64,000 nucleotides of DNA, taken from Ignavibacteriota bacterium (lineage in GTDB: Bacteria > Bacteroidota > Ignavibacteria > Palsa-1295). The notes beneath the pieces were generated by a model. It searched no databases, had not been told where the DNA came from, and saw only the letters and a program-made list of their open reading frames with translations. Below are positions 1 to 64,000 of the stretch, piece by piece (positions within the stretch are counted from its first letter, which is position 1; each line of letters starts with the position of its first letter). The position numbers and the translations under genes are program-made. The stretch covers positions 1,344,001 through 1,408,000 of the forward strand of contig CAWBEI010000002.1 of the NCBI GenBank assembly GCA_963787835.1, given 5' to 3'.

Positions 1-745
1 CCGATTCATCGAGGCAGATCGGCGTATCGATCGAGTGCGAAAGCTCGGCGGATTCTTCCAGCGCATCGGCGGCAAATGGCTGCTCAATCATCATAAGGCC
101 GAACTCCTCCAGCGAACATAGCAGATCGAAATGTTCGTCGAAATTGTAGGCCCCATTCGCATCGACCATGAGCGACAGTTTTTTGCCGAACAGCATTCGG
201 ATCTCCACCAGAGGCTCGAAATCCCATTCTGGCGCGATCTTGATCTTTACGCGTTGGTAACCATCCTTAAGATACCGAGCAATACGATCGAGAAGCTCAT
301 CGATGGAATCGTAAATTCCAACAGCCAGTCCCGAAGCGATCTTGCCAGATGGCGCGCCGAGCAGTCCTCGAATTGTCGTTCCATTCTTTGCAGCGAACAG
401 ATCCCACACCGATCCTTCGATTCCCGCTCGCGCGAAGGGATCTTTGCCAAACTCATTCAGATGTTCCGCATAGGATGTTGGCTCGGAAAGATTTCGAGTT
501 AAAATATCCGGAATAAGGTCGTTCGCCAATACAGCCCATGTGGTTCCCGGCGTTTCGCTCGAATAGAACGATCCACTCATCGGTGACGCTTCACCATATC
601 CCCTGTGGTTCCCGGAATACAGTTCCACAATAATGCTTTCTTTCTCCGACACTACCCCATTCGAGATGCGAAATGGCTCCTGCATCTGCACTTTTACATG
701 ACGAAGTACGGCTCGATCTATCATAATTCCGGTCGATGTCGTCAT
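1..745 (-). CDS. menC: o-succinylbenzoate synthase / N-acylamino acid racemase (enolase superfamily), 3'-truncated by window edge
   Basis: Not in the ORF track; manual translation gives MTTSTGIMIDRAVLRHVKVQMQEPFRISNG...GYGEASP...GYQRVKIKIAPEWD...MVDANG...MIEQPF...PICLDES (KxK motif and D/E/D metal ligands). The start overlaps the upstream permease stop (ATGA at 742-745). Confidence 0.8.
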   Translation of the reverse strand, partial: MTTSTGIMIDRAVLRHVKVQMQEPFRISNGVVSEKESIIVELYSGNHRGYGEASPMSGSFYSSETPGTTWAVLANDLIPDILTRNLSEPTSYAEHLNEFGKDPFARAGIEGSVWDLFAAKNGTTIRGLLGAPSGKIASGLAVGIYDSIDELLDRIARYLKDGYQRVKIKIAPEWDFEPLVEIRMLFGKKLSLMVDANGAYNFDEHFDLLCSLEEFGLMMIEQPFAADALEESAELSHSIDTPICLDES

Positions 746-1578
746 CTTTTTACTCCCGTTCGCAAAAATGCTTGTGTGACATACCTCTGTGCGAAAACAT
801 AACAAAGAATGATTGGCACAATTGCAATGAGTGTACCAGCCATCAGCAAATCATACCTAAAATTATGTTGGACCGTTTCGAGTACCGCAAGACCAAAGGT
901 TAGCGGCATCTTTTCCTCGCTCGAAAGGAAGAGAACGGGAGTGAGGAGGTCATTCCATATTCCCATGAACACAAATAGTGAAAGTACTGCAAGCGCCGGT
1001 TTTGAAAGCGGTAGAAGTATGGTAGCGAAGAAACGGAATCGGCTTGCTCCATCGATGCGTGAGGCATCTTCCAATTCTTTCGGCACCGATTCAAAAAATT
1101 GGCGTAGCAAGAACACTCCGAACGCCCCGGAAGCAAATGCCCCTCCGAAAAAATGTGGCACAATGAGCGAAGCATGATTATCGAGCCAGCCGAGCGAGTG
1201 AATGACAACGTAAACCGGAATCATCGTGACTTGGAAGGGAATCATCATGGTAGCAAGCAACACGCCGAATATGATCCGCTTGCCTCGAAACTCCATTCGC
1301 GCAAAAGCAAATGCCGCAAGGGACGCGGCCAGAACTTCGCCGAGCGTGCCCAACACCGATATCTTGATAGAGTTAAAAAAGAATGTGCCGATCGGCATGT
1401 CGTGAAATACTTCCCAATAGTTTGAAAAGCGAGGTGAAGCGGGAATGATCTGCGGAGGAAAACGAACAAGAGATTCAGGAGCCTGAAGCGAAGTAACGAT
1501 CATCCATAAGAATGGCGCGATCATCACCATTGCAATGATCGTGAGTACAAGATAACGCAAGACGTTGGTATGTTTCAT
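742..1578 (-). CDS. carbohydrate-type (CUT1) ABC transporter permease, MalG-like
   Basis: Multiple TM segments and EAA loop (PKELEDASRIDGAS). Start MKHTNV chosen because of the ATGA overlap with the upstream gene. Confidence 0.9.
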   Translation of the reverse strand: MKHTNVLRYLVLTIIAMVMIAPFLWMIVTSLQAPESLVRFPPQIIPASPRFSNYWEVFHDMPIGTFFFNSIKISVLGTLGEVLAASLAAFAFARMEFRGKRIIFGVLLATMMIPFQVTMIPVYVVIHSLGWLDNHASLIVPHFFGGAFASGAFGVFLLRQFFESVPKELEDASRIDGASRFRFFATILLPLSKPALAVLSLFVFMGIWNDLLTPVLFLSSEEKMPLTFGLAVLETVQHNFRYDLLMAGTLIAIVPIILCYVFAQRYVTQAFLRTGVKR

Positions 1579-2435
1579 TGCTGAAATACCCACCTCTTTC
1601 GTGCAAGAAATTGCAATGCTGTAACAGCCAGCACAGGCAGGAAGAATAAATATCCTAATGCACTTGCGCCGCCCAGATTAAAGAAACGGAATGCTGTTTG
1701 CCAGATATAATAACTGAGCGTAAGCGTAGAAACACCAGGGCCGCCATTCGTCATCACAAACGTCTGCTCGAAAACCTGAAACGCGCCGATCGTTGTCACC
1801 ACAAGTACAAAAAAGGTTACGGGCGAAAGCATCGGGAGTGTGATATGCAGGAACCTGCTCCAAGCAGATGAGCCATCGAGCCGCGCTGCTTCGTAATAAT
1901 CTTTTGGAATGTTCGATAGTCCCGCAAGGAAGATCATCATGTTATATCCCGCGTTTTTCCAGATGCTCATGATCGCAATTGCAGGCATTGCCCAATGTGG
2001 ATCTTGCAGCCATTTAGGGCCGTCGATGCCGATCATCGAGAGCAGGTAATTCAGAAGGCCAACATCGCTATTATACATCCAAGACCAAATAATAGCTGCC
2101 GCAACCATGGATGTTACAACAGGAAGGAAATAGATCGTTCGAAAAAATGCGATGCCTTGCACGCGTTTTTCGACCAGAAGTGCAAGGCCAAGGGAGACAG
2201 CAATACTTGCTGGAACATAAAGCAACGCATAATATACCGTGTTTCCAGCCACTTGCCAGAAAAGAGCAGAGTTCAGATACTCTCGATAATTTTGAGTACC
2301 AATAAATTTGGGTGACGCTCCAATATCGAATTGTGTGAATGAGAGTCCAAGCGATGCAAGGATCGGTCCAGCGATAAAGACCGTCAGGCCGATCAGGATG
2401 GGAAGTAAGTAGAGATATGCAGAGCGGAATCTCAT
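1575..2435 (-). CDS. carbohydrate-type (CUT1) ABC transporter permease, MalF/UgpA-like
   Basis: FFRTIYFLPVVTS, WKNAGYNMMIFLAGL and YEAARLDGSS EAA loop. Confidence 0.9.
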   Translation of the reverse strand: MRFRSAYLYLLPILIGLTVFIAGPILASLGLSFTQFDIGASPKFIGTQNYREYLNSALFWQVAGNTVYYALLYVPASIAVSLGLALLVEKRVQGIAFFRTIYFLPVVTSMVAAAIIWSWMYNSDVGLLNYLLSMIGIDGPKWLQDPHWAMPAIAIMSIWKNAGYNMMIFLAGLSNIPKDYYEAARLDGSSAWSRFLHITLPMLSPVTFFVLVVTTIGAFQVFEQTFVMTNGGPGVSTLTLSYYIWQTAFRFFNLGGASALGYLFFLPVLAVTALQFLARKRWVFQQ

Positions 2436-3724
2436 GGTGTTGGGCGGTTGCGAGCGAGGACTTCGTTCATCTTTGCGTCGATAGCGGCACAGCCGTCGTG
2501 AACGGATATGCGTCCGGCGAGCATGTCATCCATATTGGGAATGAATCCGTGATCGCGCCACTCCTGCCATCCAAGCGAGACAAGCGAGAATACGTGGCTC
2601 GAAGTGATCAGATCGACAAGTGCGCGGCGGTTGCATTTTGGCTCGCCATCCAGATATTCACTCGAATAGGCAAGAGGCTTGTATAGCGGCATCCCCGAAA
2701 AATAGAGATTGCCAACACCTTTCTTGGTGGGCAGCGTAACGATCCATTTAATGAGCTGCCATGCAGAATCGGGTTGCTCACATGTTTTTGCAATGCCGAA
2801 TGCCTGCCCATTCTCGCGATCCATAAGCCCCGCAGATCCTTTCGGCGGCGAGGCGACATCCCATCGAAAGCTGGAGTGGGCAAGTTCGGTCTTGGCGTAA
2901 TCAATATGCATCATCATCGCAGCATGTCCAAGCATGAATTGCTGCCCGAGATTGACCGAAGGATCCGGCGGCGGAGCAACATGCTCTTTTTGCACAAGAT
3001 CCACCCACGTTTGGACTGCGGATACTGTAGCGGGCGACATCATCTCGCTTTTTGTTGCATCATCCGAGAGTATTTTCCCTCCGTTCGAATAAATGTAAGT
3101 ATCCACGCCCGGGAATATCCCATCATCGACGATCATGCCCCACGTTTTTTCTTGTGGATTAGAGGCCGTGTTCGTCATGCGGCGCGCGGCGTCCAGCATC
3201 ATTGAGTAGGTCCAGGTTGAATCGGGGTAGGAGATATGCGCTTTGTCGAAAAGGTCCTTATTGTAAAAAAGCGATGTCACTCCTCCGGAAGCCGGCATTG
3301 CCATCAGTGGGCCGTTAGGAACGTTCCCTTTTCGCCAGACAGTAAAAAATTGAGTGAAGAAATCGCTATCGTGTAGATCTCGGTGATAAAACGAATCGAG
3401 TTGGATCGTATAGTTGCGTTTGAAAATATCCGGATTGAACCAATCGTCGATCAGAACAACATCTCCGATCGAACTTCCACTTGCTGCTGCTGCTTCGATC
3501 TTTGCAGTGTAGAGTCCGTATGGGATCGCTTCCACTTCCACATCAATACCCGGATGTGCTTTCATAAAAGGATCGACGACATCATGCTGCCAGGTATCTT
3601 TTTGATCGAGATAGAAATGAACGAGCTTTAGATGGACTTTGCCCGGAGTTGCACTTTGATCGCGGCTGCAACCAAACGAACATAAAACGATCGCAAGGAC
3701 AACAAGGGACGCAAATGATTTCAT
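2432..3724 (-). CDS. ABC transporter substrate-binding lipoprotein (SBP_bac_1-like)
   Basis: Lipobox SFGC, LFYNKDLFDKAHISYPDSTWT motif, operon position. Confidence 0.88.
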   Translation of the reverse strand: MKSFASLVVLAIVLCSFGCSRDQSATPGKVHLKLVHFYLDQKDTWQHDVVDPFMKAHPGIDVEVEAIPYGLYTAKIEAAAASGSSIGDVVLIDDWFNPDIFKRNYTIQLDSFYHRDLHDSDFFTQFFTVWRKGNVPNGPLMAMPASGGVTSLFYNKDLFDKAHISYPDSTWTYSMMLDAARRMTNTASNPQEKTWGMIVDDGIFPGVDTYIYSNGGKILSDDATKSEMMSPATVSAVQTWVDLVQKEHVAPPPDPSVNLGQQFMLGHAAMMMHIDYAKTELAHSSFRWDVASPPKGSAGLMDRENGQAFGIAKTCEQPDSAWQLIKWIVTLPTKKGVGNLYFSGMPLYKPLAYSSEYLDGEPKCNRRALVDLITSSHVFSLVSLGWQEWRDHGFIPNMDDMLAGRISVHDGCAAIDAKMNEVLARNRPTP

Positions 3725-4608
3725 TTGATTTTTGCGATTATATCGTAATAGCGGTGTTGATGCTCCGCAATGTTCTCATATTCCTTCGAGTACAAATCCA
3801 TTCGCGCCAGGGATTCTAAGTCTGCACGAGTATCGTCGGGATCATTGATAAGCACAACATTCGCAGTGGTACGACGTTCATCGAGATCAATATCGGCAAT
3901 TGCAAGCCCGCCGCGCCGTCCTGTTTGAGCGATAATATCTCCATTAAAATCCACAATACGTGCATTACCCGGATGATAACGGCCGTTATAGGGCGCATAC
4001 GGTGGATGCCCTGCCAGATTCGATTCGACGATCCAGAGCGAATTATCAATGGCTCTGGAACGAAGTTGAGCTTCCAGTCCGGATTGCGTTGGCCCATGCG
4101 TGGTCGTTGGCCAGAACAGAAGTTCCGCGCCTTTCATAGTGTAGATACGCGCGATCTCTGGGAAATAAATATCCATGCAGATCATGATGGCGATCTTTGC
4201 AAAGCCAACATCGATAATTGGGATGTCGCTGCCGGGTGTAACCCATGTTGCTTCGGAACCCGTCGGCTGGACCTTTCGATAGTGTCCGATCGCGTTTCCT
4301 GAAGCATCGAAGACCGTGGCCTGATTAAAAATGCTCTTTCCATCTGCAGAGAAAAATGGCGCGATAACTGCAATGGAATGCTTCCGAGCCTGCTCTTGAA
4401 AGAACGATGTCCATACGTCAGACACCTCCGGTTTGCCATTTGAGTTTGGAACGCCATTCGTTGTTACGGTTTCTGGCAGGCAGACGATCTGTGCGCCCGA
4501 CGCGCCTGCCTCTTGGATATAGGTTGCTGCACGGCGTAGATTCAACTCCACCGTATGGGGCGAATCCTCCATAAGAAAGGAAATCGAGGCAACCCGTATT
4601 TTTCGCAT
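3721..4608 (-). CDS. carbon-nitrogen hydrolase (nitrilase superfamily)
   Basis: Catalytic triad motifs CLPE, YRKV and ICMDIYFPE. Confidence 0.9.
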   Translation of the reverse strand: MRKIRVASISFLMEDSPHTVELNLRRAATYIQEAGASGAQIVCLPETVTTNGVPNSNGKPEVSDVWTSFFQEQARKHSIAVIAPFFSADGKSIFNQATVFDASGNAIGHYRKVQPTGSEATWVTPGSDIPIIDVGFAKIAIMICMDIYFPEIARIYTMKGAELLFWPTTTHGPTQSGLEAQLRSRAIDNSLWIVESNLAGHPPYAPYNGRYHPGNARIVDFNGDIIAQTGRRGGLAIADIDLDERRTTANVVLINDPDDTRADLESLARMDLYSKEYENIAEHQHRYYDIIAKIK

Positions 4609-4733
4609 GATTAATGAACGAAGCGGGGTGCTGTACCCGTTTCTTTGTTCGCAAAATATTACATCGCCTATTTCGTCTTAATTTCAGACTTCGGGAGTGC
4701 CGTCCGAGGGTCATCACTAATACAGCTCTTGTC

Positions 4734-7213
<2,480 letters not shown>

Positions 7214-7230
7214 TTAATTAGTTTTTCATA

Positions 7231-7238
7231 CAAATATA
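7231..7238 (-). promoter_or_regulatory. Bacteroidota-type -7 promoter box (TATATTTG) for guaB
   Basis: cgTATATTTG matches TAnnTTTG, about 75 bp upstream of the guaB start. Confidence 0.55.
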
Positions 7239-7345
7239 CGAAGATTTTGGCTGCGGCACCTTTAAAATCGTGTGTTTAAGCTCATTCTTATAATGGGAAT
7301 CGAACCAACGCTGTAAGCCCTTGCGTTAATGTTTTCAGGATTATA

Positions 7346-8851
7346 ATGGCATCACTCGAGACCTTCCGATCTTTTGGCGAAAGTCTGAAAGCAGCGCGCA
7401 TCGAGCAAAAACGCAGCTTGGATGACCTCGCATCTGCTATAAAGATCAACCGACGCCATCTTGAAGCGATCGAGGCTGGGGATCTTACAAAATTGCCGCA
7501 GGGTCCGTACGTGGCGGCGTTTCTCAGGGAATATGCCAGAGCATTGGGACTCGTTGTACCCTCGGAGTTCGCACCGGTTCCAAGTGTTTCAACCGCTTCT
7601 ACACGCGATCCCAAGGTTGTTAGCCATCCCGCTAAGGGTCTGGAGGGAAGAAATGCACCATTGTCGCAAGTGGCACGAGGTACCGCGAGGCTTGCTAATT
7701 CCGCTGTAAAGACTGCGGTGAGGTCAGTTTCGAAAACGACGGAGAATGTCGTGAATCTGGTGGAGACAGGCGGCAAAGAAGCCCTGGAGGTACTCACCTC
7801 AAAAAGTTTGTGGGATGAGGTCGAGAACGTAAGACGTGAACGCCACGGGCTTCCACCGATCGAACCGCCAGCCGAGATGCCGCCAAAACGCATCGTTGAG
7901 AATAAGCCACTTCTTGGCTACAAGCGTGCAACCGAAGAGGAATCGGAAGAAGAGCCGCAACCTTCCCCGGTTATCGGTCAGCGAATCCCAAAATCGGTTC
8001 CCATTCGTTCCTCCAAACGGATAACGAACATTGTGATCGTTGTGCTCGCCCTTGTGTTTGCGGGCGTGGCATATCTGGCGATCCACATGTCAAAAAACGA
8101 CAATGGGACTATCGCGAATAAAGACTATGTTCCTGCTCCGGTGGAGAAGCCGCAGCCGATCCCAGCGACGAAGCATGATGTAGCGCCAGCGGCTATTCCT
8201 CCTGTGAGCAGTGTTGTGGAAAAGCCCGCTGTCAACGATTCTCTTCGCTTTGTGTTGCGAGCGACCCAGCCGGTATGGGTTTCGATCGCCCCGGATGGAA
8301 TTCCCGCCTATCGTGGTGAACTAAAATCAGGGGAGGTTCGGGCATTTCGCGCGAGGGATAAGATCGTTGTAAATATTGGTAATCAAAAATCGGTCGTGAT
8401 GACGTTCGATGGTGCTCCGATCTCCGGGCTTCCGGCTGTGCAGAACTCAAGTGTCGTCGTTCGCGATCTCGTCTTGATGAGGGATCATGTTACGCTGGGA
8501 GGGAATTCCATCGATCTGCATAAACTCACGGGAGTTCCTGCTGCTGCATCGACCGTTCCAGTTTCTCCTAAGCCTTTCCCTGTTCCGGCGAAAGCAAGTA
8601 TTCCGGTTGGGAAGAATTCCGTATCAACTCCCTCGAAACATGCAACGCACGTATCAGCGAATGATACGCATGGGAAATCCGCCAAGAACAACTCATTCGC
8701 AAAGGGAAATAAATCGGTTAAGGGCAAGGCACCTGTGAAAGGCACGCCCGCGAAGAACAACAAGGCAGCGAAGGGGAAGAAAACGCCGAAAAAGCCTTCT
8801 CAGCCAACGCCGATTATCCATCCCGTGGAGCCAATTCCACCGAGGCCGTAA
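7346..8851 (+). CDS. rodZ: RodZ-like protein (HTH, TM, DUF4115-like domain, Lys/Pro-rich tail)
   Basis: N-terminal FGESLKAARIEQKRSLDDLASAIKINRRHLEAIEAGD...YVAAFLREYARALGL, one TM, then LRATQPVWVSI...IVVNIGN. Confidence 0.8.
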   Translation: MASLETFRSFGESLKAARIEQKRSLDDLASAIKINRRHLEAIEAGDLTKLPQGPYVAAFLREYARALGLVVPSEFAPVPSVSTASTRDPKVVSHPAKGLEGRNAPLSQVARGTARLANSAVKTAVRSVSKTTENVVNLVETGGKEALEVLTSKSLWDEVENVRRERHGLPPIEPPAEMPPKRIVENKPLLGYKRATEEESEEEPQPSPVIGQRIPKSVPIRSSKRITNIVIVVLALVFAGVAYLAIHMSKNDNGTIANKDYVPAPVEKPQPIPATKHDVAPAAIPPVSSVVEKPAVNDSLRFVLRATQPVWVSIAPDGIPAYRGELKSGEVRAFRARDKIVVNIGNQKSVVMTFDGAPISGLPAVQNSSVVVRDLVLMRDHVTLGGNSIDLHKLTGVPAAASTVPVSPKPFPVPAKASIPVGKNSVSTPSKHATHVSANDTHGKSAKNNSFAKGNKSVKGKAPVKGTPAKNNKAAKGKKTPKKPSQPTPIIHPVEPIPPRP

Positions 8852-8876
8852 CTTGTGGGAATATCATTGCGTCCGA

Positions 8877-12490
<3,614 letters not shown>

Positions 12491-12553
12491 TGTGGCCTAT
12501 GTTGATGTATGTTCTTCGATCGTAATTTGAAATTCGTAATTCGTAATTAAAAA

Positions 12554-13594
12554 GTGATCCCTTCTCGTCCGCTCGCTCTTGTTGAAATCGTTACCGAGAC
12601 GTTTACCATTTATTGGCGGACGTTCGCCCGGTATGGTATCCTATTTCTCTTGCTGGTGGTGCCGGGTATTTGCATCATCACGGCTGGAAGCACGGGCCTC
12701 GCGGAAGATGCAATCGTGGCTGCAAGACATGATATTAATTTCAGCGACAGCGATCTTACCATTGTTCGTAACGATTTTAATGCATTCGTTACGCAGCAAA
12801 ATCCAGTGTTGGCAGAAAAACTTCCAGGGGCCGGTCAGGCATATCCTCATGCGACTACTCGTGAGTTGTATCATTATTTCGTTTCAAACCTATCGCGATT
12901 CGCCTCGCCGATCGATCTGATCGCCCTGGGCTTCCTGTTGCTGATACTTGGTGTTTTTGCCCTGGTAGCGATCACGGTCGATCTTGCATCTCAGGTGTTC
13001 GAGGAGCGGCCCCAAGAATTGTTCGGTTCACTGCGAGCCGCTTTCGCAAAGCACGTATGGAAGATCTTACTGCTCTATCTTCTGTATATGATTGCGGTGC
13101 TTGTGCTGGATGGGGTGCTTGATCTTCTCCCCGACGCCGGTGCTGGTGTGTTGAGCGGTTTTGTATTGGTTGCACAGGTTTATTTCATTCTTCGCCTTTT
13201 TGTTACGATCCCTGCGCTGGTCAGTGAGGAGTCTGGACCGTTTCAAGCGATCAGGAGAAGCTGGGAGCTAACCAATGCCGCGGTAGGGCGAATTCTTGGT
13301 AGTTCTATTGTATTTTCCGTAATATTGTTCGTCGGTTTGATGATCGTTGGCGTATTCATGCAACTGCTCTTTAGCAATTTTGCGGTATGGTGGAACGAAT
13401 TTTTAACGCGAGACCGCCTAACCCTTCAATGGCTACTTGAATCCACACCGAGAGCGCTTTGGGCTGCGGCAGCAGAGATGAGCGTTTCGCTACTGGTGGT
13501 ATTCGGGGTGTTGCCAATATTCGGAACAGTGCTGTACTACGATCTCCGTACCCGCCGCGATGGCCCGCTCGTCTATGTCGATGAGCATGCGTGA
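12554..13594 (+). CDS. multi-pass membrane protein (GDPD membrane-anchor-like)
   Basis: Several TMs, EESGPFQAIRRSWELT and terminal LYYDLRTRRDG pattern. Confidence 0.65.
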   Translation: MIPSRPLALVEIVTETFTIYWRTFARYGILFLLLVVPGICIITAGSTGLAEDAIVAARHDINFSDSDLTIVRNDFNAFVTQQNPVLAEKLPGAGQAYPHATTRELYHYFVSNLSRFASPIDLIALGFLLLILGVFALVAITVDLASQVFEERPQELFGSLRAAFAKHVWKILLLYLLYMIAVLVLDGVLDLLPDAGAGVLSGFVLVAQVYFILRLFVTIPALVSEESGPFQAIRRSWELTNAAVGRILGSSIVFSVILFVGLMIVGVFMQLLFSNFAVWWNEFLTRDRLTLQWLLESTPRALWAAAAEMSVSLLVVFGVLPIFGTVLYYDLRTRRDGPLVYVDEHA

Positions 13595-13716
13595 ATAGTC
13601 GCACGACTCGCGCACGGCTATTGTTGTTGACCAAAGAACACATTTTAGCGATCCTGGCAGTGGGGCACCTTTGGCCTGACTGCTGTGACCGCATGGACTA
13701 TTTTAAATAAATTCCG

Positions 13717-16700
13717 TTGACCGCAAGTTCGCTATTTCGATTATTGAGCCCGGTGGTGCAGAAATTGCCCGCCTATACCCGCTTTTCCGAATTATTGCTT
13801 CGCGATAAGGGAGAAACGCTTATTACAAATCTTGTCCCCTCGCTCGATGCGCTCTTGGTGGCCCATGCTTTTGTGAACGAATCCCGTCCGATGCTGCTCA
13901 TTGTTGAAGAAGCCTCGGAAGCGGAGCGGTTGTATGACGATCTTGCGCGGCTTGTCGATGAAGAGAGCCTCGCGCTGTTTTCCGAGGGCGCACATGCCTC
14001 GATATTGAAACGCGAACGGCAAAAACGAACACAAACGGCGGAGGCCACGGCACAGCTTCTCGAAGCGATCGAACGGCTTGCTCATTCGACGAACCCGATC
14101 ATTACGATCACGGATGCAGAATCGCTGGGAACCCGGCTGCCACGAAAACGAGATTTCGCCGGCGAATCGCTGGCGCTTGCATCGCAATCTGACGCTGGAT
14201 TCGAACGGCTCATCCGCTGGCTCGATGCTCATCACTTCGAGCGAAAGAATTTCGTGGAAACGGCAGGCGATTTTGCGGTGCGCGGCGGTATCATCGACGT
14301 GTTCCCATTCACTGAAACCCTCCCGATCCGTATCGAATTTTTCGGCGATACCATCGAGAGCATGCGTGAGTTCGATGCGATCAGCCAGCGTTCGATCGCA
14401 GGAAGAGGCGAGTTGGTGCTTGTTCCGAACATTCTTACGGAGTCTGAGACGGAAGCGGAAGCAACCATTTTCGATTATCTTGCCGCGGGAACCGTCGCGC
14501 TAACAATTGAACCTGACCGCGTACGCGCAAAAATGGAGGAAAGTAATGTTCCACTGGACGTGCTGAATCCACTTCAAAACTTTACACGATTTGCCATTTC
14601 CGCTTTTCCTGCATCCTCAGCCAGTATCATTGATTTTGGAAGCCGGACGCAACCCAGCTTCAATGCAAATCTGAAACTCATTCGTAAGGAGATCCAGAGG
14701 CTCTCGCGCGATAAGTTCCAAACCGTTCTGATGTCGGAATCGAAAGATCTCACGAAACGGCTGAGGGACCTGATGGATGATGAAGGCTCGGAAGTCGAAG
14801 AAGCAGAGCATGCTCTCAACTCCACCCTTCAGTTCATTGAGCCATCGCTTGCGTTTGGTTTTCAGATACCGGATGCGCATCTTGCGATCTACACCGAGCA
14901 TGAACTGTTTGGCCGCCGCCGCGAGCGTGGCGCTTCGGCGCGCAAAAAGGCTGCACGAACGAAGGGGATCTCGCTCAGGGAACTTCGCGCGCTGAAGCGC
15001 GGCGATCTGCTCGTCCATGAAGATAAAGGTATCGGAAAGTTCATGGGGCTTGAAACGATCGTGGTCGGTGGCAAGAAGCAGGAAGTGGTGCGGCTTGTCT
15101 ATCGGGATAACGATGTGCTTTTCGTCAATCTCGATTATATCGGCAGGCTCTCGAAATATTCCGCTGGAGAGACCGTCGGCGATCCGAAGCTTTCAAAACT
15201 TGGTTCCGCAGAATGGCAGCGCGCGAAGGACCGCACGAAAAAACGTCTCAAAGATATTGCCCGCAACCTCATTCAACTGTATGCGAAGCGCAAACAGGCT
15301 GAGGGATTTGCATTCAGCCCCGATGACATCATTCAGCGCGAAATGGAAGCAGCGTTCCTGTATGATGATACGCCAGATCAGGCAAAGGCGACCGAAGATC
15401 TGAAGAAGGATATGCAATCCGCGCATCCGATGGACCGGCTGGTATGTGGCGATGTCGGGTATGGCAAAACGGAAGTTGCAATGCGTGCCGCAATGAAGGC
15501 CGTGCTGGATAAAAAGCAGGTAGCTGTTCTGGTGCCAACGACCATCCTTGCCGAGCAGCATTTTCGCACGTTCTCTGACCGGCTCGATCGGTTCGGAGTG
15601 AAATGCGCGTCGCTCTCACGTTTCAGGACGCATAAAGAGCAGACTGCCATTCTCAAAGATCTCGCGGAAGGGAAAATAGATATTCTGATCGGTACGCACC
15701 GCATTCTCTCGAAAGATATTATCTTCAAAGATCTCGGCCTGCTCATTATCGACGAAGAGCATCGTTTTGGCGTTGCGGCGAAGGAAAAGTTACGTGAACT
15801 CCGCGCGAACGTCGATACCCTCACACTTACGGCAACTCCGATCCCGCGCACGCTGAATTTCTCATTGCTTGGCGCGCGCGATCTTTCCATCATGGAAACT
15901 CCGCCGCGTAATCGGTTGCCGATCATGACCGAAGTGGTTCCAGGCTTCGATGAGAATAGCATCGGCGAAGCGATCAAGCGGGAACTTGCTCGCGGTGGGC
16001 AGATCTATGCCATTACCGACAGGGTCAATGATATTGAGCTGTTCATGAATAAGCTGCGCGAGGTTGCACCACGCGCGCGAGTTGGGCTGGTGCATGGGCA
16101 GATGCCACCCAGCTCCATAGAAAAAGCAATGAAATCCTTTCTCGAACGCAAGATCGATATTTTAGTGGCGACGAAGATCGTGGAATCCGGACTCGACGTG
16201 CCGAATGCGAACACCATTATCATTAATCGCGCACAGAACTTCGGGCTTGCCGAGCTGTACCAATTACGGGGCCGCGTGGGACGCTCCAACGAGCAGGCGT
16301 ATTGCTACCTCATCGCGCCGCCAGTAAGCCAGTTGACTCCGGACGCGCTCCGCCGCTTGGAAGCCATGGAGGAATTTTCCGAACTTGGCGCCGGATTCCA
16401 GCTTGCCATGCGCGATCTCGAAATTCGCGGCGCTGGGAATTTACTCGGTGCCGAACAATCGGGATTTATCAACGAGATCGGGTTCGATCTGTACCAGAAG
16501 ACTGTCGAAGAAGCGGTCGACGAACTAAAGCGCGAGGAGTTCCAGGAGTTGTTCAAAGATGAGATCGCGAGCGAAAAGCGAACCGCGTTCGGACGCAAAC
16601 GCATCAGCGGCGAAGGTGAAGTTACCGTTTCGCTTGGGTCGGACGCGCTTATTCCGGAGAACTATATTGAGGATGATGCCGAACGCTTCGGGTTCTATCA

Positions 16701-17136
16701 GCGCCTTGCCGGTGCTTCGACCGATCAGGCCGTCGAAGAGATCGCAACGGAAATGCGCGACCGTTTTGGTCCGCTTCCCGAAGAAGCGATCGCGTTGTTG
16801 CACGTTGCAAAGGTCCGTGAACGCGCGAAGCTGCTGGGTGCGCGAAATGTAACATTCGAAGAACCAACGCGAACGCTTCGAATCCTTTTACCGAGAGAAT
16901 CCGAGGCGTTCTATTATCAGCACACCTTTCCGAAAATTCTCGATAGATTCTCGCTGATCGGTCAGCAGAACATTCGTATCGTGAGCGAAGCAAAATCGCT
17001 TCGGCTTATTATTCGCCTGAAAACCAAAGAGGAAGGCGAAGAACGTATGAAGGAGATCGAGGATGTGCTGGCGAAGTTGATGCCGTCCGAGGTGGTTGAG
17101 CCGCTGCCTAACGGACTGCCGCAGGAGCAGGTGTAA
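13717..17136 (+). CDS. mfd: transcription-repair coupling factor
   Basis: UvrB-like module (GDFAVRGGIIDVFP), CarD/RID domain, CGDVGYGKTE, DEEH, QLRGRVGRS and TRG motif. Confidence 0.97.
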   Translation: MTASSLFRLLSPVVQKLPAYTRFSELLLRDKGETLITNLVPSLDALLVAHAFVNESRPMLLIVEEASEAERLYDDLARLVDEESLALFSEGAHASILKRERQKRTQTAEATAQLLEAIERLAHSTNPIITITDAESLGTRLPRKRDFAGESLALASQSDAGFERLIRWLDAHHFERKNFVETAGDFAVRGGIIDVFPFTETLPIRIEFFGDTIESMREFDAISQRSIAGRGELVLVPNILTESETEAEATIFDYLAAGTVALTIEPDRVRAKMEESNVPLDVLNPLQNFTRFAISAFPASSASIIDFGSRTQPSFNANLKLIRKEIQRLSRDKFQTVLMSESKDLTKRLRDLMDDEGSEVEEAEHALNSTLQFIEPSLAFGFQIPDAHLAIYTEHELFGRRRERGASARKKAARTKGISLRELRALKRGDLLVHEDKGIGKFMGLETIVVGGKKQEVVRLVYRDNDVLFVNLDYIGRLSKYSAGETVGDPKLSKLGSAEWQRAKDRTKKRLKDIARNLIQLYAKRKQAEGFAFSPDDIIQREMEAAFLYDDTPDQAKATEDLKKDMQSAHPMDRLVCGDVGYGKTEVAMRAAMKAVLDKKQVAVLVPTTILAEQHFRTFSDRLDRFGVKCASLSRFRTHKEQTAILKDLAEGKIDILIGTHRILSKDIIFKDLGLLIIDEEHRFGVAAKEKLRELRANVDTLTLTATPIPRTLNFSLLGARDLSIMETPPRNRLPIMTEVVPGFDENSIGEAIKRELARGGQIYAITDRVNDIELFMNKLREVAPRARVGLVHGQMPPSSIEKAMKSFLERKIDILVATKIVESGLDVPNANTIIINRAQNFGLAELYQLRGRVGRSNEQAYCYLIAPPVSQLTPDALRRLEAMEEFSELGAGFQLAMRDLEIRGAGNLLGAEQSGFINEIGFDLYQKTVEEAVDELKREEFQELFKDEIASEKRTAFGRKRISGEGEVTVSLGSDALIPENYIEDDAERFGFYQRLAGASTDQAVEEIATEMRDRFGPLPEEAIALLHVAKVRERAKLLGARNVTFEEPTRTLRILLPRESEAFYYQHTFPKILDRFSLIGQQNIRIVSEAKSLRLIIRLKTKEEGEERMKEIEDVLAKLMPSEVVEPLPNGLPQEQV

Positions 17137-17410
17137 TGTCCGTTTTGTATTCGAAGGGCATGCGTTCCCAATCGACGGGTATGCCGTGTTTCATGGAATG
17201 AACGAGCTCGCGAATTTCGCTCATGGTAAAGCGAAATCGTTGTGCTTCGTTGGTAAAGATAAACGTTGGGTTCTCACCGGGCACGAACTCAGCCAGGAAC
17301 AGGGAACCGTGATCGAGATACTCCGCAAAGAAATCGAGCAGCTTCTTATCTTCGACGGTGAGAAGGAAATCGGAACGAGCGGAAAGGATCTCGATGAGGC
17401 GGTCGTTCAT
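17108..17410 (-). CDS. hypothetical protein (100 aa)
   Basis: ATG-started ORF filling the gap after mfd, with protein-like composition. Overlaps the mfd 3' end by 29 bp. Confidence 0.55.
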   Translation of the reverse strand: MNDRLIEILSARSDFLLTVEDKKLLDFFAEYLDHGSLFLAEFVPGENPTFIFTNEAQRFRFTMSEIRELVHSMKHGIPVDWERMPFEYKTDITPAPAAVR

Positions 17411-17440
17411 GTTCAGTACCTAAAATAAAGTATAATTACC

Positions 17441-17581
17441 GTCACTGCGAGGAGAATCGAACGACCGGAGGAAGTTCGATTCGACGAAGCAATCTCTTGA
17501 CTTCGAGATCGAGATTGCTTCGTCGAAATCACTCCGCCGCATCGCCGACGATGCGGCGGAGTGATTCCTTCTCGCAATGAC
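17441..17581. repeat. palindromic element family A (GTCAYTGCGAG...GAAGCAATC/GATTGCTTC...CTCGCAATGAC)
   Basis: Terminal and internal inverted repeats with nested hairpins; inverted sister copy at 47770-47903. Confidence 0.9.
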
Positions 17582-17602
17582 TGGTACTTACTTACTCAGT
17601 AC

Positions 17603-19318
17603 TCAGCGAATAATTTCTACTCGCTTCGAGACGGTGCTTACTCCATCGCTGATACGCACAATGTAAGCGCCAGCCATGAGTGCACTGGTGTTCAGGTGGA
17701 TAGAGAGATCATCCGTGGAATAGGTTGCCGATACCACATGTCCTAAAAGATCGAGCAACTGCATGGTGACCTGTTTGGGACTTGTCTGCGTATATTGCAC
17801 GACGATCTCCTGCCCATTTGACGCAGGATTCGGGAAGATATTCGTAATAGAAAGACCGCTCGGCGCCGCGCTGTTCCCCGCCACACCCATGTTAGCCAAT
17901 TTCTCGATCGTATCGACGGCATCATACGCGGGTGTTACGCCATCATTCGGCAGTACCTGAATTTCGACGACTGCAGATGTATCCGGTACGGTCCAGACAA
18001 AGGACGTATCCATATCATTATTCGCCAGAGGGGTGAATGTAACAAACCCTCCGCTGGAAGTCTGAATAGAATATTGTAATTTAACCCCGCCGACAGAGTA
18101 TTTTGTCCACCGGATGGTGTCCATGCTGCCTGCTTTAAGTACGATCCCGCTCGGAGGGTTCAGGATCTTGACAAACGGAGAATATGCAATGGTAAAGTTA
18201 CTATCCTGTATTGAAATAAGAGATGGATAGTTCACTGCGACGAGTTTGATCTTACCCTGGGTCGTAAGAGAATCGGGAACCGTCCAGTTGATTGGGCTTG
18301 CGCTTGAATTAGAAAAAAAGCGCCAGGTTGTGCCGTTGTCTAATGAGTAGTATGCCGCCACACCACCCTGTAAATTTGTAGAACTGTAATAAATCGATGC
18401 CGGTGGCGGTCCCGGATGCAAGGTGTCTCCGTCAATAAGGTAATCAGCGAGCGCCAGCGTGGGTGGTGGTGGCTGTAGTGAGTCAAGACCAGCTTTCAGT
18501 TGGACAGCATCGACGACGCTAAAGTTACCCTGGCTAACATCTTCGATAAATGCGATGAGCCTCATATTGGCCCAATTGAATGCAGGGAAATAGTCCGGAT
18601 CGTTTGGACCAGGAAGAACAGATACTTTAAACGAAACAGTCTTTTGTGCTCCGGCAGCACCGCCGCCCGGAAAGACGGTGTAACCAGAATTGGAATTGGT
18701 GATGTATCGAACAACATCATTCAACGTTGTGCTCGAGCCAGAATTCAAGGTATCGTGAACTTGATCCTGAACGACGGCATATCGGATAACGAGTGAATCG
18801 GCAACGCTGCTGTTAAGAGTCACTTGAACGTCCGCATGGAGGACATAAGCATTCGCATTTGTTTTATCCAAGGTCGCATCAAGGAGTGTAATGTCGTCAG
18901 GCGCGGGCGGTGGATATCCATTGTCAATAGCGTTTGACCAATCGCTGGGATCTGAACTTCCGCGCGTACCTGTGCTGCCGAACGTAGTACGGTTCACTGC
19001 ACCCCAGAATACCACATTTCCAGGGGGAAGGACATAACCTGCAGCCGCAAACGAGTATGCATTTTGTAAAAAGTCGCACTCATTCCCGAAATGATGATCC
19101 AAGTGAATGATTTTTGATTGCTCACTGGAAACGGTCGAGCTCACATTCGCATCGAATGTATTGCGTATTTGGGTTGCGGCGGAGCCGGTAGGGTCGCAGC
19201 TATTTGTAAAGGTTTCAAAGAGGACGTAATGCGGCAGCGACGTTTGCCCCAAAACCCTTGGTGAAACGAGTGCACTGAGAATAAAAAAGAAGGAAGCAGA
19301 ACGGAAAAATTGTTTCAT
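17603..19318 (-). CDS. secreted Omp28-like/Ig-domain protein with T9SS C-terminal sorting domain
   Basis: Signal peptide, YVLFETFTNSC (Omp28-like start), Ig-like WTVPD repeats, C-terminal IFPNPAS...DLLGH...GAYIVRI. Confidence 0.7.
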   Translation of the reverse strand: MKQFFRSASFFFILSALVSPRVLGQTSLPHYVLFETFTNSCDPTGSAATQIRNTFDANVSSTVSSEQSKIIHLDHHFGNECDFLQNAYSFAAAGYVLPPGNVVFWGAVNRTTFGSTGTRGSSDPSDWSNAIDNGYPPPAPDDITLLDATLDKTNANAYVLHADVQVTLNSSVADSLVIRYAVVQDQVHDTLNSGSSTTLNDVVRYITNSNSGYTVFPGGGAAGAQKTVSFKVSVLPGPNDPDYFPAFNWANMRLIAFIEDVSQGNFSVVDAVQLKAGLDSLQPPPPTLALADYLIDGDTLHPGPPPASIYYSSTNLQGGVAAYYSLDNGTTWRFFSNSSASPINWTVPDSLTTQGKIKLVAVNYPSLISIQDSNFTIAYSPFVKILNPPSGIVLKAGSMDTIRWTKYSVGGVKLQYSIQTSSGGFVTFTPLANNDMDTSFVWTVPDTSAVVEIQVLPNDGVTPAYDAVDTIEKLANMGVAGNSAAPSGLSITNIFPNPASNGQEIVVQYTQTSPKQVTMQLLDLLGHVVSATYSTDDLSIHLNTSALMAGAYIVRISDGVSTVSKRVEIIR

Positions 19319-19417
19319 AGCAATTAGGAAATTATAGGTTAAGCAACACACGGAACGGCAGTTTTGCGCCCGAAGAGTTAGGATCAAGAACGATAGTATT
19401 AGGGGAAGAACCGGATT

Positions 19418-19460
19418 AAAAAAGAAATAGCGTGCTCAGGCTTTGAAGGCCCGAGCACGC
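19418..19460 (-). terminator. intrinsic terminator after the small lipoprotein gene
   Basis: GCGTGCTC-GGGCC...GCCT-GAGCACGC hairpin followed by TATTTCTTTTTT on the minus strand. Confidence 0.6.
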
Positions 19461-19559
19461 CAATTTCAAATTCAGCCAAAGGATGTGCGAACAATCAGTC
19501 CTCCATTGAAGGGGGACATACTATTCGTAGTATCCGAAGGTGAAAAAGTAGATGAAGGG

Positions 19560-19829
19560 TTACTTCATGTCCTTTTTCATCGTCTTCTTTTCGGTCGTGG
19601 TCGTCGTCGTGGTTGACATTCCGCCCATCGCCTTTTTGCTGGAATCCATCATTTTGCTGGAATCCATTGGTGGTGGTGGTGGGGGTGGGGGCGGCGTCGC
19701 CGGCGCGGTGGTCGTCGTCGTCGATGATGTCGAATCCATGGTGGCGTTATCGGATTTCTTCGAACACGAAGACATCCCGCCTACAAATGCTACTAATGCA
19801 CCAAGCACAATGAGTTTACGAAGCCTCAT
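19560..19829 (-). CDS. small low-complexity lipoprotein (Thr/Pro/Met/Lys-rich)
   Basis: Signal peptide with lipobox MSSC, GAGG upstream of the ATG and a downstream terminator. Confidence 0.75.
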   Translation of the reverse strand: MRLRKLIVLGALVAFVGGMSSCSKKSDNATMDSTSSTTTTTAPATPPPPPPPPPMDSSKMMDSSKKAMGGMSTTTTTTTEKKTMKKDMK

Positions 19830-20050
19830 GGCAATTTACCTCTTAGTTTAGTTAATGAAAAACACTTCCACACGCTGCGGTAAAAATCAGCAATAGTGCC
19901 TAATTTTTACACAAATAATTGCTTATTTGTTGCAAAATGTGAAATTTAATGGAAAAGGAACGGCAATCGGTTAAGCCTAACAGTCAAGCCGACAGGCAGC
20001 CCTGACGCAATTCATCGTCCAAATAAGTTAATTGTCAAAAAGAACTGCTA

Positions 20051-20058
20051 CAAAGATA
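20051..20058 (-). promoter_or_regulatory. -7 promoter box (TATCTTTG) upstream of the lipoprotein gene
   Basis: cgTATCTTTG matches TAnnTTTG and would give a leader of about 215 nt. Confidence 0.5.
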
Positions 20059-20143
20059 CGAAGCCGAAGGCGAGAAAACAATAGGTTGCTACAGAAAAAT
20101 CCTTACAGACTCTGATTATCGTACAAAAATGGGAAAAATTAAT

Positions 20144-20322
20144 ACTCGCCCATTCCTGCAGGACCCTGCAATACATGCCTTATATACTCCGTAAACTTCT
20201 ACGGATAATCGCTCATCGCATAAGATTCACCGCAAAAACTGCTGCTCACTCGCTTACGACCGTCTATCCGTTGCGGGCGATCCCCGCTCGGGACGCCTGT
20301 TAAGGGCGCCAAAAGTCCTCTA
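20144..20322 (-). ncRNA. candidate structured non-coding RNA (6S-like rod architecture)
   Basis: Own TAnnTTTG box at 20331-20338; 5'/3' ends complementary (CGCCC..CAGG..CCC / GGG..CCUG..GGGCG); long internal stem ACGGAUAG..UAAG / CUUA..UUAUCCGU; no ORF. Confidence 0.4.
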
Positions 20323-20330
20323 TCTTTATG

Positions 20331-20338
20331 CAAAGATA
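20331..20338 (-). promoter_or_regulatory. -7 promoter box (TATCTTTG) driving the ncRNA candidate
   Basis: cgTATCTTTG, identical 10-mer to the box at 20051-20060. Confidence 0.5.
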
Positions 20339-20383
20339 CGACATTCAGAAGCCGGACGCTTGAATTGTGTCTCTGGGCAAACG

Positions 20384-21556
20384 TCAGGATTCATCTCTGA
20401 TGCGAGCCATCTCATTGGTTACTGCATCAATTTCATCCAACGTATTGTAGAAATGCGGCGCGATACGAATTCCAAGCGGGGGCCGGAAATCCACCATGAA
20501 TCTGCGCCGGATAAGCTCATTGCACACTTGCTTGGCTGATAGCTTCGAATTCTTCCGGTCGCCGATGGGATCGATCGTGAGTGCTCCGCCACGCCGCTCT
20601 ACATTTCTTGGAGAATTAACAATGAATCCGAATTCATCTGAGCGTTCTATAAGGCGGTCGGTAAGTGTGATCGATTTTTGTCGAATGGCTTCCACTCCGA
20701 TCTCTGCAAAAATCTTCAAAGCCGGGCGGGCAGCATAAAGCGGAGGCACCTGGATCGTTGATGTGAGGAAACGGTGCATGCCATCGGCAAAATCAATGTT
20801 CGGCATGTGAAATTCGAACGGCTGCTTATCGCCAAGCCATCCACGAATAGCGGGCTGGAACTGCTCTTGCAAGTCGCGCCGAACATACATAAACGATGCA
20901 CCCGGCCCGCCGCATAGCCATTTGAGAACGCCGGTGGCGAGAATATCTACATTCAGATCCTTTACATCGATGGGGATAACTCCGGCAGCCTGATAGGAAT
21001 CCAGCATGACGAGCGCACCCATTTTGTGCGTGTGCTCGATAATGGGTTTTACATTCTGCAACCCTCCGGAACGAAAATACACGTGCGAAAGCGCAACGAG
21101 TTTGGTGTCTTCATCGATCGCTTCAATATACTTTTCTGTTTCCGTCCAGATTCCATCACTTTGGATAACATGCGGAACGGCACCATATTTTTTCCATCCC
21201 TGCCAGAGATAAGAGATGGTCGGGAAATGCAGATCGGAATACACGATCTTGTTTCTCTTTCCCGTAAAATCCAAACAGCTCCCAATGAGCGCAGAGCCAA
21301 TGGTGAGATTATGAATGAGTGTTATATCCCGCCCCTCCGCGCCGATAAGCGGAGCAAAGAGCGTGCTCATCTCATCGACCATCGGGAACCACTCGTTCCA
21401 GGATTCCACGCCTTCACGAGACCAAATGTCGAAATACGACCGCAATTCCTCTTCCACGCCGCGAGGTACCGCCCCAAGCGAATTTGAGATGAGATACGTG
21501 CTCGTTCCTGTGATAGGGAATTGATTTCGGTATTTATCTGCTAAATTGTCCATCAT
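20384..21556 (-). CDS. class V PLP-dependent enzyme, kynureninase-like
   Basis: YLISNSLGAVP, DSYQAAG and LKWLCGGPG (PLP lysine). Confidence 0.8.
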   Translation of the reverse strand: MMDNLADKYRNQFPITGTSTYLISNSLGAVPRGVEEELRSYFDIWSREGVESWNEWFPMVDEMSTLFAPLIGAEGRDITLIHNLTIGSALIGSCLDFTGKRNKIVYSDLHFPTISYLWQGWKKYGAVPHVIQSDGIWTETEKYIEAIDEDTKLVALSHVYFRSGGLQNVKPIIEHTHKMGALVMLDSYQAAGVIPIDVKDLNVDILATGVLKWLCGGPGASFMYVRRDLQEQFQPAIRGWLGDKQPFEFHMPNIDFADGMHRFLTSTIQVPPLYAARPALKIFAEIGVEAIRQKSITLTDRLIERSDEFGFIVNSPRNVERRGGALTIDPIGDRKNSKLSAKQVCNELIRRRFMVDFRPPLGIRIAPHFYNTLDEIDAVTNEMARIRDES

Positions 21557-21557
21557 T

Positions 21558-21636
21558 TGTAGGGACGTGCTGCGCACGTCCGATTTCGTTTTTCAAAAAT
21601 AGTACATGGGGAAGGACGTGCGCAGCACGTCCCTAC
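21558..21636. repeat. GTAG-type REP doublet; supplies the coaBC stop codon
   Basis: GTAGGGACGTGCTGCGCACGTCC ... GGACGTGCGCAGCACGTCCCTAC inverted pair. The coaBC TAG is the TAG of GTAG. Confidence 0.85.
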
Positions 21637-22961
21637 GGTTTCGCGATAATTCTATTCAATATCTCCTTCGCGCATTCTTCCTTCGACATCAGCGGCAGCG
21701 CGATTCGCTCTCCCGATCTCGTAAAGATGGTGATCTTATTTGTATCGTATCCGAATCCTGCGCCTTCATCGGCGATATTGTTGAGTACGATCATATCGAG
21801 ATCTTTCTTCGCGAGTTTTTTCGAGCATAGGCTTCAGCTTCATCGCCTTTTTCGAGCGCGAACCCAACAATAATTTGTCCCGGCCGTTTCTTTTTTGATA
21901 TTTCCGCAAGAATATCCGGCGTTTTTCGGAGCGTGAGGGTCATCGTGTCGCCGGTGCCTTTTTTCATCTTGCCCTCGCTCGTGTGCTCGGGTGCGAAATC
22001 GGCGACAGCAGCGGACATAATGATAATATCGGCATCGGGAGCTTCGATGGATACGACTTCCAGCATTTCTTCGGCGCTTTCCACATCAATGCGAATAACC
22101 CCCTCCTGCGCAAGGAGGGGGAAGGGGGTGGTTGGCCCCATCACAAGTGTTACATCCGCGCCCATGCGCTTTGCCTCGATTGCTATCGCCGCCGCCATTT
22201 TCCCGCTGGAACGATTCCCAATGAAGCGCACGGCATCGATCGGCTCATACGTCGGCCCTCCGGTAATGAGCACACGCTTTCCCTGTAGCGCCGGGCGCAT
22301 CGTCGACGATGCTTTCCTCGCGGGTTCCCATTTTGCGGGAGTGGGAACCGGCGAGGACGCCGGCGCTACAAGAGTAGAGAATTTTTGAACAATATCCACT
22401 GGCTCCGGCATTCGGCCCATCCCTGTCAATCCGCTTGCAAGTGGACCAACCACCGGTTCGATAACGATCACACCATTCCGTTTCAGCCACGCTAGATTTT
22501 CCTGCACCACTGGTTGCAGCCACATATCCTCATCCATCGCCGGAACGATAACGAGTGGTGTACCTTTTGGCAGGGAAGCCGCGGCGAGTGTAACGGCATT
22601 ATCATAAATTCCCGCCCGCAGCATCCCGATCGCCGAAGCCGAGCATGGCGCAATGAGCATGGCATCGGCGCTGCGGGCAAGATGGACATGCCAGGTCTCC
22701 GAACTCCCCCTCCTATGCAGCGAAGCGGAATAGGAGGGGGCTGGGGGGTGGTCTTTTGAAGAAAAGATACTGCCCGATAACCTCCTGCCCCGTTGCTTCC
22801 GTCATTTCTTCACGGCTTACGAACTGCTCGGCGCTTTCCGTCATCACGCACGTAACGCTCGCACCCGAGCGCGCAAGCTCGCGCGCAACCGCTGGCGCTT
22901 TTATCGCCGCGATCGAGCCGGTTACACCGAGAATAATGCGTTTGTTTTGGGGGGATGACAT
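21633..22961 (-). CDS. coaBC: bifunctional phosphopantothenoylcysteine decarboxylase/synthetase; two apparent frameshifts (about 22773 and 21816-21821)
   Basis: ILGVTGSIAAIK, WHVHLARSADAMLIAP, PAMDEDMW, ITGGPTYEPIDAVRFIGNRSSGKM, AAVADF, VGFALE. After correcting the A-run the frame continues KDLDMIVLN...GFGYDTNKITI...LMSKEECAKEILNRI*. Confidence 0.9.
22097..22133 (-). repeat. short family C palindrome inside coaBC (encodes TTPFPLLAQEGV)
   Basis: AACCACCCCCTTCCCCCTCCTTGCGCAGGAGGGGGTT; same architecture as the 22704 and 41877 elements. Confidence 0.7.
22284..22370. repeat. GTAG-type palindrome in-frame in the CoaC-CoaB linker
   Basis: TGTAGCGCCGG...CCGGCGCTACA termini, 87 bp (29 codons), with nested GCATCGTCGACGATGC and GGTTCCCA/TGGGAACC hairpins. 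Confidence 0.85.
22704..22752 (-). repeat. family C 49-bp palindrome inside the coaBC N-domain
   Basis: ACCACCCCCCAGCCCCCTCCTATTCCGCTTCGCTGCATAGGAGGGGGAG; 46/49 identical to 41877-41925. Confidence 0.9.
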
Positions 22962-23028
22962 AATGAATGGGAACGAACGAAAATAGAGTTGCTTCTCGTT
23001 TCCAGTCCATCTTTTTATTCGTCAATCT

Positions 23029-25077
23029 ATGAAACGTGTTTTATTTCTTGTAGTCTTACTTATTTCCACCAATGTTTTCGCTCAATGGCAGCATCTTCCC
23101 GGACCTTATGGTGCTTTGGCAACGAATTTTGCCGGCCTGAGCAGCGACACGAATTTTATTCTTGTAGGCACGAACTACGGTGCTTACCGCACAACGGATG
23201 GCGGGCAATCGTGGCTGCTTTCAGGCTTCGCCGATTCCAATGTGAGTCAAATTTTGTGCATCCCGTTCAATGGTCAGGATGTATTTCTTGCTTTGGTCAA
23301 TCCTGCTTTTTCCCCCGGGGGAGGAATGTTTCGATCTTTCGATTCTGGGCAAAGCTGGGAACTGCTCCCAAACGGCCATAATACTCTTTGTGCGCTTGGC
23401 GATACTCTCTTTGGAAACGGCGGCATCGAGATCGATTGGTCTTTCGATGCTGGTTCAACATGGCATGTATTTTCAATGTTGCCTTCAAATATTGGGCTTG
23501 TTCAACTATTTACAAGCGGGGATTATCTTTTGGCATACATAAAGGATACCACTTTCCTCCGATGGAATAGCGCAGTTGGCTGGGATACTTCTTTGTTCAT
23601 TGACATCATGGAGCCACAAGCTTTTGCTGCAAGCGGAAATAATGTTATCGCTGGCACTTATGGTGGAGTATCAATTTCTTCTGACAATGGGCTGGATTGG
23701 ATTCGGCCAAATAATGTTGGGATTAATTCCTTCGTGCCGGTCCAGAATTTGACTGCTAACGATTCCATAATATTATTCTCTCTCGATGATGAAATATTTC
23801 GTTCTTCTAACCAAGGGAACAGCTGGCAAATCGTATCACTTAACCACGGATTAACGCAGGTGGCATATTTAGGAACAGTCAATGGAGTCTTTTTCGCATC
23901 GGACGGAATGGGGTTTTACAAATCCAACGATGGATTGAATTGGTCATTCATAACAACAAATGGGATTCCTGAAGCAACGATATGGTCGTTGGTGGCCGTT
24001 AATGACACTTTGTATGCGGCCTTGTCGGAGGGAATTATTTATAGTACCGATCACGGCATGACATGGCCTTCATCAAACATTATTTTACAAGATAGCGGAG
24101 TCAGATACTTGACTGAGCAGAATAACGAACTTGTTCCATATGGCAACGGATTTTGGAAAAAATCTTCGAATGGCACTTGGTATAATCCCTCGGGAATCGA
24201 GATAGAGCAGCTTACATACGAGAGTGGAATTTGGTATGGCATAATTGAAGGCGATCAGGTTGGCAAAAGCACCGATAGCGGCTACTCCTGGGAAAATATT
24301 TCTGGAGGGCTTCCAACAGATAGTGGCGTTACACTAATTTGTCCTGCTTATGGCCGTCTTTTCGCTATCGAAGGCGATGGAGCGATTTACGTTTCTTATG
24401 ATTCGGGTTCCATTTGGACATTCCTGTCTTCTTATCCCAATTCCATTTATGCGGAAAACTATGCGGTTAATTCCTTTGGTTTTTTTGTTGGAACGGACGA
24501 AGGACTAATCTGGTCTTCCGATTCCTGTGTTACCTGGAGTATCGACTCTGCTCTTTGGAACATCGATATTGAAGTTCTCCAAAATTTTAACGGTGGCATT
24601 TTGGCTGGAGTATACGGAGATAACGATAGCGGAGTTAATTTCGACCTTCTTTTTACTTCAAACGGTAAAAAGTGGACATCCATTTCCCCAAAATTTTTCA
24701 ATATTTTTTCCATTGCAGCGGATGACCAATATGCATATATTGGGCTGTGGGATGATGGCATTTGGCGCACGCCCCTTTCCGATTTACCGACAAGCAGCGT
24801 ATCAGTTCAGCAGCCTTCCTCGATTTCCCTATCAATTTTTCCTAATCCATCATCATCCTCATCCACCATTTCTTTCTATCTTCCCGTGCACAGCTACATT
24901 TCTCTCAACCTCTACGATGAACTCGGCATCCTGCGTTCATCAATTTTCGAGGGTGAGATGGATGCAGGACAGCACAATATTCCTTTTGCCGATCCGAGTT
25001 TGTCAAATGGGATATACGAGGTTGTGCTTTCGACGGCAATAAATCGCTCCGTCGCCCGTCTTGTTCTGGAGAGATAA
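23029..25077 (+). CDS. secreted BNR/Asp-box beta-propeller protein with T9SS C-terminal domain
   Basis: Repeated S-x-D-x-G-x-x-W boxes, GIWRTPLSD and IFPNPS...GIYEVVL; AT-richer than its neighbours. Confidence 0.8.
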   Translation: MKRVLFLVVLLISTNVFAQWQHLPGPYGALATNFAGLSSDTNFILVGTNYGAYRTTDGGQSWLLSGFADSNVSQILCIPFNGQDVFLALVNPAFSPGGGMFRSFDSGQSWELLPNGHNTLCALGDTLFGNGGIEIDWSFDAGSTWHVFSMLPSNIGLVQLFTSGDYLLAYIKDTTFLRWNSAVGWDTSLFIDIMEPQAFAASGNNVIAGTYGGVSISSDNGLDWIRPNNVGINSFVPVQNLTANDSIILFSLDDEIFRSSNQGNSWQIVSLNHGLTQVAYLGTVNGVFFASDGMGFYKSNDGLNWSFITTNGIPEATIWSLVAVNDTLYAALSEGIIYSTDHGMTWPSSNIILQDSGVRYLTEQNNELVPYGNGFWKKSSNGTWYNPSGIEIEQLTYESGIWYGIIEGDQVGKSTDSGYSWENISGGLPTDSGVTLICPAYGRLFAIEGDGAIYVSYDSGSIWTFLSSYPNSIYAENYAVNSFGFFVGTDEGLIWSSDSCVTWSIDSALWNIDIEVLQNFNGGILAGVYGDNDSGVNFDLLFTSNGKKWTSISPKFFNIFSIAADDQYAYIGLWDDGIWRTPLSDLPTSSVSVQQPSSISLSIFPNPSSSSSTISFYLPVHSYISLNLYDELGILRSSIFEGEMDAGQHNIPFADPSLSNGIYEVVLSTAINRSVARLVLER

Positions 25078-25171
25078 TTTACCACCCCTCACCGAACCCC
25101 TCCCCAGTTGGGAGCGGCAGAAGCAAAGGTCAACCGAACTCTCGTATTTACCAAAGGGTTTAGCTCCGTAC

Positions 25172-27427
25172 ATGTCAGATACAACACCAACGAACGGCCA
25201 ACAATCCGGCCAAACGCCCGCGTCTGTGGGCGAAAATACTCCGCCTGTGGCTGAGAAAAAAGCCACTGGCGAGAAGCGGCGGCCTGTTTCCGTGGCTCCA
25301 GATAAGGGCAACGGCCAGCAATCCGCGCCAAAACGCATGGGTGGCTCAGGCCAAAAACGCTCCACTCCTCCGCGCGAGGAGATGGATTTCGGCCACATCA
25401 TGCGGACGGTCCTGCTATGGGCTGTGCTGCTGCTTGGCGTTATTTTCCTGGTCGTCATCTTTAATCGCAATAATAATCCGGCGGAGGTCGAGGTTTCCGT
25501 GACGGAATATCAGCAGCTTTTGAATGCAGGCGATTTCATGTCCGGCAAGCTCGAACAATATGGCCTGAACGAATACCGTTTTCACGGAAAACTCCGAGGA
25601 AATATGCCGGTTAAGACGCTCGATAACAAGACCGAAAGTGCGACCGATATCATTGTGAATCTGATTCCGGAAACGCTGAACGATCAGGATAAGCTGTGGC
25701 AGGAAAAGGGTCTGACCATCACCAAGACCGATAGCTCCAACACGCTGTTCGATAGCTTGATCGGGTTCCTGCCGTATGTGATCCTTATTTTCGTCTGGAT
25801 CTTTATCATGCGGCGTATGCAATCCCAAGGCGGTGGTGGCATGGGTGGCGCAAAGGGAATTTTTAGCTTCGGACGGTCGCGCGCCAAGCTTATCACCGAG
25901 AATGCGCCGAAAGTCACGTTCAACGATGTTGCCGGTGCGGATGAAGCAAAAGTAGAACTTGTGGAGATCATCGAGTTCCTTCGGGAGCCTTCGAAATTCC
26001 AAAAGCTTGGCGGAAAAATTCCGCGCGGCGTATTGCTGCTTGGCCCACCCGGTACCGGCAAGACGTTGCTTGCCCGCGCGGTTGCAGGTGAGGCGGGTGT
26101 GCCCTTCCTTTCCATATCGGGTGCGGATTTTGTCGAGATGTTCGTTGGCGTGGGCGCATCGCGCGTACGTGATCTTTTCGATCAGGCGAAAAAGCATGCA
26201 CCCTGCATCGTCTTTATTGATGAGATCGACGCCGTTGGACGTCATCGCGGCGCGGGACTTGGCGGCGGACACGACGAGCGCGAGCAAACACTCAATCAGT
26301 TGCTTGTCGAGATGGATGGCTTCGATCAGAATGTCGGCGTTATCATCATGGCGGCGACGAACCGTCCCGATGTGCTCGATCCAGCGCTGTTGCGTCCGGG
26401 AAGATTCGACCGTCAGGTCGTTGTTGACCGCCCAGATGTTCGCGGGCGTGAGGGAATCCTAAAAGTTCACACGCGCAATACGCCGCTTGGCCCGGACGTC
26501 GATCTTCAGGCACTTGCTCGTGGAACTCCAGGGCTATCCGGCGCTGATCTCGCTAATCTTGTGAATGAAGCCGCACTGCTTGCCGCGCGTCGCGGCGGAG
26601 ACAGGCTCACCATGTACGATTTCGAGAATGCAAAAGATAAAGTGATGATGGGCGTCGAACGCAAGTCTGTGCTCATCAGCGATGAAGAAAAGAAGACAAC
26701 ATCGTATCACGAGTGCGGACACGTTATCGTTGCTAGGTCTATCAAGGAAGCTGATCCGGTGCATAAGGTAACTATTATTCCACGCGGACGCGCACTTGGC
26801 GTCACAAGCTATTTGCCCGTCGATGAGAAGCATACCTATTCACGCGAGTATCTCGAAGCGGTGATCGCGTATGCGCTTGGCGGCAGAAGCGCAGAGAAAA
26901 TTATTTTCAACCAAATCACGACTGGTGCTGGCAATGACATCGAACGCGCGACTGATATTGCGCGCAAGATGGTCTGTGAGTGGGGCATGTCCGATAAACT
27001 TGGTCCGCTGCGATATGGTCAGGCCGAGCAAGAAATTTTCCTCGGTCGCGATTACGGGCATCAGCAAACGTTTTCCGATACGACCGCGCGCATTATTGAT
27101 GAAGAAGTGCGACATATCGTCGAAACAGGTGCCGCACGTGCCGAAGCAATTCTTCGCGATAAAGTAGATGCACTTCACCGCATGGCGACCGCACTCCTCG
27201 AACGCGAGACGTTGGATGCCGGAGAGATCGATCTCATTATGGAGGGCCAGGAACTCCCACCGTTCAGCAAGGATAACCGTGCGTTCAATCTCACTAAGGC
27301 TGTAGAAACATTGAAAAAAGCTGCTGAGAATAAACCTGCTACGAATGGGCAAAGTGAAGCATCACCCAGTACCGAAGGCGAAGAAGCAACCACGATCGGG
27401 CCGGGTGACAAAGGTGATGCGCTGTAA
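25172..27427 (+). CDS. ftsH: ATP-dependent zinc metalloprotease FtsH
   Basis: Two TMs, [36 protein letters not shown] and HECGH zinc motif. Confidence 0.97.
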
Positions 27428-27451
27428 GATTTATTGTTGAAAGGAGATATT

Positions 27452-27673
27452 ATGTCAAGCACACAGGCCATTGCGAAAGTATTTATTACCGCATTTCGTG
27501 CGCTTCCCGATTCAGAAAAGGAAGTGGTAATTGCGAGATTACTCCGAGAGGAAACACAGCCGGAATCTGCACATCCAAAACGAAAGGATGCTATTCAGGA
27601 ACTTATGGAAAACCCGATAATATTTGCCGGTTCCAAGCCACCTTCACGAGACGAAATGCACAATGGCCGATAA
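27452..27673 (+). CDS. putative antitoxin (VapB-like)
   Basis: Small ORF with AAGGAG RBS that overlaps the PIN gene; C-terminal PPSRDEMH. Confidence 0.7.
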   Translation: MSSTQAIAKVFITAFRALPDSEKEVVIARLLREETQPESAHPKRKDAIQELMENPIIFAGSKPPSRDEMHNGR

Positions 27674-28085
27674 TCTCGTATTTTTGGATTCCAATATTTG
27701 GATTTATGCTTTTTCCTCAAATTTCGATAAGCGCAAGCACGGTGCGGCGAATGTGTTGATCGAGAAAAGTAACATCAGTATCAGCGTTCAAATTATCGGC
27801 GAAGTTTGCAATGCTGTTCTCCGAAAAGCTCATGAACCGGAATCAAAAGTTAAGGAATTAATCAATTCTTTTTTCGATCGGTTCGATCCCATTGAAATTC
27901 GAGACCGTGACCAGATGCTTCGTGCAAGTTCGCTTCGCCAGCGATATAATTTTTCTCATTGGGACAGTTTTATCGTTCTTGCGGCTATTGAATCGAATTG
28001 CACCACACTCTATAGCGAAGATATGCACGATGGCCTCATCGTCGAAGGGACGCTTACTATTCGAAAACCATTTAAGGGAGTGTAA
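27663..28085 (+). CDS. PIN-domain toxin (VapC-like)
   Basis: VFLDSNIWIY, SVQIIGE, FSHWDSFIV and LYSEDMHDG. Confidence 0.88.
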   Translation: MADNLVFLDSNIWIYAFSSNFDKRKHGAANVLIEKSNISISVQIIGEVCNAVLRKAHEPESKVKELINSFFDRFDPIEIRDRDQMLRASSLRQRYNFSHWDSFIVLAAIESNCTTLYSEDMHDGLIVEGTLTIRKPFKGV

Positions 28086-28128
28086 GCCACTTACAGGATG
28101 ATGGAGCCCGTTCTTCGTAAATTTCACT

Positions 28129-29091
28129 ATGAAATTCGTTACGTTTCTCTCTAATAACTCTCAGCGCCTTGGTCTGCTCATCGGGAATGAAATTCTCGAT
28201 CTCGAACGCGCCAGCGCAGAGACTGCTCGTCCATTGCCGAATGACATTATAGAATTTCTTCGGCTCGGCGAACCGGCGATGAAAGCTGCGCATAAGATCG
28301 AAGAGACTTCAAAAGATACGAACGCTTTTCGTTCAGCTCGCCATGCGGTCGAGAGTGTAAAGCTCCTTGCGCCCGTGCCGCGCCCTACTTCCATGCGGGA
28401 TGGATATGCGTTCCGGCAACATGTCGAAGCGGCGCGAAGGAACCGTGGTGTGGAGATGATCCCGGAGTTCGATCTTTTTCCAGTATTTTATTTTACGAAT
28501 CATCAGGCAGTCATTGGTCCGGGGCCGATGGAAGTGATGCCGGAGCATTTGAACCGTTTGGATTACGAACTCGAAGCTGCCATTGTGATTGGCAAAGAAG
28601 GCCGGAACATAAAAGCTTCTGAAGGAGATGAATACATCGCCGGATATACTATTATGAACGATTGGTCCGCGCGCGCCCTGCAGATCGAGGAAATGAAGCT
28701 TTCGCTTGGGCCTGCAAAGGGAAAAGATTTTGCGACAGCGATCGGGCCGTGGCTTGTTTCACGCGATGAACTGGCTTCAAAACGAATTCCGAACGAGAAG
28801 GGCGAGCGATACGATCTCACGATGACGGCCAGCTTGAATGGAAAAGAATTAAGCCGTGGGAATCTAAAAGAGATGACCTGGACGTTTGCAGAGATCATCG
28901 AGCGCGCAAGTTACGGCGTTACGCTGTATCCGGGCGATGTTATTGGCTCTGGGACGGTCGGTTCCGGTTGCTTGCTGGAACTGAATGGCTCAAATATTAC
29001 GAATAATTTGTGGGTACAGCTTGGCGATACTGTAACCTGTGCCATCGAGGAACTTGGTGAACTAACTAACACTGTTATAGCGTCGGAATGA
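28129..29091 (+). CDS. fumarylacetoacetate hydrolase family protein
   Basis: LDYELEAAIVIG, NDWSAR, KGKDFAT and PGDVIGSGT. Confidence 0.9.
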   Translation: MKFVTFLSNNSQRLGLLIGNEILDLERASAETARPLPNDIIEFLRLGEPAMKAAHKIEETSKDTNAFRSARHAVESVKLLAPVPRPTSMRDGYAFRQHVEAARRNRGVEMIPEFDLFPVFYFTNHQAVIGPGPMEVMPEHLNRLDYELEAAIVIGKEGRNIKASEGDEYIAGYTIMNDWSARALQIEEMKLSLGPAKGKDFATAIGPWLVSRDELASKRIPNEKGERYDLTMTASLNGKELSRGNLKEMTWTFAEIIERASYGVTLYPGDVIGSGTVGSGCLLELNGSNITNNLWVQLGDTVTCAIEELGELTNTVIASE

Positions 29092-29459
29092 AAAGTGGCT
29101 TGATACTTATAACGTTGTTGCTCGTCATGGGATGTGCGAAGCACGAAAGCGCCGCATCGAGGGATTCCATCTTTGTTCAGCCAAAGAAGGATACAGTGGC
29201 CGCGCCCACTTATAATGACTTACAATCCGGCCTGTGGATCGATTCATCCATTGTGCGGCAGGAGGCGGATAAGAGCGCTCTTAAGCGATTCGAGCCAAAG
29301 CAGGTAATGGAGATCTACGAAGCCTATCGTCCGCTGCGTACACCATCGACGACACCCGCTCAGCTCGATTCCTTTCTCGCTGCGCAGAAAATCACTGCGA
29401 AAGAACTGCACTCGGTGCTTGCGGAAGGCGACCGTCTGGGCTGGTCCAAGGCCCATTGA
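29088..29459 (+). CDS. hypothetical lipoprotein
   Basis: Signal peptide with lipobox VMGC; 4-bp overlaps with both neighbours. Confidence 0.7.
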   Translation: MKSGLILITLLLVMGCAKHESAASRDSIFVQPKKDTVAAPTYNDLQSGLWIDSSIVRQEADKSALKRFEPKQVMEIYEAYRPLRTPSTTPAQLDSFLAAQKITAKELHSVLAEGDRLGWSKAH

Positions 29460-30379
29460 CGTCAATGTCTGCGCAGAACACGCGTCGGGCAAGTTTCGCT
29501 GTGCTCGCAGCGGCGCTGCTTTGGAGCACTGGCGGACTGTTCATCAAAGAGGTAACGCTCGATGCCTGGGGCATCTCGTTCTGGCGAAGTTCCTTTGCGG
29601 CGATCACGATCTCGGTCATATATTTTTTTCAGCGCGGTCGCTGGAGTAACAGCCAAACGAGGTTCAAAGAATGGTTCTCTCCGTTCGTGTTGGGAAGCGC
29701 ATTTTGCTACGCATTGTTGCTGGTTCTTTTTGTGATGGCCACTAAACTCACGACAAGCGCGAACGCCATTTTTCTTCAATACACCGCACCGATCTATGTG
29801 CTCTTTATCGAGCCGATGCTTTCGCGCACTAAAATGAAGCGTGGAGATCTTGGAACGGTTGCGATCTCCACCGCAGCGATGGCACTGTTTTTTATCGGTA
29901 AGTTCGAGCCGCGCGGAGTCTGGGGAAATATTGCGGCCCTTGCGAGCGGTGTTGCATTTGCGACGTATGCCCTGATATTAAAACACGAACGTGCCACCGA
30001 GCAAAGCCGATGGCAGATCGTGATCGTTGGTCACATCCTGATCGCAGGCGCGATGGCGATCGTTGCGATTACCGGCCAAACAAGCATTGCTGTTTCCAGA
30101 GGTGATTTCATGAGGCTGCTGTATCTGGGAATTATCCAGATTGGCATCGCTTACGCGTTCTTTACGTATGGCATTTCGCATGTGCGCGCGATCGATGCAA
30201 CGCTGATCGCAATGGTCGAGCCGGTGCTAAATCCGGTGTGGGTGTTTCTCGGCGTTGGCGAACGCCCAACGAATTATGCGCTCATTGGAGGGCTGATCAT
30301 TCTTTCGCTTTCGATCATTCGGACGGTGCGAGGTTCCAAAGAAACGGTGGAGCTGGAAACCGCTCGTTCCGGCGAATAG
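29456..30379 (+). CDS. DMT/EamA family transporter
   Basis: About 10 TMs; LLWSTGGLFIK, ANAIFLQYTAP and VEPVLNPVWV. Confidence 0.9.
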   Translation: MTSMSAQNTRRASFAVLAAALLWSTGGLFIKEVTLDAWGISFWRSSFAAITISVIYFFQRGRWSNSQTRFKEWFSPFVLGSAFCYALLLVLFVMATKLTTSANAIFLQYTAPIYVLFIEPMLSRTKMKRGDLGTVAISTAAMALFFIGKFEPRGVWGNIAALASGVAFATYALILKHERATEQSRWQIVIVGHILIAGAMAIVAITGQTSIAVSRGDFMRLLYLGIIQIGIAYAFFTYGISHVRAIDATLIAMVEPVLNPVWVFLGVGERPTNYALIGGLIILSLSIIRTVRGSKETVELETARSGE

Positions 30380-30380
30380 A

Positions 30381-31895
30381 TCAATGATGATGAAAACCCT
30401 GATATTGCAATGCTATTAATTGATCGATCAGCGCTTTGCGGGCGGCGTCATTACCACGGCAGTCGATAAACTGAAATCTTTGGGATTCTTTTAGAGGAGT
30501 GCTTGGTGGCAGTGCGTGATCGATGAACGTTCTCGCGAATTGTTTCTCGAAAAGCCCTGACAGATATGGCATGGATGACGGTGGCCGAATAAAGGCAGTA
30601 TCCTGCAAGCCATTGATGCGAACCATGTTTACCGGCTGACCGAAGTACCATCCAAAATCATATTTGGGGAATTGTGCGCCAAGCGTTGCGGCGTCGAGCC
30701 ATGTATCCGTGCTTGGATTAATGAGAATGAGGGTGGAATCGAGCCGTTCCTGCGAGAGCAGTTCACGGGCTTCGTTTTCTCCAGCCGATTCTTCGCGAAG
30801 TTGTGCATAGCTGAAGAGGTTGGATGCGCCATAATAGGAAAACGAAATAGCATCGTTCGATTGTGTTCGGCGTGGCTCTGGCATCGCGATCTCGCTGTTG
30901 ATCTGAAATGCTGGAAGAAAAAAGAAAAGCCCAAGATTGACGGCACAGTAAATAAGTCCGATTCGCCCTACACCGTCAAACTTGTCCATCGTTACCAATA
31001 TCAAACACGGCACAAGGATCGCGGCGTCGTGCAGCATTTCATCCCGCGAAAAAGTATTGGTAAGGAAGAATACCCCGAGGATTACAAACGCCGATTGGAA
31101 ATCCCTGCCGACACCGCCGGCCTTGTGGCGAAAAATGCTTGCCAATAGAACATTTGAAGCAACGATTGCAACAATGATCCCTTGTGCAATCAGGCTGATG
31201 CCGTGCGGAGGAAAGAATTTGGGAATCATCGCAGACCATACGTGCGCTGTTCCAAAATAAAAGATCTCGAGCAAAAGGTAGGATGCCATTCCGATCAATG
31301 CCAATCCGAACAACACAAACGTCTGCTTCGAGCGGGGTCCATACATGGTGTGATGGAGATTTAATCCAACAGTCACCACCGAAATGAGCAAGACGAACGG
31401 CCAGAACCCGATAAAGAGCGAAAGCCCAAATAGAAGCGCTGTCAGTTTGTGATGCTGTGGATTTGGGCTGGTAAAAAGGTAGAGCAGCGTTGTTGCAGCA
31501 AGCAGCGTGAGGAGCTGGGTATCGAAGGTATGAGCTAGCGAGAGGATGGTCACATTTAGCACCAGCATTGCTGCGCCGATGATAGCTCGGCGTTCATCGA
31601 ACATGCGGCGTGCGGTCAGCAGAAAGAAATAAACGGCAAACGCAACAACGATAACTCGAAAAATTACCAACGCCGCGAATGCATCGCCGGTGATAAACGC
31701 GATCACGCGCGGGATCCAAAGCCAATGGACATGCAGCGCCTCGAAGGCATCCGGCGCAGACATCATCCAATGTTCGAGGCTTTGCAGCGTAAGCGCGCTG
31801 GAACCTGTGCCGATCACCGATGGCGGAATGAGCGTCAGAAGGCCAGCCACAAGCGCGATGGCAGGGAAGATCAGGGGTGGGAGTTTATTCGTCAA
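30381..31895 (-). CDS. polytopic membrane protein, possibly GT-C/ArnT-like
   Basis: About 11 TMs followed by a soluble C-terminal domain; the family call is tentative. Confidence 0.55.
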   Translation of the reverse strand: MTNKLPPLIFPAIALVAGLLTLIPPSVIGTGSSALTLQSLEHWMMSAPDAFEALHVHWLWIPRVIAFITGDAFAALVIFRVIVVAFAVYFFLLTARRMFDERRAIIGAAMLVLNVTILSLAHTFDTQLLTLLAATTLLYLFTSPNPQHHKLTALLFGLSLFIGFWPFVLLISVVTVGLNLHHTMYGPRSKQTFVLFGLALIGMASYLLLEIFYFGTAHVWSAMIPKFFPPHGISLIAQGIIVAIVASNVLLASIFRHKAGGVGRDFQSAFVILGVFFLTNTFSRDEMLHDAAILVPCLILVTMDKFDGVGRIGLIYCAVNLGLFFFLPAFQINSEIAMPEPRRTQSNDAISFSYYGASNLFSYAQLREESAGENEARELLSQERLDSTLILINPSTDTWLDAATLGAQFPKYDFGWYFGQPVNMVRINGLQDTAFIRPPSSMPYLSGLFEKQFARTFIDHALPPSTPLKESQRFQFIDCRGNDAARKALIDQLIALQYQGFHHH

Positions 31896-31913
31896 AGGGA
31901 GTAAATTTCTTCG

Positions 31914-31921
31914 TACTTTTG
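31914..31921 (+). promoter_or_regulatory. -7 promoter box (TACTTTTG) for the TlpA pair
   Basis: cgTACTTTTG about 47 bp upstream of the ATG. Confidence 0.5.
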
Positions 31922-31968
31922 TACCAATAACGACCGGAGCGTGATTGCCGCTCCCGTTAAATAATGGT

Positions 31969-33405
31969 ATGAGAACAAAGACACTTTTTATTCTATCTTG
32001 GCTTCTTGCTTCAACTGCAGCCTTTGGGCAGAGTAATTCTACTGGTCATGCAACGATCGTCGTGCTCGCCGATAGCAGCGTGGGGGAGATGATGTATCTC
32101 ATGCGTTTCCATGCACCGGGACTTGACTACGACCACGTTGATTCAGCTATTGTAAAGGATAAGACTGTTTTGTTCACCTTCGATCCCGATCCGATGAAGG
32201 AATACCAAATTCGCCTCGGTCAAAATTACATAGCTGAAGGTATCTACCTAGCGAAGTCCGATAGTATCGTTTTCAAATACTCCCCTTCTGATATAGGTAT
32301 TATTTTTGATCGAATTGGGGCAATTCAGTTTTTTCATGACAGTTCGAACAGACCTCGAAGTCAATGGGACTTTTATAACGATATGGGAATTCAGGATTGG
32401 GATGGAATGTGCGCCTATTCTATGAAGTGTTTGTCAAGAATGGAAAAGTGTGAACCGAAACTTAAGTTACGTTACCCAGAGCATCCAGGATTATTAGATG
32501 CTTTACATGATGTCCTATTTCGATGGTACTATGAGCCACGTTTGAGCTACTTCGATAAATATATGATGTCAGACACGGCTATTGATGCTATCGATACTAG
32601 CCATCTTGCTTTCTTAAATTCCATTCCCTGGAGGGATACTTCTTTAATGCGTGGTTCTGAATTGGAGAATTTGGTTTCAAGTTGGCTTCAGATTGAAACC
32701 TGGCGATGGTGGAAGGATGGAAGAGATACTGCTGGTAAAACTTTTTATGATCGTGAAATTGAATTTGGTTTCAGTCTTCCCGCACCAGCACGAGATGTAG
32801 CAATACTTAATGTCATTAAAAATCTTGGAATGCAATCACCTGAAATGGCGGTGAGATTGGCAGAAAAGGTGTTGGCGAAATATAGGGCACTAGCGACAGC
32901 CTCTGACTATACATTTGCATGTGAGAAGAAATTGGCTGAATTTAGATCAAGGCTTCCTGGCAAAGTCGCACCTACTTTTTCTCTACCCGATACGTCCCAC
33001 AAAATCGTTTCACTCTCGGATTTTCATGGTAAAATTGTTTATCTTGATTTCTGGGGAACTTGGTGTGAGCCCTGTTTAGAAGAGTTGACAGCGCTTATAG
33101 ATCTGCAGAAAAAATTCGAGCATGACACATCCGTTGCGTTCGTGGGGATTGCGCTTGAAGGAGGCGTTGATGACCAGTCGGTAAAGGAATGGTCGAAGTT
33201 CGTGCTGTCCAAGGAACTTCATGGTACCCAGCTTTACGCCGCAAACCAATTCCAGAATGAAGCCGCAGTTCGTTATGGCATTCAAGGTGTTCCCACCTTC
33301 ATGCTCATCGACCGCAAAGGTAATTTCATCGATGCTGCCGCGCCGCGCCCAAGCAGCGGCAAAGCGGAGGATGCCATACGCGCTGCACTCTCAAAATCGG
33401 ATTAG
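31969..33405 (+). CDS. exported TlpA/ResA-like thiol-disulfide oxidoreductase, paralog 1
   Basis: Signal peptide; C-terminal APTFSL...YLDFWGTWCEPC...GVPTFMLIDRKG. Confidence 0.88.
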   Translation: MRTKTLFILSWLLASTAAFGQSNSTGHATIVVLADSSVGEMMYLMRFHAPGLDYDHVDSAIVKDKTVLFTFDPDPMKEYQIRLGQNYIAEGIYLAKSDSIVFKYSPSDIGIIFDRIGAIQFFHDSSNRPRSQWDFYNDMGIQDWDGMCAYSMKCLSRMEKCEPKLKLRYPEHPGLLDALHDVLFRWYYEPRLSYFDKYMMSDTAIDAIDTSHLAFLNSIPWRDTSLMRGSELENLVSSWLQIETWRWWKDGRDTAGKTFYDREIEFGFSLPAPARDVAILNVIKNLGMQSPEMAVRLAEKVLAKYRALATASDYTFACEKKLAEFRSRLPGKVAPTFSLPDTSHKIVSLSDFHGKIVYLDFWGTWCEPCLEELTALIDLQKKFEHDTSVAFVGIALEGGVDDQSVKEWSKFVLSKELHGTQLYAANQFQNEAAVRYGIQGVPTFMLIDRKGNFIDAAAPRPSSGKAEDAIRAALSKSD

Positions 33406-33412
33406 TGACACT

Positions 33413-34861
33413 ATGAAAACACGAAAATTCCTTATGTTCGGTTTGATGTTTATTTCATCGGCAGCTTTTGGGCAATCGAAGCAACTTTCCCAAGCCGCGA
33501 TTACGATCAAGCTTGACAGTAGAGATGTGAAGATGCTGCATCTTGTTTGTGCCCGAGGTGCTGCACTCGATCCGGATGTGATAGATTCATCCATAGCAGA
33601 CCACGATCATCTCTTCCGATTCAATGTTTTCCCAGACCCTTCGACTTCATACGGTGTTATACTCGGAAACGATGGTATCGCGTATCAGATCTATTTGACG
33701 GCAGGGGATAGCCTATATTTTTCTTATTCTTCAATAACTGGAGACACACTGCTGTTTGATCGAATCGGTGCAAACCGAGCCCTGAGATCGGCTCCATGGC
33801 CGTGGAGTCGAAATCGGGAATATTACCACTTTTTCGATTCCCTCAAATTGGACGGATGGCGGGATTACCTTGCCACCATGAGAGACTCGCTTGAAAGACG
33901 AGCAGTTTGGTTCCATACGCATTATCCCGGTCATTTAGGCATTCGTGCGATGCTGGAGAATGAGAGCATCGAAGCATACTATTTTGGAATAATGCATTTT
34001 CTCAGTGAGAATTATTGGGATTCGACTGGTAAGCCTGTGTTGAATGATCCAAAATTATTCAACATTATCGATTCCATCCCGTGGAGGTTGGCATCATTCG
34101 CCAGGAGTCAAGAGGTGTGGGCTGTTGTCGATGCATGGATGAACCTTAAGTGGAAACGATTTAGGCGCGCTGCAGTCGATACAGCCGGAAGTAAGATGTT
34201 CGACAAAGAATTCTCATATGTTCGAGAATTGCCCTCGCCGGCCCGAGATGTGGCTGAGCTTGTCGTTCTATCAGACTGCTCAGATGAGACAACCCCCGCA
34301 GAAGAAGTCCCACTGCTTGAAAGTGAACTCGAATCCTTCCGCGCGCTCTTACCTGATTCGGCCTACCTTACAACATTCGAACGCAAACTTGATGCTTTGC
34401 GCGCAAAACTGCCAGGAAAAGCGGCTCCAGAATTCAGACTTCCTGACACTGCTGATAAACTGCGATCCCTTCAGAATTTTCGAGGGAAAATAGTTTATCT
34501 CGATTTTTGGGGAACATGGTGTCCTCCATGTCTGGAGGAATTGGACTCACTGGTTGCATTGGAGAAGCATTTTGCCGGCGATACCAATGTTGCCTTTGTG
34601 AGCATTGCGCTTGAAGCCCAAAATTTTGCGGACCAGCGAAAGCCGACGTGGCTCAAACTTATATCGGAGAAGAGGTTGTTGGGTACACAGCTCTATGCAG
34701 AGAAGCAATTCAATAATGAATCCGCAATTGCATATGGCATCTCAATTGTCCCCTCATTCATAATCATCGATCGGAACGGAAACTTCATCGACGCCTCGGC
34801 CCCTCGCCCAAGTAGTGGAAAAGCGGAAGCTGCCATCCGTAGCGCGCTTGCTCAACCTTGA
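33413..34861 (+). CDS. exported TlpA/ResA-like thiol-disulfide oxidoreductase, paralog 2
   Basis: Signal peptide and YLDFWGTWCPPC; colinear with paralog 1. Confidence 0.88.
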   Translation: MKTRKFLMFGLMFISSAAFGQSKQLSQAAITIKLDSRDVKMLHLVCARGAALDPDVIDSSIADHDHLFRFNVFPDPSTSYGVILGNDGIAYQIYLTAGDSLYFSYSSITGDTLLFDRIGANRALRSAPWPWSRNREYYHFFDSLKLDGWRDYLATMRDSLERRAVWFHTHYPGHLGIRAMLENESIEAYYFGIMHFLSENYWDSTGKPVLNDPKLFNIIDSIPWRLASFARSQEVWAVVDAWMNLKWKRFRRAAVDTAGSKMFDKEFSYVRELPSPARDVAELVVLSDCSDETTPAEEVPLLESELESFRALLPDSAYLTTFERKLDALRAKLPGKAAPEFRLPDTADKLRSLQNFRGKIVYLDFWGTWCPPCLEELDSLVALEKHFAGDTNVAFVSIALEAQNFADQRKPTWLKLISEKRLLGTQLYAEKQFNNESAIAYGISIVPSFIIIDRNGNFIDASAPRPSSGKAEAAIRSALAQP

Positions 34862-34910
34862 TTTCTGAGATTTCGTGATCTATACTTCTTAATCTCAATA
34901 ATCTCCATAA

Positions 34911-35756
34911 TCACGGTTCAGACAATTCCCAGGTATCTTTCCACACCACTTGCCGTGCTTCGGGCATTTCTCGGCCTAAAAAGCGCTCGCCGACGGCTTG
35001 AAATTTTCGTGGAATATCACTTACAAGCAGGGTGTAATGTGGAGAATCATTCCGAGCGACATTGTCTGCGATCTGTTCTAATCTCAGCATCTCTGCCACC
35101 AGCTTTGCGGCCATTGCCCCGGAATTAATTAGTGTAACGCGTGGCCCCATCGTGCGCTGAATGACCTCAGCAAGTACCGGATAGTGGGTGCAGCCGAGGA
35201 TCAATGTATCGATCTCCTTCACTTTCAGATCGCGTAGATATTCCTCGGCGATCACTTCCGTTGCAACATGATTCGTCCAGCCTTCTTCCGCAAGCGGTAC
35301 GAATAGTGGGCACGCTTTGCTGAACGTCTCGCAAATCTTTCCCTGTATCGAAGCTTCCTCGCCAATAGCGCGTTCGTAGGCTCCGCTTGCGATCGTGGCA
35401 TCGGTGCCAATGATCCCAATTCTGCCATTGTTCGTGACGCGCACCGCCTCCTTTGCGCAGGGGCCGATCATACCGATGACAGGAATTCCATCCGCGACTC
35501 GATCGACCTCCTCAAGCGCCGTCGCGCTTACGGTGTTGCATGCCACGACGATCATTTTTACATCGTAAGCAAGAAGAAGCTCGGTGTCTTCGCGGGCATA
35601 ACGCTTGACCGTCTCGACCGATTTCGTTCCATACGGCAGACGAGCCGTGTCGCCGAAATAAACGATGCTTTCGTTTGGAACCGTCTCGAACAGTTCCTTG
35701 ACGACGGTCATTCCGCCAATGCCGGAATCGAAGATACCGATGGGGCGAACCAGCAT
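34911..35756 (-). CDS. murI: glutamate racemase
   Basis: PIGIFDSGIGG, PYGTKS, VACNT and LGCTHYP. Confidence 0.95.
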   Translation of the reverse strand: MLVRPIGIFDSGIGGMTVVKELFETVPNESIVYFGDTARLPYGTKSVETVKRYAREDTELLLAYDVKMIVVACNTVSATALEEVDRVADGIPVIGMIGPCAKEAVRVTNNGRIGIIGTDATIASGAYERAIGEEASIQGKICETFSKACPLFVPLAEEGWTNHVATEVIAEEYLRDLKVKEIDTLILGCTHYPVLAEVIQRTMGPRVTLINSGAMAAKLVAEMLRLEQIADNVARNDSPHYTLLVSDIPRKFQAVGERFLGREMPEARQVVWKDTWELSEP

Positions 35757-35757
35757 G

Positions 35758-36390
35758 TTAATGCTGTACCGGCGGCGGGGGGGGCGGCGGCATTCCCATG
35801 CTGCCAGGAGCGCCTCCTCGCATGGATGGCGGCGTTTCTGGTTGTTTGCCCATTGGCATGACGGTTCTGTTGACCGTCTTATTGACATATTGATCGATCT
35901 CGCCATTACGTGCCGCGATAAGGTGCGGTTCGACCTCAAGATAATGCTTCCCAGTCGGTGTTTTGAAGAACGGGATCATCGTCTTCAACTCTTCGGCAGT
36001 GAACTGTGCGCGGTACGCGTTGAAAAGGATCTTCTCATCCATATTGTGATCGAGGACCTTCATGACACTATCGTACGCTTTGACGGAGTCGATCTGGCGA
36101 ACCTGAAACAAGTGTCCCATGCGCCCAAGCATTGCTTCGGCGCGTTCCTTGATCGAGGGGGTAGGCTTGATGATCTGGAAAAGTTCTTTGAATTCCGCGT
36201 TGAATGCGGTGCTGTCCGGATAGGACGATTTCAGCATCGGGGTTGGCGGTTCTCCCATGTGTCCGCCGGGGGGTGGCATTCCAGGCGGTGGCATGGGTGG
36301 GGTTCCGGGAGGCGGAGTCTTTATTTGTGCGGACGCCGTTGATACGATAAAAAGAAAACTGAGAAAGGTAACGATGTTTTTCATGTTCAT
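35758..36390 (-). CDS. exported DUF2059-like protein with Pro-rich termini
   Basis: Signal peptide and YRAQFTAEELKTMIPFFKTPTGKHY motif. Confidence 0.7.
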   Translation of the reverse strand: MNMKNIVTFLSFLFIVSTASAQIKTPPPGTPPMPPPGMPPPGGHMGEPPTPMLKSSYPDSTAFNAEFKELFQIIKPTPSIKERAEAMLGRMGHLFQVRQIDSVKAYDSVMKVLDHNMDEKILFNAYRAQFTAEELKTMIPFFKTPTGKHYLEVEPHLIAARNGEIDQYVNKTVNRTVMPMGKQPETPPSMRGGAPGSMGMPPPPPPPVQH

Positions 36391-36491
36391 TTGACCGACA
36401 TAATTGGAAAAGTTCGTGCCGCGATCATAGCGACGAAGCCTGTTAATTACTTTCATGTAAAAAAAGTTTTGACTTTCTTTATATTCTATCC

Positions 36492-37202
36492 TTATTCTAT
36501 GCTTCTGGAAGCATCCATCGGCTCCCATTTCTGGCCTGAAAAAACCTCGAAATTCGTCACAGGATGAACTTCCCATTGCGAGCCTCGTGACTTCCCGACC
36601 TCCTCCGGATGCTCCTCATCCCACAGGATCCAGCCCGTCACCCGGACTTTTGCATGGCGCTCTGAAAGCCGCTCCAGATCTCGCAACTGCCATTCCGGAT
36701 GAATGGATTTCCAGCGGGGCGTCATTTCGACGATCATCGCTTCGGCCTTTGTAGCTGTGGGGCTGTCCGCGATCCAGATATGGAAATCGACGAACGAATC
36801 GGAATACCCGTTACAGCTTTCCGGGCCGGATTGTTTCACGCTAATAAGATAACCCGTGACCCGAACCCCGAGCGATTCTTCGGAAGCAACAACATTTCGC
36901 TCTGCCGCCGACCACCGCTCCCTATGCTCTCGTCCTGCCTCCGATGGAAGCGTTGTAGAAATACCAATAATATCGCCAACGGTTTCATCGGTAATATTTT
37001 TTGGCGCAGCGAACCGATTCTTTTCCCGGTTGAGTTCAGGATCGCCGCCGGTGCCATCGATGCCAACGCCGCCGATCGTTTCCGGTGCCACGCCGGATTC
37101 CTGAACGGCAGGTGAAATCTTTGCCGGCTGATTCGCGTACCATACTATTACGATCACCGCAAAAATGAGAACGATCAGCCCGTAGGTATGTTGCTTTTTC
37201 AA
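36492..37202 (-). CDS. membrane-anchored hypothetical protein, probable OB-like fold
   Basis: N-terminal TM; ESCN, DFHIWI, VEMTPR, VRVTGWILWDEEH and WEVHPV motifs. Confidence 0.65.
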   Translation of the reverse strand: MKKQHTYGLIVLIFAVIVIVWYANQPAKISPAVQESGVAPETIGGVGIDGTGGDPELNREKNRFAAPKNITDETVGDIIGISTTLPSEAGREHRERWSAAERNVVASEESLGVRVTGYLISVKQSGPESCNGYSDSFVDFHIWIADSPTATKAEAMIVEMTPRWKSIHPEWQLRDLERLSERHAKVRVTGWILWDEEHPEEVGKSRGSQWEVHPVTNFEVFSGQKWEPMDASRSIE

Positions 37203-37244
37203 TGACTATCTAAAATAATGACTAAAATAAGGAGGGAATATTAT

Positions 37245-37442
37245 ATGGAAAGATACCCTAACATTCCGGATGTACGAGATGGTCTCACCGAAGTGGAGCG
37301 GACCATCCTGTTCGTCCTGCATGAAGCCCGAAAGGAATATGGCGACCGCATGATCCCCGCCGCGCTCATTTATGGCCGTGTCGTCGAACGCCTCGATATG
37401 AGCTGGGAAGAATTTCAGCGGGCGCTCGTCAGGGTAAGCTAA
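37245..37442 (+). CDS. 65-aa protein resembling the GyrA/ParC N-terminal segment
   Basis: Strong RBS AAGGAGG at 37229-37235; IPDVRDGLTEVERTILFVL...YGRVV...ALVRVS. Confidence 0.75.
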   Translation: MERYPNIPDVRDGLTEVERTILFVLHEARKEYGDRMIPAALIYGRVVERLDMSWEEFQRALVRVS

Positions 37443-37573
37443 TTCTCTCAGAAATAGGTGCCTGTCAAACACAATTGAATTGTCATTTAATGAAGATTTT
37501 TTCGCTTTATGTCGATTGTTCATTAACTTCTTCGAGAAACGTAGTGTCGTTTTCATATACATAGTCCCTTCCC

Positions 37574-38383
37574 TCATACTGCCGGCCTCGAATTTTCATG
37601 CGTGATTCCCAGCCTGCGTTTTCGATCCCACTCGTTGCGTTCGTAGTCTGACATCACCTTCCACACCGCCGGGCAGTTCGCGGATAGTACCCCGATCGGG
37701 CCGCGCGCTTTGCGAAACGGGATCACGTCCGAGCGCATTTCCTGCGAGAACACGATGATCGAAAGCCCGTGCTTTTGCTGAAGTTCCAGCAGACCCTCCG
37801 CCAGCACCGACCGGTGCCAGTGGTTCAGCGCGCCGAACTCGAACGAGTTAACGATGAGTATCTGCGAGGGCGTGATCGCAAGTTCCGCTTCCATACGCCA
37901 CGAGGTACACGTTGAGACCGGGCAATCTAACACACGGACGTTCTTCATGCCTGGTGCGGCATCCTCCGCAAACCACGAGTCCTGCGGAGCATCCGGGCTC
38001 GGACCCGTATAGCCGGATGCATGACGAATAAACTCGGGCGACCCCGTAAAATAGCGACGGAACGCGGGCGGCATCGGAACATTGCACTCCCGCATACCAT
38101 ACGCAAGCGTGCGCTGCATCATGTCCGAGCCGGCGTAGGTATTGACGAGCATCACATTCCGCTCCGGATATTTCTTCGCAAGGAACACCGCCATCTCGCT
38201 TGCCATCTCTACCGAGGCGCGGACATCGCGGTTCAGCACCAGCGTAAAGCTTTCCGACATCGCCGGGATGTTCTCGCTCATGCCCACGAACGTAAACAAC
38301 GTCTCCCGCTCGCGCTCCGGCGGCATCGAAAACATCTCCTCCATATCGAACCCACGCACCTCTCTCAGTTTGATTGCTTCCAT
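37574..38383 (-). CDS. hypothetical protein, degenerate DnaB/RecA-fold
   Basis: 269-aa ORF; ILIVNSF, LQQKHGLSIIVFSQ and ARGPIGVL patterns; no GKT. Confidence 0.6.
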   Translation of the reverse strand: MEAIKLREVRGFDMEEMFSMPPERERETLFTFVGMSENIPAMSESFTLVLNRDVRASVEMASEMAVFLAKKYPERNVMLVNTYAGSDMMQRTLAYGMRECNVPMPPAFRRYFTGSPEFIRHASGYTGPSPDAPQDSWFAEDAAPGMKNVRVLDCPVSTCTSWRMEAELAITPSQILIVNSFEFGALNHWHRSVLAEGLLELQQKHGLSIIVFSQEMRSDVIPFRKARGPIGVLSANCPAVWKVMSDYERNEWDRKRRLGITHENSRPAV

Positions 38384-38547
38384 AGTAATGTATTGTTATG
38401 TATGTGTAAAAAATGGTGCTATTTATTGCACCCGAGCGCATAAAAGCACCATATAACTCAAATCGTTCGCACGAATATCAAAAATATCAAAATTTCTTTA
38501 GGACATTGGTGCCTATGGCGAATTGCTGGAGATCTAGGTATTCTCCG

Positions 38548-38555
38548 TATTTTTG
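38548..38555 (+). promoter_or_regulatory. -7 promoter box (TATTTTTG), probably leaderless brnT transcript
   Basis: cgTATTTTTG ends 5 nt before the ATG at 38561. Confidence 0.45.
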
Positions 38556-38560
38556 TATTC

Positions 38561-38869
38561 ATGGGACTCATAGATCATTATGACGGTTTCGACTGGGATG
38601 CAGGCAATGTTCGCAAAAACTGGGAGAGCCATCGTGTTTCTCGGGATGAGATCGAGCAGGTCTTTTCTAACCGTCCCTGGTATGATTATGAGGCTGAACG
38701 ATACGTTGGGACCGAAAAACGGAGGATCGTTCTTGGCAAAACCGATCAGGGCCGATCGTTGTTCATCGCTTACACGGAGCGAAACAATCGCGTGAGGCCG
38801 ATCTGCGCGCGCGACATGCACAAAACTGAACGAAAACGATTCGATGAAAAAGTTAAAAGCGATTCCTGA
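38561..38869 (+). CDS. brnT: BrnT-family toxin
   Basis: FDWDAGNVRKNWESHRVS...EKRRIVLGKT...IAYTER...RPICARDMHKTE. Confidence 0.88.
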   Translation: MGLIDHYDGFDWDAGNVRKNWESHRVSRDEIEQVFSNRPWYDYEAERYVGTEKRRIVLGKTDQGRSLFIAYTERNNRVRPICARDMHKTERKRFDEKVKSDS

Positions 38870-39119
38870 GTTCAAGACGGAAGACGAAGAATTTGAGTTC
38901 TGGTCATCGGTCGAGAATATATTCGATTACCTTGACGCGGATAAGTTCGTCCAAAAAGATCCTCCGATGGTCCCTAAAACGCTCAGCTTTAGCGCTCCCG
39001 CGGAAATGGAACTGGAAGTGAAACGGCTTTCAAAGGAACGAAAAGTAGATGTCCCGGAAATGGTCCGCCAGCTCGTCGCCGCGGGGCTGAAGCAGCAACG
39101 CATTCAGCCGGGAGCGTAA
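38844..39119 (+). CDS. BrnA/CopG-like antitoxin
   Basis: IPEFKTEDEEFEFW N-terminus, RHH-like C-terminus, overlaps brnT. Confidence 0.8.
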   Translation: MKKLKAIPEFKTEDEEFEFWSSVENIFDYLDADKFVQKDPPMVPKTLSFSAPAEMELEVKRLSKERKVDVPEMVRQLVAAGLKQQRIQPGA

Positions 39120-39346
39120 AGAGTGCAGCAAATCACCGCACTAATGTTGCGGATGATAGGGACTATTCGAAGCTAATGGAATTTGTGAGGAGTTGAAGAG
39201 GGAAAAGCCCCAAGTGGGGGCGGTCACAAGCGCGGAACGGAAAACAGGCGAAGTCTGGTGGCAGGAATTAAAAGTGGTCATAAATCCCCTACATTAGTGT
39301 ACTTTCAAAAACGAGAGAAGAATCGTGCGCACCTGAAATAATCTTA

Positions 39347-40597
39347 TTATTGCTGCACTCCTATCGGCAAGAGGAAGTCAGAGTTGCCGAATTTATGCTT
39401 GAAAACATTCTTGGGAAAATAGGGTGATTGCGTTTGGTACCAACCGCTGTCAGTCGCTTGTGCTTGCATGATTGCTCTGTCACCTGTGCCTAAGAAAGGC
39501 ATTGTATCAATAAGCATTTTCCCCTCCGTTGGTGAAGACAAATATTCGAAGTCCTTATTAAAAGGTTCGTGTGTGAAATCTCGGTTTTGCAAAATGAGTT
39601 GGTGCTTGGCCATTGTTTTCCAGTTGATTTCCACACCAATACTATCAACATGTAGAGTCGGTTCATCGAGTAAAGGGAAAAGGAGTAGTTCGGAACCATT
39701 TAAGTCGTTAAGCCCGATTAATTTGCCCTGATCGAATGAATACTGAAAGTCGCTAAGATGCATAAGTACTGCGGCGTCATTCTTGAAAATTGTCGCAGTC
39801 CTAAATTCGACTTTTGCAGAAACATCAAAGAGTGTCTTAGTGCCTTTTATAAATCGGGCGCCCGCCCTCTTGCCCGTGAAATGGCTCCAAAGTTCTCGGC
39901 TCACAAAATTAGAAGAGTGGCTATTGTTTGGAAGCAGATTCAGCACCCAACCTGCCTCTGGACCCTCCTGTAAATGACCGATGACCCCATTAAAATTAGT
40001 ATCGATCGCTGAAAATATGTTATCTCTCAATTCGTTGCGTCTGTCATAAGCATTGACCGAATCGATGATTGTCATTAACCATAGGGTATTCTTTGGATAG
40101 AAGTTAAGTGTAATATCGATACCCAAACTGCGAATAGGATTAGCAATTCGCTCAGCTCCATTTAATACCGTGGAAATCAGTCCAAGTTGAACTTTAGTGC
40201 GCATTGTGGCTGTATCATCCTCCGTATGTAGAAAACGGAGTGAGTCAAGAGTGAGTCTCTGGTTCGAATCTATCACAACCTCTGATTCACGAAGAGATTC
40301 AGCATCTTTGAGTACGTTGGCTAAATAACCAATTGTTTGCCTCGATTTACTTTCCGCAACAGCCTCGGAATTTCTTTTGAGGTAGTCGCCAATTCCTTCG
40401 GCAAGAAGGCTTAAAAACAAGCCTATCAAAATATATGTTCGCACCCGCTTCCCCTGTCGTGTGAGTTTTCTTGACGTCTCATCGATTAACTGCGCCTTCT
40501 GCATTTGAGTGATCGCAACCAAGGCTGGCACAGCAATTGCGAGCAGCTTAATTGCTAAAAGCAAATAACCGATGATAATTGAAGTAGAATAGTTCAC
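39347..40597 (-). CDS. hypothetical protein (2 N-terminal TMs plus helical region), AT-rich
   Basis: 416-aa ORF with GTG start; no family recognised. Confidence 0.65.
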   Translation of the reverse strand: MNYSTSIIIGYLLLAIKLLAIAVPALVAITQMQKAQLIDETSRKLTRQGKRVRTYILIGLFLSLLAEGIGDYLKRNSEAVAESKSRQTIGYLANVLKDAESLRESEVVIDSNQRLTLDSLRFLHTEDDTATMRTKVQLGLISTVLNGAERIANPIRSLGIDITLNFYPKNTLWLMTIIDSVNAYDRRNELRDNIFSAIDTNFNGVIGHLQEGPEAGWVLNLLPNNSHSSNFVSRELWSHFTGKRAGARFIKGTKTLFDVSAKVEFRTATIFKNDAAVLMHLSDFQYSFDQGKLIGLNDLNGSELLLFPLLDEPTLHVDSIGVEINWKTMAKHQLILQNRDFTHEPFNKDFEYLSSPTEGKMLIDTMPFLGTGDRAIMQAQATDSGWYQTQSPYFPKNVFKHKFGNSDFLLPIGVQQ

Positions 40598-40760
40598 AAT
40601 AATTTCCCAAGCTCAGCGCCCATATTCCCAATCTCCTCATGCTTAGATGTAAATCGGCGAGTATAGAGTAATCCGCTAACACTCCCAGCACCTATTATCG
40701 GTTCCGTGCATTCCTAAATGGAGCTTGTTTATAAATCCTCCTGCAAGGGTGCCCGCAGTC

Positions 40761-41294
40761 CTACAAACTATACCGCACCCCAACTGCGCCATCGAGATCG
40801 AGATCGAAAATGCGTTTGAAGGCAATGAGCGGTCCGGCCTCCACAAAATATTGAATGCGTGAGCTTTGGGGATTGATGTTCAATCCGAAGATGGTGCGTC
40901 CGCCGAACCCGAAACCGTTATCTTCCTGATTCGCAAAGCTTTCAAGGTGTGGTTCGCGGCTGAAGAACATTTTCGCACCTTTGCCTAAGGCCACCGCTAA
41001 CCCCGGCCCGGCATATTCGCTTGTGACTGCCGAATGGAACAGATTAAATTCCCACACATAATCGATCTGCAATCGAGGGGAACCGAAATAATCGGGACCG
41101 AAACCGACATCGAGGGCATTGGCTCCAGCAAACTGATATTTCATCGTCACGCCCAAGGGGTCGCCGATGATGAACCCGGCGCTGAGTCCGCTGGAGGCCA
41201 GAGTTTGTGCGCTTACCGGTACCGTTATGAAAAGGACGCTCAGGAGAACAAGCAGGATGGATTCGGCTCTATTTATCTTCTTTGGGATATTCAT
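40761..41294 (-). CDS. small outer-membrane beta-barrel protein
   Basis: Signal peptide, GFIIGDPLGVTMKY, amphipathic strands and terminal GAVGVRYSL. Confidence 0.7.
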   Translation of the reverse strand: MNIPKKINRAESILLVLLSVLFITVPVSAQTLASSGLSAGFIIGDPLGVTMKYQFAGANALDVGFGPDYFGSPRLQIDYVWEFNLFHSAVTSEYAGPGLAVALGKGAKMFFSREPHLESFANQEDNGFGFGGRTIFGLNINPQSSRIQYFVEAGPLIAFKRIFDLDLDGAVGVRYSL

Positions 41295-41450
41295 GTTGAA
41301 GTATAACTCCCCGGAAAGCAGGAAATAACAGGACTGAACGATCGCGGGACATAAGAAGTAGGGTGTCGCGGAGTCCGAGAAAGTCTCATCATCCGGCGCA
41401 ACATTTCCATGTTCTTCTATTGTTTACCTCGCCAGACTCCTGTAACCCTA

Positions 41451-41858
41451 ATGGCATACATACCCGAACGCAAACCGTTTAGCTCCTGGAATCAGCTTTT
41501 TCTGAAGTACCGGCGATACTCCGGATCGTGGGCGTACCTGCTTCAGCGCCTTACGGGCATTGGGCTGGTTACGTACCTCTTTATCCATATTTGGGCGCTT
41601 AGCTCGCTTACAAAGGGCCGCGCCGCGTTCGCCGAGGAGATGAAGACGTTCACCACCCCTCCATTCAAAGTAGCCGAGTGGCTGTTGGGCGCTCTTGTGA
41701 TGTTCCACGCTTTCAATGGCATCCGCATTGCGCTTGTCGATCTGGCAAATGGCGCGAAGTATCACAAAAAGTTGCTTGGCGCGGTGTGGGTCACGGGTAT
41801 TGCTGTAGTGGTAATGATGTTTTTTCTCATTTTTTCCAGCGAGATCTTCGCAAAGTAA
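41451..41858 (+). CDS. sdhC: succinate dehydrogenase cytochrome b556 subunit
   Basis: WAYLLQRLTGIGL...HI and FHAFNGIRI heme-ligand His motifs; 3 TMs. Confidence 0.88.
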   Translation: MAYIPERKPFSSWNQLFLKYRRYSGSWAYLLQRLTGIGLVTYLFIHIWALSSLTKGRAAFAEEMKTFTTPPFKVAEWLLGALVMFHAFNGIRIALVDLANGAKYHKKLLGAVWVTGIAVVVMMFFLIFSSEIFAK

Positions 41859-42296
41859 ATGGCTGATACTAAGAATACCACCCCCCAGCCCCCTCCTGTT
41901 CCGCTCCGCTCCATAGGAGGGGGAGCTTTATTACGCAGCTATTCGCGCCCGCGCAAGAGCGGCGCTCCGGCGTGGTGGTTGCAGCGCGTGACGGGGCTTG
42001 CGCTTGTGGTGCTGACCGTCGGGCATTATATTCTGATGCACTATAATCCCGTCAGCGGGCATGATTATGGCGAGACGGCCTCGCGGCTCGTATCGCCGTG
42101 GTTCAAGGGAATTTATCTTGGCTTTATCACGATCGGAATGTACCACGGTTTGCAGGGCATTTGGAATATCGTTCGCGATTACAAGTTGAAGCCAGCCGTC
42201 GGCCTCACCATTTTTGGAGTGATCTTTATCGCGGGTGTCATTTTTGTCGCAGTGGGATGGAATACCATTCTCACCTTCGATCCGTTGAAGCCTTGA
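41859..42296 (+). CDS. sdhD: succinate dehydrogenase hydrophobic anchor subunit
   Basis: WWLQRVTG, GHY and YHGLQGIWNIVRDY; ATG directly after the sdhC TAA. Confidence 0.85.
   Translation: MADTKNTTPQPPPVPLRSIGGGALLRSYSRPRKSGAPAWWLQRVTGLALVVLTVGHYILMHYNPVSGHDYGETASRLVSPWFKGIYLGFITIGMYHGLQGIWNIVRDYKLKPAVGLTIFGVIFIAGVIFVAVGWNTILTFDPLKP
41877..41925 (+). repeat. family C 49-bp palindrome translated in the SdhD N-terminus
   Basis: ACCACCCCCCAGCCCCCTCCTGTTCCGCTCCGCTCCATAGGAGGGGGAG, encoding TTPQPPPVPLRSIGGG. Confidence 0.9.
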
Positions 42297-42299
42297 TTC

Positions 42300-42357
42300 G
42301 TAGCCGTGACCTTTAGGTCACGAGTGATTATGACCGTGACCTGAAGGTCACGGCTAC
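42300..42357. repeat. GTAG-type REP doublet
   Basis: GTAGCCGTGACCTTTAGGTCACG ... CGTGACCTGAAGGTCACGGCTAC. Confidence 0.85.
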
Positions 42358-42364
42358 CACAACC

Positions 42365-43147
42365 ATGACACCTCTCACCGAACTCCGAGCCAACCACATA
42401 CGCGGCCTATTGCGCGATGCCCGCGCGCGCCGCGGCGATTCGGAATTCGTGCTCGAAGGCCCGCATTTGCTCGAAGCAGCGATGGAGAAAGCGCTCAAGT
42501 TGATCGAGTATGTTGCATTCACGCAGGATGCCATCGTTCGCCATCCCGATCTGTTGGATCAGGCGGAAAAGCTGGATATTCCCGTCTATTCGCTGTCTGC
42601 AAAGCTTGCAGCCCGCACTTCGGATACGCAGGAACCGCAGGGAATCTTTGCGGTCGCTCGGATGCCGCGGCCATCGCCGGTTCGCGGGAATGTTATCCTC
42701 GCGCTCGATGGTGTGAAAGATCCGGGAAATGCCGGCACCATTATCCGGACTGCGGCGTGGTTCGGCGTTCAGAATATCCTTCTTGCCGATGGATCGGCCG
42801 ATCCGTTCGCTCCCAAAGTAGTGCGCGGCACTCAAGGGGCGATCTTCGATGTAAGCCTCGAAACCAATGCCGATCTGATGAAACGCCTGACCGATCTGCG
42901 CAATACCGGTTGGACGATCCTTGCAGCATCGGTTTCCGAAACAGCAAAGCCCGTCTATGATATTAGCTTTCCGGAGCGCGTCGTATTCTTGTTCGGCACC
43001 GAAGCGCGTGGCATTCGCCCTGAATTGTTAACACTGGCTGCTGAAGAGATCGTGATCCCGAAACATGGTGCGGGCGAATCCCTGAACGTGGCGGTTAGTG
43101 CGGCGATCATTCTCGGCGAGTTTCGCCGCAGAAACCCAGCGACCTAA
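42365..43147 (+). CDS. TrmH/SpoU family RNA methyltransferase
   Basis: DPGNAGTIIRTAAWFG, FGTEARG and ESLNVAVSA. Confidence 0.92.
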   Translation: MTPLTELRANHIRGLLRDARARRGDSEFVLEGPHLLEAAMEKALKLIEYVAFTQDAIVRHPDLLDQAEKLDIPVYSLSAKLAARTSDTQEPQGIFAVARMPRPSPVRGNVILALDGVKDPGNAGTIIRTAAWFGVQNILLADGSADPFAPKVVRGTQGAIFDVSLETNADLMKRLTDLRNTGWTILAASVSETAKPVYDISFPERVVFLFGTEARGIRPELLTLAAEEIVIPKHGAGESLNVAVSAAIILGEFRRRNPAT

Positions 43148-43195
43148 AGTTCTCGGTGAACTGTTTAGCGTTCTTCAAGTGAAATAAAAGCTCTA

Positions 43196-44038
43196 TTGAC
43201 CCACAATATCACCATACCATCCCCCTCCGGCAAGTGCAGCGTGACGTTCGGCGCTGCCGAACGCTTCGCCATCATTGCCGGGCCGTGCGTTGTGGAAAAT
43301 GAAAGCGTGCTGCGGGAGGTCGCGGACAGGTTGGTTGATATTGGGTCGCAGTATCCCGTCGATTTTGTATTTAAATCCTCTTACACCAAAGCAAACCGCA
43401 CCAGCACTACCAGTTTCACCGGAATTGGCATGGATGCCGCCCTTATGCTCCTCGCAAAGATTAGGAACGATTACGATCTGCCTATTCTTACGGATGTTCA
43501 CTCGCCGGAAGAATGCGCCATTGCCGCCGAAACGTGCGATGTTCTGCAAATTCCCGCATTTCTTTCCCGCCAAACAGAATTACTTCACGCTGCCGGAAGA
43601 ACAGGCCGAGTTGTTCAGATCAAGAAAGGACAGTTCATGTCGCCGGAAGATATGAAGTTCGCCAAGGCAAAAGTTGCCGAAACTGGGAACGGGAACGTAT
43701 TGCTGTGCGAACGCGGTACGTTCTTTGGTTATGGCGATCTCGTCGTGGATTTTCGCTCGCTTGTAAAAATGAGGGAGTTTGCATCGCCGGTGATCTATGA
43801 TGCCACGCATTCTGTACAGCGCCCAAGCCAGAACGGCATGAGCGGGGGAAACCGGGAATTTATCGCGCCGCTTGCGCGAGCAGCGATGGCCGTTGGCGTG
43901 GATGGTCTTTTCCTCGAAAGCCATCCCAACCCGGCGGATGCATTGAGCGATAAAGAATCCCAACTACCGCTCGTCGATCTGGAGCGATTGATCGAAAGCC
44001 TTCTCGAAGTGCGAAATGCTGTGAAAGGAGTTCAGTAA
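43196..44038 (+). CDS. kdsA: KDO 8-phosphate synthase
   Basis: IAGPCVVE, KANRTS, QIPAFLSRQT, KKGQF and DATHSVQRP. Confidence 0.95.
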   Translation: MTHNITIPSPSGKCSVTFGAAERFAIIAGPCVVENESVLREVADRLVDIGSQYPVDFVFKSSYTKANRTSTTSFTGIGMDAALMLLAKIRNDYDLPILTDVHSPEECAIAAETCDVLQIPAFLSRQTELLHAAGRTGRVVQIKKGQFMSPEDMKFAKAKVAETGNGNVLLCERGTFFGYGDLVVDFRSLVKMREFASPVIYDATHSVQRPSQNGMSGGNREFIAPLARAAMAVGVDGLFLESHPNPADALSDKESQLPLVDLERLIESLLEVRNAVKGVQ

Positions 44039-44039
44039 G

Positions 44040-45030
44040 GTGGGATCATTTATCAAGAGCGCACATCGAACATTCGAGATCGAATCCAAAGCCATTCGAT
44101 CGAGCTTGGATAAGCTCGATGAAAAGGCATTCGATAAGACATGCACACTGGTAATGAACTCCTCAGGTCGCGTGATCGTGACGGGCGTCGGTAAATCCGG
44201 TCATATCGCAAACAAGATGGCCTCTACGCTGGCATCGACGGGAACTCCGGCGTTCTTTCTCCATCCAGCCGAGGCTGCCCATGGCGATGTTGGCATGGTG
44301 CAGAAGGAGGATGTCATTATCGTGCCTTAGCAAAAGTGGTGCATCGGATGAACTGCTGGTGCTCGTTCCATCCCTTCGCAGAATTGGCGTTCCCATTGTC
44401 GCTATCACCTTCGCAAATGAATCGAAGCTTGCCATAGAAGCGCGTGAGAGTGGCGGGGTAGTCCTTCTGCTTCACGTAGATGAGGAAGCCTGTCCGCACG
44501 ATCTCGCACCGACGGCTTCGACAACGGCCATGCTTGTCTTAGGCGATGCGCTGGCTGTGGCGCTATTGGAAGCGCGAGAATTTTCAAGCGCGGATTTTGC
44601 GCGGCTGCATCCTGCCGGTGCGTTGGGGAGGAAGCTTACGTTCTCCGTTCACGATCTTATGGCGAGCGGGAGCGCCGTTCCACGCGTCAAGGAGAATGCA
44701 ACGCTGAACGAAGTCATGATGGAAATGTCGCGCAAACGGTTTGGCGCAACGGCCGTGACGGTTGGCGAACAGCTTGTGGGAATCATAACGGACGGCGATC
44801 TCCGCAGATTTTTCGAGTCCCATGCCACGATCGATACCAGCGTGGTGATCGCGAAAGATCTGATGTCGCCAAATCCGCGCACGGTTTCCTCTTCTGCGCT
44901 TGCTATCGAGGCGCTTCATGCGATGGAGGACCGCGTGCCGAAGGTGATGCAGCTCCTCGTGCGAGGCGAGCATGGTAAGCTCGAAGGCATCATTCATATT
45001 CACGACATCGTAAAGGCAGGAATTTCGTGA
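44040..45030 (+). CDS. kdsD: arabinose 5-phosphate isomerase (KpsF/GutQ), apparent +1 frameshift near 44322
   Basis: GVGKSGHIA and HPAEAAHGDVG in one frame; LSKSG, APTASTT, HPAGALG and CBS pair in the next frame. Confidence 0.9.
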
Positions 45031-45044
45031 AATATTTTCTTTTA

Positions 45045-45190
45045 TGTCATCCTGAGCGAAGCAATTCGACCGAAGGGAGAATTGCGGAGTCGAAGGATCT
45101 CCGAACATTCACCGCTTAGCCAAACTGCATGAGATCCTTCGACTCCGTTCGGTTCCGCTATCGCTCCACCGAACTACGCTCAGGATGACA
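45045..45190. repeat. palindromic element family B (TGTCATCCTGAGCG...GTCGAAGGATCTC/GAGATCCTTCGAC...CGCTCAGGATGACA)
   Basis: Terminal and internal inverted repeats; sister copy at 45892-46055. Confidence 0.9.
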
Positions 45191-45196
45191 CTTTTT

Positions 45197-45883
45197 ATGA
45201 ATAGAAAAATAAGTTACTGCTGGGTACTGATGTTTAGCTTTATGCTAAGCTACGCTCTTCTCGGTTGCGATGAAGGCCCTAAAGTAATGCCAAGCACGGC
45301 GAACGCTCCTATCACCGGCGCGGATAAACCGGGGCAGGTCAGCTACAATACATCCATGAATTTTTCTGCGAGCGGGATTCTGCGTGCCATTCTTCATGCG
45401 GGCCGCGTGGAAACATTCGAAACGAAACACTACACATGGCTCGATAGCAACGTCCGCGTGGATTTTTACAATAAGGAAGGCGTGCATTCGAGCGTGCTGA
45501 CTTCACGAAGCGCGAGGGTCAACACGTTGAACAATAATATGACGGCCTACGACCATGTGCATATCCTGAGCGATTCGGGAACTACGGTCGATACCGATTC
45601 CCTTGAATGGGAGAACCAGGCGCAACTTATTCATTCCGATGCGCCAGTTCATATCGTGGAAAAAAGTGGGCGTGTTACGGATGGCATTGGTTTCGAAAGC
45701 GATCAGAATTTGGAACATTATCACATTTTGCATCCCACCATTGTTGCTCCGGCTGGTACGTTCGAATCGCACAAACCCTCGGAGAATTCGCTAAAACCAC
45801 CATCGCCCGAAGTTCCCGGCGCACATGCCATGCAAGCAGCCCCGTTAGGCGTGCCATTCGATTCGCTACACAAAGCGCGATAA
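45197..45883 (+). CDS. lptC: LPS export ABC transporter periplasmic protein LptC
   Basis: Lipoprotein-like N-terminus, VDFYN, DTDSLEWEN, GIGFESDQNL; follows kdsA-kdsD. Confidence 0.82.
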   Translation: MNRKISYCWVLMFSFMLSYALLGCDEGPKVMPSTANAPITGADKPGQVSYNTSMNFSASGILRAILHAGRVETFETKHYTWLDSNVRVDFYNKEGVHSSVLTSRSARVNTLNNNMTAYDHVHILSDSGTTVDTDSLEWENQAQLIHSDAPVHIVEKSGRVTDGIGFESDQNLEHYHILHPTIVAPAGTFESHKPSENSLKPPSPEVPGAHAMQAAPLGVPFDSLHKAR

Positions 45884-45891
45884 TCTAACCA

Positions 45892-46055
45892 TGTCATCCT
45901 GAGCGGAGCAAGACGCAGCGACAGCGTCGGATTGCGCAGTCGAAGGATCTCCGGACATTCACCACCAAGCCAAACTACACGAGATCCTTCGACTCCGTTT
46001 TTCTCTCCCAGCATCGTGGGCGATGCGGTCGAGAAAAACTCCGCTTAGGATGACA
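45892..46055. repeat. palindromic element family B, second copy
   Basis: Same frame and similar central spacer as 45045-45190, with different nested arm hairpins. Confidence 0.9.
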
Positions 46056-46066
46056 CCTAATACTAA

Positions 46067-46387
46067 TCAGAGATACATTTTGGACGAGGCATAAAGCGGC
46101 TTTATATCCTGAAGTACAAATTTGCGAACGAGGGGTTTTAAACCGTTCTTCGTAACAAGGTCAACTCTTTTCCCAAAAATATTCTGTAGCTCACGCTGTA
46201 ATTTTGAATAACCAATGAGGCCGATGGAAGCATTTGGCAAAAATTCCACGAGCAAGTCAATGTCGCTATCCATGCGCTCATCCCCGCGAGCCTGAGAGCC
46301 GAACAGTGAAAGTTCCTTCACTTCATATTGCTTGCAGAGCAATTCGAGCTTCTCGGAGGAGACATTCAGGCCTGCGATTTGTGTCAT
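46067..46387 (-). CDS. minimal nucleotidyltransferase (MNT)
   Basis: LSLFGSQARGDERMDSDIDLLVEF and GKRVDLVT. Confidence 0.88.
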   Translation of the reverse strand: MTQIAGLNVSSEKLELLCKQYEVKELSLFGSQARGDERMDSDIDLLVEFLPNASIGLIGYSKLQRELQNIFGKRVDLVTKNGLKPLVRKFVLQDIKPLYASSKMYL

Positions 46388-46425
46388 GACTCTATAACGG
46401 ATTCCAGCACGGGCGGGTTCAGGAG

Positions 46426-47706
46426 CTAATTCAGTTCCATTGCCGTTCGCTGCAGATGCCCATTCACTTGCACGATGCACTCATACATTCCGGCTGGCAA
46501 ACCGTTCGCATCCCAGGTGAAGATATGCGTTCCCGCATCCAACTCACCCCAAAAAATGTGCGCAACAGTAGCGCCGAGGATATTCACGATCGCCACGGTC
46601 GCCACGCCGCTTTCGGGTGTGGTGAAGCTAATTGTTGTGGATTGGGTGAATGGGTTGGGATAACTTGTTAGGGAATTTTCTGTTGAAGCGACGTTTGAGA
46701 CGGCGCTGATGCCGAAATCGGAAAGAGGGCGGCGCCAAACACCACTATCGGTTCCAGCAAATAAATAACCATCGGCTACAGTGAGCGAATAAACATTTGT
46801 ATCCGTCAGCCCTGAATTTTCGGCAGACCAGCTCTTGCCATTGTTAGCCAGCAAATATACACCTCCGCCGAGAACACCAGCAAAAAGATTCGATCCGCTT
46901 ACAGCAACTGATGAAACTGGCCCACTGTTAGTTGGAAAGCCATTATCTTCACTCTTCCAGCTTTTCCCGCTATCAGTTGATTGAAAAATTCTACCCTCAT
47001 TCACTTCTGGGTTACTGACTCCAGCAAAGAGATTGGATCTGGTCACTGCAAATGGAGTGACGGCAGTGTTTGGTAATCCGTTGCTTGCCGCAGTCCAACT
47101 TGTACCATTGTCTGTGGAGAGAAAAACGCCTCCGTCATCGACATTGCCGGTTCCTGCAAAAAAATCATTACCATTTACGGCAAGGGCATACACAAACTGG
47201 TTGGTTGGTAAACCGTTCTCAACCTGTTCCCAGCTTGCGCCTTCGTTGGTTGAGAGAAATAAACCGGCTCCAGTGGCTGCGAAGAGATTGGTGTCGATGA
47301 CTGCGAACGCAATGACACCATTCAGTACATTGTTAGTCGAGAAGCCTTTACTCATCTCCTTCCAGCTTATGCCATTATTGGTGGAACGAAAAACACCACC
47401 GCTGTCACTGCTTAATCCAGCAAAGAGATTGGTGCCACTTACTGCAAAGGCTTGAATTAGGCAAAGGTTGGGAGAGTAAGGTAATTCGAATCGCAAGCCA
47501 TTACTCTCCGCAGACCAGTTTGTGCCACTATCGGTCGAGAGAAAAACGCCGCTATCCGTTCCAACAAACAGATTCACTCCATTTGGTAGAAAAGCATAGA
47601 CATAATGATTCACTAAACCCACCTGCACCCACTGCCCACTCGCATTCTGCGCAGCACAGAGTGCAAGCATAAGAACCGCAACGATAAGCGCGAATCTCTT
47701 TTTCAT
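46426..47706 (-). CDS. secreted BNR/Asp-box repeat protein with T9SS C-terminal domain
   Basis: Repeated LFAG...GVFLSTDNGTSW units, GVWRRPLSD and YPNPF...GMYECIV. Confidence 0.85.
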   Translation of the reverse strand: MKKRFALIVAVLMLALCAAQNASGQWVQVGLVNHYVYAFLPNGVNLFVGTDSGVFLSTDSGTNWSAESNGLRFELPYSPNLCLIQAFAVSGTNLFAGLSSDSGGVFRSTNNGISWKEMSKGFSTNNVLNGVIAFAVIDTNLFAATGAGLFLSTNEGASWEQVENGLPTNQFVYALAVNGNDFFAGTGNVDDGGVFLSTDNGTSWTAASNGLPNTAVTPFAVTRSNLFAGVSNPEVNEGRIFQSTDSGKSWKSEDNGFPTNSGPVSSVAVSGSNLFAGVLGGGVYLLANNGKSWSAENSGLTDTNVYSLTVADGYLFAGTDSGVWRRPLSDFGISAVSNVASTENSLTSYPNPFTQSTTISFTTPESGVATVAIVNILGATVAHIFWGELDAGTHIFTWDANGLPAGMYECIVQVNGHLQRTAMELN

Positions 47707-47710
47707 GCCA

Positions 47711-47718
47711 CAAACTTA
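47711..47718 (-). promoter_or_regulatory. -7 promoter box (TAAGTTTG), probably leaderless transcript
   Basis: cgTAAGTTTG ends 4 nt before the ATG at 47706. Confidence 0.45.
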
Positions 47719-47769
47719 CGGCGGGAAATGGGGTGGGCGGTGAAATTTTGAGTGGGGGTGGCACTTGCG

Positions 47770-47903
47770 GTCGTTGCGAGAAGGAATCACGGAGCGAAGC
47801 GGAGTGATTCCTTCGAAGCAATCCGTCGCGATTTAGCGTAAACTCAACGGATTGCTTCGTCGAATCACACTCCCTTCGGTCGTGAGATTCTCCTCGCAAT
47901 GAC
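47770..47903. repeat. palindromic element family A, inverted second copy
   Basis: Reverse complement reads GTCATTGCGAGGAGAATC...GATTCGACGAAGCAATC...GATTGCTTCG...GTGATTCCTTCTCGCAACGAC. Confidence 0.9.
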
Positions 47904-47966
47904 GTGATTAAAAACGTAATGAAAGATGCAATATTAATCTTTCATGATACGAAGTACGATTAATCG

Positions 47967-47974
47967 TATATTTG
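47967..47974 (+). promoter_or_regulatory. -7 promoter box (TATATTTG) for pcrA/uvrD
   Basis: cgTATATTTG about 55 bp upstream of the ATG. Confidence 0.55.
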
Positions 47975-48028
47975 TGTTCGTGCGTTTGAATTTATAATAA
48001 CTCAGCACTTTCTAACTTTCCCCAACCC

Positions 48029-50359
48029 ATGTCGAAAATACTGGCCGGTCTGAATCCGGCGCAGCGAGAAGCCGTCTCGAACGTGAGCGGCCCGGTGATG
48101 ATCGTGGCCGGCGCCGGCTCGGGCAAGACGCGTGTGCTCACGCACCGGATCGCGCTCCTGCTCGAACGCGGCGTGCGCCCGTGGGAAGTGCTCGCGCTGA
48201 CCTTCACCAACAAGGCCGCGAACGAGATGAAGGTGCGCATCGCGACCCTGCTCGATGAAATGAGCGATACCGCGCTGCCGGAAATGGGCCCCGATCTTGC
48301 GCGCGATCTCTGGATGGGAACGTTTCATTCCATCTTTGCGCGCATTCTTCGCAAGAATGCTGTCGCGCTCGGCTATACTTCCAGCTTCACCATTTACGAC
48401 AGCAACGATTCCCTCGGCACGATCAAACAGGCGATGAACTCGCTGAGTATTTCGAAGGATCAGTTCAATCCGAGCGCGGTTCGATCTCGTATTTCGAGTG
48501 CGAAGAATCAGATGGTCTCGCCGGAAGAATACGAGCGTATGGCGCGCGATGTTTTTTCCGAGCAGGTTGCAAAAATTTATCCGGAATACACGCGTGCGCT
48601 CAAAATGTCGAACGCGATGGATTTCGACGATCTTTTGCTCAAGACCGTCGAACTCTTCGATCGCAATCCGGACATTCTCGCGCAATATCAGCATAAGTTC
48701 CATTATATCCTGGTCGATGAATATCAGGATACGAACCGCGTGCAATATGCGATCATCAAACGCTTGGCGGGAAAGCATGGTAATCTTACCGTGGTAGGTG
48801 ACGATGCCCAGTCCATCTACGCCTTCCGTGGCGCGGAGATCGGCAACATCCTCGATTTTGAACGGGATTTCCCCGGCGCGCTCACGTTCCGATTGGAGCA
48901 AAATTATCGTTCCACGAAATCTATTCTTGCCGTCGCGGATGAACTGATAAAGAACAATAAGGGGCAGATCCCAAAAACGCTCTTCACCGAAAACGTGCGA
49001 GGCGAGCCGGTTCGCATCACGCAATGTTTGGATGAACGCGACGAGGCAAGTTCCGTCGTTCGCGCTATCGAAGATGAAATTCGGAAATCCAAGCTCGATC
49101 TGAAAGATTTCGCCGTGCTTTTTCGCACCAATGCTCAGAGTCGCGCGATTGAAGACGGTTTGCGTCGTCAAGGCATTCCTTATACCATCGTTGGTGGCAC
49201 GGCATTTTACAAGCGCAAAGAAATCAAGGATGTGCTGGGGTACGTGCGTTTGCTTGTTAATCCGAACGATACGGAAAGCCTTGCGCGCGTGATCAACAAC
49301 CCTCCGCGCGGCATTGGCGCAACAACGATGGAGCACGTTGCGCTTCATGCGCGCAATCACGATCAAAGCATGATGCAGGCGCTCTCAGCTATCGAATTCG
49401 TAGGCGGCGTGCAAAGTCGCGCAGTGCAGCGCATTCGTGAATTCACACGGCTCATTCGGAAATATACGGAGTTGAGAGATAAAATGTCGGTGAGTGAACT
49501 CTTGCGCGCGCTTATCGATGAAACCGGAATGCTGCAAGAGCTGAAGCTCGAAAACACCATCGAGGCGATGACGCGGCGGGAGAATATCCAGGAATTCCTC
49601 TCTGCCGTCACCGATTATTTCCATGAACAGCCGGATGCAACATTGGAATCATTCCTTGAAGAAGTTGCGCTTTTGAGCGAGGTCGATCAGACGGATGGAA
49701 CGAAAAATGTCGTTACACTAATGACGCTTCATGCCGCAAAAGGATTGGAATATCCCGTGGTGTGCATCACGGGGCTGGAGGACGGTCTGTTCCCAAGCGT
49801 GCCCGTTGGCGTGAGTCGCGAGCCAAGCGAGATCGAGGAAGAACGCCGTTTGTTTTACGTTGGCATCACGCGTGCGATGCGCCGGTGCTTCATATTCTAC
49901 GCGCAGGAACGGCTGCGGTTTGGAGAAACGACGCGCGCCTTGCAATCGCGATTTATCGAGGAGATCGAAAAATCCGGTTCGACGGAACACGTTACCAGCT
50001 TTGGAACGAAACCTCAAACACGTAAGCCCTTTGACGATGGTTACGAAAGCGACCGCCCATCGACTTCGCACCTCTTCTCGGGCTCGCCTGTTGTGAATGG
50101 CCGCACGTTCACCCGTAAGCGCCGCGAACATGCTGCGAAAGATAGAACGTCCTACGAAGATCAGACCAGTTATTCGCAGATCGAGAGCGATCACACGTCG
50201 CCGATCGCGCGCGGGTCTCGTGTGTATCATGAAACGTTCGGGGAGGGCCGAATCATCGAAGTGCGCGGCGCAGGCGATAAAGCCAAAGCGACGGTAGAAT
50301 TCCAAAAATTCGGCAGAAAGAATCTGATGCTCAAATTTGCGAATTTGAAGGCGATGTAA
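48029..50359 (+). CDS. pcrA: SF1 DNA helicase PcrA/UvrD
   Basis: AGAGSGKT, TFTNKAA, VDEYQD, QNYRST, TLHAAKGLE, YVGITRA and C-terminal Tudor-like domain. Confidence 0.95.
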   Translation: MSKILAGLNPAQREAVSNVSGPVMIVAGAGSGKTRVLTHRIALLLERGVRPWEVLALTFTNKAANEMKVRIATLLDEMSDTALPEMGPDLARDLWMGTFHSIFARILRKNAVALGYTSSFTIYDSNDSLGTIKQAMNSLSISKDQFNPSAVRSRISSAKNQMVSPEEYERMARDVFSEQVAKIYPEYTRALKMSNAMDFDDLLLKTVELFDRNPDILAQYQHKFHYILVDEYQDTNRVQYAIIKRLAGKHGNLTVVGDDAQSIYAFRGAEIGNILDFERDFPGALTFRLEQNYRSTKSILAVADELIKNNKGQIPKTLFTENVRGEPVRITQCLDERDEASSVVRAIEDEIRKSKLDLKDFAVLFRTNAQSRAIEDGLRRQGIPYTIVGGTAFYKRKEIKDVLGYVRLLVNPNDTESLARVINNPPRGIGATTMEHVALHARNHDQSMMQALSAIEFVGGVQSRAVQRIREFTRLIRKYTELRDKMSVSELLRALIDETGMLQELKLENTIEAMTRRENIQEFLSAVTDYFHEQPDATLESFLEEVALLSEVDQTDGTKNVVTLMTLHAAKGLEYPVVCITGLEDGLFPSVPVGVSREPSEIEEERRLFYVGITRAMRRCFIFYAQERLRFGETTRALQSRFIEEIEKSGSTEHVTSFGTKPQTRKPFDDGYESDRPSTSHLFSGSPVVNGRTFTRKRREHAAKDRTSYEDQTSYSQIESDHTSPIARGSRVYHETFGEGRIIEVRGAGDKAKATVEFQKFGRKNLMLKFANLKAM

Positions 50360-50391
50360 CCGCCGAACGTTTATCGCTTTCTACTGTTAAC

Positions 50392-50417
50392 AATAAGGTG
50401 GGAAATCCCACCTTATT
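50392..50417. promoter_or_regulatory. perfect 12-bp inverted repeat, putative antitoxin operator
   Basis: AATAAGGTGGGA-AA-TCCCACCTTATT, ending 4 bp before the antitoxin ATG. Confidence 0.6.
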
Positions 50418-50421
50418 AAAC

Positions 50422-50739
50422 ATGAAGACCAAACGATACCGAACAGCAGAAAAACCAGCGAAAATAAAACGCAGTCCCAAGCGCGCGCCAGTGCGTACCT
50501 ACGAAGGCAAGCTCGATGAAAAGAAACGTCTTGTCATACGAGGCGCACGGCATAAATATTACCACGTTCGTGAGGAGCCGAACGGCATGATCGTACTGAC
50601 GCCACAGACTCTTGTGGATGTCGGTATCTCACCCAGAGCATTGGCGATGCTTGACTCATCGGTCGCAAATTTTAAGAAAGGAATCGTATCTGAAGTGATC
50701 GATCTTTCAAAATACCGAAAAAGGTTTTCATCTAAATGA
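50422..50739 (+). CDS. putative AbrB/MraZ-like antitoxin
   Basis: KLDEKKRLVIR...NGMIVLTP swapped-hairpin pattern; ATGA overlap with the next gene. Confidence 0.65.
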   Translation: MKTKRYRTAEKPAKIKRSPKRAPVRTYEGKLDEKKRLVIRGARHKYYHVREEPNGMIVLTPQTLVDVGISPRALAMLDSSVANFKKGIVSEVIDLSKYRKRFSSK

Positions 50740-51110
50740 AATTTAACATTCGAATGGGCATACCGGAAGTCAAAACTCTTTGGGATGACCTTACGAATCG
50801 TGAGATGGTCGGACTGCTGGACTCCAAAGAATTGAAGTTTTTCAAGAAGCTGGCGAAGGCATTATTGCTAATTGAGGAAAATCCACGCCACAATAGTTTG
50901 CAGTCCCACGAGATTGTGCCTCTTTCAAGAAGAGTGGGATTTAAAGTATTTCAATCCTATTTAGAGAACAACACTCCCGCGGCAGGAAGAATATTTTGGG
51001 CGTATGGGCCGGGTAAGGGTGAAATTAGTATCTTATCGATTCAATCGCATCCAGAAGATAAAAAGTCTCTCGGATATGACGCGGTAAAACTATCGGCATT
51101 TCCCTCATAA
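50736..51110 (+). CDS. putative RelE/ParE-fold toxin
   Basis: KALLLIEENPRHNSLQSHE...AGRIFWAYGPG...ILSIQSHP. Confidence 0.65.
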   Translation: MKFNIRMGIPEVKTLWDDLTNREMVGLLDSKELKFFKKLAKALLLIEENPRHNSLQSHEIVPLSRRVGFKVFQSYLENNTPAAGRIFWAYGPGKGEISILSIQSHPEDKKSLGYDAVKLSAFPS

Positions 51111-51193
51111 TTCGCTCCCAAATTTTTCCGGCATTCATGCCGTGATCTTGATGTTCTATTAGTCGAAAACATTTTTTTGAACCCCATTACATA

Positions 51194-52234
51194 GTGGCAG
51201 CAGAAACCCGTTCCGGCTGGCGGAACACACAGCCGATCCAGCGCGAATCCATTACCGTGCAGCATCTGTACGATTCCATTCGGGATCGTTTTCGCCTTAC
51301 GCTGCTGGCCGGCAAGGAGGGGCTTTCGAATCTCATCACCGATAAAAGCCTGCACCGTCCGGGGCTGGCGCTGGCAGGATATGTGGGGCTTTTCACGTAT
51401 CACCGCATTCAGGTTTTTGGCAATACGGAGATCTTTTATTTGCGGTCTTTGCCGATGGAGGAGCGCATCAGGGCATTCTCCACCCTTGCTTCGTTCGCTA
51501 TTCCGTGCATTGTTATTACCAGCGGCAGCCAGCTCGATCGCGAACTGCTTGATATTTGCAACGAGCGTAAAATTCCCGTCTTTGTTTCGACGTTCGAGAC
51601 AACAAAGGCGATCTTTTTCCTCAGTGATTTTCTCGAGGATCAGTTCAATCCGCAGGCGGTGATTCACGGTGCGTTCGTGGATGTGTATGGCGTAGGGTTG
51701 CTCTTTGTTGGCAGAAGCGGCATCGGAAAATCGGAAGTAGCGCTGGACTTAATAGAACGCGGGCACCGGCTGGTGGCCGACGATGTGGTGATGGTCACGC
51801 AAAAAGGCGAGAACATCCTCATGGGTGCGGGAACCGATCTGGTGCGGCATTTCATGGAGATAAGGGGATTGGGCCTTATCAATGTGCGGGAGATGTTCGG
51901 TATTCGCGCAATTAGGTTCCAAAAGCGCGTCGAAGTGGTTGTGGAACTCGAAGAATGGCACGCCGATGGCGATTACACCCGCACGGGACTCGATGAATCC
52001 TCCGCGCAAATTCTGGGAGTTGAAGTTCCCCATGTGCGCTTGCCGATCATCACCGGAAAGAATATCACGGTGATCGCGGAAGTCATCGCGCTCAATTATT
52101 TGCTGAAGCATTATGGCTACGACGCCAGCCGCGAGTTCGCCGCGAAGCTCGAACAAGTCCTTGCCGAGCGCGGCGCGAAAAGCGCCCCCAAAGGCGATAG
52201 GGTGATCCCGTATTTCGAGCATGATTTCGAATAG
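51194..52234 (+). CDS. hprK: HPr(Ser) kinase/phosphorylase
   Basis: RPGLALAG, GRSGIGKSE, LVADD and MEIRGLGLIN. Confidence 0.95.
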   Translation: MAAETRSGWRNTQPIQRESITVQHLYDSIRDRFRLTLLAGKEGLSNLITDKSLHRPGLALAGYVGLFTYHRIQVFGNTEIFYLRSLPMEERIRAFSTLASFAIPCIVITSGSQLDRELLDICNERKIPVFVSTFETTKAIFFLSDFLEDQFNPQAVIHGAFVDVYGVGLLFVGRSGIGKSEVALDLIERGHRLVADDVVMVTQKGENILMGAGTDLVRHFMEIRGLGLINVREMFGIRAIRFQKRVEVVVELEEWHADGDYTRTGLDESSAQILGVEVPHVRLPIITGKNITVIAEVIALNYLLKHYGYDASREFAAKLEQVLAERGAKSAPKGDRVIPYFEHDFE

Positions 52235-52369
52235 GGGGCAGAACCGGGATTACGCGGATTGAGTAGGATTACACGGACGATTTTGGGGATTTTCCAGCGT
52301 AGAGCCTGCCCTGAGCTTGCCGAAGGGTCGGTGCTTCCATCGTGGGCGATTGAGCCAGCCCGACTCCCC

Positions 52370-52587
52370 AGCCACGGAGTGGCGATGTACCCAATAGCCC
52401 AGGGTGTAGGCGAAGCCGGAACCCTGGGTCGTGATTAGATTTTGTATTCCCTAGCCCTGAAAGGGCGATGTTTGGCCGCCGGGATTTTACAACGCCCTTT
52501 CAGGGCTTGGGAATTATTGTGGCCTCGTTAACCCAGGGTTACGCTGCGCTGCACCCTGGGCTGCGGGTACTCCATCGCTCCGCGACT
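52370..52587. repeat. palindromic element family D (CCCAGGGT..ACCCTGGG / GCCCTGAAAGGGCG..CGCCCTTTCAGGGC)
   Basis: Symmetric multi-hairpin between convergent genes, preceded by the fragment GCCTGCCCTGAGCTTGCCGAAGGG near 52304. Confidence 0.85.
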
Positions 52588-53320
52588 AAGATGCTTCGAC
52601 GGGATTTGGCCGATATACCGTCAATTCGCTACATTCTTTGGTGAAGCAATCCATGACAAAAGCTTTTGAGAAGTGAGTTTCAAATGCTACATCGGGTGGG
52701 AAATTCAGAACGCTCTCCATCGGGGACCACCATAAGCCGCTATGATGTATCAGAAGCCAACACTCGTCACAATTTTGTATGTAGTCAGAATACTTCTGAT
52801 TTTTGTTGCTGATGATCTGCTTTATCGTCTCTACTTCGTCCTTCCAATATCTTCCGTGGAAACCATGCGTGCTTCCTACGAATGGTGTCAAACCTTCATA
52901 AATATTTATAGCATAGAAGTACTGATCTAGGCCGTATTTGTTCATCAGAACCCATTCGTTAAATTTATTCTGAGTTGGCCATCCTGCGTCAGATAGGTCG
53001 CCCACATAGTTCCCGATATTTTCGGCTACCTCATTGAACATGCTTCTCGGAATATTGCGTTGCCCGAATATAGGCGAAATTGTCACATGAAATTTCTGAG
53101 CGATAGGTTTCAATAGTTCACGAAGAACGGCTTCGTGACTTTCCTTCTCCCTTATCTCAGAGAGCATAAACTCGGTGAGCTCAATGCCGATTTTTTTCGA
53201 GCCGACTTCAAGAATGAAGTCAGGATGCTCACATTTGGTTGCTTCTTCACTTAGTCCGATTTGTTGCAGAAAAAGCTTGACAACGTCTCTTTCTTCCATC
53301 TGCTGGTTTTCTCGATTCAT
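52586..53320 (-). CDS. hypothetical protein with PD-(D/E)xK-like motif
   Basis: EHPDFILEVGSKKIGIELTE and K..KYSDY...DECWLLI; AT-rich. Confidence 0.6.
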   Translation of the reverse strand: MNRENQQMEERDVVKLFLQQIGLSEEATKCEHPDFILEVGSKKIGIELTEFMLSEIREKESHEAVLRELLKPIAQKFHVTISPIFGQRNIPRSMFNEVAENIGNYVGDLSDAGWPTQNKFNEWVLMNKYGLDQYFYAINIYEGLTPFVGSTHGFHGRYWKDEVETIKQIISNKNQKYSDYIQNCDECWLLIHHSGLWWSPMESVLNFPPDVAFETHFSKAFVMDCFTKECSELTVYRPNPVEAS

Positions 53321-53326
53321 TCCCCT

Positions 53327-53383
53327 CTCCACAATCTTAATTTCTTCTTCCGTTAAACCGTAAAGCTCATAAACTAATTTATC
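53327..53383 (-). pseudogene. C-terminal remnant of a type IIG-like restriction-modification enzyme
   Basis: DKLVYELYGLTEEEIKIVE is the typical last motif of Eco57I-like fused RM proteins; no upstream gene body is present. Confidence 0.7.
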
Positions 53384-53408
53384 ACATGCAGCCGATTTCA
53401 ATACATCC

Positions 53409-54830
53409 TCACATTTGAAATACTCGTTTGCCTACGGTATAGACATACGTACTTGCCGGGGTAAACGTAAGGTTCACACCGTCTATCGTTTTGTAGTCTG
53501 ACTTATCGATCGTTGTTACCAGTGCGGAGTTGAGCCCGTTCAGAGTGCAGAACTTGAGCAAGGCGGTAAGCTGATGAGGGTTTTCAAAATAGCGGTTACT
53601 CCATTTTACTTCCACTGCCCAGTCGGGCTTCATAGTAGCGGCATTTACTCCGACCATATCCACTTCCCCCTTTTGCCATCTGGCATAATGAAGCTGCCGT
53701 TCCGGACGGTGTAACCATTGATCGAAGATCGCAGTCTCTACAAGATTCCCAAATGCGTCATCGTCGGACGTGACGGGTGAAAACAGCGCAGCACGCAGCG
53801 AGGTATTCGTGAGATAGACCTTAAACTGCTTTACTCGCTCGAAGCGCTTCGCCGTTTCGCTTATAGGCCGAACTCTCGTTATCAGGAATGCAGCCTCTAA
53901 GTATTCGATATATCGCTTTAGTGTTGCCTTTTCAACTCCTGATTTTTGACTGAGACTTTCGAGCGAAAGCTCGCGACCGGAGTTGAACGCAAGCATGGTA
54001 AAGAGTGCGTTTAATTCCTGCACGTCCCGTATTCCGTACAAACTTGGAAGATCTCTGAGGAGCACTTTGTCGATAATATCGTTCCTCACATAGCGAGCGG
54101 TGTCGGAAGCGATGGCCGCGCTCAACGTCACTTCCGGATAGCCTCCGAAGTTGACGTAATCGACGAAGTGTCTGTTCAGCTCCGCGATGTTATTTGTCTG
54201 ATAATAGCCTGTTCTGGATTTCCCATACTGTATTTTCGTTTCAAGAATGAGGTGGTTCAGGCCTTTTAGTTCCACGAACTCACTGAAGGTGAGTGGTGGT
54301 AAAATGAAATCTGTGAATCGGCCAGCACCGCTTTCGTTGCTCTTCATTCGAAGCGCTGCTGCCGCTGAACCAGAAGCGATGAAATGGGTTTCGGGATAAT
54401 CATCCACTAAGCGCTTTAGATGGACTTCCCATTCTTTCAGATACTGGATCTCATCGAAAAGGACATACCATCCCTTCGCATCGAGTTTACCGGTCGCTTT
54501 TCTCGAAAGTTTGAAGAGTTGATCGAGATCTTGTCCAAGGTAGATCGGGGTCTCGATCGAAAAGAATACGATCTTGAGCGGATCCACGCCGGAGTGAATG
54601 AGTCTTTGTATGGCATGGAATAGCATCACGGTCTTTCCAACCCTTCTCGGCCCCATCAGTACCAACGCCCGCCTTACGGATGGTTCGGCAAGGAGCCTCC
54701 AGAAAAGCTCCAGATAGGGCCGTGGATGCATATTTCCGTAAAAATCCTCGATTTTTAACGTTCTCCACCAAGGATTCTCAAATTGGAGTCTTTCCAGTAT
54801 TTGATCCTCAGAGTAATCTAAAAGTGCCAT
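53409..54830 (-). CDS. AAA_14-type ATPase with wHTH and DUF4143-like C-terminal domain
   Basis: NPWW, GPRRVGKT, FDEIQ, ASGS, GGYPE, GNLVET, EVD and AVEVKW. Confidence 0.88.
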   Translation of the reverse strand: MALLDYSEDQILERLQFENPWWRTLKIEDFYGNMHPRPYLELFWRLLAEPSVRRALVLMGPRRVGKTVMLFHAIQRLIHSGVDPLKIVFFSIETPIYLGQDLDQLFKLSRKATGKLDAKGWYVLFDEIQYLKEWEVHLKRLVDDYPETHFIASGSAAAALRMKSNESGAGRFTDFILPPLTFSEFVELKGLNHLILETKIQYGKSRTGYYQTNNIAELNRHFVDYVNFGGYPEVTLSAAIASDTARYVRNDIIDKVLLRDLPSLYGIRDVQELNALFTMLAFNSGRELSLESLSQKSGVEKATLKRYIEYLEAAFLITRVRPISETAKRFERVKQFKVYLTNTSLRAALFSPVTSDDDAFGNLVETAIFDQWLHRPERQLHYARWQKGEVDMVGVNAATMKPDWAVEVKWSNRYFENPHQLTALLKFCTLNGLNSALVTTIDKSDYKTIDGVNLTFTPASTYVYTVGKRVFQM

Positions 54831-55394
54831 AATGATATAAATAAGATAATTATACTACGCTTAAAAATGCTACTTAGTTCTATTTAAGTATTATTTGCTA
54901 AAAATTTTTTCCTTAAATGGAACCGAGAGGAATCGGGCAGGAGGGAGCATCGTAGGCGATGCGTCCGTCCTACAATGGTGTAGCAAATCTATGCGAAATG
55001 AAAATTTCGAATTTCGTGGCGGGTACGAAAAGTGTCGTATATTGGAGAGTGATATTAAGGGCACCAATGTCTGGGGGAAATTATGAATTATGAAAGGGAC
55101 ATGGATTCATTAAGGAATTAATGAAAAATAGACACGATATTGCATAAGTTCATTAAATGAATATGTAAAAAAAATATTTCGAGAAGTCGAGTGGCTAAAT
55201 TGGCTTGGAATCGTAGGTGATTATGAATTCCAAATGAACAAACACAACCACGTTTAACAGGGTGGGGAGGATTAGGCTTACAGGATTAAGGAATATACAG
55301 GCTCATTTATTGAACCAAAGTCCTCTAAAAATTGCTTACGAGCCGCTTCGAAGCGAAATGCTTCGTAATAGGCGAACATTGAAAATTAATCACC

Positions 55395-55484
55395 GTGGGA
55401 GTTGCGGGAAAAGATGAAAGATGAAAGATGAATTTTGATTCTTCTTCTTGTTTTTTATTCGATTCTGACCAGCAACGGGACCAC
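55395..55484 (+). promoter_or_regulatory. putative L1-binding mRNA leader of rplK-rplA
   Basis: GUGG-GA-GUUGC ... GCAAC-GGGA-CCAC stem with asymmetric internal loop just upstream of rplK. Confidence 0.65.
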
Positions 55485-55500
55485 TAAACCATAAACTACA

Positions 55501-55926
55501 ATGGCGAAAAAAGTCACAGGATTCATAAAACTGCAGATACCGGCCGGAAAGGCCAATCCGGCACCGCCGGTGGGTCCGGCGCTCGGACAAAAGGGCGTCA
55601 ACATCATGGAGTTCTGCAAGCAGTTCAACGCAAAGACCCAAAAAGAAGGCGATTCGATCATTCCGGTCGTGATCACCGTCTATTCTGATAAGAGCTTCAC
55701 CTTTATCACGAAGACTCCGCCGGCGGCATCGCTGCTTTTGAAGGCGGCGAGCGTCGCCAAAGGCTCGAAGGAGCCGAACCGGTTGAAGGTCGCGAAAGTC
55801 TCGAAATCGGATGTCGAGGCGATCGCAAAGATGAAAATGGCTGACCTGAACGCTGCTTCCGTCGAAGCGGCGATGAGCATGGTCGCTGGAACCGCCCGAT
55901 CGATGGGCATAACCGTGGAGGGATAA
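55501..55926 (+). CDS. rplK: 50S ribosomal protein L11
   Basis: [26 protein letters not shown] and GTARSMG. Confidence 0.98.
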
Positions 55927-55929
55927 ACA

Positions 55930-56634
55930 ATGATCAAGCACGGTAAACGCTATACAAATATTTCAAAGAAACTTGGCGCCGACCGCAAGCCTGTTTCCAT
56001 CACGGATGCAGTTGGTAAGGTCAAGCAGACGGCCTCGGCTAAGTTCGATGAGTCGGTCGATATCGCTATCAATCTCGGAGTCGATCCTCGCAAAGCCGAT
56101 CAGGCTATTCGCGGGACGGTTTCGTTGCCGCATGGTATCGGCAAAACGGTTCGCGTAACGGTCGTTACACGTAATCAGGAGGCGGCAGCTCTCGCAGCCG
56201 GCGCCGATGAAGCAGGTTTCGAACCGATCTTGGAAAAGATCAAAGGCGGCTGGACGGATACCGATGTTATCATTGCCACGCCGGAAGTAATGGGCGAGCT
56301 TGGTAAGCTTGGCCGTATCCTGGGACCGCGCGGCCTCATGCCCAACCCCAAATCGGGAACCGTGACACAGGATGTCGCGACGGCCGTGAAGGAAGTCAAG
56401 GCCGGTAAGATCGAATACCGCGTCGATAAGGGCGGGAATGTTCATGCTTCGGTCGGTAAGGCTTCGTTCGAGGCACCAAAATTGGTGGATAACATCAATA
56501 TGTTCCTGAGCACGATCATCCGCGCCAAGCCGGCGACGGCAAAAGGCCAGTTCGTGAAATCGGTCGCGATCAGCTCGACGATGGGCCCAAGCGTGAAGAT
56601 CGATGCGGCGGAAGCGATCAAAGCTCACGGCTGA
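55930..56634 (+). CDS. rplA: 50S ribosomal protein L1
   Basis: [24 protein letters not shown] and STMGP. Confidence 0.98.
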
Positions 56635-56802
56635 TCAATTTCGAATTAAGAATTATGAATGACGAATTTGGGAAAGGATCTATTTCCTGTATTTGTCATT
56701 CGTGATTTTTAATGATGGCATAATATGAAGATGGAGTTTCCTTGTTATAATGAGGGTTAATAGTACACAAGTGTCATCATTGTTTATAGTTTTATTAACG
56801 CC

Positions 56803-57957
56803 ATGAGGGAGGAGGTCTCCGCTCGATCGGAATCGCACGTCCCACAAGAGGTCATGTTCGGCGCGATCGGTTCATCGAAGCTCCGAACGGTGCTCGGCCT
56901 TCTCGGTATAGCGATAGGGCTCGGTTTTCTCGTACATCTCGGATATACGGTAAGCTTTGCCGGAGTTCCCGCAACCCTTTCGAAAGTTGGGATCCTGGGC
57001 GGGGTTGCTGTTTTAATTCCCTATTGTATCTCTGCCCTAAGCGACACCGAAGCGTGGCGCAGGCTTCTTTCTTCGAAAGAGCGGCATTTGGTTTTCAGCA
57101 AGATATTTCGCGTTCGAACCGCTACGGAAGCATTAGTGATAACCATTCCGCTTGGATCGATCATTTCCGATCCGGCCAAGGCATGGATGCTCAAGCGTCA
57201 GTTCGGATTCCCAATATCGTCCACCGCTGCAAGTATCGTCTATCGCAAGACCATGCTTGGGTTCTCGCAGGGGATTGTAGCCTCCAGTGTTGCATTGATA
57301 GCGATCCTGTTTCCCAGTGTCTTTCGTTCAGGCAATCTTGGGCCAGGGTTAGCATGGACGCTCTTTGCCTTTGCTTCCGGCGGCGTTGTCCTGTATAGTG
57401 TGATATTGGGACTCCTGTGCAACCGGCGTTTCATAGACCGATTTCACATTTGGCTTACCCGGCTTCCGTTTGTCCGGCTCAGTAAATGGTTCGAAACAAA
57501 GGAACCCGAATTTCAGGAGTTCAATGCGCACCTTCAGGCGTTCAGGGATATCTGGTCGATCGTTCGGTTTTCCGGATCGTATATCGTGGTGTGGGCGAGC
57601 GAGAATATAGAGACTCTCATCATTCTTGCTTTGCTTGGAGCTAATCTTACGGTTCCACAAGCCGTGCTCATGGAAGTCACTTGTGTATTCATGCGCGCAT
57701 CCACTCCGATGATCCCAGGAGGGATCGGCATTCAGGATACCGGGTACGTAAGTATGCTGATGGCCAGCGGGAATTCGCCCGAAATTGCCGCATCCTTTGT
57801 ACTGATAAAACGGACGCGCGAAGTGATATGGGCCGCTATCGGGTATATACTTTTACTGAGCGCTCGTCGAAAGGAGCCGGTCGTTGCGCCCACGGAATTG
57901 ATCGTAACCCCAGCGGAAATGAATGGTGTTGAAGCATCGGTTCAAACTCAATCGTGA
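56803..57957 (+). CDS. lysylphosphatidylglycerol synthase TM-like / flippase-like membrane protein
   Basis: Multi-TM; WRRLL, PMIPGGIGIQD and KRTREVIW. Confidence 0.78.
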   Translation: MREEVSARSESHVPQEVMFGAIGSSKLRTVLGLLGIAIGLGFLVHLGYTVSFAGVPATLSKVGILGGVAVLIPYCISALSDTEAWRRLLSSKERHLVFSKIFRVRTATEALVITIPLGSIISDPAKAWMLKRQFGFPISSTAASIVYRKTMLGFSQGIVASSVALIAILFPSVFRSGNLGPGLAWTLFAFASGGVVLYSVILGLLCNRRFIDRFHIWLTRLPFVRLSKWFETKEPEFQEFNAHLQAFRDIWSIVRFSGSYIVVWASENIETLIILALLGANLTVPQAVLMEVTCVFMRASTPMIPGGIGIQDTGYVSMLMASGNSPEIAASFVLIKRTREVIWAAIGYILLLSARRKEPVVAPTELIVTPAEMNGVEASVQTQS

Positions 57958-58469
57958 AAAAGTTAACAGAAAAAGAAATTCGCCGTAGGGCACGCCACAT
58001 AAAATTGGTTCTGACCGATGTCGATGGTGTACTGACGGATACGGGTGTGTATTACTCCGCCGACGGTGAAGAACTAAAGCGATTCAGCATTCGAGATGGA
58101 ATGGGCATGGAGCTTTTGCGCGAGATGGGCATCGCAACTGCTATGATGACGCGGGAAGACTCCCCTCGGGTGGCATCGCGTTCGAAAAAGCTGGGGTTAC
58201 CCTATTATTTTGCCGGTGTTCTCGATAAGCAGAAGAAATTGCCGGAAGTCCTGGAGAGAACAGGGCTTGAACTCAGAGAGCTTGCCTACATCGGCGATGA
58301 CGTGAACGATGTGGAAGTCATGCGGGAGATCGCGCGGGAAGGATTAACAGCCTGCCCGAAAGATGCAATGCCCACGGCCAGAAGCGTTGCCCATTATGCG
58401 GCAAAAGCTCCCGGCGGCCACGGAGCGTTTCGTGATTTTGCAGAATGGATCATGAAAAATCGCGGCTAA
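57954..58469 (+). CDS. kdsC: KDO 8-phosphate phosphatase family HAD hydrolase
   Basis: DVDGVLTD, FSIRDGMG, YIGDDVND and GGHGAFRDF. Confidence 0.9.
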   Translation: MKKLTEKEIRRRARHIKLVLTDVDGVLTDTGVYYSADGEELKRFSIRDGMGMELLREMGIATAMMTREDSPRVASRSKKLGLPYYFAGVLDKQKKLPEVLERTGLELRELAYIGDDVNDVEVMREIAREGLTACPKDAMPTARSVAHYAAKAPGGHGAFRDFAEWIMKNRG

Positions 58470-58882
58470 TAATTTGCGATCACTCGGATGGTGTCGTACA
58501 AATGATAAATAGAGTTATGAAGGTAGTACAGCGCGATCCACGAAGTGTCACTACCGGAACCAACGATCGAGGTTGGGGAGATCGATGCGATGATCGTGTG
58601 TATATTGACATTGCCATCGGATAGCGGCTCATTGAATCGAAAATGGATCTTGGAGGTATCGCCATAGCCCGTCACGACCAAAGGCCCGAAATTGCAGCCG
58701 CAGGTTAATGCTACGGAGAACGATCCCGATGAATCCGTTCGGGTAAGTGTCCCGGTGGAAGGCGCAGAAATAAGTTTTGTCGTATCGACTTCGTTGGGTG
58801 AGGTGGGAGCACAGGAATTGCAGTTTGCTCCAACAACCGCCGCGATCATGGCGAAAAGTGCTATAATGACTAATTTTTTCAT
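58466..58882 (-). CDS. exported Cys-containing hypothetical protein (possible lipoprotein)
   Basis: MKKLVIIALF signal peptide, GANCNSC and CGC. Confidence 0.65.
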   Translation of the reverse strand: MKKLVIIALFAMIAAVVGANCNSCAPTSPNEVDTTKLISAPSTGTLTRTDSSGSFSVALTCGCNFGPLVVTGYGDTSKIHFRFNEPLSDGNVNIHTIIASISPTSIVGSGSDTSWIALYYLHNSIYHLYDTIRVIANY

Positions 58883-59064
58883 GAGGGTACGAATATTGTT
58901 GTTGAATCCCATAAGCACAAGATCCTCCTAATAGTAAAACGCACAGAGTGCCACGGGTTACAAAAAAATTTTAAGAAAAATGAACGTGCCCCGCGAAAAC
59001 GGATGATTCTTGCAAAGAACAGGTTTGAATAATGAACAATTAGCGCCCGCAAGGGTTCTTGCCA

Positions 59065-59367
59065 ATGGAAAATGCATCTAATAATAGACTCACAAAAGAA
59101 CAGATAGAGGGGGAAATCCGGGATATTTCGGGGTGGTCTTATAATTCGGAGTCTGAGAGAATTGAGCGAACGTTCATCCGAAAGAGCTTTCTGGAGGCCG
59201 TCGCCTTCATTCAGCGGATCGCAGAGGTGGCCGAAGTGCACGATCATCATCCCGATATCCTTTTATCGGGATACAAGAACGTTTTAGTCATGCTTTCGAC
59301 GCATTCTGCTGGTGGCGTGACCTTAAAAGATTTCGAGATGGCAAGGGCCATCCAACTTTCAGAGTAG
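59065..59367 (+). CDS. phhB: pterin-4-alpha-carbinolamine dehydratase
   Basis: AEVHDHHPDI and STHSAGGVTLKDFEMA. Confidence 0.9.
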   Translation: MENASNNRLTKEQIEGEIRDISGWSYNSESERIERTFIRKSFLEAVAFIQRIAEVAEVHDHHPDILLSGYKNVLVMLSTHSAGGVTLKDFEMARAIQLSE

Positions 59368-59369
59368 AT

Positions 59370-60800
59370 ATGCAAAAAGCAATTCTTTTTACATTCCTTT
59401 TCATCACGGTCCTTCTAAAGCCGTCCATCCTTTTTTCGCAGGAATTAGCCAACAAGGTGCCACTCGATACACTCACCAAGTATGGGATCTACGATAAAGA
59501 CCGTCTGCCTCCCTCATTCCATGCAAGCCGCTGCAAGCTTTTGCTTGATTCTATGCAGAACAGATCGATCGCACTCTTTCTTGCCGCCGAGGAAAAGAAC
59601 CGTTCGAATGATAATAACTACGAATACCATCAGGATCCAAATTTTTACTATCTGACTGGTTGTTTGGAACCGGGTAGTGCGCTTGTTCTCAGCAAAGATG
59701 GCATCACTCTTTCGGACGGAAGGACTGTGCATGAAATTCTTTTTGTCAGGAACCGTAACTTGGCACAGGAAACATGGACTGGCCGCAGGCTCGGTCCCCA
59801 GGGAGCGATTTCTGTCTTAAAAGTAGATGCAGCGTTATCCATCGATAGTCTTCCATCCTTACTTCGATCGGTTCTTCCAAAGTCACAATACTGTTATTAT
59901 GATCCTCACGTAACAAGCCAGCGTGAGCCGGCGCTTAATGATACCACACTGCTGACTAATCTTGACGATCGTGCATTGATCAAGCGGACGTATCCGAATT
60001 TGGAGATAACTACAACGCTTTCTCATGTGCTCGCGGAATTACGTCAGGTCAAGACTCCCGAAGAGTTACGGCTCATGCGCAAAGCCATCTCAATATCTAA
60101 TGAGGCGCACAACGCCGTTATTCATGATGCGCGTCCCGGCTGGTTTGAGTATCAAATTCAGGCAGAAGCCGAAGATATATTTACAAAAAATGGTGCGGAA
60201 TATATCGCCTATCCCTGCATTGTCGGAAGCGGCCCAAACTCGACCATTCTGCACTACGAGACGAATCGGCGCCAAACCCAGTCCGGCGATTTTATCGAGA
60301 TGGATATGGGAGCGGAATATCATGGCTATTGCGCGGACATTACGCGCAGCTTTCCCATTTCAGGCACGTTCACTCCCGAACAACGCGCCATCTACGCGTT
60401 GGTGCTGGCCGCTCAGGATAGTGGCATCAAGGCATGCGTTGCGGGTGCCCCATTCAGGTCTGCGCACGCGGCGGCCCTTCGTGTGATACAATCCGGACTT
60501 GTGAAGCTTGGGATCCTTCAAGATTCCAGCCAATATAAAATGTACTTCATGCACGGCACGTCCCATTATTTGGGGCTTGATGTTCACGATGCCGGAACGT
60601 ATGGCCCGTTAACTCCGGGGAATGTACTGACGGTCGAACCTGGAATTTATATTCCGACTGGTAGTCCATGCGATCCCAAATGGTGGAATATTGGATGCAG
60701 GATCGAGGATGATATTTTGGTTACCGAGCGTGGCCCGGAGATCCTCTCCGTCCATTCTCCCCGTGAGATCGGCTCCCTTGAAAAAGTAATGGCAAGATAA
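59370..60800 (+). CDS. pepP: exported Xaa-Pro aminopeptidase (M24B)
   Basis: Signal peptide, QDPNFYYLTG, DMGAE...ADITR, HYLGLDVHD, TVEPGIY and RIEDD. Confidence 0.9.
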   Translation: MQKAILFTFLFITVLLKPSILFSQELANKVPLDTLTKYGIYDKDRLPPSFHASRCKLLLDSMQNRSIALFLAAEEKNRSNDNNYEYHQDPNFYYLTGCLEPGSALVLSKDGITLSDGRTVHEILFVRNRNLAQETWTGRRLGPQGAISVLKVDAALSIDSLPSLLRSVLPKSQYCYYDPHVTSQREPALNDTTLLTNLDDRALIKRTYPNLEITTTLSHVLAELRQVKTPEELRLMRKAISISNEAHNAVIHDARPGWFEYQIQAEAEDIFTKNGAEYIAYPCIVGSGPNSTILHYETNRRQTQSGDFIEMDMGAEYHGYCADITRSFPISGTFTPEQRAIYALVLAAQDSGIKACVAGAPFRSAHAAALRVIQSGLVKLGILQDSSQYKMYFMHGTSHYLGLDVHDAGTYGPLTPGNVLTVEPGIYIPTGSPCDPKWWNIGCRIEDDILVTERGPEILSVHSPREIGSLEKVMAR

Positions 60801-60804
60801 GTTC

Positions 60805-62274
60805 ATGTCGAAATCGATCATCGTTACAATTGTACTTTTAGTGCTTGCCTGCTCCGTTCGGGCACAGGATGAGGTTGAGCATCTCTCACCCTTTGCTCAT
60901 GGAGCAGGCCGCACCTATGCGATCACATCTCGCGGGCTCGATGCCGTTGGTTTAAATCCATCGCTCCTTGCATTCGGAACGCCGCAGCCATTCGAGATAA
61001 CACTTGCACCCATTTCCTCGCTTGGGATCAATGCGGGGCCGAGCCTGGCGCAGATCAATAGTATCTCTCATGGTTTTCAGGGCAAAGGGCTTTCTTCCGA
61101 CTCCTTATCCAAATCTCCGGATAGTTTGCAAGTGGGGGATTCCACGCGGCTCTCTATCGCAAATCTCTTAAGCAATAACGGGCTTTCCAGTTCTATCGAT
61201 ATGAGGGTGTTCGGTATGTCTTATTTCGATCCCGATCTGGGAGCTTTTGCACTGACATGGACGATGCACGCAGCGTTGCAAGCATCCATTCCGAACGAAC
61301 TGTTGGATTACATCGGAGTGGGTGCGGTATCGAAAATGGCAGAAGGATATACGCTGTCACCCCAGACACTCGATATTCAGGCCTTATGGTATAGCGAATA
61401 TACGCTTTCGTACGCTCGCACATTGTTCGGAAAACCATGTTCCGGTGATCTGCAATTGCTCTCGGGAGTTGGGATTAAATATGTCTCTGGCATTGCGGTT
61501 CTGCAGATGAATCCGGGAGTGTTTTCTATCAACTCACCACCAAGTCCGCTCGGCGCGCATTATGTAGTTGGTGTGAACTATCAGATACGCTCAGCCTATC
61601 CGAGCGAGATCAATTTTAATAATTTGCCGAGCACATTTTCTCTGAATCTTATCGAAAATGCGACGGCAGGAAACGGCCTTGGAGCGGATATTGGCTTTAC
61701 CCTCGGCGCGTTCGACAGTACCCACAACGCCCCGTGGGAACTTGCTGTCAGCATTACGGATATTGGTAGTATTCGATGGAATAGCAATGCCAACGTACGC
61801 AGCGCCGATACAACGGTAAGCCCCTCCTCGCAAGACATTAGTCAGGACTCCATTAATGCACAGCTCAAAGCTCTTGGCGGAAAAGTAGATACGACCGCGG
61901 GCTCTTTTACCACGCCACTTCCGACCACCTTGCACATAGCTGGCGCGATCGACCTTGCGGAGATCGGGTTGAGAATGGATGGATTGGCCTTTGGCGCAGT
62001 CGCGGAATACGCTCTTGGCCTGACAAACACCGTTGGATCTCCCACAAATGGACGCTTCGGTTTTGCCCTGACACTCGAACACCCAAGCATGTCGCTTGGC
62101 ATACATGCCGCGATCGGGATGACGATGCAGGATGGGACAAATGACCTGACGGTCGCTTTCGGAATAGGATTATGGAATAGTATTCTGATCGATGTTGGAA
62201 CCGATGGCTTAACGGGCCTTTTTTCTGCCAACGGCCATACCGATGCAGTTTTTGGGTTGAAGGTTCTGTTTTAA
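60805..62274 (+). CDS. outer-membrane beta-barrel protein (DUF5723-like)
   Basis: Signal peptide, GLNPSLL, GNGLGADIG, SITDIGSIRW, LPTTLH and terminal Phe. Confidence 0.7.
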   Translation: MSKSIIVTIVLLVLACSVRAQDEVEHLSPFAHGAGRTYAITSRGLDAVGLNPSLLAFGTPQPFEITLAPISSLGINAGPSLAQINSISHGFQGKGLSSDSLSKSPDSLQVGDSTRLSIANLLSNNGLSSSIDMRVFGMSYFDPDLGAFALTWTMHAALQASIPNELLDYIGVGAVSKMAEGYTLSPQTLDIQALWYSEYTLSYARTLFGKPCSGDLQLLSGVGIKYVSGIAVLQMNPGVFSINSPPSPLGAHYVVGVNYQIRSAYPSEINFNNLPSTFSLNLIENATAGNGLGADIGFTLGAFDSTHNAPWELAVSITDIGSIRWNSNANVRSADTTVSPSSQDISQDSINAQLKALGGKVDTTAGSFTTPLPTTLHIAGAIDLAEIGLRMDGLAFGAVAEYALGLTNTVGSPTNGRFGFALTLEHPSMSLGIHAAIGMTMQDGTNDLTVAFGIGLWNSILIDVGTDGLTGLFSANGHTDAVFGLKVLF

Positions 62275-64000
62275 TTACTCAGAATAAAATGCGTGGTAGC
62301 ATTCTGCCCATCTCCGACCATTGTGCAGAAATATGCTCCGGAACTTAACCCAACAGGCTGCCAGGGGATCGAGTGCGATCCAGAAGCTTGCACGCCTTCC
62401 GGCAGGGATGCAACAATTCTTCCGAGCAAGTCATATATTTCGAACGTAACATTGCCGGGCCGATCAAGGGAAAAGTCAATAGTGTAGGAATTTAGTTGGC
62501 GGTGAATTGCGAGCTCAGTAGAGAGTGATGACGGCGGTTGCACCGCAAGAGTTCGTGGCAGCGATCCATCCAGCAGCCAATTATGAGGATCGAAGATCAT
62601 CTGCGTGACAGGGCTGGCAAAAGAAAAGCCGAAGGATTTTAGAGGCTGGTCATCCCAAACCTGAACGAACGTATCGATGGCAGTGCCTCGGAATTCGAGT
62701 TCGATCGGCATCGTAAAAAAGGGACTTGTTGAAGACGACCCTGTTTGTTCGATTGCAACAGAAGGATGCAGCCCATCCGCTCCATCCCAGGAAATGGAAT
62801 AGATCGGGTAGCCAATTCCATACACCCATTGATTGAAAAACCAACCCATATCTTTTCCCACGGATTTCTCAACGGAGGCCTGAAGATCGGAGGTGCCCGC
62901 CACACCGTAGCGCAACGGACCAGTTACATACTCACGCAGCGCTCGGAAATACGTAGAATCACTACCAAGCACAAACCTGAGCATGTGCAACACCCATGGC
63001 CCTTTGACATAGAGCAATGCGCCCACCGCCTGGGTCTCCAGCAAGCTATCCGGCGTATAAACCGAGCCGGTTGGATCCGATACCGCATCCTGCTCCTGCT
63101 GGCTAATCATGGTATCAAAGACCGATTCTCCGTCACAATAGCGCCAGAATAGATCGGCGGTATAGACCGCAAACCCTTCGTTAAGCCAGCAATCGTTCCA
63201 TGTTTTACAGGTGACGGCGTCTCCGAACCATTGGTGCGCCGTTTCGTGAGCAACAACCCCGGTATCGGCGTCGTTACAGAACGAGAGCGTCTCATTTTCC
63301 ATCCCGCCGCCATGCCATTGGGCGATGCCATATTTCTCGTTCCGGAAGGCATAAGGGCCGAACCAATTTTCATAAACATTGAGGATCGTATCGAGGACAA
63401 TAAGCGATGCCGCCATAGTATCCGCCGAGCCTGGGAAAACATAGCTGGTCATCCGCATGCTGTCACCATCAGCCCAATGGTGCCAGTGTGCGAGGGTATC
63501 ATACTCTGAGCATGCAAAGGCAACGAGATAGTGATCGATGGGATGAGATTCATGCCAGTAAAACGTTTGACTCGTATCGTGATCGACGACATGAGTCAGG
63601 AGTCCATTCGATGCAACCATGTATGGTTTGTCACATGTGAAGTTAAGATCGGCCGAGTCGAGTTTATCGGCAGGATTATCCTTACAGGGCCACCAGTCTT
63701 TCGCGCGGAATGGTTCACTCCACGTCCAGCTGATGGGAATTCCTGTTCGTTCCCAATTTTGCCAGGTGTGCTCGATGCCCCCTGCATCCGTGTAACCATG
63801 ATAGTAAATGACAAGGTCGAATGGTGCAGCGGGAGCGTATTTCTTATTCAGTGTAACATAAAGCTTGTCCCAGGATCGAGTGAAGGCCACCGAATCGCCA
63901 TTCACAAAAAGGGAATCGATCGGAAGCAGTGGGTTAAGACTTAGCTGGATGGTCGAGTCGGGCCGGAGCACATTGGTATGAGCTTTCAGTTTTGCCGATC
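62271..64000 (-). CDS. M1 family aminopeptidase with T9SS-type C-terminal domain, 5'-truncated by window edge
   Basis: GGMEN, HETAHQWFG...WLNEGFA, YVKG and C-terminal IYDLLGR...GAYF. The frame stays open to the window end. Confidence 0.9.
   Translation of the reverse strand, partial: SAKLKAHTNVLRPDSTIQLSLNPLLPIDSLFVNGDSVAFTRSWDKLYVTLNKKYAPAAPFDLVIYYHGYTDAGGIEHTWQNWERTGIPISWTWSEPFRAKDWWPCKDNPADKLDSADLNFTCDKPYMVASNGLLTHVVDHDTSQTFYWHESHPIDHYLVAFACSEYDTLAHWHHWADGDSMRMTSYVFPGSADTMAASLIVLDTILNVYENWFGPYAFRNEKYGIAQWHGGGMENETLSFCNDADTGVVAHETAHQWFGDAVTCKTWNDCWLNEGFAVYTADLFWRYCDGESVFDTMISQQEQDAVSDPTGSVYTPDSLLETQAVGALLYVKGPWVLHMLRFVLGSDSTYFRALREYVTGPLRYGVAGTSDLQASVEKSVGKDMGWFFNQWVYGIGYPIYSISWDGADGLHPSVAIEQTGSSSTSPFFTMPIELEFRGTAIDTFVQVWDDQPLKSFGFSFASPVTQMIFDPHNWLLDGSLPRTLAVQPPSSLSTELAIHRQLNSYTIDFSLDRPGNVTFEIYDLLGRIVASLPEGVQASGSHSIPWQPVGLSSGAYFCTMVGDGQNATTHFILSN

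Follow-up and report, generated by a model that had tools for sequence, protein, structure and literature searches.

The coaBC gene in a 64,000-nucleotide stretch of an Ignavibacteriota genome (the stretch is called the window, and the genome that holds it G000) carries four likely mobile hairpin repeats of three families. Three of them lie in frame and one supplies the stop codon, and they are likely translated in an enzyme that is itself likely functional. The probability of this reading as a whole, judged from sequence comparisons, is about 0.8. It is directly supported by the repeats themselves, by their copy numbers, by the fact that they lie in frame in congeners whose coaBC is intact, and by the presence of different families at the same loops; the same pattern is found in tsaD, nusB, and other genes. 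Since related species hold other repeats at the same spots, the repeats are likely translated and rewriting tolerant loops. Selection would remove arriving copies unless they preserve the reading frame and land in tolerant loops, and the elements seen today would be the surviving set. The elements are named E1 to E4 (Table 1), and the loci of E1, E2, and E3 are referred to as sites 1, 2, and 3.

Table 1. Features of the coaBC region and a second family A copy, in positions of the window.
Feature	Position	Strand	Remarks
coaBC (CoaC then CoaB)	21633..22961	-	Single copy in G000; three frames as assembled
First frameshift (G-run, one surplus base)	22773..22775	-	Assembly error; surplus base absent from short-read contigs
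Second frameshift (A-run, one base short)	21816..21821	-	Frame change relative to 13 relative proteins; probably an assembly error
E1, family A (BoxC/triplex-type)	22704..22752	-	CoaC loop; peptide HPPAPSYSASLHRRG
E2, family B GTAG REPIN	22284..22370	-	CoaC-CoaB linker; peptide VAPASSPVPTPAKWEPARKASSTMRPALQ
Nested 18-bp palindrome, family D	22297..22314	-	Within E2, in frame, six codons; dispersed family in G000
E3, family A	22097..22133	-	Loop that follows the MGP-ending CoaB strand; peptide TTPFPLLAQEGV
E4, family C GTAG REPIN	21558..21636	-	Perfect 23-bp arms; its TAG at 21633-21635 terminates coaBC
Second family A copy	41877..41925	+	Intergenic

An earlier note on this DNA had described three translated palindromic insertions in coaBC and a fourth providing its stop codon; its coordinates for the four elements, with the two motif contexts, the peptides of three elements, and the TAG, agree with what is found here, and so does the elements' palindromic and repetitive character. 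Measured against 200 shuffles each, the folding z-scores were -2.2 for E1, -7.0 for E2, -2.5 for E3, and -9.9 for E4, and blastn (E ≤ 0.01, self included) retrieved 27, 23, 8, and 32 loci in G000, respectively. A profile search of this 3.57-Mb genome gave 50 units of family A at 43 loci, 34 of family B at 18, and 38 of family C at 28. The mention of several repeat families also stands, with three of them in coaBC, except that E1 and E3 are not separate families but members of one. The 3′ end of E1 lies five residues ahead of the invariant histidine of the WHVHL motif, and its loop includes a 12-bp sub-palindrome (22717-22728). An inverted REP pair occurs at 15 of the 18 merged family B loci, and E2 folds end to end; family C combines a GTAG tag with an inverted doublet. 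E2 is a composite of a REPIN and the nested 18-bp palindrome, which is present in G006 and matched by a clean 18-bp gap in G002 and G009. Rfam searched over 20300-23400 returned only three chance hairpin matches, far under the gathering scores. Beyond E4, a kynureninase-like aminotransferase gene (Pfam; 20384-21556) begins at the far end of the element; it is also found 3′ of coaBC in several congeners.

All these positions differ among relatives. Site 1, from IF to WHVHL, measures 23 residues here, 18-60 in congeners, and 7-15 beyond the genus. The E1 peptide is also found in the intact gene of G005, with 48 of 49 DNA positions identical. Other family A variants occupy the site in G003, G009, G010, and G013 (in a different frame in G003), an unrelated GTAG REP fills it in G001, G006, and the metagenome sequences L117 and L121, B-like remnants are seen in G011 and G012, and heptamer runs in G002 and G014. 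These last (L028 and L019) are tandem heptamers in frame, giving HPLPSTPYPLP-like peptides. The site 2 linker has 35 residues here and 14-15 in 11 of 12 class-level outgroups. The family B REPIN is common to G002, G006, and G009, a related REPIN is present in G005, G012, and G014, a second GTAG REP in G001, G010, L117, and L121, and family A in G013. Family-level relatives have linkers of 23-31 residues with no recognised repeat, so the length of site 2 varies regardless of the elements. Several congeners lack any element at site 2 or site 3. At the 3′ end of the gene, E4 is common to G005 and G009, the stop is a TAG from other GTAG repeats in G002 and L120 and a TGA from another family in G013 and G014, and L117 has no element. 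The metagenome sequences in the CoaBC tree were L117-L123 alone, out of 80 loci, and L118, a duplicate of G005, was dropped from the counts. It had been expected that alignment with relatives would reveal the inserts as indels at loops; the sites are indeed variable in length, but E3 is a replacement and not a plain insertion. The broader proposal, that several repeat families insert into tolerant loops of this enzyme, fits the data well: the repeats lie in frame in a single-copy housekeeping enzyme, and intact congener genes carry repeats there.

The frames of the assembled gene raise another explanation, namely that coaBC is a pseudogene in this strain, in which repeats accumulated once selection was relaxed. 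Matches to TIGR00521 are spread over three frames (the best Foldseek match is 6TGV). Reading from the ATG at 22961, the frame ends at a TAG within E1 (22713-22715); the E1-E3 peptides lie in the middle frame, and the third is closed by the TAG of E4. Two breaks in 1.3 kb are a high number, given that a test of approximately 57 kb of coding sequence against proteins of relatives found three others. However, contigs of two of the four runs examined (X2 and X3) span the first break and lack the surplus G, all other letters being identical, and the read check of the frame proposed earlier thus restores the gene at this point. The runs that contain the stretch are soil metagenomes. Their short-read contigs also bear out the whole of E1, the greater part of E3, and E4 at its TAG end; they extend to neither E2 nor the A-run break. 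No second coaB or coaC over the cut-off was found in G000 by profile search, which goes against the case of a pseudogene with a functional coaBC elsewhere; the one candidate for another copy was a 21-bit flavoprotein match, of a kind found in relatives too. Compared with five relatives, pN/pS was 0.16-0.43 across three coaBC segments (0.16-0.21 in the segment 3′ of the A-run), and the window gene forms the shortest end branch of the 25-sequence tree. Because there is no second coaBC and all segments are under purifying selection, both frameshifts are probably assembly errors, of the long-read homopolymer kind, the read support concerning the first of them. Moreover, each element is shared with congeners whose coaBC is one open frame, so the elements predate any break. 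Decay of the gene is, on these grounds, very improbable, and coaBC is likely a functional enzyme. In the alignments, the CoaC motifs across this lineage read PAMDEDMW and LASGLTGMG; model decarboxylases have an Asn and the catalytic Cys at those motifs.

E3 appears, from comparison with relatives, to be a repeat-derived segment that displaced native residues and is now conserved as protein. Its 13 residues occupy the alignment columns of 9 unrelated residues in relatives, for a net lengthening by 3-4 residues. It is present in 9 of 19 congener-level sequences, and since most of the others have the 9 unrelated residues, native codons were lost at this site. The nine E3 sequences have identical length and frame, with F, P, and G invariant (FP..G). 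The pN/pS ratio was 0.45 for E3, 0.43 for the adjoining 12 native codons, and 0.17 for the core, in a weak test based on 12 codons and related sequences. This value, together with the open frames of congeners, indirectly suggests that the E1-E3 peptides are translated. In a tree built without the three sites, the nine sequences are not one clade (AU p=0.004, at least four changes), which rules out that E3 was inherited from one origin along the CoaBC tree. Excision cannot bring back lost codons, so the scatter suggests that congeners exchanged short segments or that replacement happened repeatedly. For E3 and most family A sites, the comparison with relatives contradicts a clean insertion with duplication of the target; arrival would often accompany or precede the loss of native codons.

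In four of the nine sequences the E3 hairpin is weaker, going from about -11 to -5 kcal/mol, while the peptide is kept; old copies such as E3 would be retained as ordinary protein while the hairpin decays. This bears on the possibility that the hairpins are maintained for an RNA or DNA function of their own, such as interdomain translational pausing, mRNA stability, or regulation of CoA synthesis. Many congeners do have hairpins at the linker and at the stop, and the near-identity of E1 in G000 and G005 stands beside a pS of 0.5-0.6 elsewhere in coaBC, although recent insertion or conversion from active copies also explains that near-identity. Family, orientation, frame, and length vary by species, site 2 or 3 is empty in several congeners, the E3 peptide has outlived a strong hairpin, and the host genes described below share no common function. 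A maintained function of the hairpins is thus quite improbable, and repeats surviving as translated loops remain the preferred reading.

The sites were placed on the fold by sequence alignment to 6TGV and 5INT and by Foldseek. AlphaFold models the full-length G005 protein with low-confidence loops at site 1 (residues 75-86) and at the linker (208-214), and the middle frame of the window gene with such a loop at the linker (138-158). E3 is modelled with pLDDT 87-95 and includes a short five-residue helix; it is predicted to be ordered and not the passenger of a floppy loop. The histidine after E1 (WHVHL) is invariant in 50 of 50 aligned proteins, and we take it to be the active-site His of the decarboxylase. 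These are monomer models, which are silent on contacts in a dodecamer, and, weighing against a tolerant linker, that of the dodecameric M. smegmatis CoaBC “tightly interacts with both” domains in the part of the structural report used here (PMC7794376).

A scan of all coding sequences for these repeats, also proposed earlier, indicates that coaBC is not special: it is one of about 60 element-bearing genes in G000. Among 2,794 genes called with an own hexamer model, family A lies within called genes at 29 of 43 loci, family B at 7 of 18, and family C at 8 of 28, compared with 29 of the 352 loci that belong to 13 further hairpin families (hand-picked as hairpin-like from the G000 repeat list) and with 82% of random positions. 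Under a stricter test demanding open, coding-like flanks, the counts were 21/43, 5/18, and 3/28, and 1,061 of 2,000 random 50-mers passed. Decayed family A copies in G000 genes are missed by the profile (L260 compared with C4:347646-348650, and L254 with C2:1469268-1470230), so the intragenic count of this family is a lower bound. Intragenic family A copies use all six frames. The success of this family within genes is probably due to a unit of 12-13 codons, with at most one stop-bearing frame per strand, and to Pro/Gly-rich peptides. The elements are spread over a total of 63 called genes or gene pieces, two of which belong to coaBC. The hosts include XerC, Ppx (twice), SuhB, TsaD, PcrA, EgtB, HutI, RarA, AccC, GatA, a UbiE/MenG-family methyltransferase, NusB, a 2-oxoacid dehydrogenase E1, MetH, PheS, FtsK, and HutG, with no common function among them. 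Family C gives a TAG stop to four other genes.

The repeat content of G000 is wider than these three families, with about 990 dispersed repeat regions of dozens of families. Another GTAG family, with the core CAAACTAAAGTTTGCG, lies within genes at 10 of 29 loci. Palindromes of 12-22 bp, often multiples of three in length, are nested in larger repeats of several families (22297-22314 and 22717-22728 in the window; C2:1543527, C2:1799227, and C4:215699 in G000), and they presumably resemble the small dispersed repeats of cyanobacteria.

coaBC nevertheless tops the 63 genes, with three internal sites plus the stop, and it could be a sequence-specific target, in which mobilising enzymes recognise fixed sites and insert repeatedly. 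The scatter of E3, with the same length and frame in nine sequences that are not one clade, agrees with such repeated insertion, but it also fits a single origin followed by short-segment exchange between congeners. Unrelated families share loops, family A enters site 1 in two frames and with unrelated flanks, and the same recolonisation takes place in other genes. One TsaD loop is occupied in different congeners by a GTAG REPIN or by family A, the latter in either orientation, and the copy at L060 is an inverted dimer in this loop. One NusB loop is recolonised among congeners in the same manner, and a single loop of NusB at L059:466-1386 contains four family A units, with approximately 50 extra residues. 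Elements also nest within earlier elements, so old hairpins may themselves be the targets. A dedicated attraction to coaBC is therefore improbable, and chance arrival followed by selection in tolerant loops is preferred.

The family A motif is present in 14 of 14 congeners (3-67 copies), with at most 4 copies in 16 other genomes and none for the reversed-pattern control. In G009, family A lies in frame at 16 of 40 loci, of which 10 are unrecognisable in the G000 orthologue and 6 are shared; the 40 regions represent 42 of 52 exact-match rows, the remainder being four DUF559 flanks, the coaBC copy, two contig-edge rows, and the last three. Eight of the unshared sites hold a single unit; there the protein has changed in length by -1 to +11 residues on balance, in every case less than the 12 codons of the unit. 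The species are 69-93% identical at these sites, so later trimming and replacement at arrival are indistinguishable.

Part of this picture has precedents. The earlier note considered in-frame palindromes rarely reported outside Rickettsia, which does not hold: the portions used here of Di Nocera et al. 2013 (PMC3733652) list GTAG and CGTC REPs within ORFs of numerous species, with cases such as O. terrae uvrA in which a gene has received two insertions, and state that GTAG termini often give a TAG stop. GTAG dimers within ORFs encode 20-30 amino acids there, and E2 and E4 fit this description. In the same portions, GTAG repeats are assigned to Proteobacteria, Cyanobacteria, Chloroflexi, and PVC, without this lineage; triplex-type repeats are not covered, and use of a same site is given only for Xanthomonas recB. 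Terms for coaBC are absent from four supplement files of that report. In-frame REPs and REP-supplied TAG stops are already published, and the stop-codon part of the present case is ordinary. The Rickettsia palindromic elements (RPEs) are the other close likeness. According to the parts of two reviews used here (PMC10969869, PMC3184786), which also treat other in-frame repeats, RPEs are in-frame palindromes in unrelated housekeeping genes, compatible with the fold, and about half of their copies are intragenic. The elements described here are likewise in frame in unrelated conserved genes and missing from orthologues. RPEs are approximately 105-150 bp long, end in CGTC, belong to an intracellular parasite, and have no known cognate transposase (same parts of PMC10969869 and PMC3184786), whereas the present units measure 37-87 bp, come from several families, and occur in a soil bacterium whose genome has many candidate mobiliser cassettes. 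Membership in the RPEs, considered for the present elements, was rejected on size and on the GTAG or triplex-type ends, compared with the values in the reviews.

What this case adds is a mostly intragenic triplex-type family, previously described only between genes, the recolonisation of loops by unrelated families across a genus, and a conserved repeat-derived replacement (E3). Repeated recolonisation of the same loops was not found in print. The creation of peptides from repeats, known from a handful of cases, is thereby extended to an entire free-living genus, in whose members a single gene shows several stages: E1 as a recent arrival, E2 with nesting, and E3 as a domesticated replacement. 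For CoaBC, TsaD, NusB, and other proteins, the recolonised loops are a map, drawn by nature, of the sites that tolerate change.

Regarding mobility, the GTAG families resemble the REPIN-RAYT systems, in which, in the portions used of PMC3116915 and PMC3337134, an inverted REP doublet forms a hairpin and a cognate RAYT is accompanied by the same REPs. In G002 (C1:1619996), G006 (C9:104227), and G009 (C38:5868), a Y1 transposase has family B REPs on either side, so E2 is a REPIN. Each of the nine Y1 transposase loci of G000 is framed by its own different repeat, none of them family B or C, and no RAYT flanked by family C was found at 9-10 G000 loci or at 30 loci of five congeners, in genomes that are incomplete. 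RAYT (HUH) transposases may have spread E2 and E4. Published REPINs are extragenic in the portions used of Bertels and Rainey 2011 (PMC3116915), unlike family B, with the intragenic share given above.

Family A is of the BoxC/triplex type, class II, by layout, and the triplex itself is predicted. The portions used of Holder et al. 2015 (PMC4666352) define class II as a 9-nt C-rich stem, a loop, a 9-nt G-rich stem, a 3-nt loop, and a 9-nt G-rich third strand. Family A has this layout in common with BoxC/PIT/TMECO, in single or inverted tandem copies, and 34 of its 50 units, E1 and E3 included, have at least 9 triads with at most one mismatch, in a count made without a shuffled control. It is not TMECO in the strict sense: the stem is CCCCCTCCT, not CCCTCNCCC, the first loop of E1 has at least 13 nt as opposed to 3-6 nt, and the second loop of E3 has 2 nt. 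TMECO is also described in those portions as always intergenic, with no mobility gene nearby (PMC4666352), whereas family A lies inside called genes at most of its loci. Searches that covered mainly open-access literature listed no publication on BoxC-type repeats inside genes, on their occurrence in Kapabacteria, or on a DUF559-BoxC pairing.

In E. coli K-12, TMECO adjoins the DUF559 gene ycjD, which has BoxC-type hairpins on the 3′ side only, while family A brackets a DUF559 gene in G000 as inverted dimers on both sides. DUF559 is presumably a Vsr-like nuclease. Among 30 DUF559 loci of this bacterial class (31 less the weak partial L111), such hairpins lie on both sides of the gene in 21 and on one side or both in 28, and the rest of the flanks contains few of them. 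This adjacency suggests that a DUF559 cassette flanked by family A may have spread E1 and E3. A more far-reaching proposal, tentative and rather unlikely as it stands, is that BoxC/triplex-type repeats are non-autonomous cargo of a non-HUH DUF559 nuclease system that would write units of 36-49 bp while removing native bases, and that in this genus would enter coding DNA nearly as readily as elsewhere. It would be a standing mutator that swaps loops, those of essential enzymes included, for peptides later domesticated, as in E3. Thanks to the intragenic copies there are dozens of pairs of a filled and an empty site in which the ancestral state can be read, and these make the movement of BoxC/triplex repeats and the role of DUF559 testable by comparison and in vitro.

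Two DUF559 genes of G000, L047 (C2:1483145-1483848) and L046 (C5:324220-324540), are each bracketed on either side by inverted dimers of their own triplex-type variant, that of L047 being the E1 family. DUF559 domains also occur in open frames of 438-1,056 amino acids (G002 C1:560207, G009 C9:58384, G008 C61:66323, G022 C23:17651 and C23:159111, G027 C1:362963, and G029 C49:51455), possibly as whole cassettes in frame within host genes.

Follow-up and report, generated by a model that had tools for sequence, protein, structure and literature searches.

The window, a stretch of 64,000 nucleotides from an Ignavibacteriota genome (G000), carries in sdhD one copy of a short repeat, made of a leader and a hairpin, that occurs about 50 times in the genome and in many cases lies in frame, across six reading frames, within conserved genes. 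The repeat is probably the gene-less partner of a cassette that encodes a solo DUF559 nuclease of the Vsr fold, and whose ends the repeat forms. In particular, the copies are numerous, are placed in frame and lack target-site duplications; inverted pairs of them flank a DUF559 gene; and the type of stem is paired with the nuclease subfamily across phyla. From these patterns, the DUF559 nuclease is a candidate, and likely the agent, for moving the repeat.

To our knowledge, repeats read in several frames within proteins have been described before, and what moves them is mostly unknown. The present analysis adds a held-out, subfamily-level test of the pairing between hairpin and DUF559 protein, together with the pattern of turnover at the occupied sites. 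The difference in frame between SdhD and CoaBC, taken alone, is ordinary, since in-frame palindromic repeats are already known from RPEs and intragenic REPs.

The repeat in sdhD and coaBC

An earlier note on this DNA had described a 49-bp element that is translated in different frames in two genes, and its account of the sequence stands. The copy in sdhD matches the copy in coaBC, which like that gene lies on the reverse strand of the window, at 46/49 positions, with no similarity beyond either border, and the frame differs between the genes (TTPQPPP...GGG in SdhD, HPPAPS...RRG in CoaBC), the third sense frame containing TAG (Table 1). In both 49-nt copies, a C-rich leader of 12 nt precedes a stem of 9-11 bp, 9 bp in the sdhD copy, that closes a 17-nt loop. 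The junctions in sdhD recur on independent contigs from soil metagenomes, one spanning the 5′ junction (X1, 41200-41896) and another the 3′ junction (X5, 41882-42155), each with 0 differences. Further, metagenome contigs of other loci break at 41877 and at 41925/41926, and the ends of the element are thereby fixed.

Table 1. Coordinates of the genes and repeat copies in the window.
Feature	Position	Strand	Description
sdhC	41409..41858	+	PF01127; stop codon immediately before the sdhD ATG
sdhD	41859..42296	+	Sdh_cyt PF01127, residues 33-128; ATG adjoins the sdhC stop
49-nt repeat copy	41877..41925	+	5′ region of sdhD, codons 7-23; reads TTPQPPPVPLRSIGGG(A)
49-nt repeat copy in coaBC	22704..22752	-	Reads HPPAPSYSASLHRRG; variable segment just before WHVHLAR
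Second repeat copy in coaBC, 36 nt	22097..22132	-	Reads TTPFPLLAQEGV; overlooked by the first reading
coaBC	21633..22961	-	PF02441 + PF04127; two frameshifts in the assembly (near 22773, near 21815)
Extra base, likely assembly error	22773..22773	.	Missing in one contig; 13/14 orthologues -1 mod 3
C-rich leader + short hairpin, degenerate	25081..25117	+	Lies 5′ of the probable ftsH ATG; excluded from the copy count

The sdhD ATG directly follows the sdhC TAA, an arrangement also seen in the sdhD genes of three congeners (G002, G006 and G014), and inspection of the sequence agrees with the earlier note that no ATG, GTG or TTG occurs from this ATG up to the TTG within WWLQ. Conserved SdhD residues lie upstream of that TTG: Y28 is nearly invariant, and S34 and G35 are invariant in 20/20 aligned SdhD proteins. 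Because the next possible start would fall downstream of these invariant residues, reading through the element from the sdhD ATG appears to be the only plausible translation. In a structural model where just 2/20 alignment rows cover the first 14 residues, pLDDT is 48-54 for residues 1-30 versus 82-95 for residues 41-140, so that residues 1-30 are weakly predicted to be poorly ordered. The peptide is likely a tolerated N-terminal passenger that would be unstructured and have no function of its own.

A frameshift in coaBC lies about 20 nt upstream of the 49-nt element. A single contig (depth 3.7) from a near-identical strain lacks the extra base, and 13/14 orthologues from congeners show an offset of -1 mod 3 relative to the window at the frameshift. 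The CoaBC frame given earlier is therefore right, and the shift next to the element probably arose as an error of assembly. Indel errors in the assembly apparently also split, by frameshift, the 3′ part of coaBC (near 21815) and the gene at 44040-45030 of the window, which we take to be KpsF/GutQ-like.

The earlier note had also placed a degenerate relative of the element upstream of ftsH. A degenerate leader and hairpin are present there, but the stretch passed no family census and is closer to a sister hairpin family, its best matches in the genome being 20/22 to three CCCCTCACC...CTCTCCCC-type sites; it appears to be at most a degenerate hairpin of that sister family.

Copies in the genome and their reading frames

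Three pattern scans of the genome returned 33, 40 and 58 matches; in the reversed genome, the second scan gave 2 and the third 1. Once composite re-counts (5) and rows of the sister family (3) are taken out of the third scan, 50 distinct copies remain. The 58 matches against 1 in the reversed genome indicate that the copies do not arise by chance. Their length is 36-49 nt in 42/50 cases, and some have a second hairpin in the leader. Leaders with a second small hairpin are found at G000:C2:404155, 912451, 1484657, 1514303 and 1799201, C4:215699 and C6:95203; the length changes of this variant preserve the frame in genes such as ppx. The exact pattern occurs in 10/14 congeners, 2/10 other family members and 0/16 more distant genomes.

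Long ORFs wholly contain 37/50 copies in a genome with a rough coding density of 0.90; the element therefore has no preference for genes, yet avoids them far less than REPs do. For the host genes, 29 candidate ORFs were submitted to Pfam, 21 of which had a family, and the genes of the window were added. The resulting census by location and frame, which the earlier note had named as a check, places 27 copies within 21 Pfam-identified genes (one of them, in an amidohydrolase gene, was seen solely in the scan with 40 matches), and in every case the host gene stays intact. The genes for CoaBC, Ppx, TsaD, UvrD and NusB hold two copies each; the other hosts include those for SdhD, Tkt, UbiE, AccC, an amidase, an XerC-like protein, DUF354 and a portal protein. 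In NusB (G000:C2:915665-916582), the middle segment is 141 nt longer than in G002, G009 and G014 and is composed of several element copies. The element also occupies the same position in three type IX secretion C-terminal domains (G000:C2:328258, C4:143078 and C4:144897), where it was probably inherited through duplication of the domain rather than inserted three times.

By our tally, the three sense frames account for 6, 5 and 5 of the 27 genic copies and the three antisense frames for 2, 2 and 7. All six frames are thus used in identified genes, in keeping with a DNA-level repeat of which the peptide is a by-product; the earlier note had proposed a DNA or RNA-level element that generates new peptide. 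Moreover, in the register prone to TAG, this stop is present in 30/50 copies and missing from all 5 copies that are read in that register. Direct repeats of at least 2 nt, as expected of a target-site duplication, are present at the ends of only 3/40 copies. A replichore bias of the element in G000 is not supported (28 vs 18, p 0.18); in G002, each of the 8 exact copies is found on the forward strand of its contig.

These orientations bear on the proposal that copies are kept for a role in RNA, such as pausing, mRNA stability or the translational coupling of sdhC to sdhD. Its attraction is that the 9-11 bp stem folds, that the right arm of the sdhD element contains the Shine-Dalgarno-like word AGGAGG, and that this copy sits 18 nt past the coupled start. 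However, no start codon follows AGGAGG in sdhD, the genic copies are of mixed orientation (16 sense, 11 antisense), most orthologues have no element, folding is only weakly favoured by z-score (-1.25 and -2.06), and an Rfam search of two element loci at the gathering threshold gave no match, making such a role very improbable.

Occupancy of the same sites in congeners

Over six masked proteins, identity among the congeners is 70-86%, and a species tree of six masked genes has weak support (66-68) among G000, G002, G006 and G014; orthologues with failed anchoring are left out of the site counts. In sdhD, 13/14 congeners have no intact copy, and the orthologues without the repeat are also without the peptide, as expected if the repeat brought it, which the earlier note had supposed. 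That the Pro/Gly-rich peptide is an adaptive new part of SdhD is hardly credible. The element does lie at the same position and in the same frame in G009, with possible remnants, judged by eye, in G002, G006 and G013. Against this, the G009 copy has a different loop and the middle of its peptide differs from that of G000, intact copies are missing from nearly all congeners, and six frames yield six unrelated peptides.

Every site tested has both carriers and non-carriers among the congeners. For example, the element is present at the first coaBC site in 5/14 congeners, and several congeners carry it at the ppx, xerC, accC, DUF354 and tkt sites. The net gain in length is smaller than the element itself, as for the 36-nt coaBC copy, which adds 9 nt relative to 6/7 aligned non-carrier orthologues; some bases of the target must therefore have disappeared, either on entry or later. 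At 8 single-copy sites, which were picked from G000, all 31 congener copies are oriented like the G000 copy. Identical hairpins were found in 0/52 same-site pairs, and the loop class is common to 11/52 same-site pairs, 82/347 unrelated pairs and 25/66 same-genome pairs, so that a shared site makes a common loop class no more frequent than chance does, whereas a shared genome does (nominal Fisher p 0.02, the pairs being non-independent). This turnover fits two readings, old sites whose hairpin would have been replaced by the variant now current in the genome, or directed entry that recurred. The DUF354 and AccC sites look simply inherited.

The occupied segments vary in length and sequence even among non-carriers, where a different GC-rich palindrome or a short tandem repeat frequently takes the place of the element (by eye; ubiE, coaBC, tsaD and amidase). 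Unrelated palindromes or heptamer tandem repeats of this kind are seen at L111 (tsaD of G008), L178-L180 (ubiE) and L187-L190 (amidase). The sites may therefore be old or re-hit tolerant hot spots in variable segments of proteins, and the recurrently occupied ones chart insertion-tolerant positions in CoaBC, TsaD, Ppx, UvrD and UbiE. Of the two evolutionary claims of the earlier note, a recent spread applies more to the variant than to the sites, which are shared at the same position and orientation, with different loops, by relatives of only 70-86% identity. The second, selection only for an open frame, lacks support as worded, since the segments are already variable in non-carriers and the tolerance of the site acts as a filter too. 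No clean pair of an empty and a filled allele was found within one species, and for want of such a pair the junctions of insertion are blurred by divergence.

A solo DUF559 gene flanked by the repeat

About 75 kb beyond the window, at G000:C2:1483145-1483848, a solo gene for a 121-aa DUF559 protein (PF04480; C2:1483373-1483738) sits between inverted dimers of the element. No such gene was found where synteny would place it in G006, G014 and G002, and a second DUF559 gene in the genome (C5:324220-324540) has a different hairpin family. The residues E24, D53, H70 and D79 are invariant in 23/23 aligned DUF559 proteins, and their order and spacing match the catalytic set described for Vsr and I-Bth0305I (PMC3239194). 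The protein matches 3HRL (E 1.4e-16), and the classification in PMC3424549 places DUF559, Vsr and PDB 3HRL in one group. A single-sequence fold of the protein was poor (pLDDT 56.6), and a search with it returned no match at E<=0.001, the best row being 3HRL and 3R3P ranking 20th; both results are set aside here.

A detector of pyrimidine/purine hairpins within 300 nt of the gene, devised after inspecting the G000 flanks, found a hairpin at 22/31 DUF559 loci versus 5/500 random windows, 1/21 distal windows and 0/28 ends of sdh loci. Across the 22 loci, protein identity correlates with arm similarity (Mantel rho 0.44, reached in 0/5000 permutations). The detector was then left unchanged and applied to a held-out set of 71 new DUF559 loci, chosen by protein similarity alone and including close kin (many Hymenobacter and one duplicated sequence), where it fired at 53/71 loci versus 1/52 distal windows. 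Further, the exact stem of the SdhD element lies within 300 nt of the gene at 49/71 held-out loci (control 1/52), from 6 named phyla, and among class-level loci (n=30) it is found at 6/7 of those whose protein is nearest to that of G000 and at 0/23 of the others.

The pairing has exceptions. The hairpin is missing at 18/71 held-out and 9/31 initial DUF559 loci, and it is on both sides of the gene at only 19/71 held-out loci. Two congeners carry exact copies with no DUF559 match (4 in G003, 2 in G004), while G008 and G010 have DUF559 genes and no exact copy, so that copy number and cognate gene are mismatched in these four, all draft genomes in which the subfamily is resolved for some genes only. 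G006 is the genome richest in copies. The nearest relative of the G000 DUF559 protein, L082 (G009:C22:91865-92179), has an internal TAG near its end, in a genome with 25 exact copies. DUF559 domains are also fused into open frames of 894-1056 aa (L064, L085, L087 and G008:C61).

Linked DNA travels together, and co-variation is therefore no proof of recognition. The hairpins could instead serve the DUF559 gene as passive targets, into which it lands, or as cis-signals that regulate it, with host recombination or repair copying and converting the repeat. REPs are known targets of insertion sequences (PMC3733652), copies occur in genomes with no DUF559 match, conversion among near-identical copies requires no special enzyme, and repair fits replacement-type junctions that lack a target duplication. 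We nevertheless consider this explanation unlikely, because stem type follows nuclease subfamily over distant phyla, the catalytic residues of DUF559 are invariant, and a first entry into unrelated genes is hard to explain by host repair.

It is quite improbable that the element is an ordinary REP mobilised by a genomic Y1 (RAYT-like) transposase, although its size is REP-like and target duplications are absent. The genome has 10 Y1_Tnp matches at 9 loci, one of which has a copy about 260 nt upstream; however, 0/9 are bracketed by the element, and a lone census copy lies less than 1 kb from 1/9. Beside another Y1 locus, the neighbouring gene holds a degenerate copy seen in the second scan only, and several of these loci are accompanied by different palindromes of their own. 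The element also lacks the GTAG or CGTC end tag by which the text of PMC3733652 defines REPs.

In the literature searched, which included few subscription papers, no published link between DUF559 and a repeat was found. DUF559 genes are reported to be enriched among predicted inversion targets in the account of PMC9881135, for which the inverted hairpin flanks could be a reason.

Proposed mechanism

In the mechanism we favour, the DUF559 nuclease would recognise and nick its own hairpin, in extruded or single-stranded form, and repair would copy the hairpin from another locus, so that new copies replace a few target bases; the same copying would convert older copies to the variant now current in the genome. 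Nicking followed by repair-type copying would explain why target duplications are absent, why bases are lost and why variants turn over. Purifying selection would then remove copies that cause a frameshift, introduce a stop or strike structured parts of the protein, which would leave survivors at termini and in variable loops.

More broadly, and with somewhat less than even confidence, we propose that DUF559 genes and their hairpins form a widespread, undescribed class of selfish elements, an analogue of REP-RAYT built on a Vsr-fold nuclease. Each subfamily would recognise its own hairpin, seed miniature copies without target duplication and keep rewriting the copies in protein loops, thereby recoding the same loops of essential enzymes across the genus. 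If true, this would add a non-HUH route to the mobility of small repeats, and the pairing could reveal what DUF559, a common domain of unknown function, does. The subfamily-specific pairing of hairpin and DUF559 protein offers a directly testable system, consisting of one 121-aa protein and a 25-50 nt substrate, with sister pairs as controls of specificity.

Relation to known systems

Several known systems share part of this pattern. RPEs (Rickettsia palindromic elements; Ogata 2000, as reviewed in PMC10969869 and PMC3184786) are in-frame palindromes of about 105-150 bp in Rickettsia genes with a conserved encoded peptide, and intragenic GTAG/CGTC REPs, some of them N-terminal, are described in PMC3733652, according to which REPs are mostly intergenic. 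Like both, the element is a palindrome in many copies that keeps the frame of the unrelated conserved genes it occupies, whether at their ends or internally, with some genes hit twice; like coding palindromes of the RPE type, it is missing from orthologues, such as the 13/14 congeneric sdhD genes with no intact copy. Unlike RPEs, it has a core of 36-49 nt, another sequence and an unrelated host, is read in six frames rather than as one conserved peptide, and has a candidate partner nuclease. It differs from the mostly extragenic REPs in having 37/50 copies within long ORFs.

REP/REPIN-RAYT systems, as described by Nunvar 2010 (PMC2817692), are similar in that short hairpins stand as inverted units on either side of a small solo gene, and in that the repeat co-varies with the gene, forms dimers and scatters without target duplication. 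The partner here is a PD-(D/E)XK protein of the Vsr fold, DUF559, instead of an HUH tyrosine (Y1) transposase, and the element has no GTAG/CGTC tag and a 12-nt C-rich leader on one side. A precedent for a Vsr-fold nuclease that drives its own spread is I-Bth0305I, an EDxHD homing endonuclease (PMC3239194). The DUF559 protein has the same E-D-H-D catalytic set, as assigned by motif order, but is a nuclease domain alone, free-standing, outside introns and flanked by hairpins. Prokaryotic MITEs, in the review PMC10969869, are likewise non-autonomous, form stem-loops and are sometimes fused in frame; unlike them, the element is GC-rich with asymmetric ends, lacks target-site duplications, and no IS transposase partner was found for it.

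Right after sdhD, at 42300-42357 of the window, there is a GTAG-ended inverted pair with arms similar to those that flank a Y1 transposase gene at G000:C2:1492735-1493046. Given these similar arms, the genome likely hosts a classical REP-RAYT family alongside the DUF559 one.
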